Program-made: the position numbers and the translations under genes | The notes under the pieces: model-generated | The model's input: only the letters and a program-made list of their open reading frames with translations | What the model was told of the DNA's origin: nothing | The model's database searches: none | Assembly: GCA_051294375.1 (NCBI GenBank) | Contig: JBJCIZ010000622.1 | Location: forward strand, 1 to 53,511 | DNA: 53,511 nucleotides | Reading direction: 5' to 3' | From: Paraspadella gotoi | Lineage: Eukaryota > Animalia > Chaetognatha | Shown here: piece after piece, positions 1 to 53,511 of the stretch | How the letters are laid out: each line of letters starts with the position of its first letter | Position numbering within the stretch: the first letter of the stretch is position 1

Positions 1-810
1 TTGAAAATGAGACAGAGAGAGCAGAGAGAGAGAGAGAGAGAAAGCAAGTGCCTGAAAATATATTACATTATGAAATGTACAACAATGTTAAAATTTGGTA
101 AACTTTAATAAGAATAATATCAACAATTAGCTACAGTAATAAATTAGTGGAAATGAAATAGAAGTTCAGAAATGTGAAATATTTATTGTTAGTGAGGGAA
201 TAGCTAAGTAATTAGGAAAAGGGAAATTTCAAGTAATAAGAAAGACTCAAAAATGAGCTGCCCCCCTTGGTTTATGAACAAATGAAAGGCTAGATTGATA
301 AGAGTCGGGTCATTGGTTGTGTTCATTGGCTGAGGAGGACCAGGTTGGTGGAGCCTTACTAGTGCAGAGCTGGGAAGACTTCCTTGCGGGGAAGAAACCA
401 AAGCGCGTACTCGGATTGTCTCTCTGGCCTGGTACGCCTGCCGACTGCCCCTCTTCTTTGCCTGCTGTGCGAGGTGGGCGGCTTGTCCATTCTTGCCACG
501 TTTCGCGACAGGAGTGGTTGGCCTCCCCCCCTTCCTCTTGCAGCCGTTCCTTTGGGCGGACGGCTCATCCACAGAGGAACGGGAATGATGTTGCATGCAG
601 TTGAAGGAGAGTATCGTCTGCCCCCATTGCCTGCGCAAGCGTCTCCGCCCCTAGTCTCGTGTGATGGAGATGGTGGGAATCATTGTGCGGACGTCGGGTG
701 AAGACGGCCTCCACCACGCTTTTGATAAAGCGAATCATAGCTTGGAGGGAGATTCGAATCGTCCCCGATCACGGTTCAAAGAGAGCTCGAGGCTTTGAAG
801 TAGATTGCAA
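1..810 (-). mobile_element. Penelope-like retroelement 3' remnant (end of GIY-YIG coding region, 3' region and partial pseudo-LTR)
   Basis: The reverse complement of ~700-810 aligns with 14897-15000 (AVYIKALKPSLNPDGGRFDLPPSYDSLIK segment, here frameshifted). 1-330 matches the pLTR sequence at 14430-14660 and, inverted, 15355-15430. Confidence 0.75.
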
Positions 811-859
811 CACAATGTTTTAAATTTACCTCATAATTATTATGTTTATTTAAAAATTG

Positions 860-2243
860 GGATAGATAAATCGAAAATTGAATGTGTTCGTGTAGGGGTA
901 GGAAAGTATGTGATAAAGCTGGGATATTAAATTTTTGATGGAATCGTAGGAGTGGGAAAAGAGTTCAAATTACGAAAAACCAAAGGACATATTTTTTTTT
1001 GATTTTTTAAAGTTTCTTCTTCATCTTTCTATCTCTCTCTGAGTTGATTGAATTTGATATTTATTGTATTGACCAAATTATGACAATTGACAAAAATATG
1101 CCAGTTTGACCAAATTCTTTAAATTGACCCAAATTATGCCAGTTGACCAAATTTCTGCAAGTTGATCAAGTTCTGCAAGTTGACCAAAATTATGCCTGTT
1201 GACCAAATTATGCAGTTGACCAAATATAGGGCCAGTTGATAAAGTTATGCCAGATTGACCAAATAGCCGGTTGACCAAATTATCTTAATTGATAATCAAA
1301 TCTATGTCACCGTTGACCAAATTATGTTCATGTGACCCAAATTATGGTCAGCTAGACCAAAATTATGTCAGTTAACCAAATTCATGTCTTGTTAACCAAA
1401 TTATTCAGTTGACCAAAATTTTATTTCAGTTGACCCAATTATGTCAGTAGACCAAGTTCTTATGTCAGTTTAACCAAATTATGCAAGTTGAATTAAATTA
1501 TGCAAGTTGACCAAGTTAGCCTTATTACCACTTAATTATCGATTGACCTGGAATTTTGTATGTGAGTAGAAAGTGTGTGATTGAAACAGGATACCAAGTT
1601 TCGATGGAATCTTTTGAGTAAGAAATGAGTTTAAATGGAAAAAAACAAAAAACCTGTTTCACTAATGATTATGAATTCTTTTTCCTTATATATTAAATGT
1701 ATATGCAGGATGTATTAATAAATCAAATAATCAGTTATATTAAATTAATTAGTCAATTATTAATCAATAATTATATTGAATCAGCAATCAATCCGTCCAC
1801 CGTCCCACCTTAACAAAAAGCTCCAAAAAAACTCGTGATTGTGCTGGTTGGATTGAGAATGAATTTTGTTGCTGTGGTAGAGAAAGGTTGTGGGGTATAA
1901 AGGCTGCGTATATAAAGTTTCGACGGAATCTCGTGTAAGTGAAATGAGTTTAAAGTTGGGAAAAAACATAAGTCGCATTTACTAAAATATTTACTTATTT
2001 TTAACCAATTAAATACTCTAAATTAATCATTTTGGATGGATAGATTGAGTTCAAATTTTTTGTGGTGGTAGAAAATTGTTGTAACGATGCTTAATATAAA
2101 GTTTCGCGTGGAAACGTACGATGGAAATGAGTTTAAATAAAAAAAAATAATGATCACATTTATTTGAATCATTTTACTTATTTTAACCCATAATAGATTG
2201 AGATGAAATTTTGTGAGCGGGTAGGAAAGTGTGTGAAGAAGCT
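860..2243 (+). mobile_element. Internal part of a Helentron-associated (HINE/DINE-1-like) element, family A
   Basis: Repeated ~130-bp modules (aaattttgtgtgtgggtaggaaa...aagtttcgatggaatc...aatgagtttaaatggaaaaaa). 1540-2243 is colinear with 44030-44714. Confidence 0.75.
1066..1516 (+). repeat. Minisatellite, ~18-19-bp unit (ttgaccaaattatgc/ncag)
   Basis: About 20 or more degenerate tandem units. The same array occurs inverted at ~20968-21166. Confidence 0.9.
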
Positions 2244-5200
2244 CTTCCTCTTTTCTGTTCTCTTTCTTAGTAGTTTTATTCTTTCTTTTTTCTTTTTTCT
2301 TTTTTTTCTTTTTCTTATCAGTTCCCTTTTTCTCTCCCTTTAGCTTTTAGTATTTTTCTAGTCTAGCTTTCTTTCTCTCCTAGTTTCGTCTCTAGCTCCT
2401 ATTTATAGACCTTGGCCTTTCTTTCCTTTTTTTTAATTATTCTCATTTTCTTTTTCTTTTCTTTTCTTTTTTCTTTTTTCTGCTAGTTATTTTCTTCTTT
2501 TAGCTTTTATCTCTTCTTTACTTCTTTCTTGCTTTCTCTTTTCTCTTCTCTTCTTCTCTTTTTTTTCTTCTTCCTTTTAATTTAGTCTACTAGTCTCCTT
2601 TTTTTCTTTTAGCTTTTTTTCTCCTTTTCTTTAGTTCTTTTTTTCTTCTTTTTACCTCTTCTTATTCTTTTTTCTTTTTCTTCTTTTCTTTCTTAGTTAT
2701 TCTTTATTAAGCTTCTAGCTTCTTTTTCTCTTCTCTCTTTCCTTTTTTCTGTTAGGTTTAAGTCCTTCTTACTTAGGCTTTTTAGTTTCTTCTTCTATTT
2801 CTTTTTTCTTAGTAGTTTAGACTAGCTATAGTATATTCTCTTTAGCTCCTTAGTCTTTAGCTCTAGATTTTTCTTCTAGTTTTTATTCTTCTTTTCCTCT
2901 TCTTCCTTCTTCTTTAGCTCCTTCTCTTTTAGTTTTTTTTTCCTGGCTCTTTCTTCCTTTCTTGTCTTTAGTTAGCCTTCTCTTTCTTTCCTAGTTCCTC
3001 CTTTTTCTCTTTTTTCTATTTTTCTCTTAGCTCTTTTTTAGTCTCTTTCTCTTCTTCTCCTTCTCTAAGCTCTTTCTTTAGCTTGTTTCTTTCTCTTTCT
3101 AGCTTTTCCTTTCTCTCTATTTTCTTTTGTCTTAGTTTTTTCTAGCTTCTCCTTTTCTTTCTTTATGTTTTTTCTAGTTAGTTATAGCTTTTTTTTTCTT
3201 TTAGCTCTTCAGCTTCTTTAGCTCCTCTTCTTCTTTAGTTTCTTTCTTTTTAGTCTGCTTCTTTTTCTCTTCTCTTCCCTTTTTCCTCTTTTTTAGTTTT
3301 TATTCTTAGTCTAGCTCTCCCTTCTAGTTCTTTCTTCCTTTTACTTTTTTTTTTTTTACTCTTCTTTTCTAAGTTTTTATTTCTAATTTCTTCTTTTCTT
3401 AGTTCTAGGTCTTTTTTCTAGTTTTTCTTTTTTTCTTCTCTTCGGCCTTTCTTCTTTCTTATTTAGCTTTTTTAGTTTTTTATAGTTTTTTCTCTTTTCT
3501 TCTACTAGTCCTTAGTTATTTTCCTTAGCCTTTTTTCCCTTAGCTTTTTTGAGTTTTCTCCTTTTTTCCTTTTACCTTCTTCTTTCCTTAGTCCCTAGTT
3601 CTTTTAGGCTCTTTTCTCTTTCTTTTCTTCTTTTTCAGCCTAACTTTCCCTTTTCCCTTCTTTTCTTTCTTTTCTCTTTTCTTAGCTTCTTTTTCTTTAC
3701 CTTTCTTCTTTAGTTTTTCTCTTTTTCTCTAGAGTAGTTTTTCTTCTGTCTAGTTTCTTTTCTTTTCCTCTTTTTTTCTTTTTCTTCTTTCTTTTTTCTT
3801 CTCTCTTTTTTAGTTTAGTCTTTACTTAGTTAGCCTTTTAGTTTAGTCTCCTCTCCATTTCTTTTAGCTTCTAGATTTCTCTTCTCTTTCTTTTGTTTTC
3901 TCTCTTCTTTCTTTATCTTTTTTTTTCTTTTCTTTTCTTAGTCTTTTCTAGCTTCTTTTTCTAGACTCTTCCTTGTCTTTTTCTCTCTTTTTTTTTCTTC
4001 TTTTCCTTTCTTTTACTCTTATTCTTAGCCAGTTTTTCTTCTCTCTTTTTCTAGTTCTTCTCTTTCTATTAGGTTCTTTTGCTTTCTCATTAGTCCTAAG
4101 TTTTTCTCTTTTTTCTTTTTTTTTTAGCTCTCTTTCTTCCTTTTTTTCTCTGATTCTTTAGTTCCTTATTTTTAGTCTCTCTTTCTAGCTGCTTCTTTTT
4201 AGATTTTTTAGCTCTTTTTCTTCTTTTTTCTTCCTTACTAGCTAGATCCTTTTAGTTCTTTTTAGCTCTTCTTTTCTTAGTCTCTTTTCTAGATTCTTTG
4301 TTCCTTTTAATTTTTTCCTAGTTCTCCTAGTTTTAGCTAAGCTCTGTGTTAGTTCTGTTCTTTCTTTAGCCTCTCCTTTTTCTCTTTTCTTCCTCTCCTT
4401 TCTCTTCTTTTCTTTTTTTTTTCTTTTCCTCCTTTTAGTTTAGCTTTAGACTTCTTTTTTTTTTTTAGTTTCTATTTTTTTCTTTTTACCCTCTCAGCTT
4501 CTTAGTCTTTTTTTTCTTTTCTAGTCTCTCTTTCTAGCTTTAATAGAGCCTTCTTCCTTTTCTAGTATCTTTTTCTCTTCTTTTTTTCTTTACTCCTTTT
4601 TGTCTTCTCTCTTCATCCTTACCTTTTTTCTTATAGTTCTAGATTTTCTTTCTTTTTTTTTTTCTTTTTTTTTTCCTATTTAGACTTATCTTAGTTCTCT
4701 CTTTTTAGTAGCCTAGTCTTTCTCTCTAGTCTATTCTAGTTCTTCTCTTTTTCTCCGCTTAGTTTTCTTTTTTTTTTTCTTCTTTTTCTTTTTTAGTAGT
4801 TCCTCTCTTCTAGCTAGTCCTTAAGTTAAGGTTTATCAGTTCTTATTTTTTTTTTTTAGTTTAGTTTCTCTTTTTTTTATTCCTTTTTTTTTAAGTTCTT
4901 TTTTTCTCTATCTATTTTCTCTAGTTTTTGACTTTTCTTTTCCTTTAGTTTTTTCTTTTTTTTTAGCTTTAGTTCTTTTTTTTTTTTTTATTTATTTTTT
5001 TTTCTCTTCTTAGTTGTTTTCTTTTTATTAGAGTTTCTTCTTTCCTTCTTTTTCTTTTCTTCTAAGTCTAGTAGTAGTTTTTTCTACTCTCTCTCTTTTT
5101 AGTCTTTTTCTCTAGTTGCTTAGTTCTCTTTCCCTTTCTCTTTTTTCTTTTTTCTTTCTTTAGTTCTCCTAGCTCTTCTCGCTCTACGCATCTTTTTCTT

Positions 5201-8200
5201 TCTTAGCTTCTTAGTCTTTCTAGTATTCCTTTCTCTCTATTCTCTGCTAGTTCTCTTTTCTCTTTAAGTTCTAGTATTTTCTTCATTTTTTTAGTTTTAC
5301 TTTTTCCTCCTTAGTAGCTTTTGTCTTTCTTTCTTCTAGCTTTTAGAAGACTCCTCATCTTCTTTACTTCCCTTCCTTCTCTTTTAGCCTTCTTTTCTTT
5401 TTTGTTTCTAGCTCTCTTTCTTCTTCCTTTAGTTAGCTCTTTACTTCTTTTTTCTTTCTCATACTTTAAGCTTTTCTTTCCTAGTCATTCTTAGCTCCTT
5501 CCCTTGCATTTTTTCCTTTCTTTTTTATAGTAGCTTCTAGCTTCTAGTCTCTTTCTCTTTTTTTCGTCTTTGTAGCTCTTCTTGGCTTTTTTTTAGTCTT
5601 AGTTCTCCTCACTTTCTCTTCTTCTTTTTCTTTTTCCTCTCTCTTTTTCCTCTTTCTTTAGTTCTTCCTAGTTTTTTTTCTTTTAGTTAGTAGTTTTTAG
5701 TCTTTCGCTTATTCCTAGTTCTCTTTTTATTCTTCTCTCTTCCCTTAGTTATTCTTAGTTATCTTTAGTTCTTTTATTCTTCTTTCTTTAGCTTTTTTAG
5801 CTCTCTTCTAGTTCTTTTTCCTTTTCTTTAGTTTATTCTCTTTTTTCTCTAGTCTCTCTCTTCTTTTTAGCCTCTTTCTTTCTTTTTTACTTTCTTCTTT
5901 TTTTTCCTTCTTAGTTTAGCCTTTTTATTCTTACTGTCTTCTTTCTTCCTCTTTTTATAGACTCTTTTTTCTTTCTTTTTTTTCTTACTCTTAGCTTTTC
6001 CTCCTAGTCCTTTTTCTTTTAGTTCTTTCTTTAACTCTCTTTCTAGTTCTTTCTCCTTTTTTTTCTTGCTAGTTCTTCTTCTTTGTCTTGAGCTCTCTTT
6101 TTCTTCCTAGTTTCTCTTTAGTTTTCTCTCCTGCCTTTTCTTCTAGTTTTCCCTTTCCTCTCTATTTCTCCTTCTTTCTCTTTTCTAGTAGCTCTTCCTT
6201 TCTCTAGCCTTCTCTTAGCTTTTTCTTTCTAGTTCTTTAAGATTTCTTTTCTTTTAGTTTCTTTTTTCTCTTTCTAGTAGCTTTTCTTTTCTAGTCTGCT
6301 CTTTCTTCTTCTTGCTTTCTCCTTTCTTAGTTATTTAGTCTACTCTTTTTTTCTCCTCTCTTTCTCCTTTTTTTTTTCTTTATTTAGTTTTTTTCTTCTA
6401 GTCTTCCCTTTTTTTTTTTTCTTTTCTTCTCTCTTCTTCTTTCTTTTCTTTTTCGACCTCTTTTTTTTAGTCTTCTCTCTTCTTCTTCCTAGCTTCTTTC
6501 CTTTCTTAGTCTCTATTTTTTCTTTTTTCTAGTCTTCTTGGCTCTTCTAGTTTTTTAGCCTTTTTGTTTAGTTTAGCTTTTCTAGTTCCTAGTAGTTTCT
6601 TTTTTTTTCTAGTTCTTTTTAGTCTTTTTTCTTTTCTCTAGTAGCTTCTTTCTAGCTAGTTTCTTCATTTTTTTCTTTTCTTTTCTTAGTTCTCCTCTCT
6701 TCTTTAGTTTTTAGTCTCTTATTCTCTTTTCCTTCTTCTCTCTTTTTAGTAGGTCATCTATAGCTTCTTCCTTTTTTTTTTTTCTTCTTTCCTATTCTCT
6801 GCCTTTTCTTTTTTAGTCTTTCTAGTTTCTCTCTATGCTTCATCCCTGCCTTCTCTTTTAGCATTTAGGTTTCTATCCTTTTCCCTTTAGCTTTAAGGTT
6901 TCTTCTTTTTCTAGCTTTTTTAGTAGCTTTTTAGCTGCTTTGCTTTTTTCTTTTCTTTCTCTCCTTAGTTAGTTTCTCTAGTTTCTTTCTTCTTCCGTTT
7001 TTAGTTATCTTCTTCTTTGCTTCCTTAGCTCTCTTCGTTCTTTCTTTCCTTTAGTCTTCTTCTTGCTCTTTTCCTTCTTCTTCTCTCTTTTTTCTTTCTT
7101 TTCTTCTTTCTTCTTTTAGTTTTTTTTCTTTTTCTCTTATAGCCTTGCTACCTCTTTAAGTTGTTCCTTGCTTTTCTTTAGTTCTATCCTTTTTAGCCTT
7201 TAGTTTTTTTTAGTCTTTAGCTTTTTTCTTAGCTAGTTCTTTAGCTTAGTCTTAGTTAGTTTTTCTTTTTCCTCCTTTAGTCCTTTTTTCTTTCTATTTT
7301 TTCTTTCTTTTTCCTCCTAATCTTTCTCTTTTTCCTTTTTAGCTCGTCTAGTCTTTTTAGTTTCTTTTAGTTTTTAGCTCCTTATATAAGTCTTTTGCTC
7401 TTCTTCCTAGCTTTTTTACGCGTAGTTAGCTTTTTTTCTTTTTTTAGTTTTCTTCTATTCTTTCTTCTCTTTTTACCGTCCTCTTATCTTTTCTCTTTTC
7501 TATCTTCTTTGCTTTCTATTGCTTCTATAATTCTTCTTCTTCTTACTTCTTTTTAGCTTTAAGTTGTTTTCTAGTTTCTCTCCTTTTAGCTTTTCTCTAT
7601 TTTCTTTAAGTCTTCTTAGTCCCGTTTTCGCTTCTCTCTAAGTCTTTCTCTTTTTTAGTAGCCCTTTCCTTTTCTCTTCCTTTTCTTAGTTCCTTTTCAA
7701 CTCTTTCTACCTCTTTCTTTAGTTCTCTTTTTTTCTTGCTTTTTCTTCTGCTTTTTTAGCTCTTTTTTTCCTTTCTTTGCTTTTCTAGCTCCTAGTCCCT
7801 TTCTCTTTCTAGTTTCTTTAGCTTCTCTTTCTTTCTTCTCTTTTTTTTTCTTCTTAGCTCCCTTTTTCTCTTTCTCCCTTTTTCTTTTACTTTTTCTAGC
7901 CTTACTCTCTTCTCTTTAGTTACTTTTTTTCTTAGTTTCTTTTCTCTTTTTAAACCTTTCTTCCTTTTCTTTTCCTTTTCCTTCTTTCTTCTCTTCTCCT
8001 TTTTTCTCTTTCCTCTTTAGTATTTTATCTTTTTTTTACTCGAGTTTTAGTCTTTATCTTTTTACCTCTTTTAGATATGTCACTATATATAATTTCTTAG
8101 TTTTTTTTTTTTTTTTCCTAGCTTCTCCTTCTCTTTCTAGCTTTTTCTAGGCTTTTTTCTTATCTCTCTTTCTTCTCTCTTTTTCTGCTTTTACTTTTTT

Positions 8201-11200
8201 TTAGCTTTTAGCTTCCTTTCTGCTTTTCTTCTTAAGTCTTCTCTTCTCTTAGTAGTATTTAGTTATCTTATTTTTAGTCTTTCCTTTTTTCCTTTTCCTT
8301 TTTAGCTTTTTTCTAGCTCTTTCTCTTTATAGCTTTTTTCTTTTTTTTTTTAGTTAAGTTCCCCTTCCTCTTTCTTCTCCTCTTTTCCTCTCTCATTCTC
8401 TTTCTTTTTCTCTTTCTTTAGCTTTATCCTGGCTTTTCCTAGTCCTTCCTTCTTTCTTCTAGTTCCGGCTCTCTTTTAGTTTAGTCTTTTTTTTTTCCTT
8501 ACTAGTCTCTTTTCTTTAGCTCCTTTCTTTTTAGATTTCTCTCTTCTTTTTATTAAGTTAGCTTAGTCTCTTTCTTTTTGTTTCTTTCCTTTCTAGCTTT
8601 TCTCCTTTTTTTTCTTTCTCTTCTAGTTTTCTTCTTCTCTCTTTTTTCTTTTTCTCTTCTCTCTTCTCCTTCTTTTTCTCTTTTTAGTTCTTTTTAGTTT
8701 CTCTTCTTTCTCTCTATCTAGTAGCTTTTCCTTTTTCTCTTTAGTTTTTTCTCTTTCTCCTTTCTTTCCTTTCTCTCTCCTTTTTATTTATTCTAAGTTT
8801 AGATTCTTCTTTATTAGTCTTTTTTGTTTTATTTCTCTTCCTTCTAGAGCTTAACGTCTTTCTTCTTTACCTTTTTTCTTCTTTCTTCTCTCCTTCTCCT
8901 TTAGCTTTTTTTAGTTTTTCTTTCTTTTAGTAGTCCTTTAGTAGTTGTCTTTTAGCTTTCTAGTTTCTTTTTCCTTTCCTCTTTACTAAGTCCTCTTCTT
9001 TCTTTCTTTTTTTACTTAGTTCTTTTTTACTAGTTTCTCAGCTTTCTTTTTCTAGCTTTATTTCCTTTTAGCTTAGTCAGTCTTCTATTTTAGTTAGTCT
9101 TTTTCCTTAGTTTTTCTCTTTTCTTCGTCTCTCTTTTCTAGTTCTTAGTTTCCAAGATTCTTCTTTTTATCTAGTCTTCTCTTTTTCTCTCTTTCCTTTT
9201 TCTTTTTTAGTTCTTTTTCTTTCCATTAGTAGTCTTTCCTTTTTTTTTTTTTTCTGCTTAGTCTGTTAGTTTTTTTTTTCTAGCCTAGATCTTAGGCTAG
9301 TTTCCTCTCTTTTCTCTATTTTCTCTCCTTTTTTCACCTTTAGTCTTTTTTCTAGTGTCTTTATTCCTCTTCTCTTTTTTCTTTATCTTTTTTTTTTTAG
9401 TTTTTTTTTTAGCTTTTTATTCTTTCTTTGCTGCTAGTCTCCTAGCTAGCTTAGCTTTAGTCATTCTCTTAGTCTTTAGTCTTCCTCTACTTAGTTTCCT
9501 TCTTTCTTTCTCTTTTCATTTTTTATAGTTTCTCTTAAGACTCTTTAGCTCCCCTATCTTTTTTTTTTCTAGCTTTTTAGCTTCCATAGTCTTTTTCCTT
9601 CTCTAGTACCCTTTCCTTAGTTGCTTTTTTAGTGCTTTTCTCTCTTTTTTTCTTCCTTTTTGTTTTTTTTCGATTTCTTAGTCTATCTAGTCTTTCTCTT
9701 TTTCCCCTAGACTCTAGTTCATGTCTTCCTTTCTTCTCTTAAAGCCTTCTTTCCCTTTCTTAGTTTCTTCTTATTTTCTCTCTCTTTTTCCTTTTCTTCT
9801 TTAGTAGCCTCTTCTTTCTCTTCTCTAGCTTTTCTTTCTCTCTTTTTTTTTTCTAGTTTATGTTAGTTTCTCTTCTAGTAGCTTCCTTACTTTAGTAGTT
9901 AAGATAGCTTCTAGTTTTTCTCTTGCTTCCTAGCTGTTTTCTCTCTTCTTTACCTTTTTTTCTTCCTTTCTCTTTTTATTTTTTTCTTCTTCTCTTCCTT
10001 CTTCTCTTCTCTTCTCTTATCTAGCTTGTTTTTAGCTACTTTAGTTTCTTCTTTAATCTTTAGTCCTCTTTTCTTTCCTTTAAGTTTTTAGTTTCTTCTT
10101 CTTTCTCTCTTTCTCTATCTCTTTCCTTCTCTTTCTAGTCTCTACCTTTTCTCCTCGTTCTGCCTCTAGCTAGATCCTTTTTTTTTTTCTCTTCTCTTCC
10201 TAGCACTCTTCTTCTCTTTTCTTCTTTCTTTTAGTTTCTTTTTAAGTTTTTTCGTTCCTAGCCTAGCTCTTTCTTCTTCTTTAAGCCTAGCTTTCTTTTC
10301 TTTAGCTTTATTTTCTTTTTTTTGGCCTCTTTTACTTCTCGTTCTCTACCTCTCTCCTTTTTTACTTCTTTTTCTTTCTAGCTTTTTCTTTTCTTATCCT
10401 TATTATTTCTCTTTTCTTTTTTCCTCTTAGTTTTGTTTTTTCTTTTTCTTAGCCTCTTTTCTAGTTGTCTTAGCCTTTTTCTTTTCTTTTTTTTCCTATT
10501 TTCCTCTTACTTCTTAGTCTAGTTATTCGTCTCTCTCTTCTCTTCCTCTCGCTCTAGTTTTGTTAGCTCTTTTCTTCTTTAGTATAGCTTCTTAGTCTTT
10601 CTTATTCCCTTGCTCTGCTAGCTATTCCCTTTCTTCTCTCTCTTTTCTCCTTATCTCTCCTTTAGTTTTTCTCTCTTGCCTCTCCTTCTTAGCCTCTCCT
10701 TCTCCTTTTTCCTCTAGTTTTTTCCTTTCTTTGTTTCTCCTTCTAGCCTTTTTTTTTTCTCTCCTTTTTTTCTCTTTTTTCTTCTCCCTTTTCTTTTCCC
10801 TCCTCTTTTCTCTAGCCTTTCTCTTATTTTCCTTTAGTTCTCTTATAGTCTAGTTAGTTCTTTTTTCTTTCTATCTCCTTTTTTGTGCTTTCTACCTGCT
10901 TTTTCTTTAGTCTTTACCTTCCTCTCTTTATTTTGCTCTCTTTAGTTCTTAGTTTCCCTTCTTTTCTCCTTCCTCTAGTCCTCCTTCTCTTCCTATTATT
11001 CTTTAGTTTTAGTTTTTTTCTTTCTAGTCCTTTCTCCTCTCTCTTTTTTCCGCTTCTCTTTTTTTTTACGTCTCTCTGTAGTAAAGCTTTCTAAGCTAGT
11101 TCTAGATAGAGCTTTTCTTTTTTCTTTTTTCTTCTCTTTTCTCTCTTTTTCTTATTCCTTCCTTTTAGCCTAGTTTTTTTTAGTTTTAGTTTACTTTCTG

Positions 11201-12284
11201 GCTCCTCTCTCTGCTCTCTCTAGCTCCTCTGTCTCCTCTTAGCTACTCTTCTAGCTCTTCTTCTTTTTAGTTTTAGCTTTCTTTCTCTCTTTGCTTCTCT
11301 CTTCCTTAGTTCATTAGCTAGTTTTCTCTTCTCTTTCTCTCTTCTACTTTGTCTTTAAGCTCTTTAGAAAAAGCTTTAGGTTTAGTTTTCTCTTTAGTCT
11401 ATTCCCTTAGTCCTATACATCCTTTAAGTTAGTTTTCCTCTAGATTTTTTTTCCTTTCTTTTTTTTCTACCTCTCCTAGTTTCTTTCTTCCCTTTCTTGC
11501 TTTCTCTTTTTTTTTTCTTCTCTAGTGCTCTATTCTCTCTTCCTTCTCTATCTTTTGTTCCTAGTCTCTTCTTCTTTCCTAGCTCTTAGCCTTTTTTCTA
11601 GTAGCTTCTTAGTCCCTCTTTCTTCTTTTATCTAGTTTAGTTCTTTTTCTTCTTTTCCTTCCTTTTTCTCTATTTCTCTTTCTTCTAGTCTCTCCTTTTT
11701 TTCTTCTCTTTCTCTCTTTCTTTCTTCTCTTTCTCTCTCTTCTCTCTTCCTTCTAAGGTATGGCCTTCTTTAGCCTTTTTTAGCCTTACCTTTTCTTCTT
11801 TTTCCTCTTTAGTCTTTTCTTTTTCTTTCTCTCTTTCTCTTTTTTCCGTTTTTAGTTTCTTTAGCTTGCTTCTTCTCTGTAGCTCCTCTTCCTTCTCCTT
11901 TAGTCTCTTATCTTACTCTTTTCTCTTTTTCGCCTCTCTCCTGCTGCTCTTTCTCTTCTCTTTTTTCTTTTTAGCTTTTATCCTTAGCTCTCCTTTTCCT
12001 TTCCTTTCTCTTTTTCTTTGCTCTTTTTCATTTAGTCTAGTCATTCTAGTAGTTCTTCTTTTTTATTATTCTTCCTTCTTTAGCTTTCTCTTAGTCTAGC
12101 TCCTCTCTCTCTAGTTCTTCCTTTTAAGTTTTAGTTTTTAGTAAGCTTTTTTTGTTCCTTTAGTAGTCTTTTCTCTTCCTAGTCTTTTCTTTATCTTTCT
12201 TTTTCTCCTAGTTTTTTCCTCTTTTCTCTTCTTTTCTTTTCTTTAGTAGATTTTTAGCTCTTTTCTAGCTCTTTTCTTCCTTTT
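2244..12284. repeat. ~10-kb aperiodic polypyrimidine low-complexity block (T/C punctuated by TAG/AGCT)
   Basis: Almost only T and C with frequent tag/agct words and no period. Its flanks rejoin to the uninterrupted repeat seen at 44704-44748 (gtgaagaggct|agatataaagttttgacgg). Confidence 0.9.
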
Positions 12285-12489
12285 AGATATAAAGTTTTGA
12301 CGGAATTGTGCCAGTGGAGAATGAGTTTTTAAATGGAAAAACATTTACTTGAATCTTTATTATTTATGATTACTAATTTATGATTACTAATAAATTTTTA
12401 CTTAATTAATTAATTTAATTTATGTGAAAAAAAATGATGCAATTTAAAAAAAATATGCCAAGTGAAAAAAATGATTGCAAGAAGAAAAA

Positions 12490-12574
12490 TGATGCAGTAA
12501 AAAATCCTAAAAGCATAAGGAATCGTCGCAATTGCCCAAAGAGAAGAGAGAGAAGAGAGAGAGTGACGAGAGAG

Positions 12575-12609
<35 letters not shown>

Positions 12610-12900
12610 AGAAGGAAAAAATGAGCATAAGGATCGTCGCCAATTGCCAAAGAGAGAGAGAAGAGAGAGATGAGAGAGAGATAGAGAGAGAGAGAGGAGA
12701 GAGACGAGAGCAGAAAAATGAGCATAAGGGATCATCGCCAATTTGCAAAGAGAAAGAGAGAGCAGAGAGAGAGAGAGAGAGAGAGAACCGAGAGGAGACG
12801 AGAGAGAGAGAGAAGAGCAGAAAAAAATGAAGCATAAGGCATCGTTGCAATGCAAAGAGAGAGATGAAGACGCGAGAAGAGAGAGAAAGAGAGAGAGTCC
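12490..12900 (+). repeat. Tandem ~100-bp unit containing a (GA)n microsatellite, about 4 copies
   Basis: aaaaatgagcataaggatcgtcgccaattgc(c)aaagagag... repeated; a single related unit lies at ~13900-14015. Confidence 0.8.
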
Positions 12901-13038
12901 GAAAAAAAATTAGTTAATAAAAAAGTTTTGTTATTTACTCACTTAGATAAATAATACTATAAATACTTACAAAATACATAAAATTGATAAATTATTTTGC
13001 CGGATTAACATGTGTTTAATCACATGCAAATATCTAGT

Positions 13039-13745
13039 TAGGCGGGCCAAAATTGAACTCTCGTTCTCTCAAAAAATTTCTTTATTATTTCCTTCTTACT
13101 ACTAAATGATTTTCAATGTAACTTTTTTGAATTAGTTTCATTGGGTTTGGTTGGCACTGAAGGCTTTTAAATATTTATTAATATATTAGCACCAAATGAA
13201 AAAAAAATTTAAAAAATTTGTTTTTTTTTTAAGACCGGGTTCTTGTAGAGCTTAAAAAGTTAAATGGAAAGTTAGTACTATAATTTTTTTCAAATTTTGA
13301 CAATAAAATGGTGTATAAACAAAAAACCTATAAAAATCATCATCATCATTATTGGCTGAATTTTTATTTTTTTAAATTTTCATTAATAAAACAACAACAA
13401 TTTTAAAAGTTGTATTAATAAACCTTTTAGTCTCTAACTTTTAAAGCTCTATCTAGAATTCTATAAAAAAAATTGATAAGCAAAATTTTAAAAGATTATT
13501 TTCATTTTCATATAGTGAATATATAGTCGCTTAACCATTATTTATTTGAGAAGAACTTCCAGTTTTCAAACCTGTTCCGGCCTAAATATCTAGTAAGGGC
13601 GGAGCCCAAATTGAAACACTTTTTATAACTTTCTAGTCTCTTTAAAAATTTTTTTTTTCCTTTTACTACTAAATCGATTTCATGTAACTTTTGAATTAGT
13701 TCATTGGGTTGTTGCACTGAAGCTTTTAAATATTTATTAACTATA
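13039..13745 (+). mobile_element. MITE-like TIR element (13039-13584) followed by a partial tandem second copy
   Basis: Ends taggcgggccaaaattgaa / ttcaaacctgttccggccta. 13585-13745 repeats 13028-13185. The terminus resembles taaggcgggtcaaaattga at 15511. Confidence 0.55.
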
Positions 13746-14252
13746 TAATAATTATATAAAGTTTGACGGGAATTGTGCCAGTGGAAATGAGTTTAGATAT
13801 GGAAAAAACATAAGTCACATTTACTTGAATCTTTTAATATTAATGATTACTAATAAATATTTTAATTAATTAATTAATTATTTAATTAATTAATGTGAAA
13901 AAATGATGCAAGTTAAAAAATTTAAAAAATCGTCGCAATTGCATAAGAACAAAGAGAGAGAGAGAGAGAGAGAGCTTAGAGGATAGAGAGAGAGAGAGAG
14001 ACGTGAGAGAGAGAGGAAAGGAGACATAAAATAAAATAGAGGATATTTGTTTGTTTTGATAAAATGTAAACAAAACATATTTAAACTGTCCTAAACCCAA
14101 TTTTAAGGACCATCGATTGATGATAAGTTGAATATAAATTTTAAAATTAATTATTACATATTAAAATTTATTAATTAATTAATTAATCGATTAATTAAAT
14201 TAATTATCGTCGTAGGCAGATCCGACATTGTTTGCTCAAACTTGTTATTAGT

Positions 14253-14295
14253 AGTACATGTTTCAACTGTGTTGGTTCGAGTCTTCATCAGCTTT
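14253..14295 (-). ncRNA. Minimal type I hammerhead ribozyme (degenerate stem I)
   Basis: Minus strand AAAG-CUGAUGA-A-GACU..AGUU-GAAA-CAUGUA-CU: conserved core, stem II and palindromic ACAUGU stem III; only 2 bp of stem I remain. Confidence 0.65.
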
Positions 14296-14697
14296 GAAAA
14301 AACATTAATAAAATGCTCTACACATTAAGTTAGAGAGAGAGAGTGAGAGAGATTGAGGGAGAGTTTCTAACAAAGTGCTGAGTAAAGGACAGTGGCCAGA
14401 TTAGAGGACAGGTGAAGGTAAGAACAGAGAAGAAGATAATTTTGAAATGATAGAGAGAGAGAGAGAGAAATAATTACATTTGACAATGTATAACAAAGAT
14501 AAATTTGGAAAAACTTAGAAATAAGCTGTGATTTTGAATTAATAACAAAAGTTAAATAAGTAGTAATGAAAATTGAAATGGAGGAATAGGTGGTGAGAAG
14601 GTAAGAATTTAGTGAAATATATATAAGAGAAGAAAGAGCTCAAAAATAAGCTGCCCCCCCCCCCGGGCGGATAAAGGTGGGACGCAAACAACCTTTC

Positions 14698-14990
14698 ACA
14701 GCAGCATACGTGAGTGAGACTGGGAAGTCTCTCTCAGATTGGTTCAAACAGCACATAAAGCCGTATCGTGACACACGAGGTCACTTCTTATTGGCTATTG
14801 CTGAGCATTCGGCATCTTCTGGCTATCTGTTTAGAGAGTCCGACTGCCTCGTGTTGTCCCATGACCAAAATTGGTTCTCAAGAGGTATTAGAGGGGCTGT
14901 CTACATCAAAGCCCTCAAACCCTCTTTGAACCCTGATGGAGGACGATTCGATCTCCCTCCAAGCTATGATTCGCTAATCAAACTGGTGGC
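14698..14990 (+). pseudogene. GIY-YIG endonuclease domain remnant of a Penelope-like element
   Basis: AYVSETGKSLSDWFKQH...AIAEH...LVLSHDQNWFSRGIRGAVYIKALKPSLNPDGG matches the PLE pattern YIGETxRxLxxRxxEH...SAIAEH...WxxRxIxEAIYI...PSLNRDxG, with substitutions at key residues (G>S, R>W, E>G). Confidence 0.85.
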
Positions 14991-15507
14991 GGAAGACCCA
15001 ATGCTACCCCAACCGCACGGTAATTCCCCTGTCCCAAATCAACAGGTCAGGTGGAGGCCTCCCGGCAAGCAATGGACGTCCGATACCTCTCCCAAACCTG
15101 TAGCAACTTGGCGTGACTCTCTGAATGCCAGGCTCCGCTTAAAACGACGGCTACAGGAGGAGGGAGAGTAGTCTGTATCTGCTGCACTGAAACAGGCAAC
15201 CGCCCACCTAACCGTCAGGTGAGAGGAGGGCCTTCGGCAGGCTTATTAGGCCAAAGAGATATTAGAGTGGCACTTGGTGTTTTCCCAGGCGGGTCTATAC
15301 CTGACCCCATGATATCCCACTCTACAAGAATATTATCTCAGACTATGACAAGCCAATGACCCGATCACATCATCAGCGTCCCACCTTTGTCCGCCCGGGG
15401 GGGGCCAGCTCATTTTTGAGATCTTTCTTCTCTTATATATATTTCACTAAACTCTTACCTTATCTATCCATCACCACCTAGATTAGATTTGATTTTTAAC
15501 AAATGAG

Positions 15508-15872
15508 CAATAAGGCGGGTCAAAATTGATCACTTTTTATTATTAAGAGTTCTGTAATATAAAATTCATTTGTCTATCATATACTTAATCATTATTTACT
15601 ATCACTTTTTTAATTAGTGAAGCACAGTATAACATTAAAGCCTTTTTATATTTATCAATGCATAGGCAATAAAAAAAATTTATAAAAAAATTATTTTTTA
15701 AGAACGGATTCGAGATATTACGCGGGCCATATCCTCGCAGTTTAAACTTCGCGCAGTTTTCTCATCGGGAAGGAACTATAAGTTCACCGCAACTACGCCT
15801 GCCGGCCGTCTTCGCCGGGGTATATCATTCCCGGCAAATCCCCGCCGCAATTCATGACGGGACGAGAAATGG

Positions 15873-15915
<43 letters not shown>

Positions 15916-17268
15916 ACAAATGTTTTTTTTTTGGGCTTCAAGGTATCTCAATGGCGATAACAATGAAGGTCACAGATTTGAATTTTTTTTGCTTTCTTTT
16001 AATATATTTTTAATCTACTATTAGAACAGAGAAAAAGTAAGAAAAAAAAAGAAGGAAAAAAGAAGGAGAAAAAAATATAGGAAAAAAATATAGGAAAAAA
16101 AAGAAAAAGAAAAAGAAAAGAAGAAAAAGATAATTAAAGAAGAAAGAAAGAAAGACAATATAGTATATTTAAGTGTAAAAAAGTGGTTATTTAGCTGGAT
16201 ATACAGCTTTGATGGAATAGATGCTGTGTGAAGACTTGAATTAAAATCAAAAACAACAACAACAACAAATGTCTTTTTCTCAATTCAAAACACAAAGATG
16301 CTAAGAGAAGAGAGAGAAGAGGAGAGAGAAGAGAGAGAACAGGGAGAGATAAATAATACATTATGTAATGTACAATAAGGAATAAGTTTAAACTAATGGT
16401 GAATTTAACAATTATTCTAATAATAAATTAAATAGTAATGAAAGGAAAGAAAGTTTTTAAATGTGAAATGATACATTTTTATGAGGGATAGATAAGTGAC
16501 TGTTAAAGTGAAAAATTAAGAATTAAGATAGGAATGAATCTAAATGCAAATAAATTATTGATTTTTAAATTAGGATTGTTAAGGTTTCTTATGTTTTCAG
16601 TTAAAAATATTTATAACAAGGACTGCCCATGATGATGATTCACGGCAGGGACAGGGCTTCAAACGTCAATCCCCATCAAAAATAGTAGCGGGGATTCTCC
16701 GCCGTGGATAGGCAGAAGGCTTCAAACAGTAATCCCCGTAAAAATAGTTGTAGGATTCCCCAAAACAGAGGGAAAAAGACAGTTTTCGTGAACAGAAAGA
16801 GGGCGCAGTTGAAACTGTCCCCGTAAGCCAGTTCAAACTGCGCCTTATTGGACGGCGTCATACTTGACGGATTCAGATAGCCATAAAAGTCTGTCTACCA
16901 CAAATTATAACACTGCGTCTTTCTATTTTCAAATCAACATACTTATCCAAACATCTTCATCATCATCATTGTCTTACCATAATTTTTATAGTTTTTGCTA
17001 ATTTTAAGCAATAAAAAAAAAGAATTTTGAAATCTTGTAGTAATATTTTTTATTTTTTTTGTTTAATCTCTACCCGAATCCGTTTTTAAAAATTCTGATT
17101 TTGAAAAAAAAATTGTCATGATTTATAGTAATAAAAAAAATTTAAATGCTTCTATGTTATTAACTTTATATAAAATCTTAATTTTTTTTATTTCATCATC
17201 CCACAGGGATGCTCTAACGTTATTTATATTACAGAACTCTTAGTTTTTACTTTGTTCCGCCTTATTGA
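15508..17268. mobile_element. Non-autonomous DNA transposon with ~200-bp imperfect terminal inverted repeats (Kolobok-like ends)
   Basis: 15508-15720 and 17065-17268 are inverted (caataaggcgg...taagagttctgtaatataaa...aacggattcg). Confidence 0.6.
16290..16550 (-). mobile_element. Penelope pLTR fragment
   Basis: Similar to 1-240 and 14440-14600 (gagag...tacattatgtaatgtacaa...aaatgtgaaat...gagggatag). Confidence 0.5.
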
Positions 17269-17308
17269 GCAACAAACTATAGGCAGGTTATAAACGTTTT
17301 TAACGTAA

Positions 17309-17396
17309 GTGGGACAGACCGACGGACAGACATACCGACGGACCGACCGACCGACCGACCGAAAAGTGACTTATAGAGTTGCGCCGCGAGTACTTT
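17309..17396 (-). mobile_element. 5' end of a DINE-1/HINE-like element, family B
   Basis: Minus strand gcaactctataagtcacttttcggtcggtcggtcggtcggtccgtc: ctctata motif followed by a (GTCG/GTCY)n microsatellite. A related fragment lies at 21470-21503. Confidence 0.6.
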
Positions 17397-20149
17397 AGCA
17401 AGTATATCGTAAATCGATAGCGCGAAAAGCCAAACGCCGCCCGCTTCGACGAAAAACATGATACTTTTAAGTGGGGTCATACGCGCTCGTCTCGGCCTGG
17501 TGGAGTTAGGGAATGATGGATGAGACTTGATTGGAAGAGAGAGCGAGAGAGAGAAAAATAATGAGAAAGATTTTTGTTCAAAATTACTACATACATTACT
17601 AAGCACGTGGTAAATAACTATTACATTATCTAAATTACGACCGTGCAAATGAAGTCAGGAATTGGTATTTGTCAAATTTTTATCAGATCGAATTTTAAAT
17701 CTTGTACTGCTTCCCTGATATGTTATGACAAGAAATGGTACTGATTATAGGTCACTATTTTAAAAAAATTAACGAAAAGGTATATCGCCACCACGCGGGT
17801 AATAGACTCGGAAGGAGGTAGCGATATAAAAATGTGGCGGCCACGTTCGCCCTTTTGTAAAGGCGTCGCCCCGGGAGCCGCCATTGTCGTCTGCGCCATT
17901 TCCGGTGCGTCAATCTCGCGTTCTCCCACCGTGAATTGCGTTTCGAAAGTTCGCCGACGGTGCCAAAGATTTTTGTGAAAAGTTGTCCAAAAAACCGAAG
18001 CGCGTTTTGCATGAAAAATCTCTACTCTCTCTCTCTCTCTCTTTCTCTTTCTCTCTCTGTCTCTCTCTTTCACGTCGCTCCTCGGTACATATAGCTGGCC
18101 TTTCCAACTTAATTTGTATTCCTTCCAAACGTTTTTTCCGGCGCCTACCAATCCCGCCGCACGGTTTTCCTCTTTCATCCGGCCGATCAAAAAGCCGGCT
18201 GCCGGCCGCGGAGCCGCCGGATCGACCGGGCAGCCGATCGCTTCTCTTACTCCCCCTTTCTCTTCTCCGGGTCGAAACGGGCGGCCGATTCACAATGCCG
18301 TTAATATTTTTCTGAGGAGGTCGTAAGTTTTCTGAGAAGATGAGAGAAAAAATAAAAGAAGGAGAGGGAGGGAGAGAAGGAGGGAAAGGGAGAATCGAGA
18401 GATGGAGAGACGAAGGAAATTATTAGAACAAGGAATTATTCTCTAAATATGAGAACTTTAAAAGAAGAAAAAAATTAAAATCTATTCAAAAAAATATAAG
18501 TTGAAAAAAAAAAAACAGAAAAAAAAGACAGAAAGAAAGCATTATAAATAAAAAGGGAGAAAAATAAAAAGCAAAAAAAAAGGGAACAAAGCGAAAAAAA
18601 AGAGGGAAACGGTAGGACTGTAGTTGAAAAAAGAAAGAAACGAAGGAGAAACAAGGAGGAAAAGAAAAGACTCGAAAAAGAAAAGAAGGCTCGGTAAAAG
18701 GTCAACCGCGACACGAGTTATGTTTCAGGCGCGAAACGGTTTTCAGGTCTCGAGGTGGATTCACAGGTACAACTGCGCTATGCGGGGTGCCGGTAGTGGC
18801 AGCGACACTGCGAGTGTGCCATAGGAAAAAAGGAGATTAAAGTTATAAGATTGTAGAGAATTTGATGATAAAATATTTAATACAATAATACTGTAGAGAA
18901 GTCTCAGCTCTCTACGCCTCTGAAGGTGAAAATGGTCCACTTGGTCGGAAAGTAATCTGACGAAAAGCGTCCCAAACGTTTTATGAACTGAAGCTCGAAA
19001 ATGTTGAAAGGAAAAAATGCGGGAATAAAATGTGAATAAATGTAGGAAACGAGATGAAAATCCGTAGAAATCGAGATCAAATCTAAGAGGAATCCAATAA
19101 ATCGTAGAGAAATCAAATAAAAACGTAGTAGAATCTTCAGTAAAAACGTTTGTAAAACTTTGTAAGAAAGTAGTTGTGTCTCTCGGGAAAAGAGAGAGAA
19201 AGAGGGAGAGAGAAAGAGTGGAGAAAGAGTCGGGTCAGTCCTTGTCCGGTCGATCGGTCAATCGGTCGAATAAATCAGATCTGGCCGTCTCCGTCGGTCT
19301 CGGCCTTTTCTCTTCAAATACAGTAATCACATTTCAAGGTCTTTCGGAGCGGAGGAATCAATTTAATTTTTAAAGGAAAGAAGTGAGAACGAGGTCACAG
19401 AATCTTTCAGTGACAAAGAATAGAGTTTTCACTCGTGGAACAATGTTAACATCGGTAAGAAAATCCGGTGAGAGATGAAAACCTACATGAAATACTAAAA
19501 TCGTTTTGTACAGGTTTTACCTGTAACTTACTATATTAATATCATCGCAGGAGTATCAAGATATTTTTCTCGATGTGGAGTTTTCCACCTTTTTTCGGAC
19601 TCACACACCGGACCCGACCCTCAAGCAACACCGACACGACCCGACCAGGCGCAAAGACTACTTCGAATCTAGTTGCAAAAATGACCCTTTCCAACCACCT
19701 GACCGGTCCTGACCCTGCCATTTCTCTGCTTCTTCTCATCTTAGTCTTTTCTCCAATATATCCTATTCTCCCTCTCTTTACCCTTCTCCCAGTTTTTATT
19801 CTTCCTCCTCTCAACCCACGCGGCCCCATCGACTTTCACAGAATGACGTTAGTGAAGAATGTTTTGTCCTTTTCTTTCTCTCTCTTTGGACGAATCTCAC
19901 CTCATATTCGATTCGGGTGAGAAAGCAGAAGGAAGAATGAAAGCCATAAATATAGAACAGAAAAAAAAGAAAAGGAATGAAAAAGAAAAAAGTGAAACGA
20001 AAAGAATAGAATGAGATAGAGGGAAGAAAAGGAGAAAAGGAAGGGGAGGAGAGAGACAATGAGAGAGGCTATATTTTTTAGTTCATTTAATTTTGAAGTG
20101 ATGCAGTTTTTATAAGTGAGTGAACTAAATTAACAGGAACACCGGATAT

Positions 20150-20520
20150 TACACGGTTTTTTTTAACCATGCAGTCAAAAATTTTAATAATCCTGTTCAG
20201 TTTCTAATATAATTTTAAGTGCTTAAAACGATTAACAAGGTGTTGTCAATCAGAATTTGCGTTAGACCCACGCACAATTGACCGGAAGTTGACAACATGG
20301 AATTTTTCTCTTTTCTTTAATTGCAAGATAATTAAATAGTCTGATAAAAATAATAATTGCTTAAATTTTAAGTAACTCTCATTATTTAATAAGTTTTACT
20401 TTAAAATTTTTTTTAAGAAGGTTCCTACCCATAGTGGGCGTGTCCAAAACCGGAAATAACGCTCAAAAACTGATCCAATACACATTAGGCAATATTAATA
20501 GTTTTTGATCTACTATAAAT
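20150..20520 (+). mobile_element. Terminal fragment of a DNA transposon (CAC-type end, possibly CMC/EnSpm-like)
   Basis: Inverted homologue at ~27685-28052; both begin ta-cac(g/t)gtttt. Confidence 0.55.
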
Positions 20521-20599
20521 ACATGTATAATTGTTTTTTTATTATCTTATGACAGTTGTATCACAAAGCAAGATAGAGGCTCACCCTATCGCCAGCAAG

Positions 20600-20810
20600 A
20601 ATGTCATCCTTCAGAATTGCTTCACCCGGGGGCGGTGCGAGGGGCGGCCCCGCGGGGCGGCCCCCAGGGGCAGGCAAATTTTTACTGCCTAGGGGCGGCC
20701 CCCTGTAGCCTCTTTTTTTGGGCCACAAAGGGCCATCCCAGGGGGAATCCCCCAGGGGTTAGAAAAACCCCAGGGGGTTGAATTTGCCTGCCCCCTGGAA
20801 CGGCTCTCTT
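20600..20810 (+). repeat. GC-rich MITE-like repeat (ggggcggcccc / ccccagggg palindromic units)
   Basis: Homologous, in inverted orientation, to 23085-23355. Confidence 0.6.
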
Positions 20811-20967
20811 TCCTTCCTATCTCTCTCTCCTTCTCCACTCTCTCTTTCTCCCTCTCTCTCTATCTCTTTTCTTTTTTCATCTTTCATTAAAATAAAATAT
20901 AAAAATTAAAAAAAAATTTTTACTTCAATTAATCAATCAATGAACCAATAGCTGCACCAATACCAAC

Positions 20968-21350
20968 CTGCATAATTTGGTCAATTGCATAGTTTTGTCA
21001 ACTGGCATAAATTGGTCAACTGGCATAAATTGGTCAATTTGATTAATTTGGTCAACTCATAATTTGGTCTAATTACTGTCATAATTTGGTCAACTTGCAT
21101 AATTTAGTCAACTTGTATAATTTGGACAACTTGGATAATTTGGTCAACTTGCATAATTTGGTCAACAATCAACTTAACAATTAGCTAATTAATAATGTTA
21201 TCTGTGAAAAATAGAAAGAAAGAAAAAGAGAGAAAGAGTGAGAAAATTTTTTTAATAAAATTCAAGTAAATATGACTTTTATTTTTTCCATTAAAACTCA
21301 CTTTTACTTGTACACTTTTCTACCCACACACAAAATTTTATTTTAATAAA
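20968..21350 (-). mobile_element. HINE family A internal fragment with 18-19-bp minisatellite
   Basis: Same order of module, CT tract and ttgaccaaattatg array as 860-1516, but inverted. Confidence 0.65.
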
Positions 21351-21892
21351 TCTATGAAATTCTAATTATTAATTACAAATCTTAAATGAAAAAAAATTTA
21401 TTTCACTATGTGGAACTCATTTAATGATGATTATGAATTAAAAATCTTGATGAATAGCTTTTTTTTTTAGGACTCTATAACTCACTAAGAAGGTCTGTCG
21501 GTCACTGCCCATTATCTGTTTGGTTATTTATTTAATCCCTTTTTAAACATAAAATTATGAATATTTTTTTTTAAAATGTCTTTAATTATCAGTCCATCAG
21601 TATGTCCATCCAACAAAAAAGAAAAAAAGAGAAAAAAAAAGAAAGAAAAAAAGAATGAATTAAAGAAAAAAAGAAGACAGATGACTGATTGACCACGTCC
21701 TACATTATTTGCTCAAACTTGTTTTTATATCTTTTAATTGAAATAAAATAATTGGGTTTAAAATACAAATATTATAATTTTTAGATAAAATATGGAATAA
21801 ATGAGTTAACTATAATTTTTTGAAAAAATAATTTTTTTTTCAGTTTTATGAAATAAGTCTTGAAAGAGAGAGAGAGAAAAAGAGATAAAGAG

Positions 21893-22775
21893 TAGAACCA
21901 AATTCCGAAACTCGATCCCAAACCTTTTTCGTAATATTTTTATATTTTTGGATAGAGAATGACTGGAATAATGTAAATCTTAAGTTACATCTAAATTGGC
22001 CAATGGGTTTAGAAGAAATCGACCAAAAGCAACCAAAATTCCTCTCCCTTTTTTTCAACATTTTCGCCTTTTAAGATTTTCGCCGATTCTGACTTCCTCT
22101 TACAAACTTATAATTCCGCTAGTTAATTTTTTTTTTCCTTTCATGAGCGAAAGGAATCCACAACTTTCTAATATTTTATAATTTCTAGGTAAAAAAATAT
22201 AAGACATTACATTAACATTGGGATATTGTGAAAGTGTAATGTCTTGTGAAGCCTGTGAAAGTTGAGTAATTAAAAAATTTGCCTATTTTATTATTAAAAA
22301 ATGGAAATTAAAGTGAAAAAGTTGAACATCTTCTGGCTCCTTTCAGTAAACATCCCTGTTCTCTAAAATAGGATAATGTTTACTTTTTGCTGGTGAAAGA
22401 AAGATAAATACTTAGACTGTGATGGGGTGAATAATATTTTGTAGAATTTTGTAAGCATGCTTGTAAAATCAGACAAGCAATTATTTAAGTGACAAACAAT
22501 TTACATTTTCTTTATCCAAAAAACTTTTAAGTTTTACTCGAGTACAATTTAGCTTTTTTTCTTTCAGAATCATTAAAAAGAATTTAATTTTTATTTATTC
22601 TTATGGGGTGTCATTAGTTTTAAATTTAATTATAATTTTGACTTAGTTTGACACTCCCCCTGTAAAGAGATTTCAGCAAAAATAATTCTAAAATTGTATC
22701 TTGAATGTGCCCTATGATTATGGTACTATTGCCAACCATTTATCTTTGTTCCTTCAAAAGATATTAGGAAAAATA
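21893..22775 (+). repeat. ~880-bp dispersed repeat
   Basis: Colinear, high-similarity inverted copy at ~35000-35844. Confidence 0.85.
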
Positions 22776-23084
22776 AGTTTTTTGTTTTTACAACTGTTTT
22801 CTACCGGAATTTCTTGCAGGCTCGTTTGTAAAGTTGGGCAGTCAGATTCGAACGGAAATCTCTATTAGAAAAATGTTGAATTTTTTTAAGCAAGATTTTC
22901 GCCTATAAAGAGAGAGAGAAAAAAGAGAGAGAAAAAAAAAGAGAGAAAGAGAAAATGAGAAAAAGAAATAAAGAGAGAAAGAGAGAGAGAGAGAAAGAAA
23001 AAGGGAGAGAGAAAGAGAGAGTAACAGATACAATAATGTTGTCAGCAAGTATATTTCCTGATTTAAACTTTGCTCTCTCCTTAA

Positions 23085-23355
23085 CTCGCCCCTGGGGGAG
23101 CACTTTTTTGCTCCCCCAGGGGTTACCCCAAGGGACAAACTTTTTTTAGCCCCAGGGGGCTTAGCATTGGGGGCGCCCCTAATAGACCCAAAATGTTTGC
23201 CCCAGGGGGAACCCCCCTGGGGCGGCCCCCTGAGGCAAGCCAGAGGGGGCGCCCCCTCAATGACCATTTTGCTGCTCCCCCTGGAATAGTTTGCCCCCTG
23301 GGGCCGCCCCTAGAGCCGTCCCGCCGGGCGGAGAATTTGGGAGATGACATATCTC
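23085..23355 (-). repeat. GC-rich MITE-like repeat
   Basis: Multiple ccccagggg/cccctgggg units. Its reverse complement cgggacggctctaggggcggcccc matches 20627-20650. Confidence 0.6.
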
Positions 23356-23809
23356 ATCGCCAGGGCCTTTCTCTCCCCCCCGTGTCTTCTCTCCCCTCTC
23401 TCAACGTCTCCTCCTCCTCCCTTCGCCGTCCCCTTCTCAAGTCAAGGATCAGAGTCTTGGAGATCGGCATTACAACTTCTCATCTCGGTCTTGGGGTCTA
23501 TTAACCTTCCCTCTCCCTTCTCCTCTTTTATGTACTCTTTTACTGTTTTCCTATCACCATTACATATTTACCTTACTTACCTCTTTTACCTGATGAGAGA
23601 CTAGTCAGAACCTACCTTTAGCTAGATACCCATCTTCCCAGCAAAAAATTATTATATATGTCAAAAAAAACTATCATAGCTCTAAATAGACAAAATAAAT
23701 ATCAGTTTCAAAAGATTCGTTTCTTAGTAACTGTTAAAATTCAGAATTAATATTATTATATATTATTATTTATTGTTGAAGAGACAGGAGACAGGACATG
23801 CACAGGAGA

Positions 23810-24585
23810 TAATGATTTAGTATTAAGCATATAAATTTTTTTTATTTTGACAAAGAATAAAAAAATATTTAGTATTAAGCAATTCGTGGTTGGATTTATA
23901 AGTATAATTTTATTAATTTTTTGCCAATATTTTGATTCTTATGAACTAATCATTTTTGAAGGCGATCTCGGTTGTTTGATGCCCTTTTTATTATCGAATT
24001 CGTATTTTTGTTGCTTACAAAGTATCTGATTGATCAAGTATTTTAAAAGTCGCTCTCTGATTGGTTAGTCCTTATGATTGTACCTTAACCAAAGATATAA
24101 AAGAGATGTGCTTACCGAAAACTAAGAGGATAAGTTACCAGTGATTCGTGACAGTCGGTAAGCATTTAAAATGATATTTTGTAATTTTATGGTTAAACTT
24201 AAAGTTGACTATTTTTAATAAGTTCTTTTTTTTTTTGTATATCTTTAGAAATAGTCTCCCTTCGACTTGCTTTATGTCTCCCTTCTACTTGCTTCACGTC
24301 TCACGCTCATGTTATGTCTACTACAATAAATATTACTAAATTTACATTCTTCGAATCTCTATAAATAAATAGCAAGTCAGAAAACACTAGCTCGCTCACG
24401 GCGTTACGGTAAAATTCTCAATAGCCTTGAAAAATGATTCGTTCATAAGAACCAAAATATTAGCATGAAAGTAATAAAAATGAACTTGTAAATTCCACTA
24501 AGAATTGCATAATACTAATATTTTTTATTCCTTATCAAAACAAAAAATATTTTATAATTTTACATTGCTGTATTATTTATCATAT
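23810..24585. mobile_element. Fold-back element with ~150-bp inverted arms around a ~455-bp core
   Basis: 23810-23966 and 24421-24585 are inverted. The core 23967-24420 recurs alone at 45279-45709. Confidence 0.65.
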
Positions 24586-24643
24586 TTAAGCTTGATATGA
24601 GATACTCAAGTTTTGAATAAGAGTCGTCTTACTTCTAAAACCC

Positions 24644-24870
24644 TATGGTGGACTAAAATCCACCAACCGTTCATCAGCCGGCCATTGGTGCCGGAGGCAA
24701 GTCATTCGCTCTCCCAACCCAAAGGTCCGGGGTTCTAAGCCCGGTGGTCGTCTGGGCAGTTAAGAGGGACGGGGTGCTTAACACGCCTGTAACATGGTGT
24801 TACAGCCTGATCCGAAGCTCAGGGACTGCTTATATTGAACGGGTTCTATCACTAACACATAATAATAATT
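24644..24870 (+). mobile_element. tRNA-derived SINE-like element with twister ribozyme, copy 1
   Basis: 5' hairpin tggtgga/tccacca, A-box-like TGGTGCCGGAGG, B-box-like GGTTCTAAGCC within a T-arm (ccggg/cccgg), twister fold, then a (TAA)n tail. Confidence 0.75.
24756..24829 (+). ncRNA. Twister ribozyme, type P5 permutation
   Basis: P5 GCAGUU/GACUGC; GA-CGG; U^AA at 24779/24780; GCC; P3 UGUAAC/GUUACA; P4 CCUGA/UCAGG; L4 UCCGAAGC; pseudoknots CCG:CGG and GC:GC. P2 is weakened in this copy. Confidence 0.75.
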
Positions 24871-25065
24871 ACTGTCTCTTCATTGTGAGCCCGACTTCCG
24901 AACACAACAGCAACAACAACACTTTCAGGCGACATGCCTCAACCTGCGATGCACTTTCCGCCCACAACACATCAGGCGACATGCCTCAACTTGGTGACGA
25001 ACTTTCCACAACCAACAATTCACTGAAGAGACGCAACAGACTTCTCCCTACGGGAGGGCGGGATG

Positions 25066-25290
25066 TATGGTGGACTAAAATCCACCAACCGTTCATCAGC
25101 GGCCAATTGGTGCCGGAGGCAAGTCATTCACCTCCCAACCCAAAGGTCCGGGGTTCTAGCCCGGTGGTCGTCTGGCAGTTAAGAGGGACGGGGCGCTTAA
25201 CCCGCCTGTAACATGGTGTTAACAGGCCTGATCCGAAGCTCAGGGACTTCTTATATTGAACGGTTCTATCACTAACACAAAATAATAATT
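25066..25290 (+). mobile_element. tRNA-derived SINE-like element with twister ribozyme, copy 2
   Basis: Near-identical direct repeat of 24644-24870. Confidence 0.75.
25175..25250 (+). ncRNA. Twister ribozyme, type P5 permutation
   Basis: Same fold as 24756-24829; U^AA at 25198/25199; P2 CCC with G(A)GG; small insertions in P3. Confidence 0.72.
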
Positions 25291-25497
25291 TATAAAGTTA
25301 AATGAAACTAAATAGAAAAAAATAATAAAGTTTATACAGCTTATTAAAACTTAGCTTATATTCTTATCAGATTTTACATTTACCATTTACCATTACAACT
25401 TTTAATTTATGTGATAATCCTTTCTTTTTTGTTGTAAATGATTTAGAGAAAAAAACAAAGTTTTTATTAGTTTTCAATGAAATTTGTTTTTATTGGT

Positions 25498-25543
25498 AAA
25501 CAGACATGTTTCGGCTTTAGTATTCAAGCCTTCTTCAGTGTTT
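25498..25543 (-). ncRNA. Minimal type I hammerhead ribozyme
   Basis: AAACA-CUGAAGA-A-GGCUU..AAGCC-GAAA-CAUGUC^-UGUUU on the minus strand. Confidence 0.9.
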
Positions 25544-25600
25544 TTAGTTTGTGAATTGGACAAATCATTGTGCACAAGAAGAGTGTGTGTGAGAGAGATA

Positions 25601-25632
<32 letters not shown>

Positions 25633-26595
25633 AAGGGAGAGTTAATGTTTCTAACAAAGTGGTGAGACAGAATAGTGGTCAGAGGTGAGGACAGGGTAAG
25701 TTGAACACAGATTGAGTGAGTTTTTGAAAAAGAAATGAAATTTGTTAGAGAGAAAGAGAGAGAGAGAGAGATAGACTTAACAGGGATAAATAAATAATTA
25801 AAAGATATATTGTGCAATGTACAACAGTGGTAAATGTTTAAAAATGAAAAAGATTGGTGAGAATTTTTAACAATTGTAAAAAGAGTGAATAAATAATTCA
25901 ATATATGTACTAATTAGCTAAAAGAGAAGAGAGAGACAGAGAGAGAGAGATAGAGAGAGAGAGAGAAAGGGAGAGTTAATGTTTCCAACAAAGTGGTGAG
26001 ACAGAATAGTGGTCAGAGGTGAGGACAGGGTAAGTTGAACACAGATTGAGTGAGTTTTTGAAAAAGAAATGAAATTTGTTAGAGAGAAAGAGAGAGAGAG
26101 AGAGAAATAGACTTAACAGGGATAAATAGATAATTAAAAGATACATTGTGCAATGTACAACAGTGGTAAATGTTTAAAACTGAAAAAGATAGTGAGAATT
26201 TTTAACAATTGTAAAAAGAGTGAATAAATAATACAATATATGTACTAATTAGCTAAAAGAGAATTTGGTGAAATATGAAATTGAAATGTGAAAGAAAGTT
26301 TAGTTTATATTTTAATGATATATAAGAGTCTAAGAAATTGAAATTTAAGGAGTAAGAAAGAGCTCAAAAATTCTCACCAATCTTTTTCAGTTTTAAACAT
26401 TTACCACTGTTGTACATTGCACAATGTATCTTTTAATTATTTATTTATCCCTGTTAAGTCTATCTCTCTCTCTCTCTCTCTCTTTCTCTCTGACAAATTT
26501 CCTTTCTTTTTCAAAAACTCACTCAATCTGTGTTCAACTTACCCTGTCCTCACCTCTGACCACTATTGTCTCACCACTTTGTTGGAAACTTTAAC

Positions 26596-26629
<34 letters not shown>

Positions 26630-26668
26630 TCTTCTTGTGCACAATAATTTGTCCAATTCACAAACTAA

Positions 26669-26714
26669 AAACACTGAAGAAGGCTTGAATAATAAAGCCG
26701 AAACATGTCTGTTT
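26669..26714 (+). ncRNA. Minimal type I hammerhead ribozyme
   Basis: Stem I AAACA/UGUUU, CUGAAGA, stem II GGCUU/AAGCC, GAAA, palindromic ACAUGU stem III, GUC cleavage after 26709. Confidence 0.9.
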
Positions 26715-26958
26715 ACCAATAAAAACAAATTTCGTTGAAAACTAATAAAAACTTTGTTTTTTTCTCTAAACTTTTAATTTAAAAAATTCAATTAAGTTTT
26801 TTCACTTTGATTATGAAAAGTAAATTATTGCTGGTATTTAATGCGATTGATGATTTTCCCCCAGATTTATTCCTTTTGTATTAAAAAAGTTGCAGGTAAA
26901 AAGCTGGCTAAATATAAATATTTATATTGTTTATTTTTTCATGCAAATTTGTTGATAA

Positions 26959-27310
26959 TTTAGAAAGAGTTTTAAGTAGTTCAAGCAACGATTTTATTTT
27001 AAACAGTAAACATATTTCAACTTTGAATTCAACTCTTCATCCGCACTTGTGAATTGTCAACAGTTTTTACTTTACAAGAAATGTTTGAGAGAGAGAGGAG
27101 AGAGCGAGAGAGAGAAAGAGTGAGAAAAAAATTTTCCACAAAGATTTGAGAAAAGAACAGAGGTCGAGGTGAGGACAGGTTAGGTTTAGGCCAGAGAGAG
27201 AGAGATGTATATTGAAAAAGAAAACATGTTCACTATTTAAAGTAAAATCGTTGCTTGAACTACTTCAAAATCTTTCTAATTTAAAAACACGACGAAAAAA
27301 AGGATTTTAA
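26959..27310. mobile_element. Small Penelope-derived fold-back element with degenerate hammerhead
   Basis: 26959-27018 and 27221-27279 are inverted. The minus strand of 27006-27048 reads AAGUG-CGGAUGA-...-GAAA-UAUGUU-UACU. pLTR motif gaggtgaggacagg is present, and the tail ends aaaggatt. Confidence 0.65.
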
Positions 27311-27684
27311 ATAATGGTATAAATGATTAAATTTTTATTGCTGGATTAAACGTTTTTTTAAAAGGAAAAGAAAAGAAAACTATAAATCTGATTAACTTTT
27401 TGATGTATTGATATTGTTTCTCTTCTCCTTCACCTAAAAATAGCATATTCCTTCGAAAGATTTATATAAAACTGTAGAAAAAAAGGTTCTAACTTCCGGC
27501 TATAATTTTTAAGCCAAAAAAATGGTATGCCAGTAAAAAAGGTACTAAGAATTAAAACCAGGAATTGTTAAAATTAGTCCTTTGGCTATTAAAAAACGAA
27601 TCTTTTTAAGATATGATTTTTTAAAAAAATTGATGATAATCCTTTGTCATAGAACTGTCATATAACAGTAAAAAACCATTAGCA

Positions 27685-28052
27685 GTCATAATAGATCAAA
27701 AACTTTTAATAATACATATTTAATTGATTATCGAGCACTATCTCCGGTTTGGGACACGCCCAATATGGATGAAAACCCTTTTTTAAACATTTTTTGTCTT
27801 AGTACTCCTTATTAAAAAATTACAATAATTGCAGGATAGGTAAATAGTCTTAAAAAAAATTGCTTAACTTTTCATTTGTGGTAAAAAGAAAAATTCCATG
27901 TTGTAGTCCACGCCAAATTTCGGTAAATTGTGCGTGGGTTTAACGCAAAATCTGATTGACGACACATTGTTAATCGTTTTAAGCACTTAAAATTATACTA
28001 GAAACTGAACAGGATTGTGAAAATTGTCGACTGCATAGTGTAAAACAGTGTA
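27685..28052 (-). mobile_element. Terminal fragment of a DNA transposon (copy of 20150-20520)
   Basis: Shared segments such as atcctgttcagtttcta.tataattttaagtgcttaaaacgattaacaa. Confidence 0.6.
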
Positions 28053-28449
28053 CTGGATATTCCAAAAAGACAAAATACGCTTGTGGAAAATACAATAATT
28101 TAATTGATAATAGAAGTAAAAAAACTCTGTATCAATACAAACTGTGTCGATATGGAGACTGGTGGAAAGAATTAAAAGAAAACTCTGCAGATACAGAAGT
28201 CTTCGAAAAAAGATTCAGTTGCGTCGATGTAGGAGAGGATGAAGGGGCGAGCGAGGCCGGAGTAGCGAGGCAGGGCCGGTCTGCAGTAGAGATGGAATCG
28301 ACGAGGGTGGAGCGCGAAGGTCTTCTTACCGGCTGGTTGTGTTTGTAACTTTGTGAGCAGGATGGATGGACGCGTCGGTTCGGAATGTTTGCCCGCTATG
28401 GGGCGCGAGATTGGCAAGAAGTGCGTGACTTCTAAATTTAACTTTAATT

Positions 28450-31290
28450 AAAATTCTAAAGTGAGGAACGAACAACATAATACTAACGAACATTTATGTA
28501 TAAAAAATTATAATAAATTTTAACAATTTACGCAATAGGCCATATTTATACTAGTACTAATCCAATAAATGTTAAAATTTCAAAACAGTTTTTCTTAGTT
28601 TTTTTTTTTGCAGATTTTGGATTCGTCATAAAAGTTGATAAAAAGAAATATAAGACCTATTAAAAATCTAACTTACTGTTCGTGCATAAAAAAAAGCTTC
28701 ACTGATCATATTATTATATTCTTTTATTTTGAATGTTATAGTTTATTATATATTGTATCCACAAATATCAATGCAAAATCTTTTTTTGTTTTTTAGAATG
28801 ACTGAATATAGGGTGAGGATGATTAAATTTTTTAAAAAGTTACTTATTTCATATTTATTTATTAGAATTGTAATAGAAAAAAAATAAAAAAATCGGTACT
28901 AATGTTTAGTGTGTTAAGTCTCAAATAGATGAAAAAAAACTCATTTAAAAATTCGATCGGGAAGTGGGGTCAACTAAGGTTTACCAATGCATCCTCCACG
29001 CCGAATTGTTCTTTCAAATAATTTTTTTTATTTATACATATTGAAAGGGAAAAAAAGAAAATTTGGAATGCAGGTTGCAGAAAGGGTACAGATAATCTGA
29101 CTTTTGACATGATAACCATGACCTTTTATATCTTGTAAAATGGGGGCAGTAAAGAAATCTAAAAAATTTCATCATAAGTCAGTCAATGAACCCTGCCAAT
29201 GGGCTATTTCGCGAAATTTTTTTTCTTAATTAAACGGATGATAAGTAATAGAATTAAATTCCTTGCTATATTTAAAAAAAAATTATCAATACAATTTAAA
29301 CACAATGATGTTTTGCTTTATCAAATATGTTACCAGCATATATATTTTTTTCAACTTTATTATGATAAACAAGCAGTGTGTCAAGCTTTTAGTTTGGGCA
29401 GTTAAAGATAATGAAAAATGACCATTTTTTTTCCACAGACAAGAAGATAGATGTCCAGACTGTTTATATCAAGCTGAAAACATTTTGTATTTATTATTTT
29501 TAATATTTAAAAATACATTTTATCAAGCTACAACATAAATTTTGCTTGTTTTTTACTTTAACTGAAAAATATAAGCAATTTTATGGAATAAAGAAAATTT
29601 AATAATAAACAAAATGTATTCAGTCTTTCTTTTTCAAATTACAAAAGAAAAAGAAAAATTTCATATGCCTTCATTGAATTTTTAAAGCAAAAAAACTGTT
29701 ATACTTTTAACTCTGATTTAAACAAAAAGCTGTGTAAAGATTTATGGATTTAATTTAATAAAACTCTTTTAGAAAGGGTGTCCCATGATTAGGCTTTAAT
29801 TTGAATACCGAAATCCACCTTTGCTACTCTTTTCTTCAAATAGGTTATTATTGATAAAAATAACTTTTTTTTAAGAATTACGCCAGTACAAATACTTTGT
29901 TAAATAAAAATTTCTGGCAATAGCGGGAGTATCTCACTTATTTCTATTTGTACAATACTTAAATTTCAATAATAAAACACTTGAAGAAATTTTGTTGTCA
30001 TTTAGATAGACATATCACTTTCAGGATTACCCAATCTCTATAATAATTTATTATTTAATTCTGCCCCAAAAAATGCCTAATTAGAAAAGTTGAAAATTTT
30101 CCAAATTGTTGGATAAAAAAATTCTGTCCAACCTATGCTCATTGAGAATAATGGTTTGCATAGAAAATCAAAATATCAAAAAAATAAAAATCATCCCTCT
30201 AGAAAAATCGAAAGGCTAGAGGCTGATTTTTTAGAATTGCAAAATTTTTTTCCTGACTCAAATCCATTATTCTCAAGTTTCAAAATATTTTTTTCCAAAT
30301 CATTCAATCAATTTTTTTTTATTAATTTAAAATGTTTTTATGATGTTGTTTTTGTTTGAAAGAGATTGAAAAAAAAAGAAAAATATCAGTAAATGTGAGG
30401 TATAGTTTTGAAAATACCTTAAAATATTAAAAATTAGACATAGGGGAGTAAGCCAGAGAAAACTTCCCATTCATAAAAGAAATTGAAAATGAATTTGTCA
30501 TATTGTTATTTAGATTAATGACTAATTACAAACAAATGATTCATATAAATTGAGGAAGGAAATGATGGGTAAAAAATATTCATCTTGGTCTCGCGGTAAC
30601 TATTAGGTTAGTCTTAAGTTTTTGTTTTAATAATATTAATATTTTTTGCATTTATAAAAGCAATGGTCTAAGAATTTTGTAAGCGTTTCGAGCTATATTG
30701 CTTCATCTTTTTTACTATTTTGATCTAGTTAACTTTTTTTGTTTGGCATAGTCGGTATATGGTCAGATACCGATAATGTCCAGTAGTGTATATCGCACAA
30801 TTAACAAAAGTAATGATCAATTAATTTGGCTCAGAAACAATTTTAAAAGGGAAAAAATCAGCACCGAGACAGTTTCGCCACGTTAGTTATTTTTCATTGT
30901 GTCAAAACTCTTTTTAAAAAATTTCTTCATTAAGTGGGTCAAAAATTTAAAAAAGCTATATTTTAAGCTGAAAATTCATTTTTTATATATTAAATATAGT
31001 TTTTTTAGTTTTATTTTTTAACCCTCTTAATGAAAGATTTATAATGATTTATTATTATGATTTATTTATTATGATTTAAAATGATTTATATTTTCTTCTA
31101 TCAACTTTAGACGAGGAATTCAAATCTGCAATCAAAACTAAGAAAAGCCTATTTTGAAATTTTTCAATTTTATAAGGATAGTACTATATATAAATATAGC
31201 CTACTGCAAAAATTAAAAAACATCAAATTATTTTTTTTACAAATTAATGTTCACTGATGGTATGTTATTCATAATTGACTTTTAGAATTT
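28450..31290. mobile_element. Element with ~200-bp diverged inverted arms enclosing a 2.2-kb repeat
   Basis: 28450-28660 and 31085-31290 are inverted (e.g. aaagttgataaaaagaaatataa vs ttatattttcttctatcaacttt). Confidence 0.6.
28673..30903 (+). repeat. ~2.2-kb AT-rich dispersed repeat, copy 1
   Basis: Colinear with 40433-42731 and, in part, with 44999-48070. Confidence 0.9.
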
Positions 31291-31905
31291 CGGTACATAA
31301 CTTTCACTACGCTCTATTGAGCAAGGCGCACCCAAAGAACATGGGAGGGCGTCCGGGTAAATAAAAAGGTCGATGGACGATTTAAAGAGTTGGTCTGGGT
31401 TTGCCTAATAACTGTTTGAATTGAATTAATTTTTAGGAGAGTAACTCATTAAGAATTCCAGCTTCAGAGACAGGAGACAGGGTCGACCAAGACCCTAGTT
31501 TCAGACAACCAGCCTTGTTTTTTTCCAATTTTTAGAACATAAGGTCTTCTGAATTTGTCTCGGGAGACTAAGTTTTATTGTGATAGGTCATGCAACTTTG
31601 GTCTTCAGCCTTAGCCTAAGTTCTACTATGGTTTTACAACGGACTCGGCTTTTAAGATCAGGGAAAGAGTTGTGAGTCGCGGGTGCTGGGATTTGGAACT
31701 TGGCTAAGTAAAAAAAAGAAAAAAAAACTTCTTTTACGTGAGATTGTGAAAGCGAGATGGAAACCTGTCGTCCTTTCTCTCCGCCGTCGCCACAAATGCG
31801 GCTCCGACCGCAGCCGAAACGCGAGCGACAAGAATTTAAAAGGGGCGGCCATTTGTTTGTTTGTAAACAAAGCCCAGAGACGAAGATTGCAAGAGAGAGA
31901 GAGAG

Positions 31906-31958
<53 letters not shown>

Positions 31959-32262
31959 CGTTGATTTCATGCCTGACATCGACAGGTTTGACAATGAAGG
32001 AGGGGAAAGAGTCAGTAAATTCTACGAAGTCTTCGACGAAGGAATAAGAATCGTTGCATTGTTATCAAATCTCTGCAACCGTAACTCAGATTTTCAAAAA
32101 ACTTTCAAAATATGATCAGAACCATATTTAATGGAAATTAGATACACAGTCGGTAGGTCAAGTATGCTCAAAAGGATAGTAATAAAAATCGAGTGACTCG
32201 AATATGCAAATGAGATTAATGCGTCATCGTAAGGTTGAATATAAGGCAAAAAAGAGCATAAT

Positions 32263-32517
32263 GTAGTGGTAGTATTTCATATCACACTACTCGTCCGAGA
32301 ATCAGCAGCACCTATGGCGCTGGAGGTAGCACGAACTCCTCCCAACCCAAAGGACTCGGGTTCGCGCCCTGCTGATTCACACAAGTAAAAGCGGGACGGG
32401 GCGTTTAACCCACCTGTAGTGTCGGACTACAACCCGATCCGAAGTTCGGGACCTTGTGTGCAACGGACGGTAAACTGCTCGCGGCATTGTCTACCACAAT
32501 AAATATTTTAATAATAA
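32263..32517 (+). mobile_element. Divergent tRNA-derived SINE-like element with twister ribozyme, copy 3
   Basis: 5' hairpin gtagtg/cactac, A-box-like TGGCGCTGGAGG, shared ctcccaacccaaagg, B-box-like GGTTCGCGCCC, twister fold, AT-rich tail. Confidence 0.72.
32378..32460 (+). ncRNA. Twister ribozyme, type P5 permutation
   Basis: P5 CACACAAG/CUUGUGUG; GA-CGG; U^AA at 32406/32407; ACC; P3 UGUAGU/ACUACA; P4 CCCGA/UCGGG; L4 UCCGAAGU. Confidence 0.78.
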
Positions 32518-32759
32518 CTATTTCTTAAAAAACAATTAATAAATTTGTTTTGATAGTTCTGAATAATAAAAAATATTTAAAAAAGTTAATCTAATAATAA
32601 TAACATATCTATCGAAATTTTACAAATTTGTATTTTTTTTTCATTTTCATTATCAAATTGGTAAAACAACTATTTCTTTTTTATTTTTAAGAAAATATTT
32701 TAAAAAATATATATTTTTTAATAAGCTATCAATTGGTGCAAGAAAATTACATTATTAAA

Positions 32760-33325
32760 ATACAATTGAAACATTCTTTGAATCATTATACCACTTCATT
32801 ATCATCATTATTGATATGAAATAAAATTCTCATTAAGAGGGAAGCCAGGTACTCTGGGAGTGAATAAACGAGACTGTGAGAGAGTCTTGATTGAAAGCTT
32901 GCAGGGACCTACTATGTCATTATCTTGTAGGAGTGATGGAGGCCTCAAACCACCAAAGCCTGTCCAAAGTCAGGGGCAAGATAGTTTATTTATTAAATGA
33001 ATGGATAATTTTATATTGGTTATAACAATTTCATAAAATTCAGCTCCTTGTATTTTAATGCTGAGTAGAGTATAATTTAGTTTTCCCCAATCTATTACTT
33101 AAGGGAGTGGTCTTTTCATACAATTGAAACATTCTTTGAAACATTATACCACTTCATTGATAGGTAAACCAGGTACTCTGGGAGTGAATAAACGAGACAT
33201 GTCATTATCTTGTCAGAGTGATGGAGGCCTTAAACCACCAAAGCCTGTTCAAAGTCAGGGGAAAGAAAGCTTATTTATTAAATTAATGGATAATTTTTAT
33301 ATTGGTTGTACCAATTTCATATTAT
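32760..33325 (+). repeat. Tandem pair of a ~330-360-bp repeat unit
   Basis: Units at 32760-33035 and 33045-33325; other copies at 37232-37553, and inverted partials at 33554-33629 and 41068-41161. Confidence 0.85.
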
Positions 33326-34514
33326 AAACACTTTTAATAGGGAAAAGTCATTGACTCTTTTTGACAAAAACTAATTTCTTCTTTTTCGATTTCTGTACTA
33401 ATCGACTTTGTCGTCCTATAACTTTCGAACACTTTGCTCGACTTGTACCAATCGCTTTATCGTTCAATAAGCTTTATTTTATGTAAAATTGTAAAATTCA
33501 GCCATCCAATACGGTTTTTTCGATGTGAAAAAGTGGTTTTTTTGCGCCGTAGTGTACAAGATAATGACAGAGCAGTTCCTTGCAAGCATTCAATCAAGAC
33601 CCTTTCAAAAACTCGTTTATTCATTCCCACAAAATAATTTTGACATAATTGTATTTGTCAGTACAAAAAGTGTATTTTTTGCAAAATATTTTGACTTATT
33701 TTTTAAGTTATTATCAGTGGTAAAAGATTTAACAAGAATAAAAGTTTTTTCTGGAAACAAAAACGAAATATAGAGAGAGATTATAAGAGAGAAAGAGAGA
33801 GAAAGGCACAGATTGAGCCAAAAGTATAATTTTTAAATATAGGCTTTATAATAGTGTAAAGCAATAAAAGTTGGAATTTGATATAACTGAACCTTACCCA
33901 TGACAAATGAAAGATTTAACTTCGCATTTTTATTAACCTCCAAGTGACCCCAAAATTAAAATTCTTAAATAATTTTATTTTTTTTTACTGTCATATCTTA
34001 TTAGCTCAAATGAAATGATAATGCTCACTCTTTTCCTAGTGATGTATAAAAACTAAATTTAGCACCAACAAAATGAAAAAAGTTTCCTCATCTTCTTGTT
34101 TGCCATCACCTTACATAAAAGTATTTTTTTTATTCTAGAAGGAATAAACATTTTTATCTTTTTGGCAGATAAGCCAAAGGCCGCAGGTTCTTTTTTCTTT
34201 TTTTCAACTTTGTTGCCTTTTTTAAAGCAAACAAACAAAGATAATAACTATGATAAAGACGGAGAGAATCACAAAAACAATCATGAATTCTTTTTACTAT
34301 TATTCTTACTCTGAAATTAATTGAAGAGAGCGCTGGGAAGGAAAGCATCTTATGAATCCTTGCTGTTAAATTATTTTGATATGATTCAAGTAAACAGTAT
34401 CAAAATGGTTGTGAGAAAAAAAAACTGATTGATCTGTATCTCTCTGTCTCAATAGTTTTTTGTCATTGCTTTACTGTCTTACTATTTTTCAAGATTAGGT
34501 TACAAGAAACCTTT

Positions 34515-34524
34515 NNNNNNNNNN
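34515..34524. other. Assembly gap (10 N)
   Basis: Run of n. Confidence 1.
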
Positions 34525-34999
34525 AAGGGCTTGGTCTGCTGTAACAGAATATGTATTAAAGATGCGTTTTTTAAACCATTTTGTGACAGTACCATAATTT
34601 CGAAAACATACAGTAAAAAAAATTGTCACACTTTTTTTCATATTTTTTTCTATTTTGTCAACGATTGGATCTTGTTAATCTTCTCACAGGGTAATGACGG
34701 TCCTTCACATTGTAACTGAACCTTCTGAATACCAAATGGCTGCATAATTGATAATATTGGGTAAAGGAGTTGTCTCTGAGATCAATAAATTGATGCAAAA
34801 GTAGGCTGAAACTCCCTTTTCGCTTTTATCCTGCATTGCGACGTAACCCGATTTTTATTACGAACCTTTTGGATTTTTAGACAAAAAATCGTTTTATCTC
34901 AAATCTCTTATTTTGGTACTAAGTTAATATTCCCAAGGTTTTGTAAAGATATTCCAACCCTTCCCATAGGAAGCTGGCCAGACCATTGAGAGAAAAAAC

Positions 35000-35844
35000 T
35001 GATTTTTCCTGATATCTTTTGAAGGAACAAAGATACAGGGATGGCAATAGTACCAAAATGAAGCCATAATCATTGGGCACATGCAAGTTACAATATTAGA
35101 ATTATTTTTGCTGAAACCTATTTACAGGGTGAGTGTCAAACTAAGTCAAAATTATAATGAATTTTAAAACTAATGAAACCCCATAAAAATAAATGAAAAT
35201 TAAATTCTTTTTAGTGATTCTGAAAGAAAAAAGGCTAAATTGTACTCTAGTAAAACTTTAAAGTTTTTTGGATAAAGAAAATATAATTTTTATTTCACTT
35301 AAATATTTGCTTGACTTATATTACAAGCATGCTTACAAAATTCTACAAAATATTATTCACCCCATCACAGCCTAAGTATTTATCTTTCTTTTCCACCAGC
35401 AAAAAATAAACATTATTTTATGCTAGAGAACAGGGATGTTTACTGAAATGAGCCGGAAGATATTCAACTTCTTCACTTTACTGTCATTTTTCAATAACAA
35501 AATAGGCGAATTTTTTAATTATTTAACTCTCACAGGCTTCACAAGACATTATACTTTTATGATATCCCAATGTTAATGTAATTTATTATATTTTTTTACC
35601 CAGAAAAAAAATTAACTAGCGGAATTAAAGTTTGTAAGAGGAAGTCAGAATCGGCGAAACTCTTAAAAGGCGAAAATGTTGAAAAAAGGGAGAGGAATTT
35701 TGGTTGTTTTTGATCGATTTCTTCTAAACCCATGGGCCAATTTAGACGTAACTTTAGATTTACATTATTCCAGTCATTCTCTATCCAAAAATATAAAAAC
35801 ATTATGAAAAAAGATTTGGGATAGAGTTTAGGAATTTGGTTCTA
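35000..35844 (-). repeat. ~850-bp dispersed repeat (copy of 21893-22775)
   Basis: Direct alignment of the reverse complement. Confidence 0.85.
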
Positions 35845-37231
35845 AGTTTCCATAGTAAAAGTTGAACAAAAAAAGTTAGAAAAAAAAGGTTAGTAGTAGT
35901 TAGTGAATATTTATTTTGCCATCTTGTCTTAGGCGTCTCGTGATTTGAGAAAAAATCGTTTTGCAAAAAAAAATTTTAAAAAAAATCTGAAAGAAGTCTT
36001 TCCGTCCTAACTAATCATGATTTATGTCAAAAGGAGGATTTCTCTCGTCTTGTTGCGAACAAAACTGTATGATCCCGATAATCCAATTTCGTCATTTTTC
36101 ACAGCAGGGATTTGCTTTTTCATCCTCATTGATTTTTGAAGTTAAACCTACTTCATTTGTCGCGTTAAAAATATTTTTTGTATGTTACGCTTATGTCTCT
36201 ATCCCCGTCTCTTTCCTCTCTCCGTTTTCTCTCTCTCTCTCTCTATCTCCATTTTCTCCCGGTATTTATGACCAGAAACACGTGTGTTGCATTTCTTTCT
36301 TTAGTCGGGTTTTCCTTCACTGGCGGTTTTATTTATTGAAGCTTCGCCCCTTTCAAGGCTGAAGACCATAACTCTGTGATCCCACCTTTTCCTTGAAGCA
36401 AATCCGTTGTCTCATTCTCTGAAGGGCGCGGGAGGCAGAAAGCTTTGGGTTCCCCCCAATCTCCGGAAGGGGAAGGGGAAGGAGCTCGGTGGGGAGGAAC
36501 AATTGTGGTTTTTTTTCCATCATTGTTTGAAAAATGCACATTTACGTTATCATCAATGTAAAATTCTAAATATCTTTAAAATTTATTGTTCGGTCTAATG
36601 ATTCTCTGACAAACTTTTTGAGAGTTATTTAGTCAAACTACCGGGAGACGAAAGCTACCCCGTGAGCCAAATCCGAAGATACAAGAGAAAAATTAATTAT
36701 ACGTAAACTATACGAAAAATTTATAGCACCAATTGAAAGAAAAATCATTGACGTTTTTAAAAGGTTCAAAACATTGCTTAAAAACGCTTTAAAACATTCT
36801 CAAAATGCTATCAAAACCAGTAAAAAAAACTCAGCATCGCTAGAAAAAATTCTTCTTCGTGGAGCAAAAAACCTTGTCCAAAAGCAGCTCTAATTTTTTA
36901 CCATTACAAAAATCGAATGCTCATAACAACTTTGGTTTCTGCTTACATACCTTTCTAGTTCTAAATCAACAAAAGAAAAAAATAAGATTTTAAATGTTAG
37001 AACCTCTTAAACTTATTTTTCCTGAAAAATTAAGATAAAAAACTTTTATGCAGTGGATACTGTGAATCAATGGTCACTCTACCTCCATTGGCTTCCCAAG
37101 ACGCCAAGCTTTCGAAATCTGCCCATATTGACATAATTTGTTTTGGCCTTGACTATGCAGTTTTGAATAGAAGTAAAATATAAAGGAATCTTGATCGGAG
37201 CTTCGATTCGAACGATGCGCATCTCTAATAT

Positions 37232-37553
37232 ATCCTTGTATTTTGATGCTAGTGCGGAGTACAATAAGTATTCCCCGATCTAATACTTAAGGGAGTGGTC
37301 TTTTCAAATTTCATACAATTGAAACATTCTTTGAAATATTTTCCACTTCATTGATAGGGAAGCCAGGTACTCTGAGAGTGAATAAACGAGACTGTGAGAG
37401 AGTCTTGATTGAAAGCTTGTAGGGACCTGCTATGTCATTATCTTGTAAGAGTGATGGAGGCCTTAAACCACCAAAGCCTGTCCAAAGTCAGGGGCAAGAT
37501 AGCTTATTTATTAAATGAATGGATAATTTTATATTGGTTGTACCAATTTCATA
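37232..37553 (+). repeat. Copy of the 32760-33325 repeat unit
   Basis: Shared ttaagggagtggtcttttc...gggaagccaggtactctg...ccaaagtcaggggcaagatag. Confidence 0.85.
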
Positions 37554-37599
37554 AGTGTCAGATGGAAAGGTTGGAAATTATGATTATATAATCAAAACA

Positions 37600-37710
<111 letters not shown>

Positions 37711-38895
37711 CCTAATTCGGTTTCCTCCCGAAATGACCGGTGCCTACACCCTCTGGCTTCTTTTCATGGGGACCTAAATTTTTCTTCGGTTTTTACTCTC
37801 GCCCTCGAACCAAATTGCCATTCAAAGGAAAACATCGAAAATGGCCAACGAAAATAAAAACAAAAATAAACAAAACCAAACGATTGCCATGGTCAGCACT
37901 CAGCACTCAGCACTCAGCACTCAGCAGTCAGAACTCGGTCGGAGGTGGTGTCTAAAAGATCAAATGGAGAAATAGAATTTCCTCCATGATAAAATGATTA
38001 CTCGAATGAATTTTTTAGTTAAATAATGACGAATGACGTGTTTTAAACAAAATTAAAATCTTAATTTACAAATAGAGGCGAAAAATTTGATGTTTTATTC
38101 TTTATTTTAGAGACAAAAAAAAACATATTCGTATTTTGATAAAACGTTAAAAAAATGAAACAAAATAAAATGTCTTTATCAATGTCCGTTCGTCAATTCG
38201 CAGTTATGCAAGTGCTAGAAACACACAGGCAAAATAAAAAAATATTCAATGAAGGAAAAAATGAATTAGTCGAACACAATGGAGCAAAAAATTTTAAATT
38301 CAAGACAGGCCCTTAAAAGCAACAATGAGTTGTGCGGCAAAAGAAATGAATTGGGATTTTGTCATATTAGGTATTCCACTGGCGTGTCTATAATTTCTTT
38401 GAGAAGAAAGACATCGGATTAAATTCCGTTACAACTAAAGAAAATAAAAAATCTAACATATTTGAAAATTCGATATTTTTTAAAAGTCTGAAATGATGCG
38501 CATTTTGTTGTGTGAGGTTTTTTCCTACTCTGAATGAGAGATAAAGGGAAAGATAGATGTAGGAACTTGAAGTAGTAAAATAAAAAAAAAGAAGCAACAT
38601 AAAGTGCGCTCTCCAATTTTGCATTAGTTCAATCAAGATGGCAGACAAAGCAACAACAACAACAGCCTCTGAAACGTTTCGAGAAATTCCCCAACGGCGT
38701 CTTTCATCTCGTTTACTTCGGCGCCGCAAATAATCATCAAAGAGACTTGCCGACAGTTCTGCGCACCTGATAAAGGTTTGGTTAAATAAAAAACTGCACT
38801 AAAAAAAAAAATAGAAAGATAAGAAAATAAAAAGAGAAATAAGATGAGAAGTAAGAAATTAAAAAAAAAAGAAGGCAATACAACAAGAAAAAAAG

Positions 38896-38897
38896 GA

Positions 38898-38972
<75 letters not shown>
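38896..38972. repeat. (GAAA)n microsatellite
   Basis: Perfect tetranucleotide array. Confidence 0.95.
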
Positions 38973-38977
<5 letters not shown>

Positions 38978-39008
38978 ATGAAAAAAGAAAAAAGGGAAAA
39001 AAGACAAG

Positions 39009-39467
39009 AAACAAGTTTGAGCAAACAATGTCGGATCTGCCCACGATCATTAATAATTAATTTATTAAAGTAAATTAATTAATTAATTAGACAATCTATT
39101 ATTTTGATCAAATATGTTTGTTTTGATTGATTTATTGACTGATAAATTAATTATTGATTAATTAATATTTTTCCATTTAAACTCATTTTCACTCAAACGA
39201 TTCCATCGAAACTTGATTTCCAGCTTAACCACACATTTTTCTACCCACATACAAAATTTCAAGTCAATCGCCCCATACAATCATGAGTAATTGGCGCTCA
39301 AAGCTAAGGGGGGATGGATGGATGGACGAACATCAATTTTTTTGCATAATTTATCATAATTCGATGTTCTGACATGATTTAAGTGACTTACTGAAAAAAT
39401 TTAGGGCGGACCGACAGACCGACAAAGTGAATGATAGAGCCGGAATCTGCTGTAAGCAGATCCGGCT
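39009..39467 (-). mobile_element. Complete short HINE family A element
   Basis: Minus strand: T-run, agccggatctgc-ttaca-gcagattccggct-ctat, GTCY repeats, one module, then gcagatccgac plus gtttgctcaaac hairpin. Confidence 0.8.
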
Positions 39468-40432
39468 AAAAAAAAGCGGCGCAAAAAAAGAAATGGCGAA
39501 GAAGAAGGAAAAGGAAAAAAAAGTAATGAAAGAGAGAAGAGAAGCGGTTTCCTCCATTTCCTGTTTTCTCGGGTTTTTTCTCTGGAATTGAGTTCATGAC
39601 AAAAAAGACAGAGACGCCGATGGCGGGATTCTTGCCGCGGGTCAACCCCGACGCGAATATTGGCCCGGGAAAAAAATGTATGTCAGGCGAAGTATGACTG
39701 TTTTGTTAGTTTGCTTTTATATAAAACTAAAAGGCTTGACTGTTCTGAATTTCATCGTCGCCAATCACTACAAAGAATAAAGAGCTGCGCTTTCAATCGC
39801 GTAGCGAAAAAAATTGCTTTTGTCTTCATGATTTCTTAATAATATTTTTTGTTATAATGGGAGAAAAAAAAACTTAAACAAGTTAGTTTTCAAACGAATG
39901 ATTGCAAAATTAGAAGATATTACAAGAGAAAAAACTGAGAATCATAGAAACATAAAAAAAAACCCAACTTGCTATCAGCCCGAAAAAATTCCCAGTGTGG
40001 TTATTAATGGTGAAGTATTTATTGCTGCTATCTTTTCTTGGGATTTTCTTTTTCTCTCCTTTTCACTCCTAAGTCTTTAGTCTCATTTTTTTTGGTTTCC
40101 TTCTCTCGAATCATGCGTTTTTATTTTTCCAGATTATCGCCAACTCTTTTTCGGAAAAAAAAACTTTATTCGGAAAAAAAAATAAAAAGAAAAAAAAAGA
40201 ACGAATGAAAAAGTTTATTCATTTTGATGCTTGTTTCTTTTTTTGATTGGATAGTTTCTTGATTTCAATCATTCATCCCTCTTTCCTATCTTTCTCTCTC
40301 GGAATCTTATTTCCCCACAAATATCATTTTCTCCACTTCAATTACTTCCAAGTTCCAAAAGTTTTCTCTTCCAGTGTTACCCAAGAATAGAATTCGCTTG
40401 AAGTTTAAGACACAATGAAAAATGGCGTAACG

Positions 40433-42731
40433 TTACTGTTCTGTGCATAAAAAAAATTCACTGTTCAATATTATTATATTTCTTTTTATTTTTTGAAATG
40501 TTATAGTTTCATATGTTGATATGCAAAATATCAATGCAAAATCTTTTTTTTGTTTTTTAGATATGACTGAATATATGGTGAAAGATGATAAATTTCTTTA
40601 AAAAGTTACTTATTCATATTTATTCATAGATTTGTATTAGATGAAAATAAAAAAAATTAATAGTACCAATAGTTAGTGTTATGTCTCAAATAGATAGAAA
40701 AAAAACCTCATTTAAAAATTTGATCGGTTAGTGGGGTAACTATGGCTTACCAATAGCATCCTCCACGCCGCTCCAAGGGAAAAAAAGAAAATTTGGAATG
40801 CACGTTACAGAAAGGGTACAGATAATGAACTTACTGACATGATAACCATGACCTTTTATATCTTATGAAATGGAGGCAGTAAAGAAATCTAAAAAAGTCG
40901 ATCATTAAGTCAGTCAATGAACCCTTTCCAATGGGCTATTACAAGAAATATATTTTCTTAATTTAAATGGATGATAAATAATAGAATTAAATTCCTTGCT
41001 ATATTTAAAAAAATTATCAACACAATTTAACATAATGATGTCGTGCTTTATCAAATATGTTGCCAGCTATGAAATTGGTACAACCAATATAAAAATTATC
41101 CATTCATTTAATAAATAAGCTATCTTGCCCCTGACTTTGGACAGGCTTTGGTGGTTTAAGGTAAATTTTTTAAAACTTTATTATGATAAACAAGCAGTCT
41201 GTCAAGCTTTTTCTTTGCAGTTAAAGATAATAAAAAATGACAATTTTTTTTCACAGACAAGAAGGTAGACATTCAGGCTGTTTATATCAAGCGATAAACA
41301 TTTTTGTATTTATCATTTTTGATATTTAAAAAAACATTTTATCAATCTACAACATAAATTTTTGTTTGTTTTTTACTTTAACTGAAAAATATAAGCAATT
41401 TTATAGAATAAAAAAAATTTAATAGTAATCAAAATGTAATTCAGTCTTTTATTTTTCAAATTACAAAAGAAAAATAAAAGATTTTACATGCCTTCATTGA
41501 AATTTTTAAAGCAAAAAACTGTTATACTTTTAACTCTGATTTAAACAAAAGCTGCGTAAAGATTTATGGATTTAATTTAAAGGAAAAACGAAATTTTTTC
41601 GCGCTTTAACAACATTTATTTTTTTATGTAATGGACAAGTTTTGACTCTAGTTTTCGAGTCTTTTCGTTTTTCCTTTAATCTATTTCAAACAACAAACGA
41701 AAGGATTATCACAAAGGATTTAATTTAATAAAACTTTTTTAGAAAGGTGTCCCATGATTAGGGCTTTAATTTGATACCACACCCACCTTGCTCCCTCTTT
41801 TCTTTCAAAAGTTATTTAAAAAAATATTTTTTAAATGACGCTGTACAAATCTTTGTTAAATAAAAATTTCGGCAAAGCAGGAGTATCTCACTTATTTCTA
41901 TTGGTACAATACTTAAATTTCAAAATAAAAAAAATTTTTCGTTATTTAGATACATATCACTTTCAGATATACCCATCGTATAACAATTTATTTATTTATT
42001 TCCCCCAACAAAGCCTAATTAGAAAAGTTGAGATTTTTTAAAATTGTTGAAAAAAAAGTTTGTCTAACCTATGCTCATTGAGAATAATGGTTTTGAATTT
42101 TTTTTCCTAACTCAAAATCCATTATTCTCAAATTTCAAAATATTTTTTTTCAAAATCATACAATAAATTTTTTTTAATTAATTTAAAAGGTTTTTATGAT
42201 GTTGTTTTTGTTTGAAAGAATTGAAAAAAAGTGAAAAATACAATAATTATATAAGGTTTTTGAAAATACCCCTAAAATATTAGATAATTAGACACAAGGG
42301 GAGTAAGCAGAGAAAACTTCCCATTCATAAAAAAAATTAAAAATGAATTTGTCATATTGTTATTTAGATTAATTGACTAATTACAAGCTAATGCTTCATA
42401 TAAATTGAAGAAATGATGGGTAAAAAATATTCATCTTGGTCTCGGTTAACTATTAAGTTATCATTAAAGTTTTGTTTTAATAATATTAATATTCTTTTTA
42501 TATTTATAAAGGCAATAGTCTAAAATTTTGTAAGCGTTTCGAGCTATATTGCTTTATATTTTTTACTATTTTTGATCTAGTTAGCTTTTTTGTTGATGGT
42601 CAAGGGCTATGGTCAGTAGTGTATATCGCAAATATTACCAAAAATAACAATTAATTAATTTGGCTCAGAAACAATTTTAAAGGGACAAAATCAGCACGAG
42701 ACCGTTTAGCCACGTTATTTTTCATTATGTC
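40433..42731 (+). repeat. ~2.2-kb dispersed repeat, copy 2, with two small insertions
   Basis: Colinear with 28673-30903; insertions at 41068-41161 and 41581-41715. Confidence 0.9.
41581..41715 (+). mobile_element. 135-bp mini Penelope-type insertion with 13-bp TSD
   Basis: TSD ggatttaatttaa (41568-41580 and 41716-41728); empty site at 29746-29758; short inverted arms; tail gaaaggattatcaca shared with 25410-25424 (reverse complement). Confidence 0.75.
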
Positions 42732-42798
42732 TTAACCGTTTCTCCAACGAACCGATTTTTACCCTCCTCTCTAAATCTTTTCCCCAGACGCCGGCGCC

Positions 42799-42850
42799 GT
42801 CTCCTTGGCAACCGCGTCGTTTCCGTGGTAACCGATAGTTTCATAACAGC
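42799..42850. promoter_or_regulatory. Cluster of RFX X-box-like motifs in a CpG-rich patch
   Basis: GTCTCCTTGGCAAC (42799-42812), GTTTCCGTGGTAAC (42819-42832), weaker GTTTCATAACAGC (42838-42850), followed by (CT)n. Confidence 0.5.
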
Positions 42851-42878
42851 CGCCAATCTCCCGGCGACCGTTTTGCTT

Positions 42879-42939
<61 letters not shown>

Positions 42940-43650
42940 TCGATCTCTCTCAATTCTAAATCCTTAATTTTTAACTAGTCCTTAACATAACTCCTTAGCC
43001 CTAATCACAAACGAAGACATTAACCTTAAGCTTTAATCCAATCTTTAATTAAATAAATTAATCTAATACCAAATTTAAGATAAAATGAGGAGTTCTGGGA
43101 TAAAATGGCCGACGAACAAATCAAAATCTCAACTAACTCGTTACGCAACAGTTCAACGCTACGTTAAATGCCACGCGTTTTTAGCATAGTCTCCGTTCAA
43201 CCGAGACTCAGACGCCGTTTCTTTGTTAATTAGCTGGAGGGTTATCTCCTGATCGTGCCATCAGCGCATTTGGCACTCAACTAAAAAAGTGAGAATATCA
43301 TTACTTCGCACAACACCACAAAAATTATGCTCTCTCTCTCTCCCTTTTTCTCACATTGTTTCGGTATTTAATTTAAAATTCTGAGTTTAATCTAGATTGG
43401 ATTAACTGGTGGAAACGCGTAACTTTATTTTGGATTTAATTCTCGTCATAAACTCTTCCAACCATAACCCAACCCGAAATGGTTTCCTCTCTGTCAAATT
43501 TATAATCCTCGTTCCTAACTCACCTTTTTACAGAATCAAAGAAACAAGCCGCAGACTTTTTATATATAGAAGACAAAATCTTTGTCAAACTCTTTTTTTT
43601 TCTTTGTCCTTGTCCTTTATCTAGATTCCTCTATAATTTTTTTTATTTTT

Positions 43651-44900
43651 AGTCGAATCTGCTTATCAGCAGATCCCGATTCTATAATTCACTTTGTCGG
43701 TCCGTCGGTCCGCCCCCTCAATATTGTCGGGCACTAACTTATATCATGTCAGAACATCGTATTATGATAAATTATGCAAAAAAAATGAAGTACGTCCGTC
43801 CGTCCGTCCGTCCGTCTGTCCGTCCGTCCCACCTTAGCAAAAAACACCAATTACTCGTGATTGGATGGATGGATTTGAATGATATTTTGTGTGTGGGTAG
43901 AGAAGTGTGTGATTGAGCTGGATATAACGTTTCGATGGAATCGTCCGAGTTGAAATGAGTTTAAATGGAAAAAACAAAAAAAATATAATTCACTATTTGA
44001 ACACCAATTGCTCATGAGTGGATGGGGCGATTGACCTGAAAATTTGCATGTGAGTAGGAAAGTATGTGATTGAACAGGAAACCAAGTTTCGATGGAATCG
44101 TTTGAGTGGAAATGAGTTTAAATGGAAAAAACAAAAAACCTGTTTCACTAATTGATTATTATTTTTTTCCTTTTATATTAAATGTATATGCAGGATGTAT
44201 TAATAAATCAAATAATTAATCAGTTAATTAATCAATTAGTCAATTAATTAATCACTAATTAATTAATCAGTCAACAATCCGTCCATCCGTCCCACCTTAG
44301 CAAAAAGCCCAAATAACTCGTGATTGGCTGGTTGGATCGGAATGAAATTTTGTGTATGGGTAGGAACATGTGTGATGAAGCTGGATATAAAGTTTCGACG
44401 GAATCGTGTGAGTGGATATGAGTTTAAATGGAAAAAACATAAGTCGCATTTACTAAAATCTTTTTACTTATTTTAACCAATAAATACTTTAATTAATCAT
44501 AATTGGATGGATAGATTGAGTTCAAATTTTGTGTGTGGGTAGGAAAATGTGTGACGAAGCTTGATATAAAGTTTCGGTACGAGTTGAAATGAGTTTAAAT
44601 GAAAAAAATATGAGTCACATTTACTTGTTTTACTTATTTTTTTTTAACTTATTTTAACCTATAATAGATTGAGATGAAATTTTGTGAGCAGGAAGGAAAG
44701 TTTGTGAAGAGGCTAGATATAAAGTTTTGACGGAATTGTGCCAGTGGATAACTGTCCTGACTCAATTTTAAGGACATCGATGATCATAAGCTGTATATAA
44801 ATTTATAATTAATTATTAAATATTAAAATTAATTAATTAATTAATCGATTAATTAATTAATTTTCGTAGGCAGATCCGACATTGTTTGCTCAAACTTGTT
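43651..44900 (+). mobile_element. Complete HINE/DINE-1-like element, family A (~1.25 kb)
   Basis: Follows a T-run. 5' subTIR plus IR agtcgaatctgc-ttatca-gcagatcccga; (GTCC)n at 43794-43828; about 5 tandem modules; 3' subTIR gcagatccgac and hairpin gtttgctcaaac before TT. Confidence 0.85.
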
Positions 44901-45278
44901 TTGTCAGAACGTTTTACTTTTTTTTTCCATATTTTTTGACACGCTAAACGTTTCTCTGATTACGCAAAATATCATGTAAGCAATATGAAATTAATATAAC
45001 CAATAGTTAGAATTATGTCTCGAATAGATGGAAAAAAATCCTCGTTTAAAAATTCCATCGGGAAGTGGGGTAACTATGGATTACGAATAACATCCTCCAC
45101 ACTGATCGTTCTCTAAATAATTTTTTTTATTTAATACATTTGAAAGGGAAAAAAAGAAAATTCAGAATGCAAGTTGCAGAAAGCGTACAGATAATCTGGA
45201 CATACTGACACGATAATCATGACCTTTTATGTCTTGTGAAATGGGGGCTGTTAAATTTTTATTTGTTACGAGATAGTC

Positions 45279-45709
45279 TCTCGGTTGTTTGATGCCTTTT
45301 TTATTACTTAATTCGTATTTTTGTTGCTTACGAAGTATCTGATTGATCAAGTATTTTAAACGTCGCTCTCTGATTGGTTAGTCCTTATGATTGTGCCTTA
45401 ACCAAAGATATAAAAGAGATGTGCTTACCTAAAACTAAGAGGATAAGTTACCAATGATTCGTGACAGTCGGTAAGCATTTAAAATGATATTTTGTAATTT
45501 ATGGTAAAACTTAAAGTTGACTATTTTTAATAAGTTCTTATTTTTTTGTATATCTTTAGAAATAGTCTCCCTTCTACTTGCTTCACGTCTCACGCTCATG
45601 TTATATCTACTACAATAGATATTACTAAATTTACATTCTTCAAATCTCTATAAATAAATAGCAAGTCAGAAAACACTAGCTCGCTCACGGCGTAACGGTA
45701 AAATCCTCA
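45279..45709 (+). mobile_element. ~430-bp dispersed element
   Basis: Near-identical to 23967-24420; absent from the other copies of the host repeat. Confidence 0.75.
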
Positions 45710-46401
45710 AAAGGGGCAGTAAAGAAACCTAAAAAATTCTATCATTAAGTCAGTCCATGAACCCTTTCCAATTGGCTATTCCGCGAATTTTATTTTCTTA
45801 ATTAAAATGGATGATAAATAATAGAATTAAATTCCTAGTATAAAGGTTGTTATATTTAAAATAAAATTAGCAATACAAATAAACACAATGTCTTGCTTTG
45901 TCAAATATGTTGCCAGCTATGTAATTTTATAATGATAAACGAGCAGTGTGTCAAGCTTTTTGTTTGCAGTTAAAGATAAAGAAAAATGACGATTTTTTTT
46001 TCACAGAGAAGAAGGTAGACATCCAGACTGTTTATATCAAGCTGAAAACATTTTTTATATTTATCATTTTTAATATTTAAAAATACATTTTATCAAGCTA
46101 TTACAACAATTTGTGCTTGTTTTTTACTTTAACTGAAAAATACAAGCAAATTTATGCAGTAGAGAAATTTTAATGGTAATCAAAATGTAATTCAGTCTTT
46201 CCTTTTTCAAATTACAAAAGAAAAATAAAAAAATTCATATGCCTTCATTATAATTTTTAATGCAAAAAACTGTTATACTTTCAACTCTAATTTAAACAAA
46301 AGCTGTGTAAATTATTATGGATAAAATATAATAAAACTATTTTAAAAAGATGTCCCATGGTTAGGGCTTTAATTGTAAACCACGCATACCTTGCTATCTG
46401 T

Positions 46402-47876
46402 AGTTCCGCATACAAACGTTGCATTTAGGCAAAAAACGACTCTATTGTTCAGTTGTTACTTACAATGTTGAATATCTTTGTGCCACAACACAAATTGGGC
46501 CGAACGAAGGATTGGTTAGAAATATCTCCACCCGTTTCTAATGATAAAAGAGTACCATTTTGATAACTTTTAGCCAAAAAAATTATGTCCATTTTTGTCC
46601 ATTTTTACTTACGACTTCTGATTTGAATACCAAGGAAAGTTGAGAAAAATTTATTATTTTGGAAATCCGTTCTTCCTTATCTTCTTTACCCCTGTGTAAA
46701 TTTATTTGCTTAAATCATTTAAAGTTTGCCTATGAATTAATTTTAAAGTTAACAAGTCAAAAAGTTGCAGTTTCAGTCTTTATCATAATTTGTTAAACAA
46801 AAATAAATAAAATTAACAGAAAATATAGCCTAATAAATAAGCTTTTAACATCCTGACAAATATTTGAAACAAAGTTTTCGTTTAGCCACAAATAATTTTT
46901 AATTTGTGACATTTTGTGACTTGCCATTTATTTTTGATAAAAGGAGTATTTTAACTCATTTATTAGTTTTAAAGGATGAGGTACATACTGACGTTATTAA
47001 AACAAAAAAACCGTAACCAATGGAAAGCGTCAGGATTTGTTTTTTTCTCAGAATCGACAGATTTTGCAGAAAATTTTCCGCAAAATCTGTCGATTTATTA
47101 AATCTGCTGGGCAACCAAAATTGAAATAAAATCCTTCATTACCGTTAATTTCTTTTTTTATAATGCATAAGAAAAGATTTTTTTATTTGGCTAATTGTAA
47201 ATGTAGTGATAGGAAAACGAAAGGAGAACAAGAAAAGGAGATCGGGAGAGAATGAAGAGGGGGGAAATGGCAAAATGAGGCAGTGCGAAAAAAATAGTGA
47301 GACAAATAAAAGGTAGGAAAAGAGGAAAAATGGAAAGAAAAGAGGGGAAAAGAAAGGGAAAGAATGAAGAGAAAAAAGGTGAGGAAAGGTGGAAGAGGGT
47401 GGCAAAAAAGGTAGGGCCAAAAAAATGGTAATTGTGGCGTGAGAAGTAGGGGGAGAAGAGGGAAAGAAAATACAATAAAGAGAAGAAAAAGATGAAGAAA
47501 AAGAATCAGGAAAGGTATGAGGGGAAAAACATTGTATGAGATAATGTGGCGTCCTGACTGAATAGTTGTGTAAGTAAAAGACGTGAAGATTCTTATGAGG
47601 AATTCAATCTTTAAAAGTTATCATTACCATAAAAATTCAATCATACTTATTTCTAAAATTAAGATTTGATTGACAATCATTGAAGAAAACATGTCTTACC
47701 GTATTTTTAACTCATAGAAATTTACCTGGAAAGTACTATGTCATAAGAAGAAGATAACTATAGCCTACCGTTTTTTTAAATAAAGAAAGCTTCATTCTAA
47801 CCAATGAGATCAAGAAAGATGGTAATTATTGAAGTTCAGATTTCGTTGTCTAAAGACACGGATTGTATGCGGAACC
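46402..47876. mobile_element. 1.48-kb non-autonomous TIR DNA transposon with 4-bp TSD
   Basis: TIRs (a/g)gttccgcatacaa...tttag(g/a)caa; CTGT duplicated at 46398-46401 and 47877-47880; the host repeat resumes afterwards. Confidence 0.8.
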
Positions 47877-48375
47877 CTGTTTTCTTTCAAAGTTATTCAA
47901 GAAAATATACTTTTTACCATTACTAAGGATTTGAACTACGCAGTACAAATCTTTGTTAAATAAAAATTTTCGGCTAAGATTATATATAATCTTAGCTAAA
48001 AATTAATTAATTTTTTTTTTTCATCTAGAGACATATCACTTTCAGTTATACCCATCGCATAACTCATTTATGGTAAATGCTTGAAGAAATCAGCGAAACG
48101 TTTCTCTTTTTTTTAAATAGTTAGTACTAGCGGCGGCAGAAATCTTTAGAGAAACTTGAAAATTTATTCTGATAAATTGCCTTTTAAGGCTGAAGTTTAT
48201 GACCATATCTCGGAAACTATTGTAGGAATTTAAAACTGTTTAGGGAAACAAAAATGCAACGTTCGAAGGCAGAGATTTCGACATCCGAGTCGTAAGTTTC
48301 CCGATTCGTGATGGAACGTCGCAACGCACGACGATTTAATAACGAAAGAAGAAAGCAGAATATCTGGAACTTTTT

Positions 48376-49100
48376 ATCCGGAGCCTTGACCGGCCGAAGC
48401 CGGGTCAGGCTCTATAATGTCTTTAGGGTTGCTTCTTTGTGACGTTAGTCACTCTGGTACGATCGTTTCGTTTTTTGAAAAATTCTGATTATTTTTTTCC
48501 TTCCAAAACTTTTATTATCGCCATTTATTCCGGGCTTTTTTTTCAATACAAAATCCCAAATTTATATCTTGAGATATAATTGGAAAGAAATTCGGTTTTT
48601 CTTTTTCTTTCTCTCTCTCTCTCTCTCTCTCCTCTCTTTCTCTCTCTTATTATTTTTTAAAAAAAATGAAGAATAACTTATAATGATATGCATTATCAAT
48701 ATATAAATCAGCTAATGTGACCTATTATATATGCAGCACTTTCGCGAATAATAATAATTGCAATGCATCACATTATAAAAAAAAAAATTTTGTTTTTATT
48801 TATTATTGCAACTTTGGACCGGTTGGCCACTATTGGCAAATTTATATCTAAAATAGGAGTTGATAAGAGAGATATAGTCAAATTAAACATTACTTTTTTG
48901 TTATTCTGATAATTTGTACTATTATTAAATTTATAAATATTTTTAGTGTATATATTAATCATTTTTAACTTTTTTTTAAATATAATTATTTGAGTTGTGA
49001 TAACTATTTATAAATTGAATTAAATATGCAAATATTAAATTTGACCTCGGTCTGGTTTCTTCCTAAAAAAAGAACAATCTTTTTCTCTCTATCTCTCTTT

Positions 49101-49140
<40 letters not shown>

Positions 49141-49500
49141 TTTTTTTTTTTTTCTCTTCTAAAAACTTTTATTATCGCCATTTATTCCGAGATTTTCTGT
49201 GGATTTTTTCCTTCTAAAAACTTTTATTATCGCCATTTATTATTTTATCTCAATACAAAATCCCAAAATACAATAACTTACTTAACCTAATTTCGTGGTC
49301 GTTCGGAGCAACAAGTAAACAATGTCGAGGAACATGACCTAATAACGCGTTACGTGTATAAAAAATCAACATCAGAGACCAATTTCACGACGCCGTTGCG
49401 AGGCAACGGATAACCGATATAAACGAGAGTGACCTAATAATGCGTCTCGTTGGTGGGAAAACTCTCTCTCTCTCTCTCTTTCTCACTCTCCCTCCCTCTT

Positions 49501-49536
<36 letters not shown>

Positions 49537-49723
49537 TTCTCTCTCTTTTTTTTTTCCTTCTAAAAACTTTTATATCGCCATTTATTCCGCGTTTTTTCTC
49601 AATACAAAATCAACAAATTTACATCCGAGATTTTCGTGGATTTTTTTTCTAAAATTCTGATTATTCTTTATATAAACGAGAGAGACCTAATAATGCGTTT
49701 CGTTGGCGGGAAAACTGTCCAGC

Positions 49724-49760
<37 letters not shown>

Positions 49761-50075
49761 TCTCTCTCTCTTTCATCATACACGCATTTGTTTGTTTTAT
49801 TTACGATGAATGATTCAGCGCGTCAATGAATCACTATCATCGCATCAATGAATGACTATCATCGTATCAATGAATGATTATCATCATATCAATGAATGAC
49901 TATCATTCGCATCAATCATTTGATTATCATCATCATCAGTCATTTTGTTATCATCGCATCAATTATTGGTTATCATCGCGTCAATATTGGTTATATTCGC
50001 ATAATATTTGGTTATCATCGCATCAATATTTGGTTACTATCGAAAGCGGGCTCGATCTTTATGCTTTTAAGATTT
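48376..50075 (+). mobile_element. HINE-like element, family C (~1.7 kb)
   Basis: T-run, atccggagcc plus strong palindrome (48381-48412) and ctctata; internal duplications; 3' ggctcgat subTIR with an atctt/aagat hairpin, then a T-run. Confidence 0.55.
49805..50036 (+). repeat. Minisatellite, ~21-23-bp unit (tatcatcgcatcaatgaatga / tatcatcgcatcaatatttggt)
   Basis: About 10 tandem units with a gradual change in sequence along the array. Confidence 0.85.
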
Positions 50076-50648
50076 TTTTTTAATGTTTGAAATTTGAGGA
50101 AAAGTCAGAGGCAGTTGCCTCTTCAAGCCGCAACGTTGAACATTTTAACTTTGCTTTGAAGGTGTTTTATTAAGTGTTTTTAACTAGTTGCTATTGTGAG
50201 ACCAACTGAAACTGTTTTTTATCAGGTCGCCTATTGTATCAATAATATATGCGATTTATTCAGATACAACGAGGTTGATTCAGTACAATCATCATCAACA
50301 AACAAACAAACAAAGACAGACTAAGTCTAAGCAAAACATAAAAATAGAGAGAAAAAAAACAGTTAATTAAATAAAATTAATTAATTAAAATTTTAAACAA
50401 TTATAATTGGTTCTTATGTTGTAAAAAATGGAACAAGTTTCTGAAGAACAGTATTTTTCATTGTATATATCTTTTGAGATAAAGGTTTTCTTACGATTAT
50501 TAAAAATTGTAGATAGGTCGTGGTATCCAAACATACTCCTAGTTCTCTCACACTTTCCCATCGATTATTTATAAATAGGCTAATGATTGAGAGAAATGAA
50601 AGAATGAAATCGTTTTGAAAAAAGAATAATTAAGTTTTCGATTTGCAC

Positions 50649-51267
50649 AAACAAGTTTGAGCAAACAATGTCTGATCTGCCTACAATAATTAAGCGATAA
50701 TAAGCTAATACGATGATAATTCTTGGTAATGTTTTCTGATTTTCAATTTGTGATCTTAACAGATCATAACACGTTGTAACATTACAAGTTTGAGCAAACA
50801 TATGGTCGGATCTGCCCACAATCATTAACGGTAATTAATTAATTAATTAATTAAGCAATTACATTTAATATAAAAAGGAAAAAAAAAGCATAATCAATTA
50901 GTGAAACACGTTTTTGATTTCCAGCTTAATCACACACTTTTATACCCAAATACAAAATTTCAAGTCAATCACCCCATCCACTGGGGTTCAAATAGTGAAA
51001 AATATTTTTTTCCATTTAATCTCATTTCCGCTCGGACGATTCCATCGAAACTTCATATCTAGCTCAATCACACACTTCCCTACCCACACACAAAATTTCA
51101 TTCCAATCCATCCATCCAATCACGAGTAATTGGTATTTTTTGCTAAGGTGGGATGGACGGACAGACGGACATCGTTTTTTTTTTTGCACAATTTATTATA
51201 ATTCAATGTTCTGACATGATATAAGTGATTGCCCGACAAGATTGAGGGACTAAAAGCAGATCCGACT
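50649..51267 (-). mobile_element. HINE family A element with a duplicated 3' terminus
   Basis: acaagtttgagcaaaca..gatctgcc at 50651 and 50784; 5' end agtcggatctgc at 51256-51267 (minus strand). Confidence 0.75.
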
Positions 51268-51324
51268 AAAAAGAAAAGAAAAACCAAAATTTATATTGAG
51301 GTTTTTGCTTTTTTTTTTAAATAA

Positions 51325-51505
51325 CTAGACGGCCGAGTGGTTAAAAACTAAGACTTTGACGCAGAATGGAATGGTTGGATTCGAATCCCACTCAAGGTAA
51401 ACTTTTACAATAAACTGCTATGTCCCAAAAGTGGTCGAAGAGCAATGGCTTACCGAAGGGGGAGTAGCCATATGAGTACTCGATAACAAGGCAAAAACTC
51501 TCTTT
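51325..51505 (+). mobile_element. tRNA-derived SINE-like element or tRNA pseudogene
   Basis: A box CGGCCGAGTGG (51330) and B box GGATTCGAATCC (51377); no intact cloverleaf. Confidence 0.55.
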
Positions 51506-53284
51506 CAAATTATCATTTTTACTCGAGTTACAGAGCTTGCCGTCTCAGAAATTCTAGACGGATGCTACTGTATTTACTTTATCTTTAATATTCGTTTAGT
51601 TTTTGTCTTCTTTTTTTTCTTTTCCTTTTTTCTTCTTTCTAAATTTTTCTTTTCTTTCTTCTTCTTTTTAATTTTCAATCTTCTTTTTTTTTTTCCGCCA
51701 TTTTTCTTTTCTTCGCTTCTTCAATGATGTCACATGCTCTTGTTTATCCACCCTTTGGGAACTTTACGCCCTCTCTAAGCCGAGTAGTCCGCCGTTCCCC
51801 GCACCCTTGCCACCCCACGCCCGCCCGCCCTCCTTTTCCGCGCCAGTGGGCCCCCGTCGCGTCGAGACGTTTCCCATCGCAGATCAAAGCGTTGATACCA
51901 TCCTCTTGATTCGAATCCTGAGAGAGAGAGAGAGAGAGAGATTTTTTACTGTCGGTGCTTTCTGTCAACAGGGCCAATTATTCTGTCACTCCTCTCTCCT
52001 TTCTTTTTTTTTTAAACGACAAAACTTTAGTTTGATCTGAGTTGGAATCCCTTTTTTGGGAGGCGAAAGTAAACACGGCAACTGTAGTATCTGCTTTCGT
52101 AAATTTTGGTCGAATTTGAATGCTCGATGGATCGTTAATATAAAAACAGTATTTCACCCTCCAATAATTCTCGTTGACTTATTTGTCATTGATCTGATTT
52201 GTCATTGTCATCATGGGTCAGCATTGGTCTGCTTCGAGCCAAGTTGCCGCGAGTACATAATTACATATGTTCCGTACACGTCATTTATTAAGCGTTCCGT
52301 TAAAAGTAATTAAAAAACGAATATTTATTAAAAAAATATTGTATGTCCATTTATTTTACTTAGTCCGTAAAAACAGCTGAACACATACTACCACATACAT
52401 TAAGAATTGAAAGTGTAAGACAATACATAGAGATATTAAGAGAGAGAGAGAGAGAGAGAGAAGAGAGAAGAGAGAGAAAGCGTGAGAGAGAAAAATACTT
52501 AATATTATTCATTAACATAATCTTTAGTTAGAGATACAATTTTAATGCCACCGCTTGCCGGTCGTGTTACGCTCGAGCAAGTCATTACGAAAAATGGCCT
52601 GGCCATTTACACTTCTCGTCGTGAGAGTGATCAGCATATTCGTCTTCTTATCGTTTTCACGGTCATCTTTACATCTTCACTGGACATGTGGAACAACAGC
52701 AATATTTTTATGTTTTTTATTCTTTACCAATCGCCGCCTTGAGTGCTAGACATTATTCAATGGCGAGGATCAGACTGGAATCAATGTTGGATTTCATACT
52801 CATTGTCGTCATCATCGTCAGAGTCAGAGTCAACCTCATACGGAGACGTTCAATAGGAACCCAGATGATTAACGACCGCCTGACTGACCTCTTTTTTTGA
52901 TGTATTCATTACCGTCGTTAATCTAAATCCAGTTACACTTATCTCTGTGAATGCAATCAAACTGATCTGAGTTATTTGATCGATCGTTGTCAACGTTGTC
53001 GTCCATTTTGTACTTTTATTGAAATTCGTCGTTTTAGTTGTCGCCGGCAAGTCGTCGTCGAGAATGACGTCGTTCGTCTGTTAATGACATCGTAATTGCG
53101 TCGTTGCGTCGAAACGTAAACGAAGTTGTAAAGGACTAAAACCTCAGAATTATATAAGTCATAACACGAAGCAATCAGTTTTTTTCTCACCGAGGACTAC
53201 TTCTAAAAACATCTCAACTTCAAAGTGCGGATTGTAGTCGGGCATTGCAAAGTTCACCCCGCCTCTAAGCATGACACCTTTAGT

Positions 53285-53511
53285 CGTGACCCAGTGGCTC
53301 ATGGAGTAAAGCCATCAGCTCATGACCACTAGGTGTGGATAAGGCGCTAAGTGGGCTGAAGATGACTATCCTGTAACTTCTATAACCCCCTAGCAGCTAT
53401 GGACGGTCCTGGCTTGGAACCAAGGCTTGAGGGTTTTTCCACGCCCCAAGGCGGCTTACGGCCGTCCCTCACACTTCCCGCAGAGTAGGTACCGGTTGGG
53501 ATCGAACCCGG
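53285..53511 (-). mobile_element. tRNA-derived SINE-like element (head cut by the window edge) with twister-like motif
   Basis: Minus strand B box GGTTCGATCCC, then GAGGGACGG..UAA-GCC-GCC, P3 UUGGGG/CCUCAA and GCCUUGG-UUCCAAGC-CAGG. Confidence 0.5.

Follow-up and report, generated by a model that had tools for sequence, protein, structure and literature searches.

A gene-less LTR retrotransposon of Paraspadella gotoi with a tRNA-like module and a predicted twister ribozyme in each LTR

Results

A short non-coding element bounded by direct repeats

The window (the whole stretch of DNA analysed, 53,511 nucleotides of contig JBJCIZ010000622.1, assembly GCA_051294375.1) is AT-rich and repeat-rich. 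Within it, 24644–24882 is one LTR of a gene-less LTR retrotransposon of ∼650 bp. The element as present is 647 bp long and non-coding, and comprises an LTR, a tRNA-Trp-type PBS, a 183-bp interior, a polypurine tract (PPT) and a second LTR (Table 1); a Pfam search of 115 window frames gave nothing above cut-off. The second LTR repeats the first in direct orientation 422 bp downstream, with 217 identities, five mismatches and eight gap positions (93.9%, or ∼94%, identity). A sequence-only reading of this DNA had described the unit as a SINE, a description that gives way before the direct repeat, the PBS-like and PPT-like motifs between its copies, and the TG...CA ends and 4-bp target-site duplication (TSD) of a sister family.

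The window was compared with public contigs of the same organism (16,861, 3,068, 1,033 and 2 contigs from runs X1, X4, X9 and X10, respectively); summed contig depth is not copy number and serves here only as the basis for calling a sequence high-copy. Contigs leave the repeat for unrelated sequence ahead of 25066, which corresponds to 24644 (107, 86 and 21 contigs in X1, X4 and X9), and again after 24882 (130, 90, 39 and 1 contigs in X1, X4, X9 and X10). Because of these run-off points the LTR is taken to be a unit of 239 bp that ends in CA, 12 nt past a (TAA)n run. That run had been read as the tail of a unit headed by the tRNA-like sequence, yet copies extend beyond it, to 24882, and begin at 24644, outside the tRNA-like head and 35 nt upstream of its stem.

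The PBS-like motif of the window copy is one base short. The extra base, at 24884, is found in 38%, 51% and 53% of summed contig depth in X1, X4 and X9, and the form that carries it agrees with 13 of 14 positions at the start of Helenus-2_SyJa-I and with 12 of 13 bases of a tRNA-Trp 3′ end, that of the honey bee rather than the host's tRNA. At the other end of the interior, the PPT-like motif resembles the purine tracts that close Helenus interiors in the supplement of Kojima 2024, as far as its sequences were available (PMC10886601). The U5 end (24874–24885) is complementary at 11 of 12 positions to a late part of the interior (25021–25032), and a direct repeat of 22 nt lies within the interior (24925–24946 and 24972–24993, spacing 47 nt).

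Table 1. Positions of the element, its parts and related copies in the window.
Feature	Position	Strand	Basis
5′ LTR, family A, 239 bp, TA...CA ends	24644–24882	+	contig run-off points
U3 hairpin, 7 bp, upstream of tRNA-like part	24646–24665	+	fold
Enclosing helix H1 around tRNA-like head and twister (24667–24673 with 24836–24842)	24667–24842	+	7–9 bp in three of three LTRs, sequence differs in solo LTR
tRNA-like head: acceptor-like stem, A-box-like 24686–24697, T-arm and B-box-like 24731–24740	24679–24750	+	sequence, fold
Type-P5 twister variant, catalytic-position G24768, predicted cut 24779/24780	24753–24832	+	descriptor, pairing, copies
Self-complementary P1 linker, 6 nt	24773–24778	+	21 of 21 self-pairs over seven copies, G-U allowed
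PBS-like motif, tRNA-Trp type, one base short in this copy	24883–24896	+	contig depth, motif comparison
Internal region, 183 bp, non-coding, itself high-copy	24883–25065	+	contig depth; overlapping frame without Pfam match
Polypurine-tract-like motif, 2 nt ahead of 3′ LTR	25052–25063	+	sequence inspection
3′ LTR, family A, final 12 bp absent	25066–25290	+	alignment to 5′ LTR
TSD ATAA (32258–61 and 32499–502) around solo LTR	32258–32502	+	sequence, empty-site contig
Solo LTR, family B, 237 bp, TG...CA, tRNA-like head and twister	32262–32498	+	loose contig ends at 32262 and 32498
Twister in solo LTR, G32395, predicted cut 32406/32407	32378–32460	+	descriptor match, fold
Family C twister variant without P3 (also 32931–32974 and 33216–33259); no B-box-like motif upstream	37449–37492	+	covariance model
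Family D: T-arm/B-box-like motif at window edge, then same twister variant; 5′ end beyond window	53408–53511	−	covariance model

The TSD of the family A copy is unreadable because its 3′ LTR lacks the last 12 bp. A solo LTR of a sister family, B, supplies this feature: one X1 contig omits exactly 241 bases, with four letters that fit either side, as in an empty site with a 4-bp duplication. The case for an LTR element rests on both families jointly, since family A alone shows the PBS and PPT, whereas the TSD comes from a single locus of family B. We conclude that the order LTR–PBS–interior–PPT–LTR, the architecture of a TRIM, is very probably the correct reading of the family A element.

The tRNA-like head and its surroundings

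The same reading had noticed a tRNA-like head of Pol III type, and the motifs are where such a head would have them: A- and B-box-like sequences begin at 24686 and 24731 within an acceptor-like stem that starts at 24679. ARAGORN, run on the window, did not call this head as a tRNA. All three LTRs (the two of family A and the solo LTR) carry a GGTTC B box and a degenerate A box 44–45 nt apart, and this arrangement suggests that the head is likely to be a Pol III promoter. P5 of the twister, the acceptor-like stem and the enclosing helix H1 retain 7–10 bp despite different sequences among the three LTRs. A T4 run is absent from 24676–25290; of 529 window tiles of that length only four are T4-free, but this is a weak signal, as 601 of 2000 shuffles of one unit are also T4-free.

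A type-P5 twister variant behind the tRNA-like head

All the elements that had been listed for a type-P5 twister were located, in the order proposed. P5 is formed by 24753–24761 with 24824–24832, and in the 5′ LTR G24768 is followed by A24769; T1 joins 24770–72 with 24812–14 and T2 joins 24785–86 with 24817–18, while P3 spans 24787–24805 and P4 24806–24823. U24779 and A24780 occupy the cut-dinucleotide position, in agreement with the cut foreseen there. The 3′ LTR twister has its G at 25187 and a predicted cut at 25198/25199; it carries two small insertions, and one pair of its P5 is mismatched. A P5-twister descriptor, built from twister features with helix sequences left free, matched twice in the window (at 24768 and 32395), whereas neither 150 block-shuffled windows nor two LTRs shuffled 3000 times each gave a match. 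Its two insertions kept the 3′ LTR copy from matching. The minimum free energy structure of the solo LTR gives P5, P3 and P4 unprompted (z = −2.91).

An Rfam match had been named as a check on the twister, and none was obtained: at gathering score the whole window returned no twister and no family of any kind, hammerhead included, and at E ≤ 10 there was no twister match in 24500–25400, 32262–32498 or 53200–53511. P2 is present as the sequence-only reading had it, but with only three pairs and a 1-nt bulge, where the consensus has four, in each of the seven copies described below; 20 of the 21 pairs are intact, the mismatch being at 24783 in the 5′ LTR copy. According to a suggestion cited in a review, a P2 of altered length may perturb the active site; the review also records that P1 is dispensable in other twisters (PMC5408937). 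The top pair of P4 is A-U in both family A and family B, and T2 contains an A-U pair in families B and C. In the rice twister Osa-1-4, the double mutants G13A/C31U, G23A/C32U and C27G/G47C have relative activities of 0.89, 0.85 and 0.86 (PMC5113685 supplement, by column count), so that each of the three non-consensus pairs of the window twisters is tolerated in that ribozyme. Mutation of the conserved G, put forward earlier as a negative control, would be a weak one: G45A keeps ∼0.4–0.6 relative activity with neutral second mutations in a 2-h assay (PMC5113685).

On the strength of these pairings, the twister is predicted to be active as a ribozyme, and we think this probable. A 9-bp pairing of a U5 segment with the catalytic strand, considered as an 'anti-ribozyme switch', was dropped, its predicted probability being at most 0.05. 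A family-specific pattern had no matches in viral contigs; its 19 matches in metagenome contigs are ascribed to chance, all 19 being devoid of the twister helices.

Conservation of the fold in four repeat families

A covariance model that omits the pseudoknot pairs, run on the window, detected four additional copies, belonging to two other families (family C at 32931, 33216 and 37449; family D at 53408–53470 on the minus strand). T1 and T2 were intact in these at 20 of 20 positions, though unscored by the model. Over the resulting seven copies in four families, 82 of 84 T1, T2, P2 and P4 pairs hold: T1 and T2 in all 35 cases, with compensatory changes, and P4, capped by an L4 loop of the form U-NNN-A-A-G-Y, in 27 of 28. 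GA precedes T1 in every copy, and UAA is found in six, with CAA in the seventh. The first T1 pair is C-G, U-A or G-C and the first P2 pair C-G, A-U or G-U, while the bulged base of P2 is A, C or U.

Compensatory changes occur in T1, T2, P2, P3, P4 and P5 across the four families, with the GA, AA and L4 positions invariant. Where window copies are broken (24783, 25249 and 32432), most contig depth carries the pairing base. Of the covariation that had been proposed as a check, the seven copies show compensatory changes; the three LTRs alone make a thin test: 63 of 66 cells pair, with four two-sided changes (one in T2, two in P3 and one in P4), a result equalled in 6 of 500 shuffles.

Family C, a repeat of ∼320 bp on the plus strand (32760–33036, 33045–33321 and 37233–37553), has a perfect palindromic linker; neither a tRNA head nor a TSD was found for it. 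A 94-bp 3′ fragment of this family (41068–41161, minus strand) lies inside another repeat and starts 4 nt before the predicted cut, which might be expected from insertion of a cleaved RNA. Elsewhere in the window, the frame 14650–15171 (+) resembles the C-terminal GIY-YIG region of a Penelope-like element, a cluster lead with no Pfam match. Its stretch 14650–15168 resembles two eukaryotic clusters, one of them mostly arthropod among its nine members of known phylum, the other with GIY-YIG in 11% of its members, and a homologue search with the GIY-YIG-like fragment gave none at E ≤ 0.001. Family C may be a Penelope/Naiad-derived element and the source of the ribozyme of the TRIM. The window also contains ∼10 kb of pyrimidine-rich low-complexity DNA with strong strand skew (2000–12250; AT skew ∼−0.7), and two arrays of one 18–19-bp tandem unit in opposite orientation (1068–1518, plus strand; 20964–21166, minus strand).

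A palindromic linker in place of P1

What had been called a tiny P1 does not stand as a normal hairpin, because its 2 bp would close a 2-nt loop; a 6-nt self-complementary segment is nevertheless present there. The linker sequences differ among the four families, and the central pair is among those that hold in all copies. Since the linker is self-complementary, two copies could pair into a P1 of 6 bp and so make up a strand-swapped double twister, and the palindrome hints at a ribozyme of this two-copy kind. For two LTRs in one transcript the swapped arrangement is fully nested, and a hand-built swapped structure comes to −92.4 kcal/mol as compared with −84.6 kcal/mol unswapped; in the predicted ensemble of the two-LTR transcript, the linker–linker duplex has a probability of 0.0. 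Two-strand folding favoured dimers for all seven cores, by 7–13 kcal/mol, with the full swapped form only in two family C cores, and this preference is not counted as support because it is generic for hairpin-rich RNA. Hammerheads that require dimers are known in animal retrozymes (PMC7229834), and a review of RNA dimers makes no mention of twister (PMC7357161). That the double twister is obligate we consider doubtful on these models.

Discussion

A proposed route through a circular RNA

We propose that the family A element is a mini LTR retrotransposon of Helenus type, with a tRNA-like module and a P5-permuted twister in each LTR, that acts as a retrozyme: both predicted ribozymes would free a unit-length RNA, and once this is circularised a helper, likely a Gypsy element, would reverse-transcribe it. 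We put the probability of this reading at about 0.6. Pol III would start near 24679 and read through both LTRs, the read-through being suggested because 24676–25290 has no T4 run. The twisters would then cut at 24779/24780 and 25198/25199, so that the 5′ tRNA-like head would be discarded and the released monomer of 419 nt would carry the promoter of the 3′ LTR. The ends of this monomer would pair through P5 and H1 and be joined by a host ligase of RtcB type. A host tRNA of Trp type would prime reverse transcription around the circle, two LTRs being rebuilt without a terminal R repeat, and Gypsy integrase would insert the product with a 4-bp duplication.

In the predicted ensemble of the natural two-LTR transcript, the ends of the future monomer are paired with probabilities of 0.81 (P5) and 0.83 (H1). 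In this decayed copy, 55% of the 419-nt monomer is predicted to be paired, and its folding does not exceed that of shuffled sequences (z = −0.87, with 20 of 100 shuffles as good); retrozymes described in PMC4918200 are more than 70% paired. Double cleavage and circular RNA have a precedent in plant LTR retrozymes (PMC4918200), and ligation by RtcB in animal retrozymes (PMC7229834), and we lean towards the predicted double cut with its circle. More speculatively, the palindromic P1 linkers of the two LTRs would pair into a strand-swapped double twister, so that a transcript with both LTRs would favour cutting and the completed circle would disfavour it.

Other readings of the element

The element could instead move as an ordinary strand-transfer LTR retrotransposon with a linear RNA. 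Cleavage would then be confined to the twister of the 3′ LTR, which would stand in for the T-run that ends transcription in other Helenus families, and the 5′ twister would stay misfolded because U3 is not transcribed there. The T4-free stretch 24676–25290 is in keeping with this, whereas many of the published Helenus LTRs at hand have a T-run just past the tRNA-like part, and the probability of P5 in the 5′ LTR is 0.74–0.83 with U3 as compared with 0.08–0.27 without it. The solo LTR of family B, however, folds P5 at 0.76–0.87 with or without U3; a complete twister would moreover need to remain uncut in the genomic RNA, and plant LTR retrozymes, as described in PMC4918200, cut at both LTRs. 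We therefore judge a linear RNA to be unlikely, though it is the rival that we take most seriously.

Less probable still, in our view, is a tRNA-headed SINE, or a non-LTR element mobilised by Penelope, with two copies brought side by side by tandem insertion. The TG...CA ends, 4-bp TSD and empty site of family B argue against it, as do the high-copy interior with its PBS-like start and PPT-like end, the fixed 5′ end upstream of the tRNA-like stem and the fixed CA 3′ end past the (TAA)n run. A Pol III head joined to a ribozyme is nevertheless known from Schistosoma SINEs (PMC6765202), direct repeats are also formed by Penelope-like elements (PMC8557442), family C has the same twister with neither tRNA head nor TSD found, and a GIY-YIG-like fragment may lie in this very window. 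It is similarly improbable that the TRIM picked up its twister fold from another element as an inactive passenger and moves without using it. The short bulged P2, the missing P1 hairpin and the failure to match Rfam would suit a passenger; the compensatory changes in six helices over four families, the invariant GA, AA and L4 positions, the intact pairs in most contig depth and the dispensability of P1 in other twisters would not.

The retrozyme reading can be carried further, to a first animal LTR retrozyme that is also the first based on a twister: a Pol III TRIM with a strand-swapped double twister, in which double cleavage and circularisation would be confined to full-length transcripts, with solo LTRs and completed circles left uncut, and whose Rfam-invisible twister variant would be common to several unrelated retroelement families of the genome. 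Taken as a whole, this extended version is tentative and we think it rather less likely than otherwise. If the element is a retrozyme at all, it would be a counter-example to the description of animal retrozymes as elements without LTR, PBS and PPT, with a different ribozyme class; it would suggest that circular intermediates driven by ribozymes arose more than once in LTR parasites, and would give twister a short natural role. A single 53-kb window holds this variant in four repeat families and Rfam misses it there, so the number of such ribozymes in animal repeats is probably underestimated.

Comparison with known systems

The element joins features of Pol III TRIMs (Cassandra, Helenus), of ribozyme-bearing LTRs (plant retrozymes) and of twisters in retroelements (RTE LINEs). 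The combination of a tRNA-like module with a twister, flagged as possibly new by the sequence-only reading, was not found described in the literature consulted; LTRs bearing a tRNA-like part, on the other hand, have already been published as Helenus (PMC10886601). Among the matches listed in the openly accessible literature, none described a twister within an LTR or a TRIM, and none an LTR retrozyme from an animal.

Helenus elements (TRIMp3; Kojima 2024, PMC10886601) are TRIMs with tRNA-like LTRs, a PBS and a PPT, which in animals have 4-bp TSDs and a Gypsy-type PBS, and the group is thought to have several origins. They show a close likeness to the families described here, in the length of less than 1 kb, the tRNA-like A/B-box module in each LTR, the PBS, the PPT, the 4-bp TSD, the solo LTRs and the TG/TA...CA ends; TA...CA ends are seen in four wasp Helenus LTRs, one of them with its 3′ end unseen, and a Trp-type PBS in Helenus-2_SyJa. 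The 4-bp TSD and the Trp-type PBS also point to an invertebrate animal as the likely host. In the present element, by contrast, a twister fold follows the tRNA-like part and no T-run stands behind it, whereas in the supplementary Helenus LTRs that could be compared the tRNA-like part is mostly near the 3′ end, often before a T-run. The word 'twister' does not occur in Kojima 2024, and 'ribozyme' occurs only in a reference title. No twister was seen by eye in the Helenus consensus sequences inspected, and a search of the whole supplement for six motifs, in which line breaks can hide matches, gave no match to the L4 loop of family A.

Plant LTR retrozymes (Cervera et al. 2016, PMC4918200) resemble the element in being non-coding, with a ribozyme motif in each LTR, a PBS, a PPT, a 4-bp TSD and presumed mobilisation by Gypsy. 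From what that paper describes, they differ in having type III hammerheads, a tRNA-Met PBS and RNAs of 600–1000 nt, and in belonging to plants; here the ribozyme is a predicted twister, a tRNA-like Pol III module is present, the predicted monomer is 419 nt and the host is an animal. Animal retrozymes, in the passages of three sources that deal with them, are described as lacking LTR, PBS and PPT (PMC7761336; PMC7229834; bioRxiv 10.64898/2026.07.22.740005). The Schistosoma hammerhead SINEs (PMC6765202) share the Pol III head with a ribozyme but, as reported there, are non-LTR elements with a hammerhead.

With type-P5 twisters, as the review presents them (PMC5408937), the fold shares the U/A cut site, the catalytic-position GA, T1, T2, P3, P4, the L4 loop and termini in P5. 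It differs in the bulged three-pair P2, in the 6-nt palindromic linker that replaces P1, in lying below Rfam detection, and in two base pairs: families A and B have A-U where the top pair of P4 is nearly always G-C, and families B and C have an A-U in T2. Twisters of retroelements have been described for RTE LINEs (PMC8501958), and the T-variant twisters of Perere-3 are like the present ones in belonging to a retroelement; they differ in that Perere-3 is a non-LTR element, with the twister at the 5′ end of an RTE LINE and P1 provided by the target site.

Follow-up and report, generated by a model that had tools for sequence, protein, structure and literature searches.

A miniature LTR element with a tRNA-derived head and a predicted type-P5 twister in both LTRs as a candidate retrozyme

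LTR retrozymes have been described from plants, where they carry hammerhead ribozymes, and the retrozymes of animals are stated to be without LTRs, PBS and PPT in the available sections of PMC7761336, PMC7229834 and bioRxiv 10.64898/2026.07.22.740005. According to the retrieved part of PMC4918200, double cutting of plant retrozyme RNA leaves no R region, hence the RNA is circularised and copied round the circle from a tRNA primer. For the retrozymes of axolotl, a weak helix with a palindromic tetraloop cap and circularisation by RtcB are described in the relevant section of PMC7229834. The second closely related system is Helenus (TRIMp3; Kojima 2024, PMC10886601, as far as its accessible text goes), which shares with the element reported here a length below 1 kb, box A and box B in each LTR, a PBS, a PPT and the occurrence of solo LTRs. 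With regard to the ribozyme, P2 of the twister is described in the excerpts of PMC5408937 as having four pairs, a change of its length possibly disturbing the active site; in nearly all cases P4 carries a G-C on top, and the ribozyme can do without P1, twisters that lack P1 still being able to cleave (PMC5408937, PMC8501958, both in part). According to the consulted section of PMC7761336, truncated twisters of RTE elements are the subject of work that is as yet unpublished.

The element analysed here begins at position 24644 of a 53,511-nt stretch of DNA (the window), and all its features listed below lie on the + strand. An abundant miniature element that does not code for protein is present at this locus in one damaged copy; by its anatomy, with a tRNA-derived Pol III head in the LTR, it is classified as a Helenus-type TRIM. 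An earlier note on this DNA had described two near-identical repeats of about 225 bp with twister-like folds and a tRNA head, and this observation was confirmed. The near-identity stood, with 93.9% identity over 229 alignment columns between 24644-24870 and 25066-25290 and differences that are mainly 1-nt indels, but the end drawn for the repeat did not, because contigs leave the repeat at 24882 and not at 24870. Accordingly, the 5' LTR (24644..24882) is 239 bp long and is bounded by contig exit points at both ends, the inner part (24883..25065) comprises 183 bp of non-coding, multi-copy sequence, and the 3' LTR (25066..25290; tRNA head at 25095-25174) lacks its final 12 bp, so that the element consists of 239 + 183 + 225 (cut) bp, in total less than 1 kb. 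The layout, described in the note as LTR-like, turned out to be a true arrangement of LTRs, PBS and PPT, and a solo LTR of a sister family has a TSD of 4 bp. The note had not included the actual end of the LTR, the PBS, the PPT, the Helenus precedent and the palindromic P1. At the element itself no TSD was seen, in agreement with the note, because the right end has been lost together with the last 12 bp of LTR2. The start of the LTR is ambiguous, being either TA at 24644 or a TG that was lost in the present copy; a loose-end line of the contig set X9 that does not end in TG favours TA.

Within the LTR, a hairpin is present in the MFE fold at the 5' end (24646..24665), and by eye a hairpin of other sequence occupies the same place in the solo LTR. 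The 5' arm of a 7-bp clamp (24667..24673) pairs with 24836-24842 and thereby encloses the tRNA head and the twister; this clamp is retained with different letters in the solo LTR, with duplex energies of -11.1 and -11.5 kcal/mol. A conserved sequence of 29 bp with a fixed start lies upstream of the tRNA head, and a short AAT-repeat run is found near the end of the repeat. The inner part contains an 18-nt internal duplication at 24926 and 24973, and its segment near 25020-25035 is able to pair with the LTR end and the PBS (duplex -18.2 kcal/mol). The region between the two repeats has no second copy inside the 53,511 nt, and the reading frame at 24657-25208 gave no Pfam match.

Contigs of four runs were compared with the 586 bp from 24480 to 25065. 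Three of these runs (X1, X5 and X9) stem from three studies of one organism (A), one of which may be the source of the window itself. Altogether, part of the stretch was contained in 10 of the 12 listed runs, 9 of them from one organism and three studies, and 2315 (X1), 1525 (X5) and 669 (X9) contigs fitted the 586 bp. The summed depth, which is not to be read as a copy number, was 1e3-1e5 over the LTR and the inner part versus 0-41 over the left flank. Contigs exit the repeat at the fixed positions 24644 and 24882 into dissimilar AT-rich DNA, with 32 (X1) and 30 (X9) exits before 24644, 11 more before 24643, and 66 (X5) and 39 (X9) exits behind 24882. The joint from the LTR to the inner part is bridged by contigs (records 15-17, 24 and 25), and the joint from the inner part to the LTR start is bridged in several variants, leading from 25056, 25058, 25064 or 25065 back to 24644-24679. 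The spacer had been called unique in the note; this claim failed, as the inner part occurs in many copies and independent contigs of X1, X5 and X9 connect it with the repeat at either side. No single contig runs across the entire locus, so the multi-copy evidence concerns the family and not the individual locus. From organism B (X10), two low-depth contigs were obtained, which were not counted as evidence of range. That data set X9 consists of RNA is no more than a guess, and as it covers the AT-rich flanks as well, it is silent on transcription.

Several contigs are recorded as separate observations. A 1262-nt contig of X5 (record 13, depth 295; fitting 24756-24882) consists of the LTR end followed by 1.1 kb of other sequence and possibly stems from a partner element of greater length or from a different repeat in which the LTR was inserted. 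One X5 contig joins the LTR end at 24882 to the LTR start at 24644 with four letters between them. Flank contigs covering 24544-24644 (X1 and X9) share several differences from the window and cease to match at 24644; these are perhaps derived from an empty site or a paralogous flank.

The features typical of a TRIM were found in the expected places, and the assignment of the element to this anatomy is very probably correct. The inner part starts with a PBS-like site of the tRNA-Trp type (24883..24895), identified by eye in comparison with printed PBSs and containing one mismatch. Counting an extra G, the site agrees in 13 of 14 letters with the tRNA-Trp PBS as printed for Gypsy-32-I_NVi and Helenus-2_SyJa-I, a reference that is not the tRNA of the host. 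This extra G stands behind 24884 in 53-71% of the depth in X1, X5 and X9 and is absent in 29-47%. A polypurine tract (25050..25065; 13 of 16 purines) lies immediately 5' of the 3' LTR; variants of the tract occur at the joints from the inner part to the LTR in X5, and a purine-rich loose-end line was obtained in X1. The tRNA-derived head of LTR1 (24673..24755; about 80 nt) carries box A at 24686-24697 and box B at 24731-24741. Both motifs, as given by Kojima 2024, are present in both repeats, which upholds the tRNA head proposed in the note, and the head is predicted from its sequence to be an internal Pol III promoter and not a functional tRNA. Neither a tRNA nor anything else was detected in the window with ARAGORN and with Rfam at the gathering score.

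A solo LTR of a diverged sister family is located at 32262..32498 on the + strand. It is 237 bp long, reads TGT...ACA at its ends and has the 4-bp TSD ATAA, which flanks it on both sides and for which the chance of such a 4-mer match is about 1.6%. The solo LTR contains a tRNA head and an intact twister fold with a predicted cut at 32406/32407, and compensatory changes have preserved in it the hairpin at the 5' end, the clamp, the tRNA head and the twister.

Downstream of the tRNA head, each LTR of the element contains a predicted type-P5 twister fold. Fold 1 (24756..24829) has its predicted cut at 24779/24780, fold 2 (25175..25250) at 25198/25199, and the U^A sites named in the note, 419 nt apart, were thus recovered. 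The elements 3' of the tRNA head are P5, a P2 strand, G-A, a 3-nt pseudoknot partner, a hexamer, U^AA, the other P2 strand, a 2-nt pseudoknot partner, the P3 hairpin, P4 with an 8-nt loop, and P5, and this order from tRNA head to P5...P5 is the type-P5 order as shown in the accessible part of PMC5408937. The repeats had been called twister-bearing. This description is correct in so far as the fold is found by a descriptor, but Rfam recognises neither copy even at E 10. Both copies are flawed: fold 1 has a mismatch in P2, and fold 2, in which P2 and the hexamer are intact, has a P5 of only 4 bp and extra letters at the P3/P4 junction. In more than 97% of the family depth, the LTR2 letter is carried at 24775 and 24783, and the letter at 24783 is the pairing one. 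At E 10, only a weak P26 hairpin match was obtained with Rfam on the element and nothing on the solo LTR.

The fold was searched for with descriptors of different stringency. A strict version matched the solo LTR and a looser one additionally LTR1, whereas 100 shuffles of the window and 9000 of the LTR gave 0 sites; this first descriptor required P3 and a 5-bp P5 and therefore missed LTR2 and the family B repeats of the window. With a relaxed descriptor, in which P3 may be absent, 5 sites were found in the window, two of them in family B, versus 1 in 200 block-shuffled windows. A 24-letter core pattern, derived from the same copies, gave 6 sites versus 0 in 100 shuffles. When six copies were aligned, 92.7% of 150 cells were paired, compared with 31-51% in slid controls, and both pseudoknots were paired to 100%. 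Of 28 pairs, 14 change on both sides, among them one pair of either pseudoknot, one of P2, three of P4 and the pair at the centre of the hexamer, and G-A and A-A of the core are the same in 6/6 copies. As only three families stand behind the six copies, from which the structure itself was derived, these figures overstate independence and the shuffle counts are not probabilities. The count of further pair types was no better than in shuffles (408/500), and the twister stretches taken by themselves gave weak folds (z -0.6 to -2.0).

The fold is a twister variant that departs from the consensus in two features, P2 and P1. In all three families, P2 consists of 3 bp and one bulged letter instead of four Watson-Crick pairs, and the P1 hairpin is absent, its place being taken by a self-complementary hexamer (24773-24778 in fold 1). 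Additionally, the top pair of P4 is A-U and not G-C in the LTR family. P4 comprises 5 bp in all three LTRs, and P5 has 8-9 bp in LTR1 and the solo LTR and 4 bp in LTR2. The self-duplex of the hexamer has an energy of -8.3 kcal/mol in LTR2, -9.1 in family B, -3.8 in LTR1 and -3.7 in the solo LTR; of all 4096 hexamers, 216 qualify. Between the families, the pair at the centre of the hexamer is exchanged, C-G giving way to G-C, which is best explained by pairing from copy to copy because this central pair is impossible in a hairpin. Given the deviations in P2 length and in the top pair of P4, activity is likely but not certain, and we consider the type-P5 twister of the LTRs to be probably active. 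Two other readings were considered and rejected. Derivation of the P4/L4 stretch from 5S rRNA was discounted, as no 5S match was found and the covariation fits a twister, and so was a role of box B itself as the twister loop, as pseudoknot partners in the correct order are missing.

Twister variants of the same kind occur in a second repeat family of the window, family B, which has no tRNA boxes and is otherwise unrelated to the LTR family. One copy lies at 37233..37553 (+), with the twister variant at 37440-37500; further copies are a tandem pair at 32760-33036 and 33045-33321, a copy at 41068-41161 (-) and a fragment at 33555-33629 (-). Compared with Rfam Twister-P5 (RF02684), family B reached 25.8 bits (E 0.002), below the gathering score of 37.6. 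The copies share their 3' end and have variable 5' ends, and together with the tandem pair and the inverted fragment this resembles Penelope-like insertions; the copy at 41161 starts only about 4 letters 5' of the predicted cut. Family B is possibly a twister-bearing non-LTR retrozyme or a Naiad tail.

The remainder of the window is AT-rich, filled with repeats and without a recognisable host gene, and 4 + 141 open frames yielded no Pfam match at the curated cut-off. An open frame at 14650-15168 (+) is bracketed by a 91-bp inverted repeat (14595-14685 / 15376-15464). This frame, which has no Pfam match and falls into an Atlas cluster with GIY-YIG on 11% of its members, presumably resembles the C-terminal GIY-YIG endonuclease of Penelope. 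Penelope elements with such an endonuclease are nearly confined to animals, as stated in the excerpt of PMC8557442. The Gypsy-type PBS and the 4-bp TSD agree with Helenus elements of animals, and the host is putatively an invertebrate. Dispersed and inverted repeat families were noted at 25442-26770, at 21893-22783 / 34993-35844 and at 28645-30903 / 40400-42731 / 45013-46374, among them a foldback-like unit with a 334-bp tandem directly to the right of the element. Between 2000 and 12000, about 10 kb of low-complexity sequence are strongly skewed to T/C, which is possibly due to long-read miscalling of a simple repeat and suggests an error-prone assembly.

In the reading that we prefer, while holding the chances for and against it to be evenly balanced, the element would be an LTR retrozyme using a twister, with cutting at both twisters, a circle of about 420 nt and copying by a borrowed enzyme of the Gypsy type. 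Transcription by Pol III would start near 24673 and, as no TTTT run occurs from 24644 to 25372, would read from the first head through both LTRs. The two twisters would associate by means of the palindromic hexamers and exchange halves, which would give two active sites; only transcripts with two LTRs would then be cut well, and a circle with one ribozyme would be spared. Double cutting would release a 419-nt monomer (24780-25198) without a terminal repeat, to be closed by an RtcB-type ligase, and the joint of the circle would be identical to the genomic LTR sequence. Reverse transcription primed by tRNA-Trp could then proceed on the circle and continue across the joint, no template jump being required; the second strand would be primed by the purine tract, and an integrase would insert the LTR-inner-LTR unit with a 4-bp duplication. 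The features of an LTR retrozyme that were found are a predicted self-cleaving motif in both LTRs, a PBS, a PPT and a non-coding centre. The predicted circle, which was calculated from the damaged copy, is 55% paired with a z of -0.49 and thus no better than shuffles (inner part: z 0.09); by comparison, more than 70% is given for metazoan hammerhead-repeat RNAs in the portion of PMC4918200 consulted. For the circle as replication intermediate, we regard yes and no as about equally probable. The retrozyme-like interpretation of the note is partly supported: on the DNA side it gained ground, the spacer being multi-copy and not confined to this locus.

A linear TRIM cycle, in which the twister would replace the Pol III terminator, is a less probable but serious competitor. 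An RNA that starts at the LTR1 tRNA head and ends at the LTR2 cut would carry a terminal repeat of about 107 nt and undergo normal strand transfers. Such an R region of 107 nt is indeed available, the element has no TTTT terminator whereas the Helenus LTRs in part 7 of the consulted supplement by eye mostly end T-rich after the tRNA part, and the predicted circle has no special stability. However, the same full ribozyme is present in both LTRs and that of LTR1 would be transcribed first, a swapped dimer would form two equal active sites, and plant elements of the same layout form circles (PMC4918200, in the part retrieved). Slightly less probable still, and in our view unlikely, is a Helenus-type TRIM with a captured, inactive twister-like piece, the fold being a relic or having a role in packaging or stability. 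The atypical P2, the A-U pair atop P4, the missing P1 hairpin, the LTRs without an Rfam match and the damaged copies at the locus are in line with inactivity, but a family that is otherwise unrelated shows the same deviations together with compensatory changes, G-A and A-A of the core do not vary in any of the six copies, and the pairing letter at 24783 prevails in more than 97% of the family depth.

The tRNA head followed by a ribozyme is also the layout of the schistosome Sm-alpha (PMC6765202, in part), and the locus could accordingly be read as one and a half tandem units of a tRNA-headed SINE or of a non-LTR retrozyme driven by Penelope. The short AAT-repeat run near the repeat end would agree with this reading, as would family B, which has the same twister and tandem, 5'-cut and inverted copies like those of Penelope-like elements. 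We nevertheless judge it improbable, as the ends are fixed on both sides, 29 bp are conserved upstream of the tRNA head, PBS and PPT are correctly placed, the solo copy shows TG...CA and a 4-bp TSD, and LTR, PBS and PPT are absent from metazoan non-LTR retrozymes according to the section of PMC7229834 at hand. Least credible of all is a local duplication, a double insertion or an assembly artefact around a unique spacer. Most differences between the copies are indels of one letter, of the kind met in error-prone long reads, and the locus is not spanned by any one contig; on the other side, many variant contigs of X1, X5 and X9 cover the inner part and join it to the LTR on both sides, by which this explanation is refuted for the family. 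Returning to the twister-based LTR retrozyme, its full form, namely the first LTR retrozyme of an animal and at the same time the first twister retrozyme, a Pol III-driven TRIM with dimer-dependent cutting via a palindromic P1, a circle of about 420 nt, Gypsy reverse transcription and a twister subtype that would also occur in Penelope-like repeats of this genome and perhaps came from them, is put forward tentatively as a possibility that we think somewhat more apt to fail than to hold.

A literature search, covering few subscription journals, found no twister in an LTR element, no twister retrozyme and no animal LTR retrozyme. If the proposal is true, a Helenus-type tRNA promoter, a twister and Gypsy priming sites have been combined, and the strategy of joining LTRs with a ribozyme would have evolved a second time, on the basis of a different ribozyme class and probably in an animal. 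For eukaryotic twisters, a further role in retroelements would be added to the trimming of the Perere-3 LINE, and a natural dimer-dependent twister with a shortened P2 would be at hand that is informative on the needs of the active site. With such a short and very abundant element, the reverse transcription of LTR elements from RNA circles becomes a directly testable question.

Compared with Helenus, animal members of which share the 4-bp TSD and the Gypsy-type tRNA-Trp PBS (PMC10886601, in the accessible text; here the TSD is present at the sister solo LTR only), the present element differs in that the tRNA head is near the 5' end of the LTR and is followed by the twister fold and that no TTTT run is present. 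By term search, neither "twister" nor a Helenus ribozyme occurs in the retrieved text of PMC10886601, and motif searches of its supplement, with part 7 inspected by eye, revealed no LTR with the twister loop and core. The remaining entries of the supplement or Repbase may hold the present family without the ribozyme having been noted. In the consulted portion of that supplement, the Ajax LTRs have a hairpin that is preceded by a stretch resembling the cut-site core, and the inner part ends with a similar loop; judged by eye, these parts do not stand in the twister order. Searches with the family A core in viral, prokaryote-genome and metagenome collections, which are poor in eukaryote DNA, gave 0, 8 and 10 matches, respectively; these 18 were rejected as relatives and taken as chance, as all of them are without a P4 of at least 4 bp and without direct repeats. 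The combined A/B core gave 0 viral matches.

With the type-P5 twister (RF02684; PMC5408937, in the sections seen), the predicted fold shares the U^AA site, the G-A of L1, the 3-bp and 2-bp pseudoknots, P4/L4, the optional P3 and the terminal P5, and it differs from it by the 3-bp bulged P2, the palindromic hexamer in place of the P1 hairpin and the A-U pair atop P4. The Perere-3 T-variants (PMC8501958, in part) likewise have a twister in a retroelement, but this is of type P1 and trims the 5' end of a LINE; the twister layout of the element resembles S. mansoni twisters tabulated in the same source. Metazoan non-LTR retrozymes and Sm-alpha have a similar unit size near 400 nt (available parts of PMC7229834, PMC6765202 and bioRxiv 10.64898/2026.07.22.740005), and Sm-alpha moreover has a Pol III promoter upstream of the ribozyme (PMC6765202, excerpt), but in the sources as far as accessible they differ by type I hammerheads, tandem arrays, the absence of LTR, PBS and PPT, and the link to Penelope. 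The axolotl retrozymes, with their weak palindromic helix and better cutting as a dimer in the section of PMC7229834 consulted, can be likened to the hexamer of the present twister.

The plant LTR retrozymes (Cervera et al. 2016, PMC4918200, in the retrieved part) are likewise non-coding and have a ribozyme in each LTR (a predicted one here), a PBS, a PPT and solo LTRs. They also have a 4-bp TSD, which in the present case is seen at the sister solo LTR only, and, as animal Helenus do, a PBS and a PPT of the Gypsy type, and the loss of the R region upon double cutting is a further common trait that is predicted here. They differ by a type III hammerhead, a tRNA-Met PBS, circles of 600-1000 nt and the absence of a tRNA-derived promoter, and in the same part of that source their circles are demonstrated, whereas the circle of the present element is a prediction. 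The element, on which Rfam found no hammerhead, is not a member of the hammerhead retrozymes. With a tRNA-derived head and a predicted twister in each LTR, it would copy itself through a small RNA circle, a design that has so far been described only in plants and with another ribozyme.

What the first reader, a model, noticed from the sequence alone, without database searches (positions are those of the whole stretch)
32263..32517. Divergent third copy shows compensatory changes in four helices of the twister fold
Versus copy 1: P3 UGUAAC/GUUACA becomes UGUAGU/ACUACA; P4 CCUGA/UCAGG becomes CCCGA/UCGGG; pseudoknot T2 GC:GC becomes AC:GU; P5 GCAGUU/GACUGC becomes CACACAAG/CUUGUGUG. GACGG, UAA and UCCGAAG are invariant. 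The 5' leader hairpin is also retained with a different sequence. This is direct within-window evidence of selection on RNA structure across two subfamilies.
Basis: seen in the sequence. Interest (0 to 1): 0.85.

Follow-up and report, generated by a model that had tools for sequence, protein, structure and literature searches.

The report
Twister ribozyme inside mini-retrotransposon LTRs
This stretch is the leftover terminal repeat of a small, highly repeated jumping element whose repeats each carry a tRNA-like piece followed by a well-conserved twister-type RNA fold that is predicted to cut itself, which would likely let the element copy itself through an RNA circle, a design I found described only in plants and with a different ribozyme.

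Summary
The paired changes are real. Between copies 1 and 3, all 8 substitutions in P3, P4 and pseudoknot T2 fall as 4 whole-pair swaps. P5 is a replaced helix, not a pair-by-pair change. A third twister family in the window (32935, 33220, 37453), which my descriptor found blind, adds swaps in T1, P2 and P4. 32262-32498 is a solo LTR (TG..CA, 4-bp duplication ATAA). Copies 1 and 2 are the two LTRs of one 647-bp TRIM with a tRNA-Trp-type primer site and a purine tract. Each LTR holds a tRNA-like box A/box B head (Helenus type, Kojima 2024), then the twister. Best reading: an LTR retrozyme that uses a twister, probably in an animal. Cuts in both LTRs would free a ~420-nt unit that is likely circularised and copied by a Gypsy helper. 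P1 is replaced by a self-complementary hexamer, so cutting may need two copies. Cleavage, transcription, circles and host identity are untested; Rfam finds nothing. Earlier scan notes report this twister subtype in Naiad tails and Helenus elements in other genomes; none of my look-ups returned both together. By eye, two published gall-wasp Helenus LTRs hold an unreported hammerhead at the same place.

The parts
32258..32261 (+). Left target-site duplication (ATAA)
   Evidence: Sequence. One contig each in runs X1 and X2 joins 32257 to 32499 with 4 letters fitting either side (sides only 25 and 23 nt).
32262..32498 (+). Solo LTR of family B (237 bp, TG...CA); the finding
   Evidence: 1,051 contigs laid in X1; unrelated flanks begin just before 32262 (15/16/8 contigs) and just after 32498 (14/14/5/3 contigs).
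32499..32502 (+). Right target-site duplication (ATAA)
32263..32290 (+). 5' (U3) hairpin; its 5' arm is also the LTR terminal inverted repeat
32292..32469 (+). Outer helix (32292-97 with 32464-69) closing the tRNA-like domain and the twister; family A has a 7-bp helix of different sequence at the same place
32300..32377 (+). tRNA-like domain closed by a 9-bp helix: box A-like 32315-32323, GGAGG/CCUCC helix, conserved 16-mer 32338-32353, box B-like 32359-32368
   Evidence: matches the TRGCY..YGG / GGTTC pattern given for Helenus. ARAGORN and Rfam do not call a tRNA.
32378..32460 (+). Type-P5 twister-like ribozyme: P5 32378-85/32453-60; P2 32393-94/32409-10; putative general base G32395; T1 32397-99/32439-41; linker 32400-05; U^A 32406/32407; T2 32412-13/32444-45; P3 32415-31; P4 32433-50
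   Evidence: cleavage not tested
24644..24882 (+). 5' LTR of the family A TRIM (copy 1; starts TA, ends CA)
   Evidence: 93.9% identical to the 3' LTR over 229 columns
24756..24829 (+). Twister in the 5' LTR (predicted cut 24779/24780)
24884..24895 (+). Primer-binding site, tRNA-Trp type
   Evidence: 97% of X1 depth has one more G behind 24884; then 12 of 13 letters match the tRNA-Trp PBS printed in Kojima 2024 Fig. S2
24883..25065 (+). Internal region of the TRIM (~183 bp, non-coding, multi-copy)
   Evidence: covered throughout in all four runs; LTR-end to PBS joint 25290->24885 seen in 4 of 4 runs (1-2 contigs each)
25052..25063 (+). Polypurine tract, 2 nt before the 3' LTR
   Evidence: 96% of X1 depth reads a purine at 25059
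25066..25290 (+). 3' LTR of the family A TRIM (copy 2; lacks the last 12 bp); twister 25175-25250, predicted cut 25198/25199
32919..32984 (+). Family C twister copy 1 (same subtype, no P3; separate repeat family; used as comparator)
   Evidence: Found blind by descriptor
33205..33270 (+). Family C twister copy 2
37437..37502 (+). Family C twister copy 3

Best explanation
The finding is a solo LTR of a tRNA-headed miniature LTR retrotransposon (Helenus-type TRIM) whose LTRs each carry a conserved type-P5 twister fold that is predicted to self-cleave, so the element likely works as a twister-based LTR retrozyme, probably in an animal. Shown here: the LTR-PBS-internal-PPT-LTR layout, the 4-bp duplication, very many divergent copies, box A/box B-like motifs upstream of the twister, and covariation in P2, P3, P4, T1 and T2. 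Inferred steps: (1) RNA polymerase III starts at the tRNA-like head of the 5' LTR and meets no T4 run in the element. [quoted passage not shown] (3) A host ligase closes it into a circle, which restores one whole LTR. (4) A Gypsy helper primes with tRNA-Trp, copies round the circle and integrates the cDNA. Solo LTRs such as copy 3 arise by LTR-LTR recombination or short copying.
For: LTR anatomy. Dispersed family A copies start at 25066, 2 nt after the PPT end, and finish at ..TTCA with AT-rich flanks (146/152/60/28 and 93/82/33/24 contigs); this fits 2-nt integrase trimming (inference). Twister fold: the strict descriptor hits 3 times in the window and 0 times in 100 shuffled windows; 9 of 21 pairs change on both sides; the catalytic G, A+1, A+2 and the A.A pair are kept in all 6 aligned copies; P3, P4 and P5 form in the minimum-energy fold of copy 3. 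P1 loss and P2 flaws are tolerated in tested natural twisters (PMC11662667 section 32; PMC5408937 abstract). Position: one ribozyme per LTR, as in plant LTR retrozymes, where double cleavage removes the R repeat and makes a circle the plausible template (PMC4918200 passages). No T4 run in 647 bp, whereas most published Helenus LTRs that I read end in a T-rich tract soon after box B. Parallel case: Helenus-2_SyJa and Helenus-2_SyUm, also tRNA-Trp primed, carry by eye a full type III hammerhead just after box B.
Against: Rfam twister models do not match at E<=10. P1 is absent as a normal stem and P2 is short. The cut-to-cut unit folded as a circle is not unusually structured (z -0.49 against 100 shuffles), unlike plant retrozyme circles; the window copies carry private differences, which weakens this test. 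Box B departs from the consensus in both families (recalled consensus GTTCRANNC), and no tRNA is called. The lack of T4 is weak evidence in a 51% GC sequence. Only three independent lineages support the covariation. No full family B TRIM and no helper element were seen. The host was not identified.
Confidence: 0.58

Rival explanations
1. The twister only replaces the polymerase III terminator: the 3'-LTR copy trims the RNA end, the 5'-LTR copy is mostly kept inactive, and the TRIM replicates as an ordinary linear RNA with an R repeat from the tRNA-like start to the cut site.
For: The twister lies where other Helenus LTRs have their T tract. The circle is not unusually structured. In the fold of the two-LTR stretch neither twister forms completely.
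Against: Both LTRs hold the same ribozyme, and the local folds favour P3/P4/P5. No switch that would silence only the 5' copy was identified.
Confidence: 0.2
2. The twister is a passenger. It was captured from a Penelope-like (Naiad-type) tail such as family C; its compensatory changes arose in the donors or early on, and the TRIM no longer needs it.
For: Family C has the same subtype 420 bp from copy 3. Earlier AI notes place this subtype in Naiad tails (unchecked). Most published Helenus families do without a ribozyme. Many contigs carry decayed variants.
Against: A and B share P3, the tRNA-like head and the spacing (box B to cut 45-47 nt), so they diverged inside the TRIM lineage. Their P3, P4 and T2 swaps happened after capture, while about a third of the surrounding LTR letters changed.
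Confidence: 0.15
3. The pairing is a DNA-level by-product (template-switch repair of inverted repeats, or hairpins used in integration) and not a catalytic RNA.
For: P3, P4 and the 5' hairpin are local inverted repeats; Rfam gives no match.
Against: The double changes in T1, T2 and P2 are long-range or pseudoknotted. The unpaired catalytic positions are invariant across three families.
Confidence: 0.05
4. Variant of the best explanation, not exclusive of it: the twister cuts well only as a domain-swapped dimer. The self-complementary 6-nt linkers of the two LTRs pair to make a 6-bp P1, so only two-LTR transcripts are cut, while solo-LTR RNA and the monomer circle are spared.
For: The linker is self-complementary (G.U allowed) in copies 1, 2, 3, C1 and C3 and in C2, which has the same hexamer as C1 and C3. 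Its innermost pair, which cannot form within one strand, swaps C-G/U-G to G-C between A/B and C. Dimeric hammerheads are known in animal retrozymes (PMC7761336 passage).
Against: The constrained energies are about equal (two monomers -141.1, dimer -140.1 kcal/mol), and linker-linker pairing has probability 0 in the ensemble (pseudoknots not modelled). P1 is dispensable in tested twisters, so monomers may cut. Only 2-3 independent linkers exist.
Confidence: 0.35

Closest known systems
Helenus (TRIMp3), Kojima 2024, PMC10886601 (read: main-text parts 1-4 of 6; supplement parts 1 and 5-9 of 11 by eye; two motif searches of the whole file)
   Same: TRIM under 1 kb; tRNA-like boxes A and B in the LTR; PBS; PPT; 4-bp duplication as in the animal, Gypsy-dependent families; some wasp LTRs also start TA; a tRNA-Trp PBS occurs in Helenus-2_SyJa/SyUm.
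   Different: The paper reports no ribozyme in Helenus ('twister' 0 hits). I saw no twister in the animal LTR consensuses, and six L4-loop 8-mers gave 4 hits, none after a box B. Here about 85 nt of twister follow box B and there is no T tract. Two Synergus families hold, by my eye, a hammerhead at that place that the paper does not mention.
Plant LTR retrozymes (Cervera et al. 2016, PMC4918200, passages; review PMC7761336, passages)
   Same: Non-coding LTR element with one self-cleaving motif per LTR, PBS, PPT, 4-bp duplication, solo LTRs, presumed Gypsy helper.
   Different: Those use type III hammerheads and a tRNA-Met primer, have 300-400 bp LTRs and 600-1000 nt highly paired circles shown in vivo. 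This one has a twister, a tRNA-Trp-type PBS, ~238-bp LTRs, a tRNA-like head and a ~420-nt unit; circles are not shown.
Type-P5 twister ribozyme (class of Roth et al. 2014, not held; features from PMC5408937 parts 1-2, PMC8501958 introduction and Table 1, PMC11662667 sections 32, 33, 35)
   Same: Order P5-P2'-GA-T1'-[P1]-UAA-P2-T2-P3-P4/L4-P5; two pseudoknots; catalytic G and A; A.A pair.
   Different: P1 is reduced to a self-complementary hexamer; the P2 5' strand has 3 nt instead of 4; Rfam does not recognise it.
T-variant twisters of Schistosoma Perere-3 (PMC8501958: abstract, introduction, section 17)
   Same: A twister tied to a retroelement, with a poor P1.
   Different: Those are type P1, at the 5' end of an RTE LINE, with P1 completed by flanking DNA; not in LTRs.

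Membership tests
Twister ribozyme | U^A cleavage dinucleotide with conserved A+1, A+2 and general-base G | tested here: met
   Invariant in 6 of 6 aligned copies except N-1 = C in C1
Twister ribozyme | Two pseudoknots T1 (3 bp plus A.A) and T2 (2 bp) | tested here: met
   100% of cells paired; one double change in each
Twister ribozyme | P4 stem with L4 loop | tested here: met
   4-5 bp; 3 pairs change on both sides
Twister ribozyme | P2 stem (4 bp in the published examples seen) | tested here: inconclusive
   2 pairs, one covarying, then a C.A or C.C mismatch; 5' strand 3 nt. P2 flaws are tolerated.
Twister ribozyme | P1 stem in the consensus | tested here: not met
   Only a 6-nt linker (at most 1 pair plus a 4-nt loop in a monomer). 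P1 is dispensable for activity, so I file it as a P1-reduced variant, not a canonical member.
Twister ribozyme | Match to Rfam twister models | tested here: not met
Twister ribozyme | Site-specific self-cleavage | not testable with these tools
   Needs an in vitro assay
Helenus TRIM | Two LTRs around a short non-coding interior with PBS and PPT | tested here: met
   Family A, 24644-25290. For family B only a solo LTR was seen.
Helenus TRIM | tRNA-like sequence with box A (TRGCY..YGG) and box B (GGTTC) in the LTR | tested here: met
   Family B has TGGCG..TGG and family A has TGGTG..CGG (both TRGYG, not exact TRGCY); GGTTC is present in all three. No cloverleaf is called.
Helenus TRIM | 4-bp target-site duplication (animal type) | tested here: met
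   ATAA at copy 3. Not recoverable for the A element, whose 3' end is cut short.
Helenus TRIM | Polymerase III transcription | not testable with these tools
   Not validated for Helenus in the paper either
LTR retrozyme | Self-cleaving motif in each LTR of a non-autonomous LTR element | tested here: met
   Predicted motif in both LTRs
LTR retrozyme | The motif is a type III hammerhead | tested here: not met
   It is a twister fold, so the element 'works like' a retrozyme but is not a member as defined
LTR retrozyme | Circular RNA of the cut-to-cut unit accumulates | not testable with these tools
   Only contigs were available; the predicted circle is not unusually stable

The most novel reading that the evidence does not exclude
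Animals harbour a lineage of polymerase III-driven LTR retrozymes hidden among Helenus TRIMs, in which the ribozyme is an exchangeable module (a twister here, a type III hammerhead in gall-wasp Helenus-2). The twister works as a domain-swapped dimer between the two LTRs through a palindromic P1, so that only full-length transcripts are cut and circularised.
Probability: 0.3. Interest if true: 0.88.

Novelty: new variant of a known kind. Interest (0 to 1): 0.74.

Why it matters
LTR retrozymes are described from plants with hammerheads, and animal retrozymes as tandem, LTR-less repeats derived from Penelope-like elements. A twister inside the LTRs of an abundant tRNA-headed TRIM would extend the circle-based cycle to another ribozyme class and probably to animals. 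It gives the twister, whose biological role is known from few settings, a concrete job that can be tested. It also shows a subtype that Rfam misses, so such ribozymes are probably under-counted. The natural compensatory variants supply ready disruption and rescue controls.

Tried and rejected
Rfam, gathering threshold and E<=10: no twister or tRNA hit. ARAGORN: 0 genes. No whole genome is held for this window. Pattern scans for relatives: viral contigs 0; metagenome contigs 8 matches, all in 55-68% GC sequence and, by eye, without the helices; prokaryote genomes 2 matches to the tRNA-like 16-mer, neither followed by a twister. So no relatives outside this organism were obtained. SINE reading rejected: there is no tail, flanks diverge right after CA, and PBS and PPT are present. 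The relaxed descriptor does not discriminate (6 anchors in the window; shuffles mean 0.96, maximum 6); only the strict one does, and it misses copies 1, 2 and C2 because of private mismatches. It was written after seeing copies 1-3, so only the family C hits are blind. Dimer versus monomer energies: no difference. No RNA holder was listed; run X9 is only guessed to be RNA, and contigs cannot show cuts or circles. Host identification failed: Pfam gave only sub-threshold hits on 15 ORFs, there were no homologues for the GIY-YIG-like piece, and the Atlas gave a weak GIY-YIG lead (11% of one cluster) and nothing for a second ORF. 'Animal' is inferred from the 4-bp duplication type, a Penelope-like remnant and the repeat landscape. 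Family C showed no protein similarity to the Penelope-like piece, so its link to Naiads is untested.

Full report
Observation. The window is AT-rich, repeat-rich eukaryote-like DNA with no ORF over 164 aa. Three copies of the motif lie at about 24750, 25170 and 32380. In homologous register, copy 1 versus copy 3 shows two double changes in P3, one in P4, one in the 2-bp pseudoknot T2, none in T1, and no change that breaks a pair in those four helices. Eight substitutions filling four whole pairs among 18 pairs has a placement chance of 1.0e-4 (post hoc choice of helices; P2 taken from copy 2). P5 exists in both copies (6 and 8 bp) but is a different helix, not a compensated one. Copy 2's breaks in P3 and P5 are private: most contig depth in four public runs reads like copy 1 there. 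Copy 3 differs from most of its family at six places, two of them inside the twister: 32405, in the linker, and 32432, just before P4.

Is it a twister? The order P5-P2'-G-A-T1'-linker-UAA-P2-T2-P3-P4/L4-P5 is the type-P5 permutation (PMC5408937, parts 1-2 read). Rfam does not recognise it. Two departures may explain this: a 6-nt linker in place of P1, and a 3-nt P2 strand. High-throughput tests of natural twisters found P1 and P2 flaws tolerated and pseudoknot or catalytic changes harmful (PMC11662667, sections 32-33); the parts that matter are intact here. A descriptor written from copies 1-3 found, blind, a third family (C) at 32935 and 37453, with further copies at 33220 and 41119-41189 minus. 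In its strict form it hits 3 times in the window and 0 times in 100 locally shuffled windows; in its relaxed form it does not discriminate. On six copies, 95.4% of 108 cells pair and 9 of 21 pairs change on both sides, including one each in P2, T1 and T2. 2 of 500 shuffles reach that number and slid registers give none. These are three lineages, not six, and the tool warns that related sequences can beat shuffles. Pseudoknot swaps are still not explained by DNA hairpin repair. I put the chance that the fold is an active twister variant at about 0.85.

What carries it. Laying contigs of four runs on copy 3 gave 1,051, 857, 235 and 78 matching contigs, with unrelated flanks starting just before 32262 and just after 32498. 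The element begins TG, ends CA and sits between two ATAA. One contig in each of two runs joins the flanks across it with four ambiguous letters; the sides are short, and the flank is itself a repeat. This is a solo LTR. Laying the same runs on 24862-25340 gave 12,790, 10,435, 1,775 and 795 contigs. The stretch between copies 1 and 2 is itself multi-copy. It opens one base after the LTR end with a primer-binding site that matches, at 12 of 13 letters in most copies, the tRNA-Trp site printed by Kojima. It closes with a purine tract two bases before the second LTR. An LTR-end-to-PBS joint appears in 4 of 4 runs. Dispersed copies start at 25066 and end at ..TTCA with AT-rich flanks. Copies 1 and 2 are therefore the two LTRs (93.9% identical) of a 647-bp TRIM whose last 12 bp are missing. 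Contig depth is not a copy number, but LTR depth exceeds interior depth several-fold in every run, as expected if solo LTRs dominate. Upstream of the twister both families keep a tRNA-like segment with box A- and box B-like motifs and an identical 16-mer. It is closed by helices that are kept with different sequence, as is an outer helix enclosing both domains. No tRNA is called.

Mechanism. This anatomy is that of Helenus TRIMs (PMC10886601: tRNA-like LTR, PBS, PPT, 4-bp duplication and Gypsy dependence in animals) plus that of plant LTR retrozymes (one ribozyme per LTR). In the plant elements, cutting in both LTRs removes the R repeat, so a circle is the plausible template (PMC4918200 passages). 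I infer the same here: polymerase III start at the head, no T4 run in 647 bp, cuts at 24779/24780 and 25198/25199, a 419-nt unit, ligation, tRNA-Trp priming, and integration by a Gypsy helper. None of these steps was observed. Against it: the unit is not unusually structured as a circle (z -0.49), and box B is imperfect. The linker that replaces P1 is self-complementary in all three families, and its innermost pair swaps between A/B and C. That suggests pairing between two copies, as with dimeric hammerheads, but folding energies do not favour it. I noted the idea; earlier AI notes on Naiad-tail twisters propose the same and are not independent support.

Comparison with print. Kojima's text has no mention of twister or of a ribozyme in Helenus. 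I read all animal consensus sequences of the supplement by eye (parts 5-9) and one of the four fungal parts. I saw no twister, and six L4 8-mers gave four hits, none after a box B (line breaks can hide matches). Two gall-wasp families, Helenus-2_SyJa and Helenus-2_SyUm, both tRNA-Trp primed, show by eye a complete type III hammerhead just after box B. This was not computed, and a 2020 review mentions unpublished insect elements with type III hammerheads, so it may be known to that group. Nine full-text searches listed no paper that, by title, abstract opening or the passages I read, describes a twister in an LTR or TRIM. A 2026 preprint still describes LTR retrozymes as mainly plant and hammerhead-based (passages). 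Subscription papers, Roth 2014 and Repbase notes were not available, and bioRxiv supplements were not seen.

Verdict. The finding is one solo LTR of a twister-bearing, tRNA-headed TRIM family pair: a new variant of known kinds (Helenus plus retrozyme). Confidence in the TRIM/LTR anatomy is about 0.9, in an active twister about 0.85, and in the full circle-based cycle 0.58. The host is probably an animal but was not identified. Interest 0.74.

Noticed in passing
window 32760-33321, 37233-37554, 41068-41161 (-), 33555-33629 (-): Repeat family C carries the same twister subtype without P3 and occurs in partial tandem at 32760-33321. The 41161 copy starts only 4 nt upstream of the predicted cut. 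It may be a Penelope/Naiad pseudo-LTR or a tandem retrozyme; not established.
   Followed up: partly
PMC10886601 supplement DataS1, Helenus-2_SyJa-LTR and Helenus-2_SyUm-LTR: By eye, a complete type III hammerhead (GUC triplet, both core motifs, three stems, complementary loops 1 and 2) lies downstream of box B; the paper does not mention it.
   Followed up: partly
window 53398-53511 (-): A box B-like motif followed by a weak twister-like remnant (13.9 bits, E 0.024 with my model), with mismatches in T1 and P2, cut by the window end; possibly a fourth tRNA-head-plus-twister family.
   Followed up: no
window 14650-15171 (+): ORF piece that looks by eye like the C-terminal GIY-YIG end of a Penelope-like element; Pfam no hit, weak Atlas lead. 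The 14650-15405 block is flanked by C-run/G-run inverted ends.
   Followed up: partly
window ~2200-12000: About 10 kb of extremely T/C-rich sequence on the + strand (AT skew about -0.75) with many TTAG/CTAG motifs; possibly a low-quality read segment or a simple-sequence array.
   Followed up: no
window 25062-25290: Variants among family A copies are dominated by C>T and G>A, many at CpG sites, although the window overall is not CpG-depleted (o/e 0.92); this hints at methylation aimed at these elements.
   Followed up: no
loose ends at 32287-32288, 32389, 32484: Contigs show further subfamilies of family B with different 5' hairpins, a different P5 5' arm and a different 3' end, so more natural variants are available for covariation analysis.
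   Followed up: no
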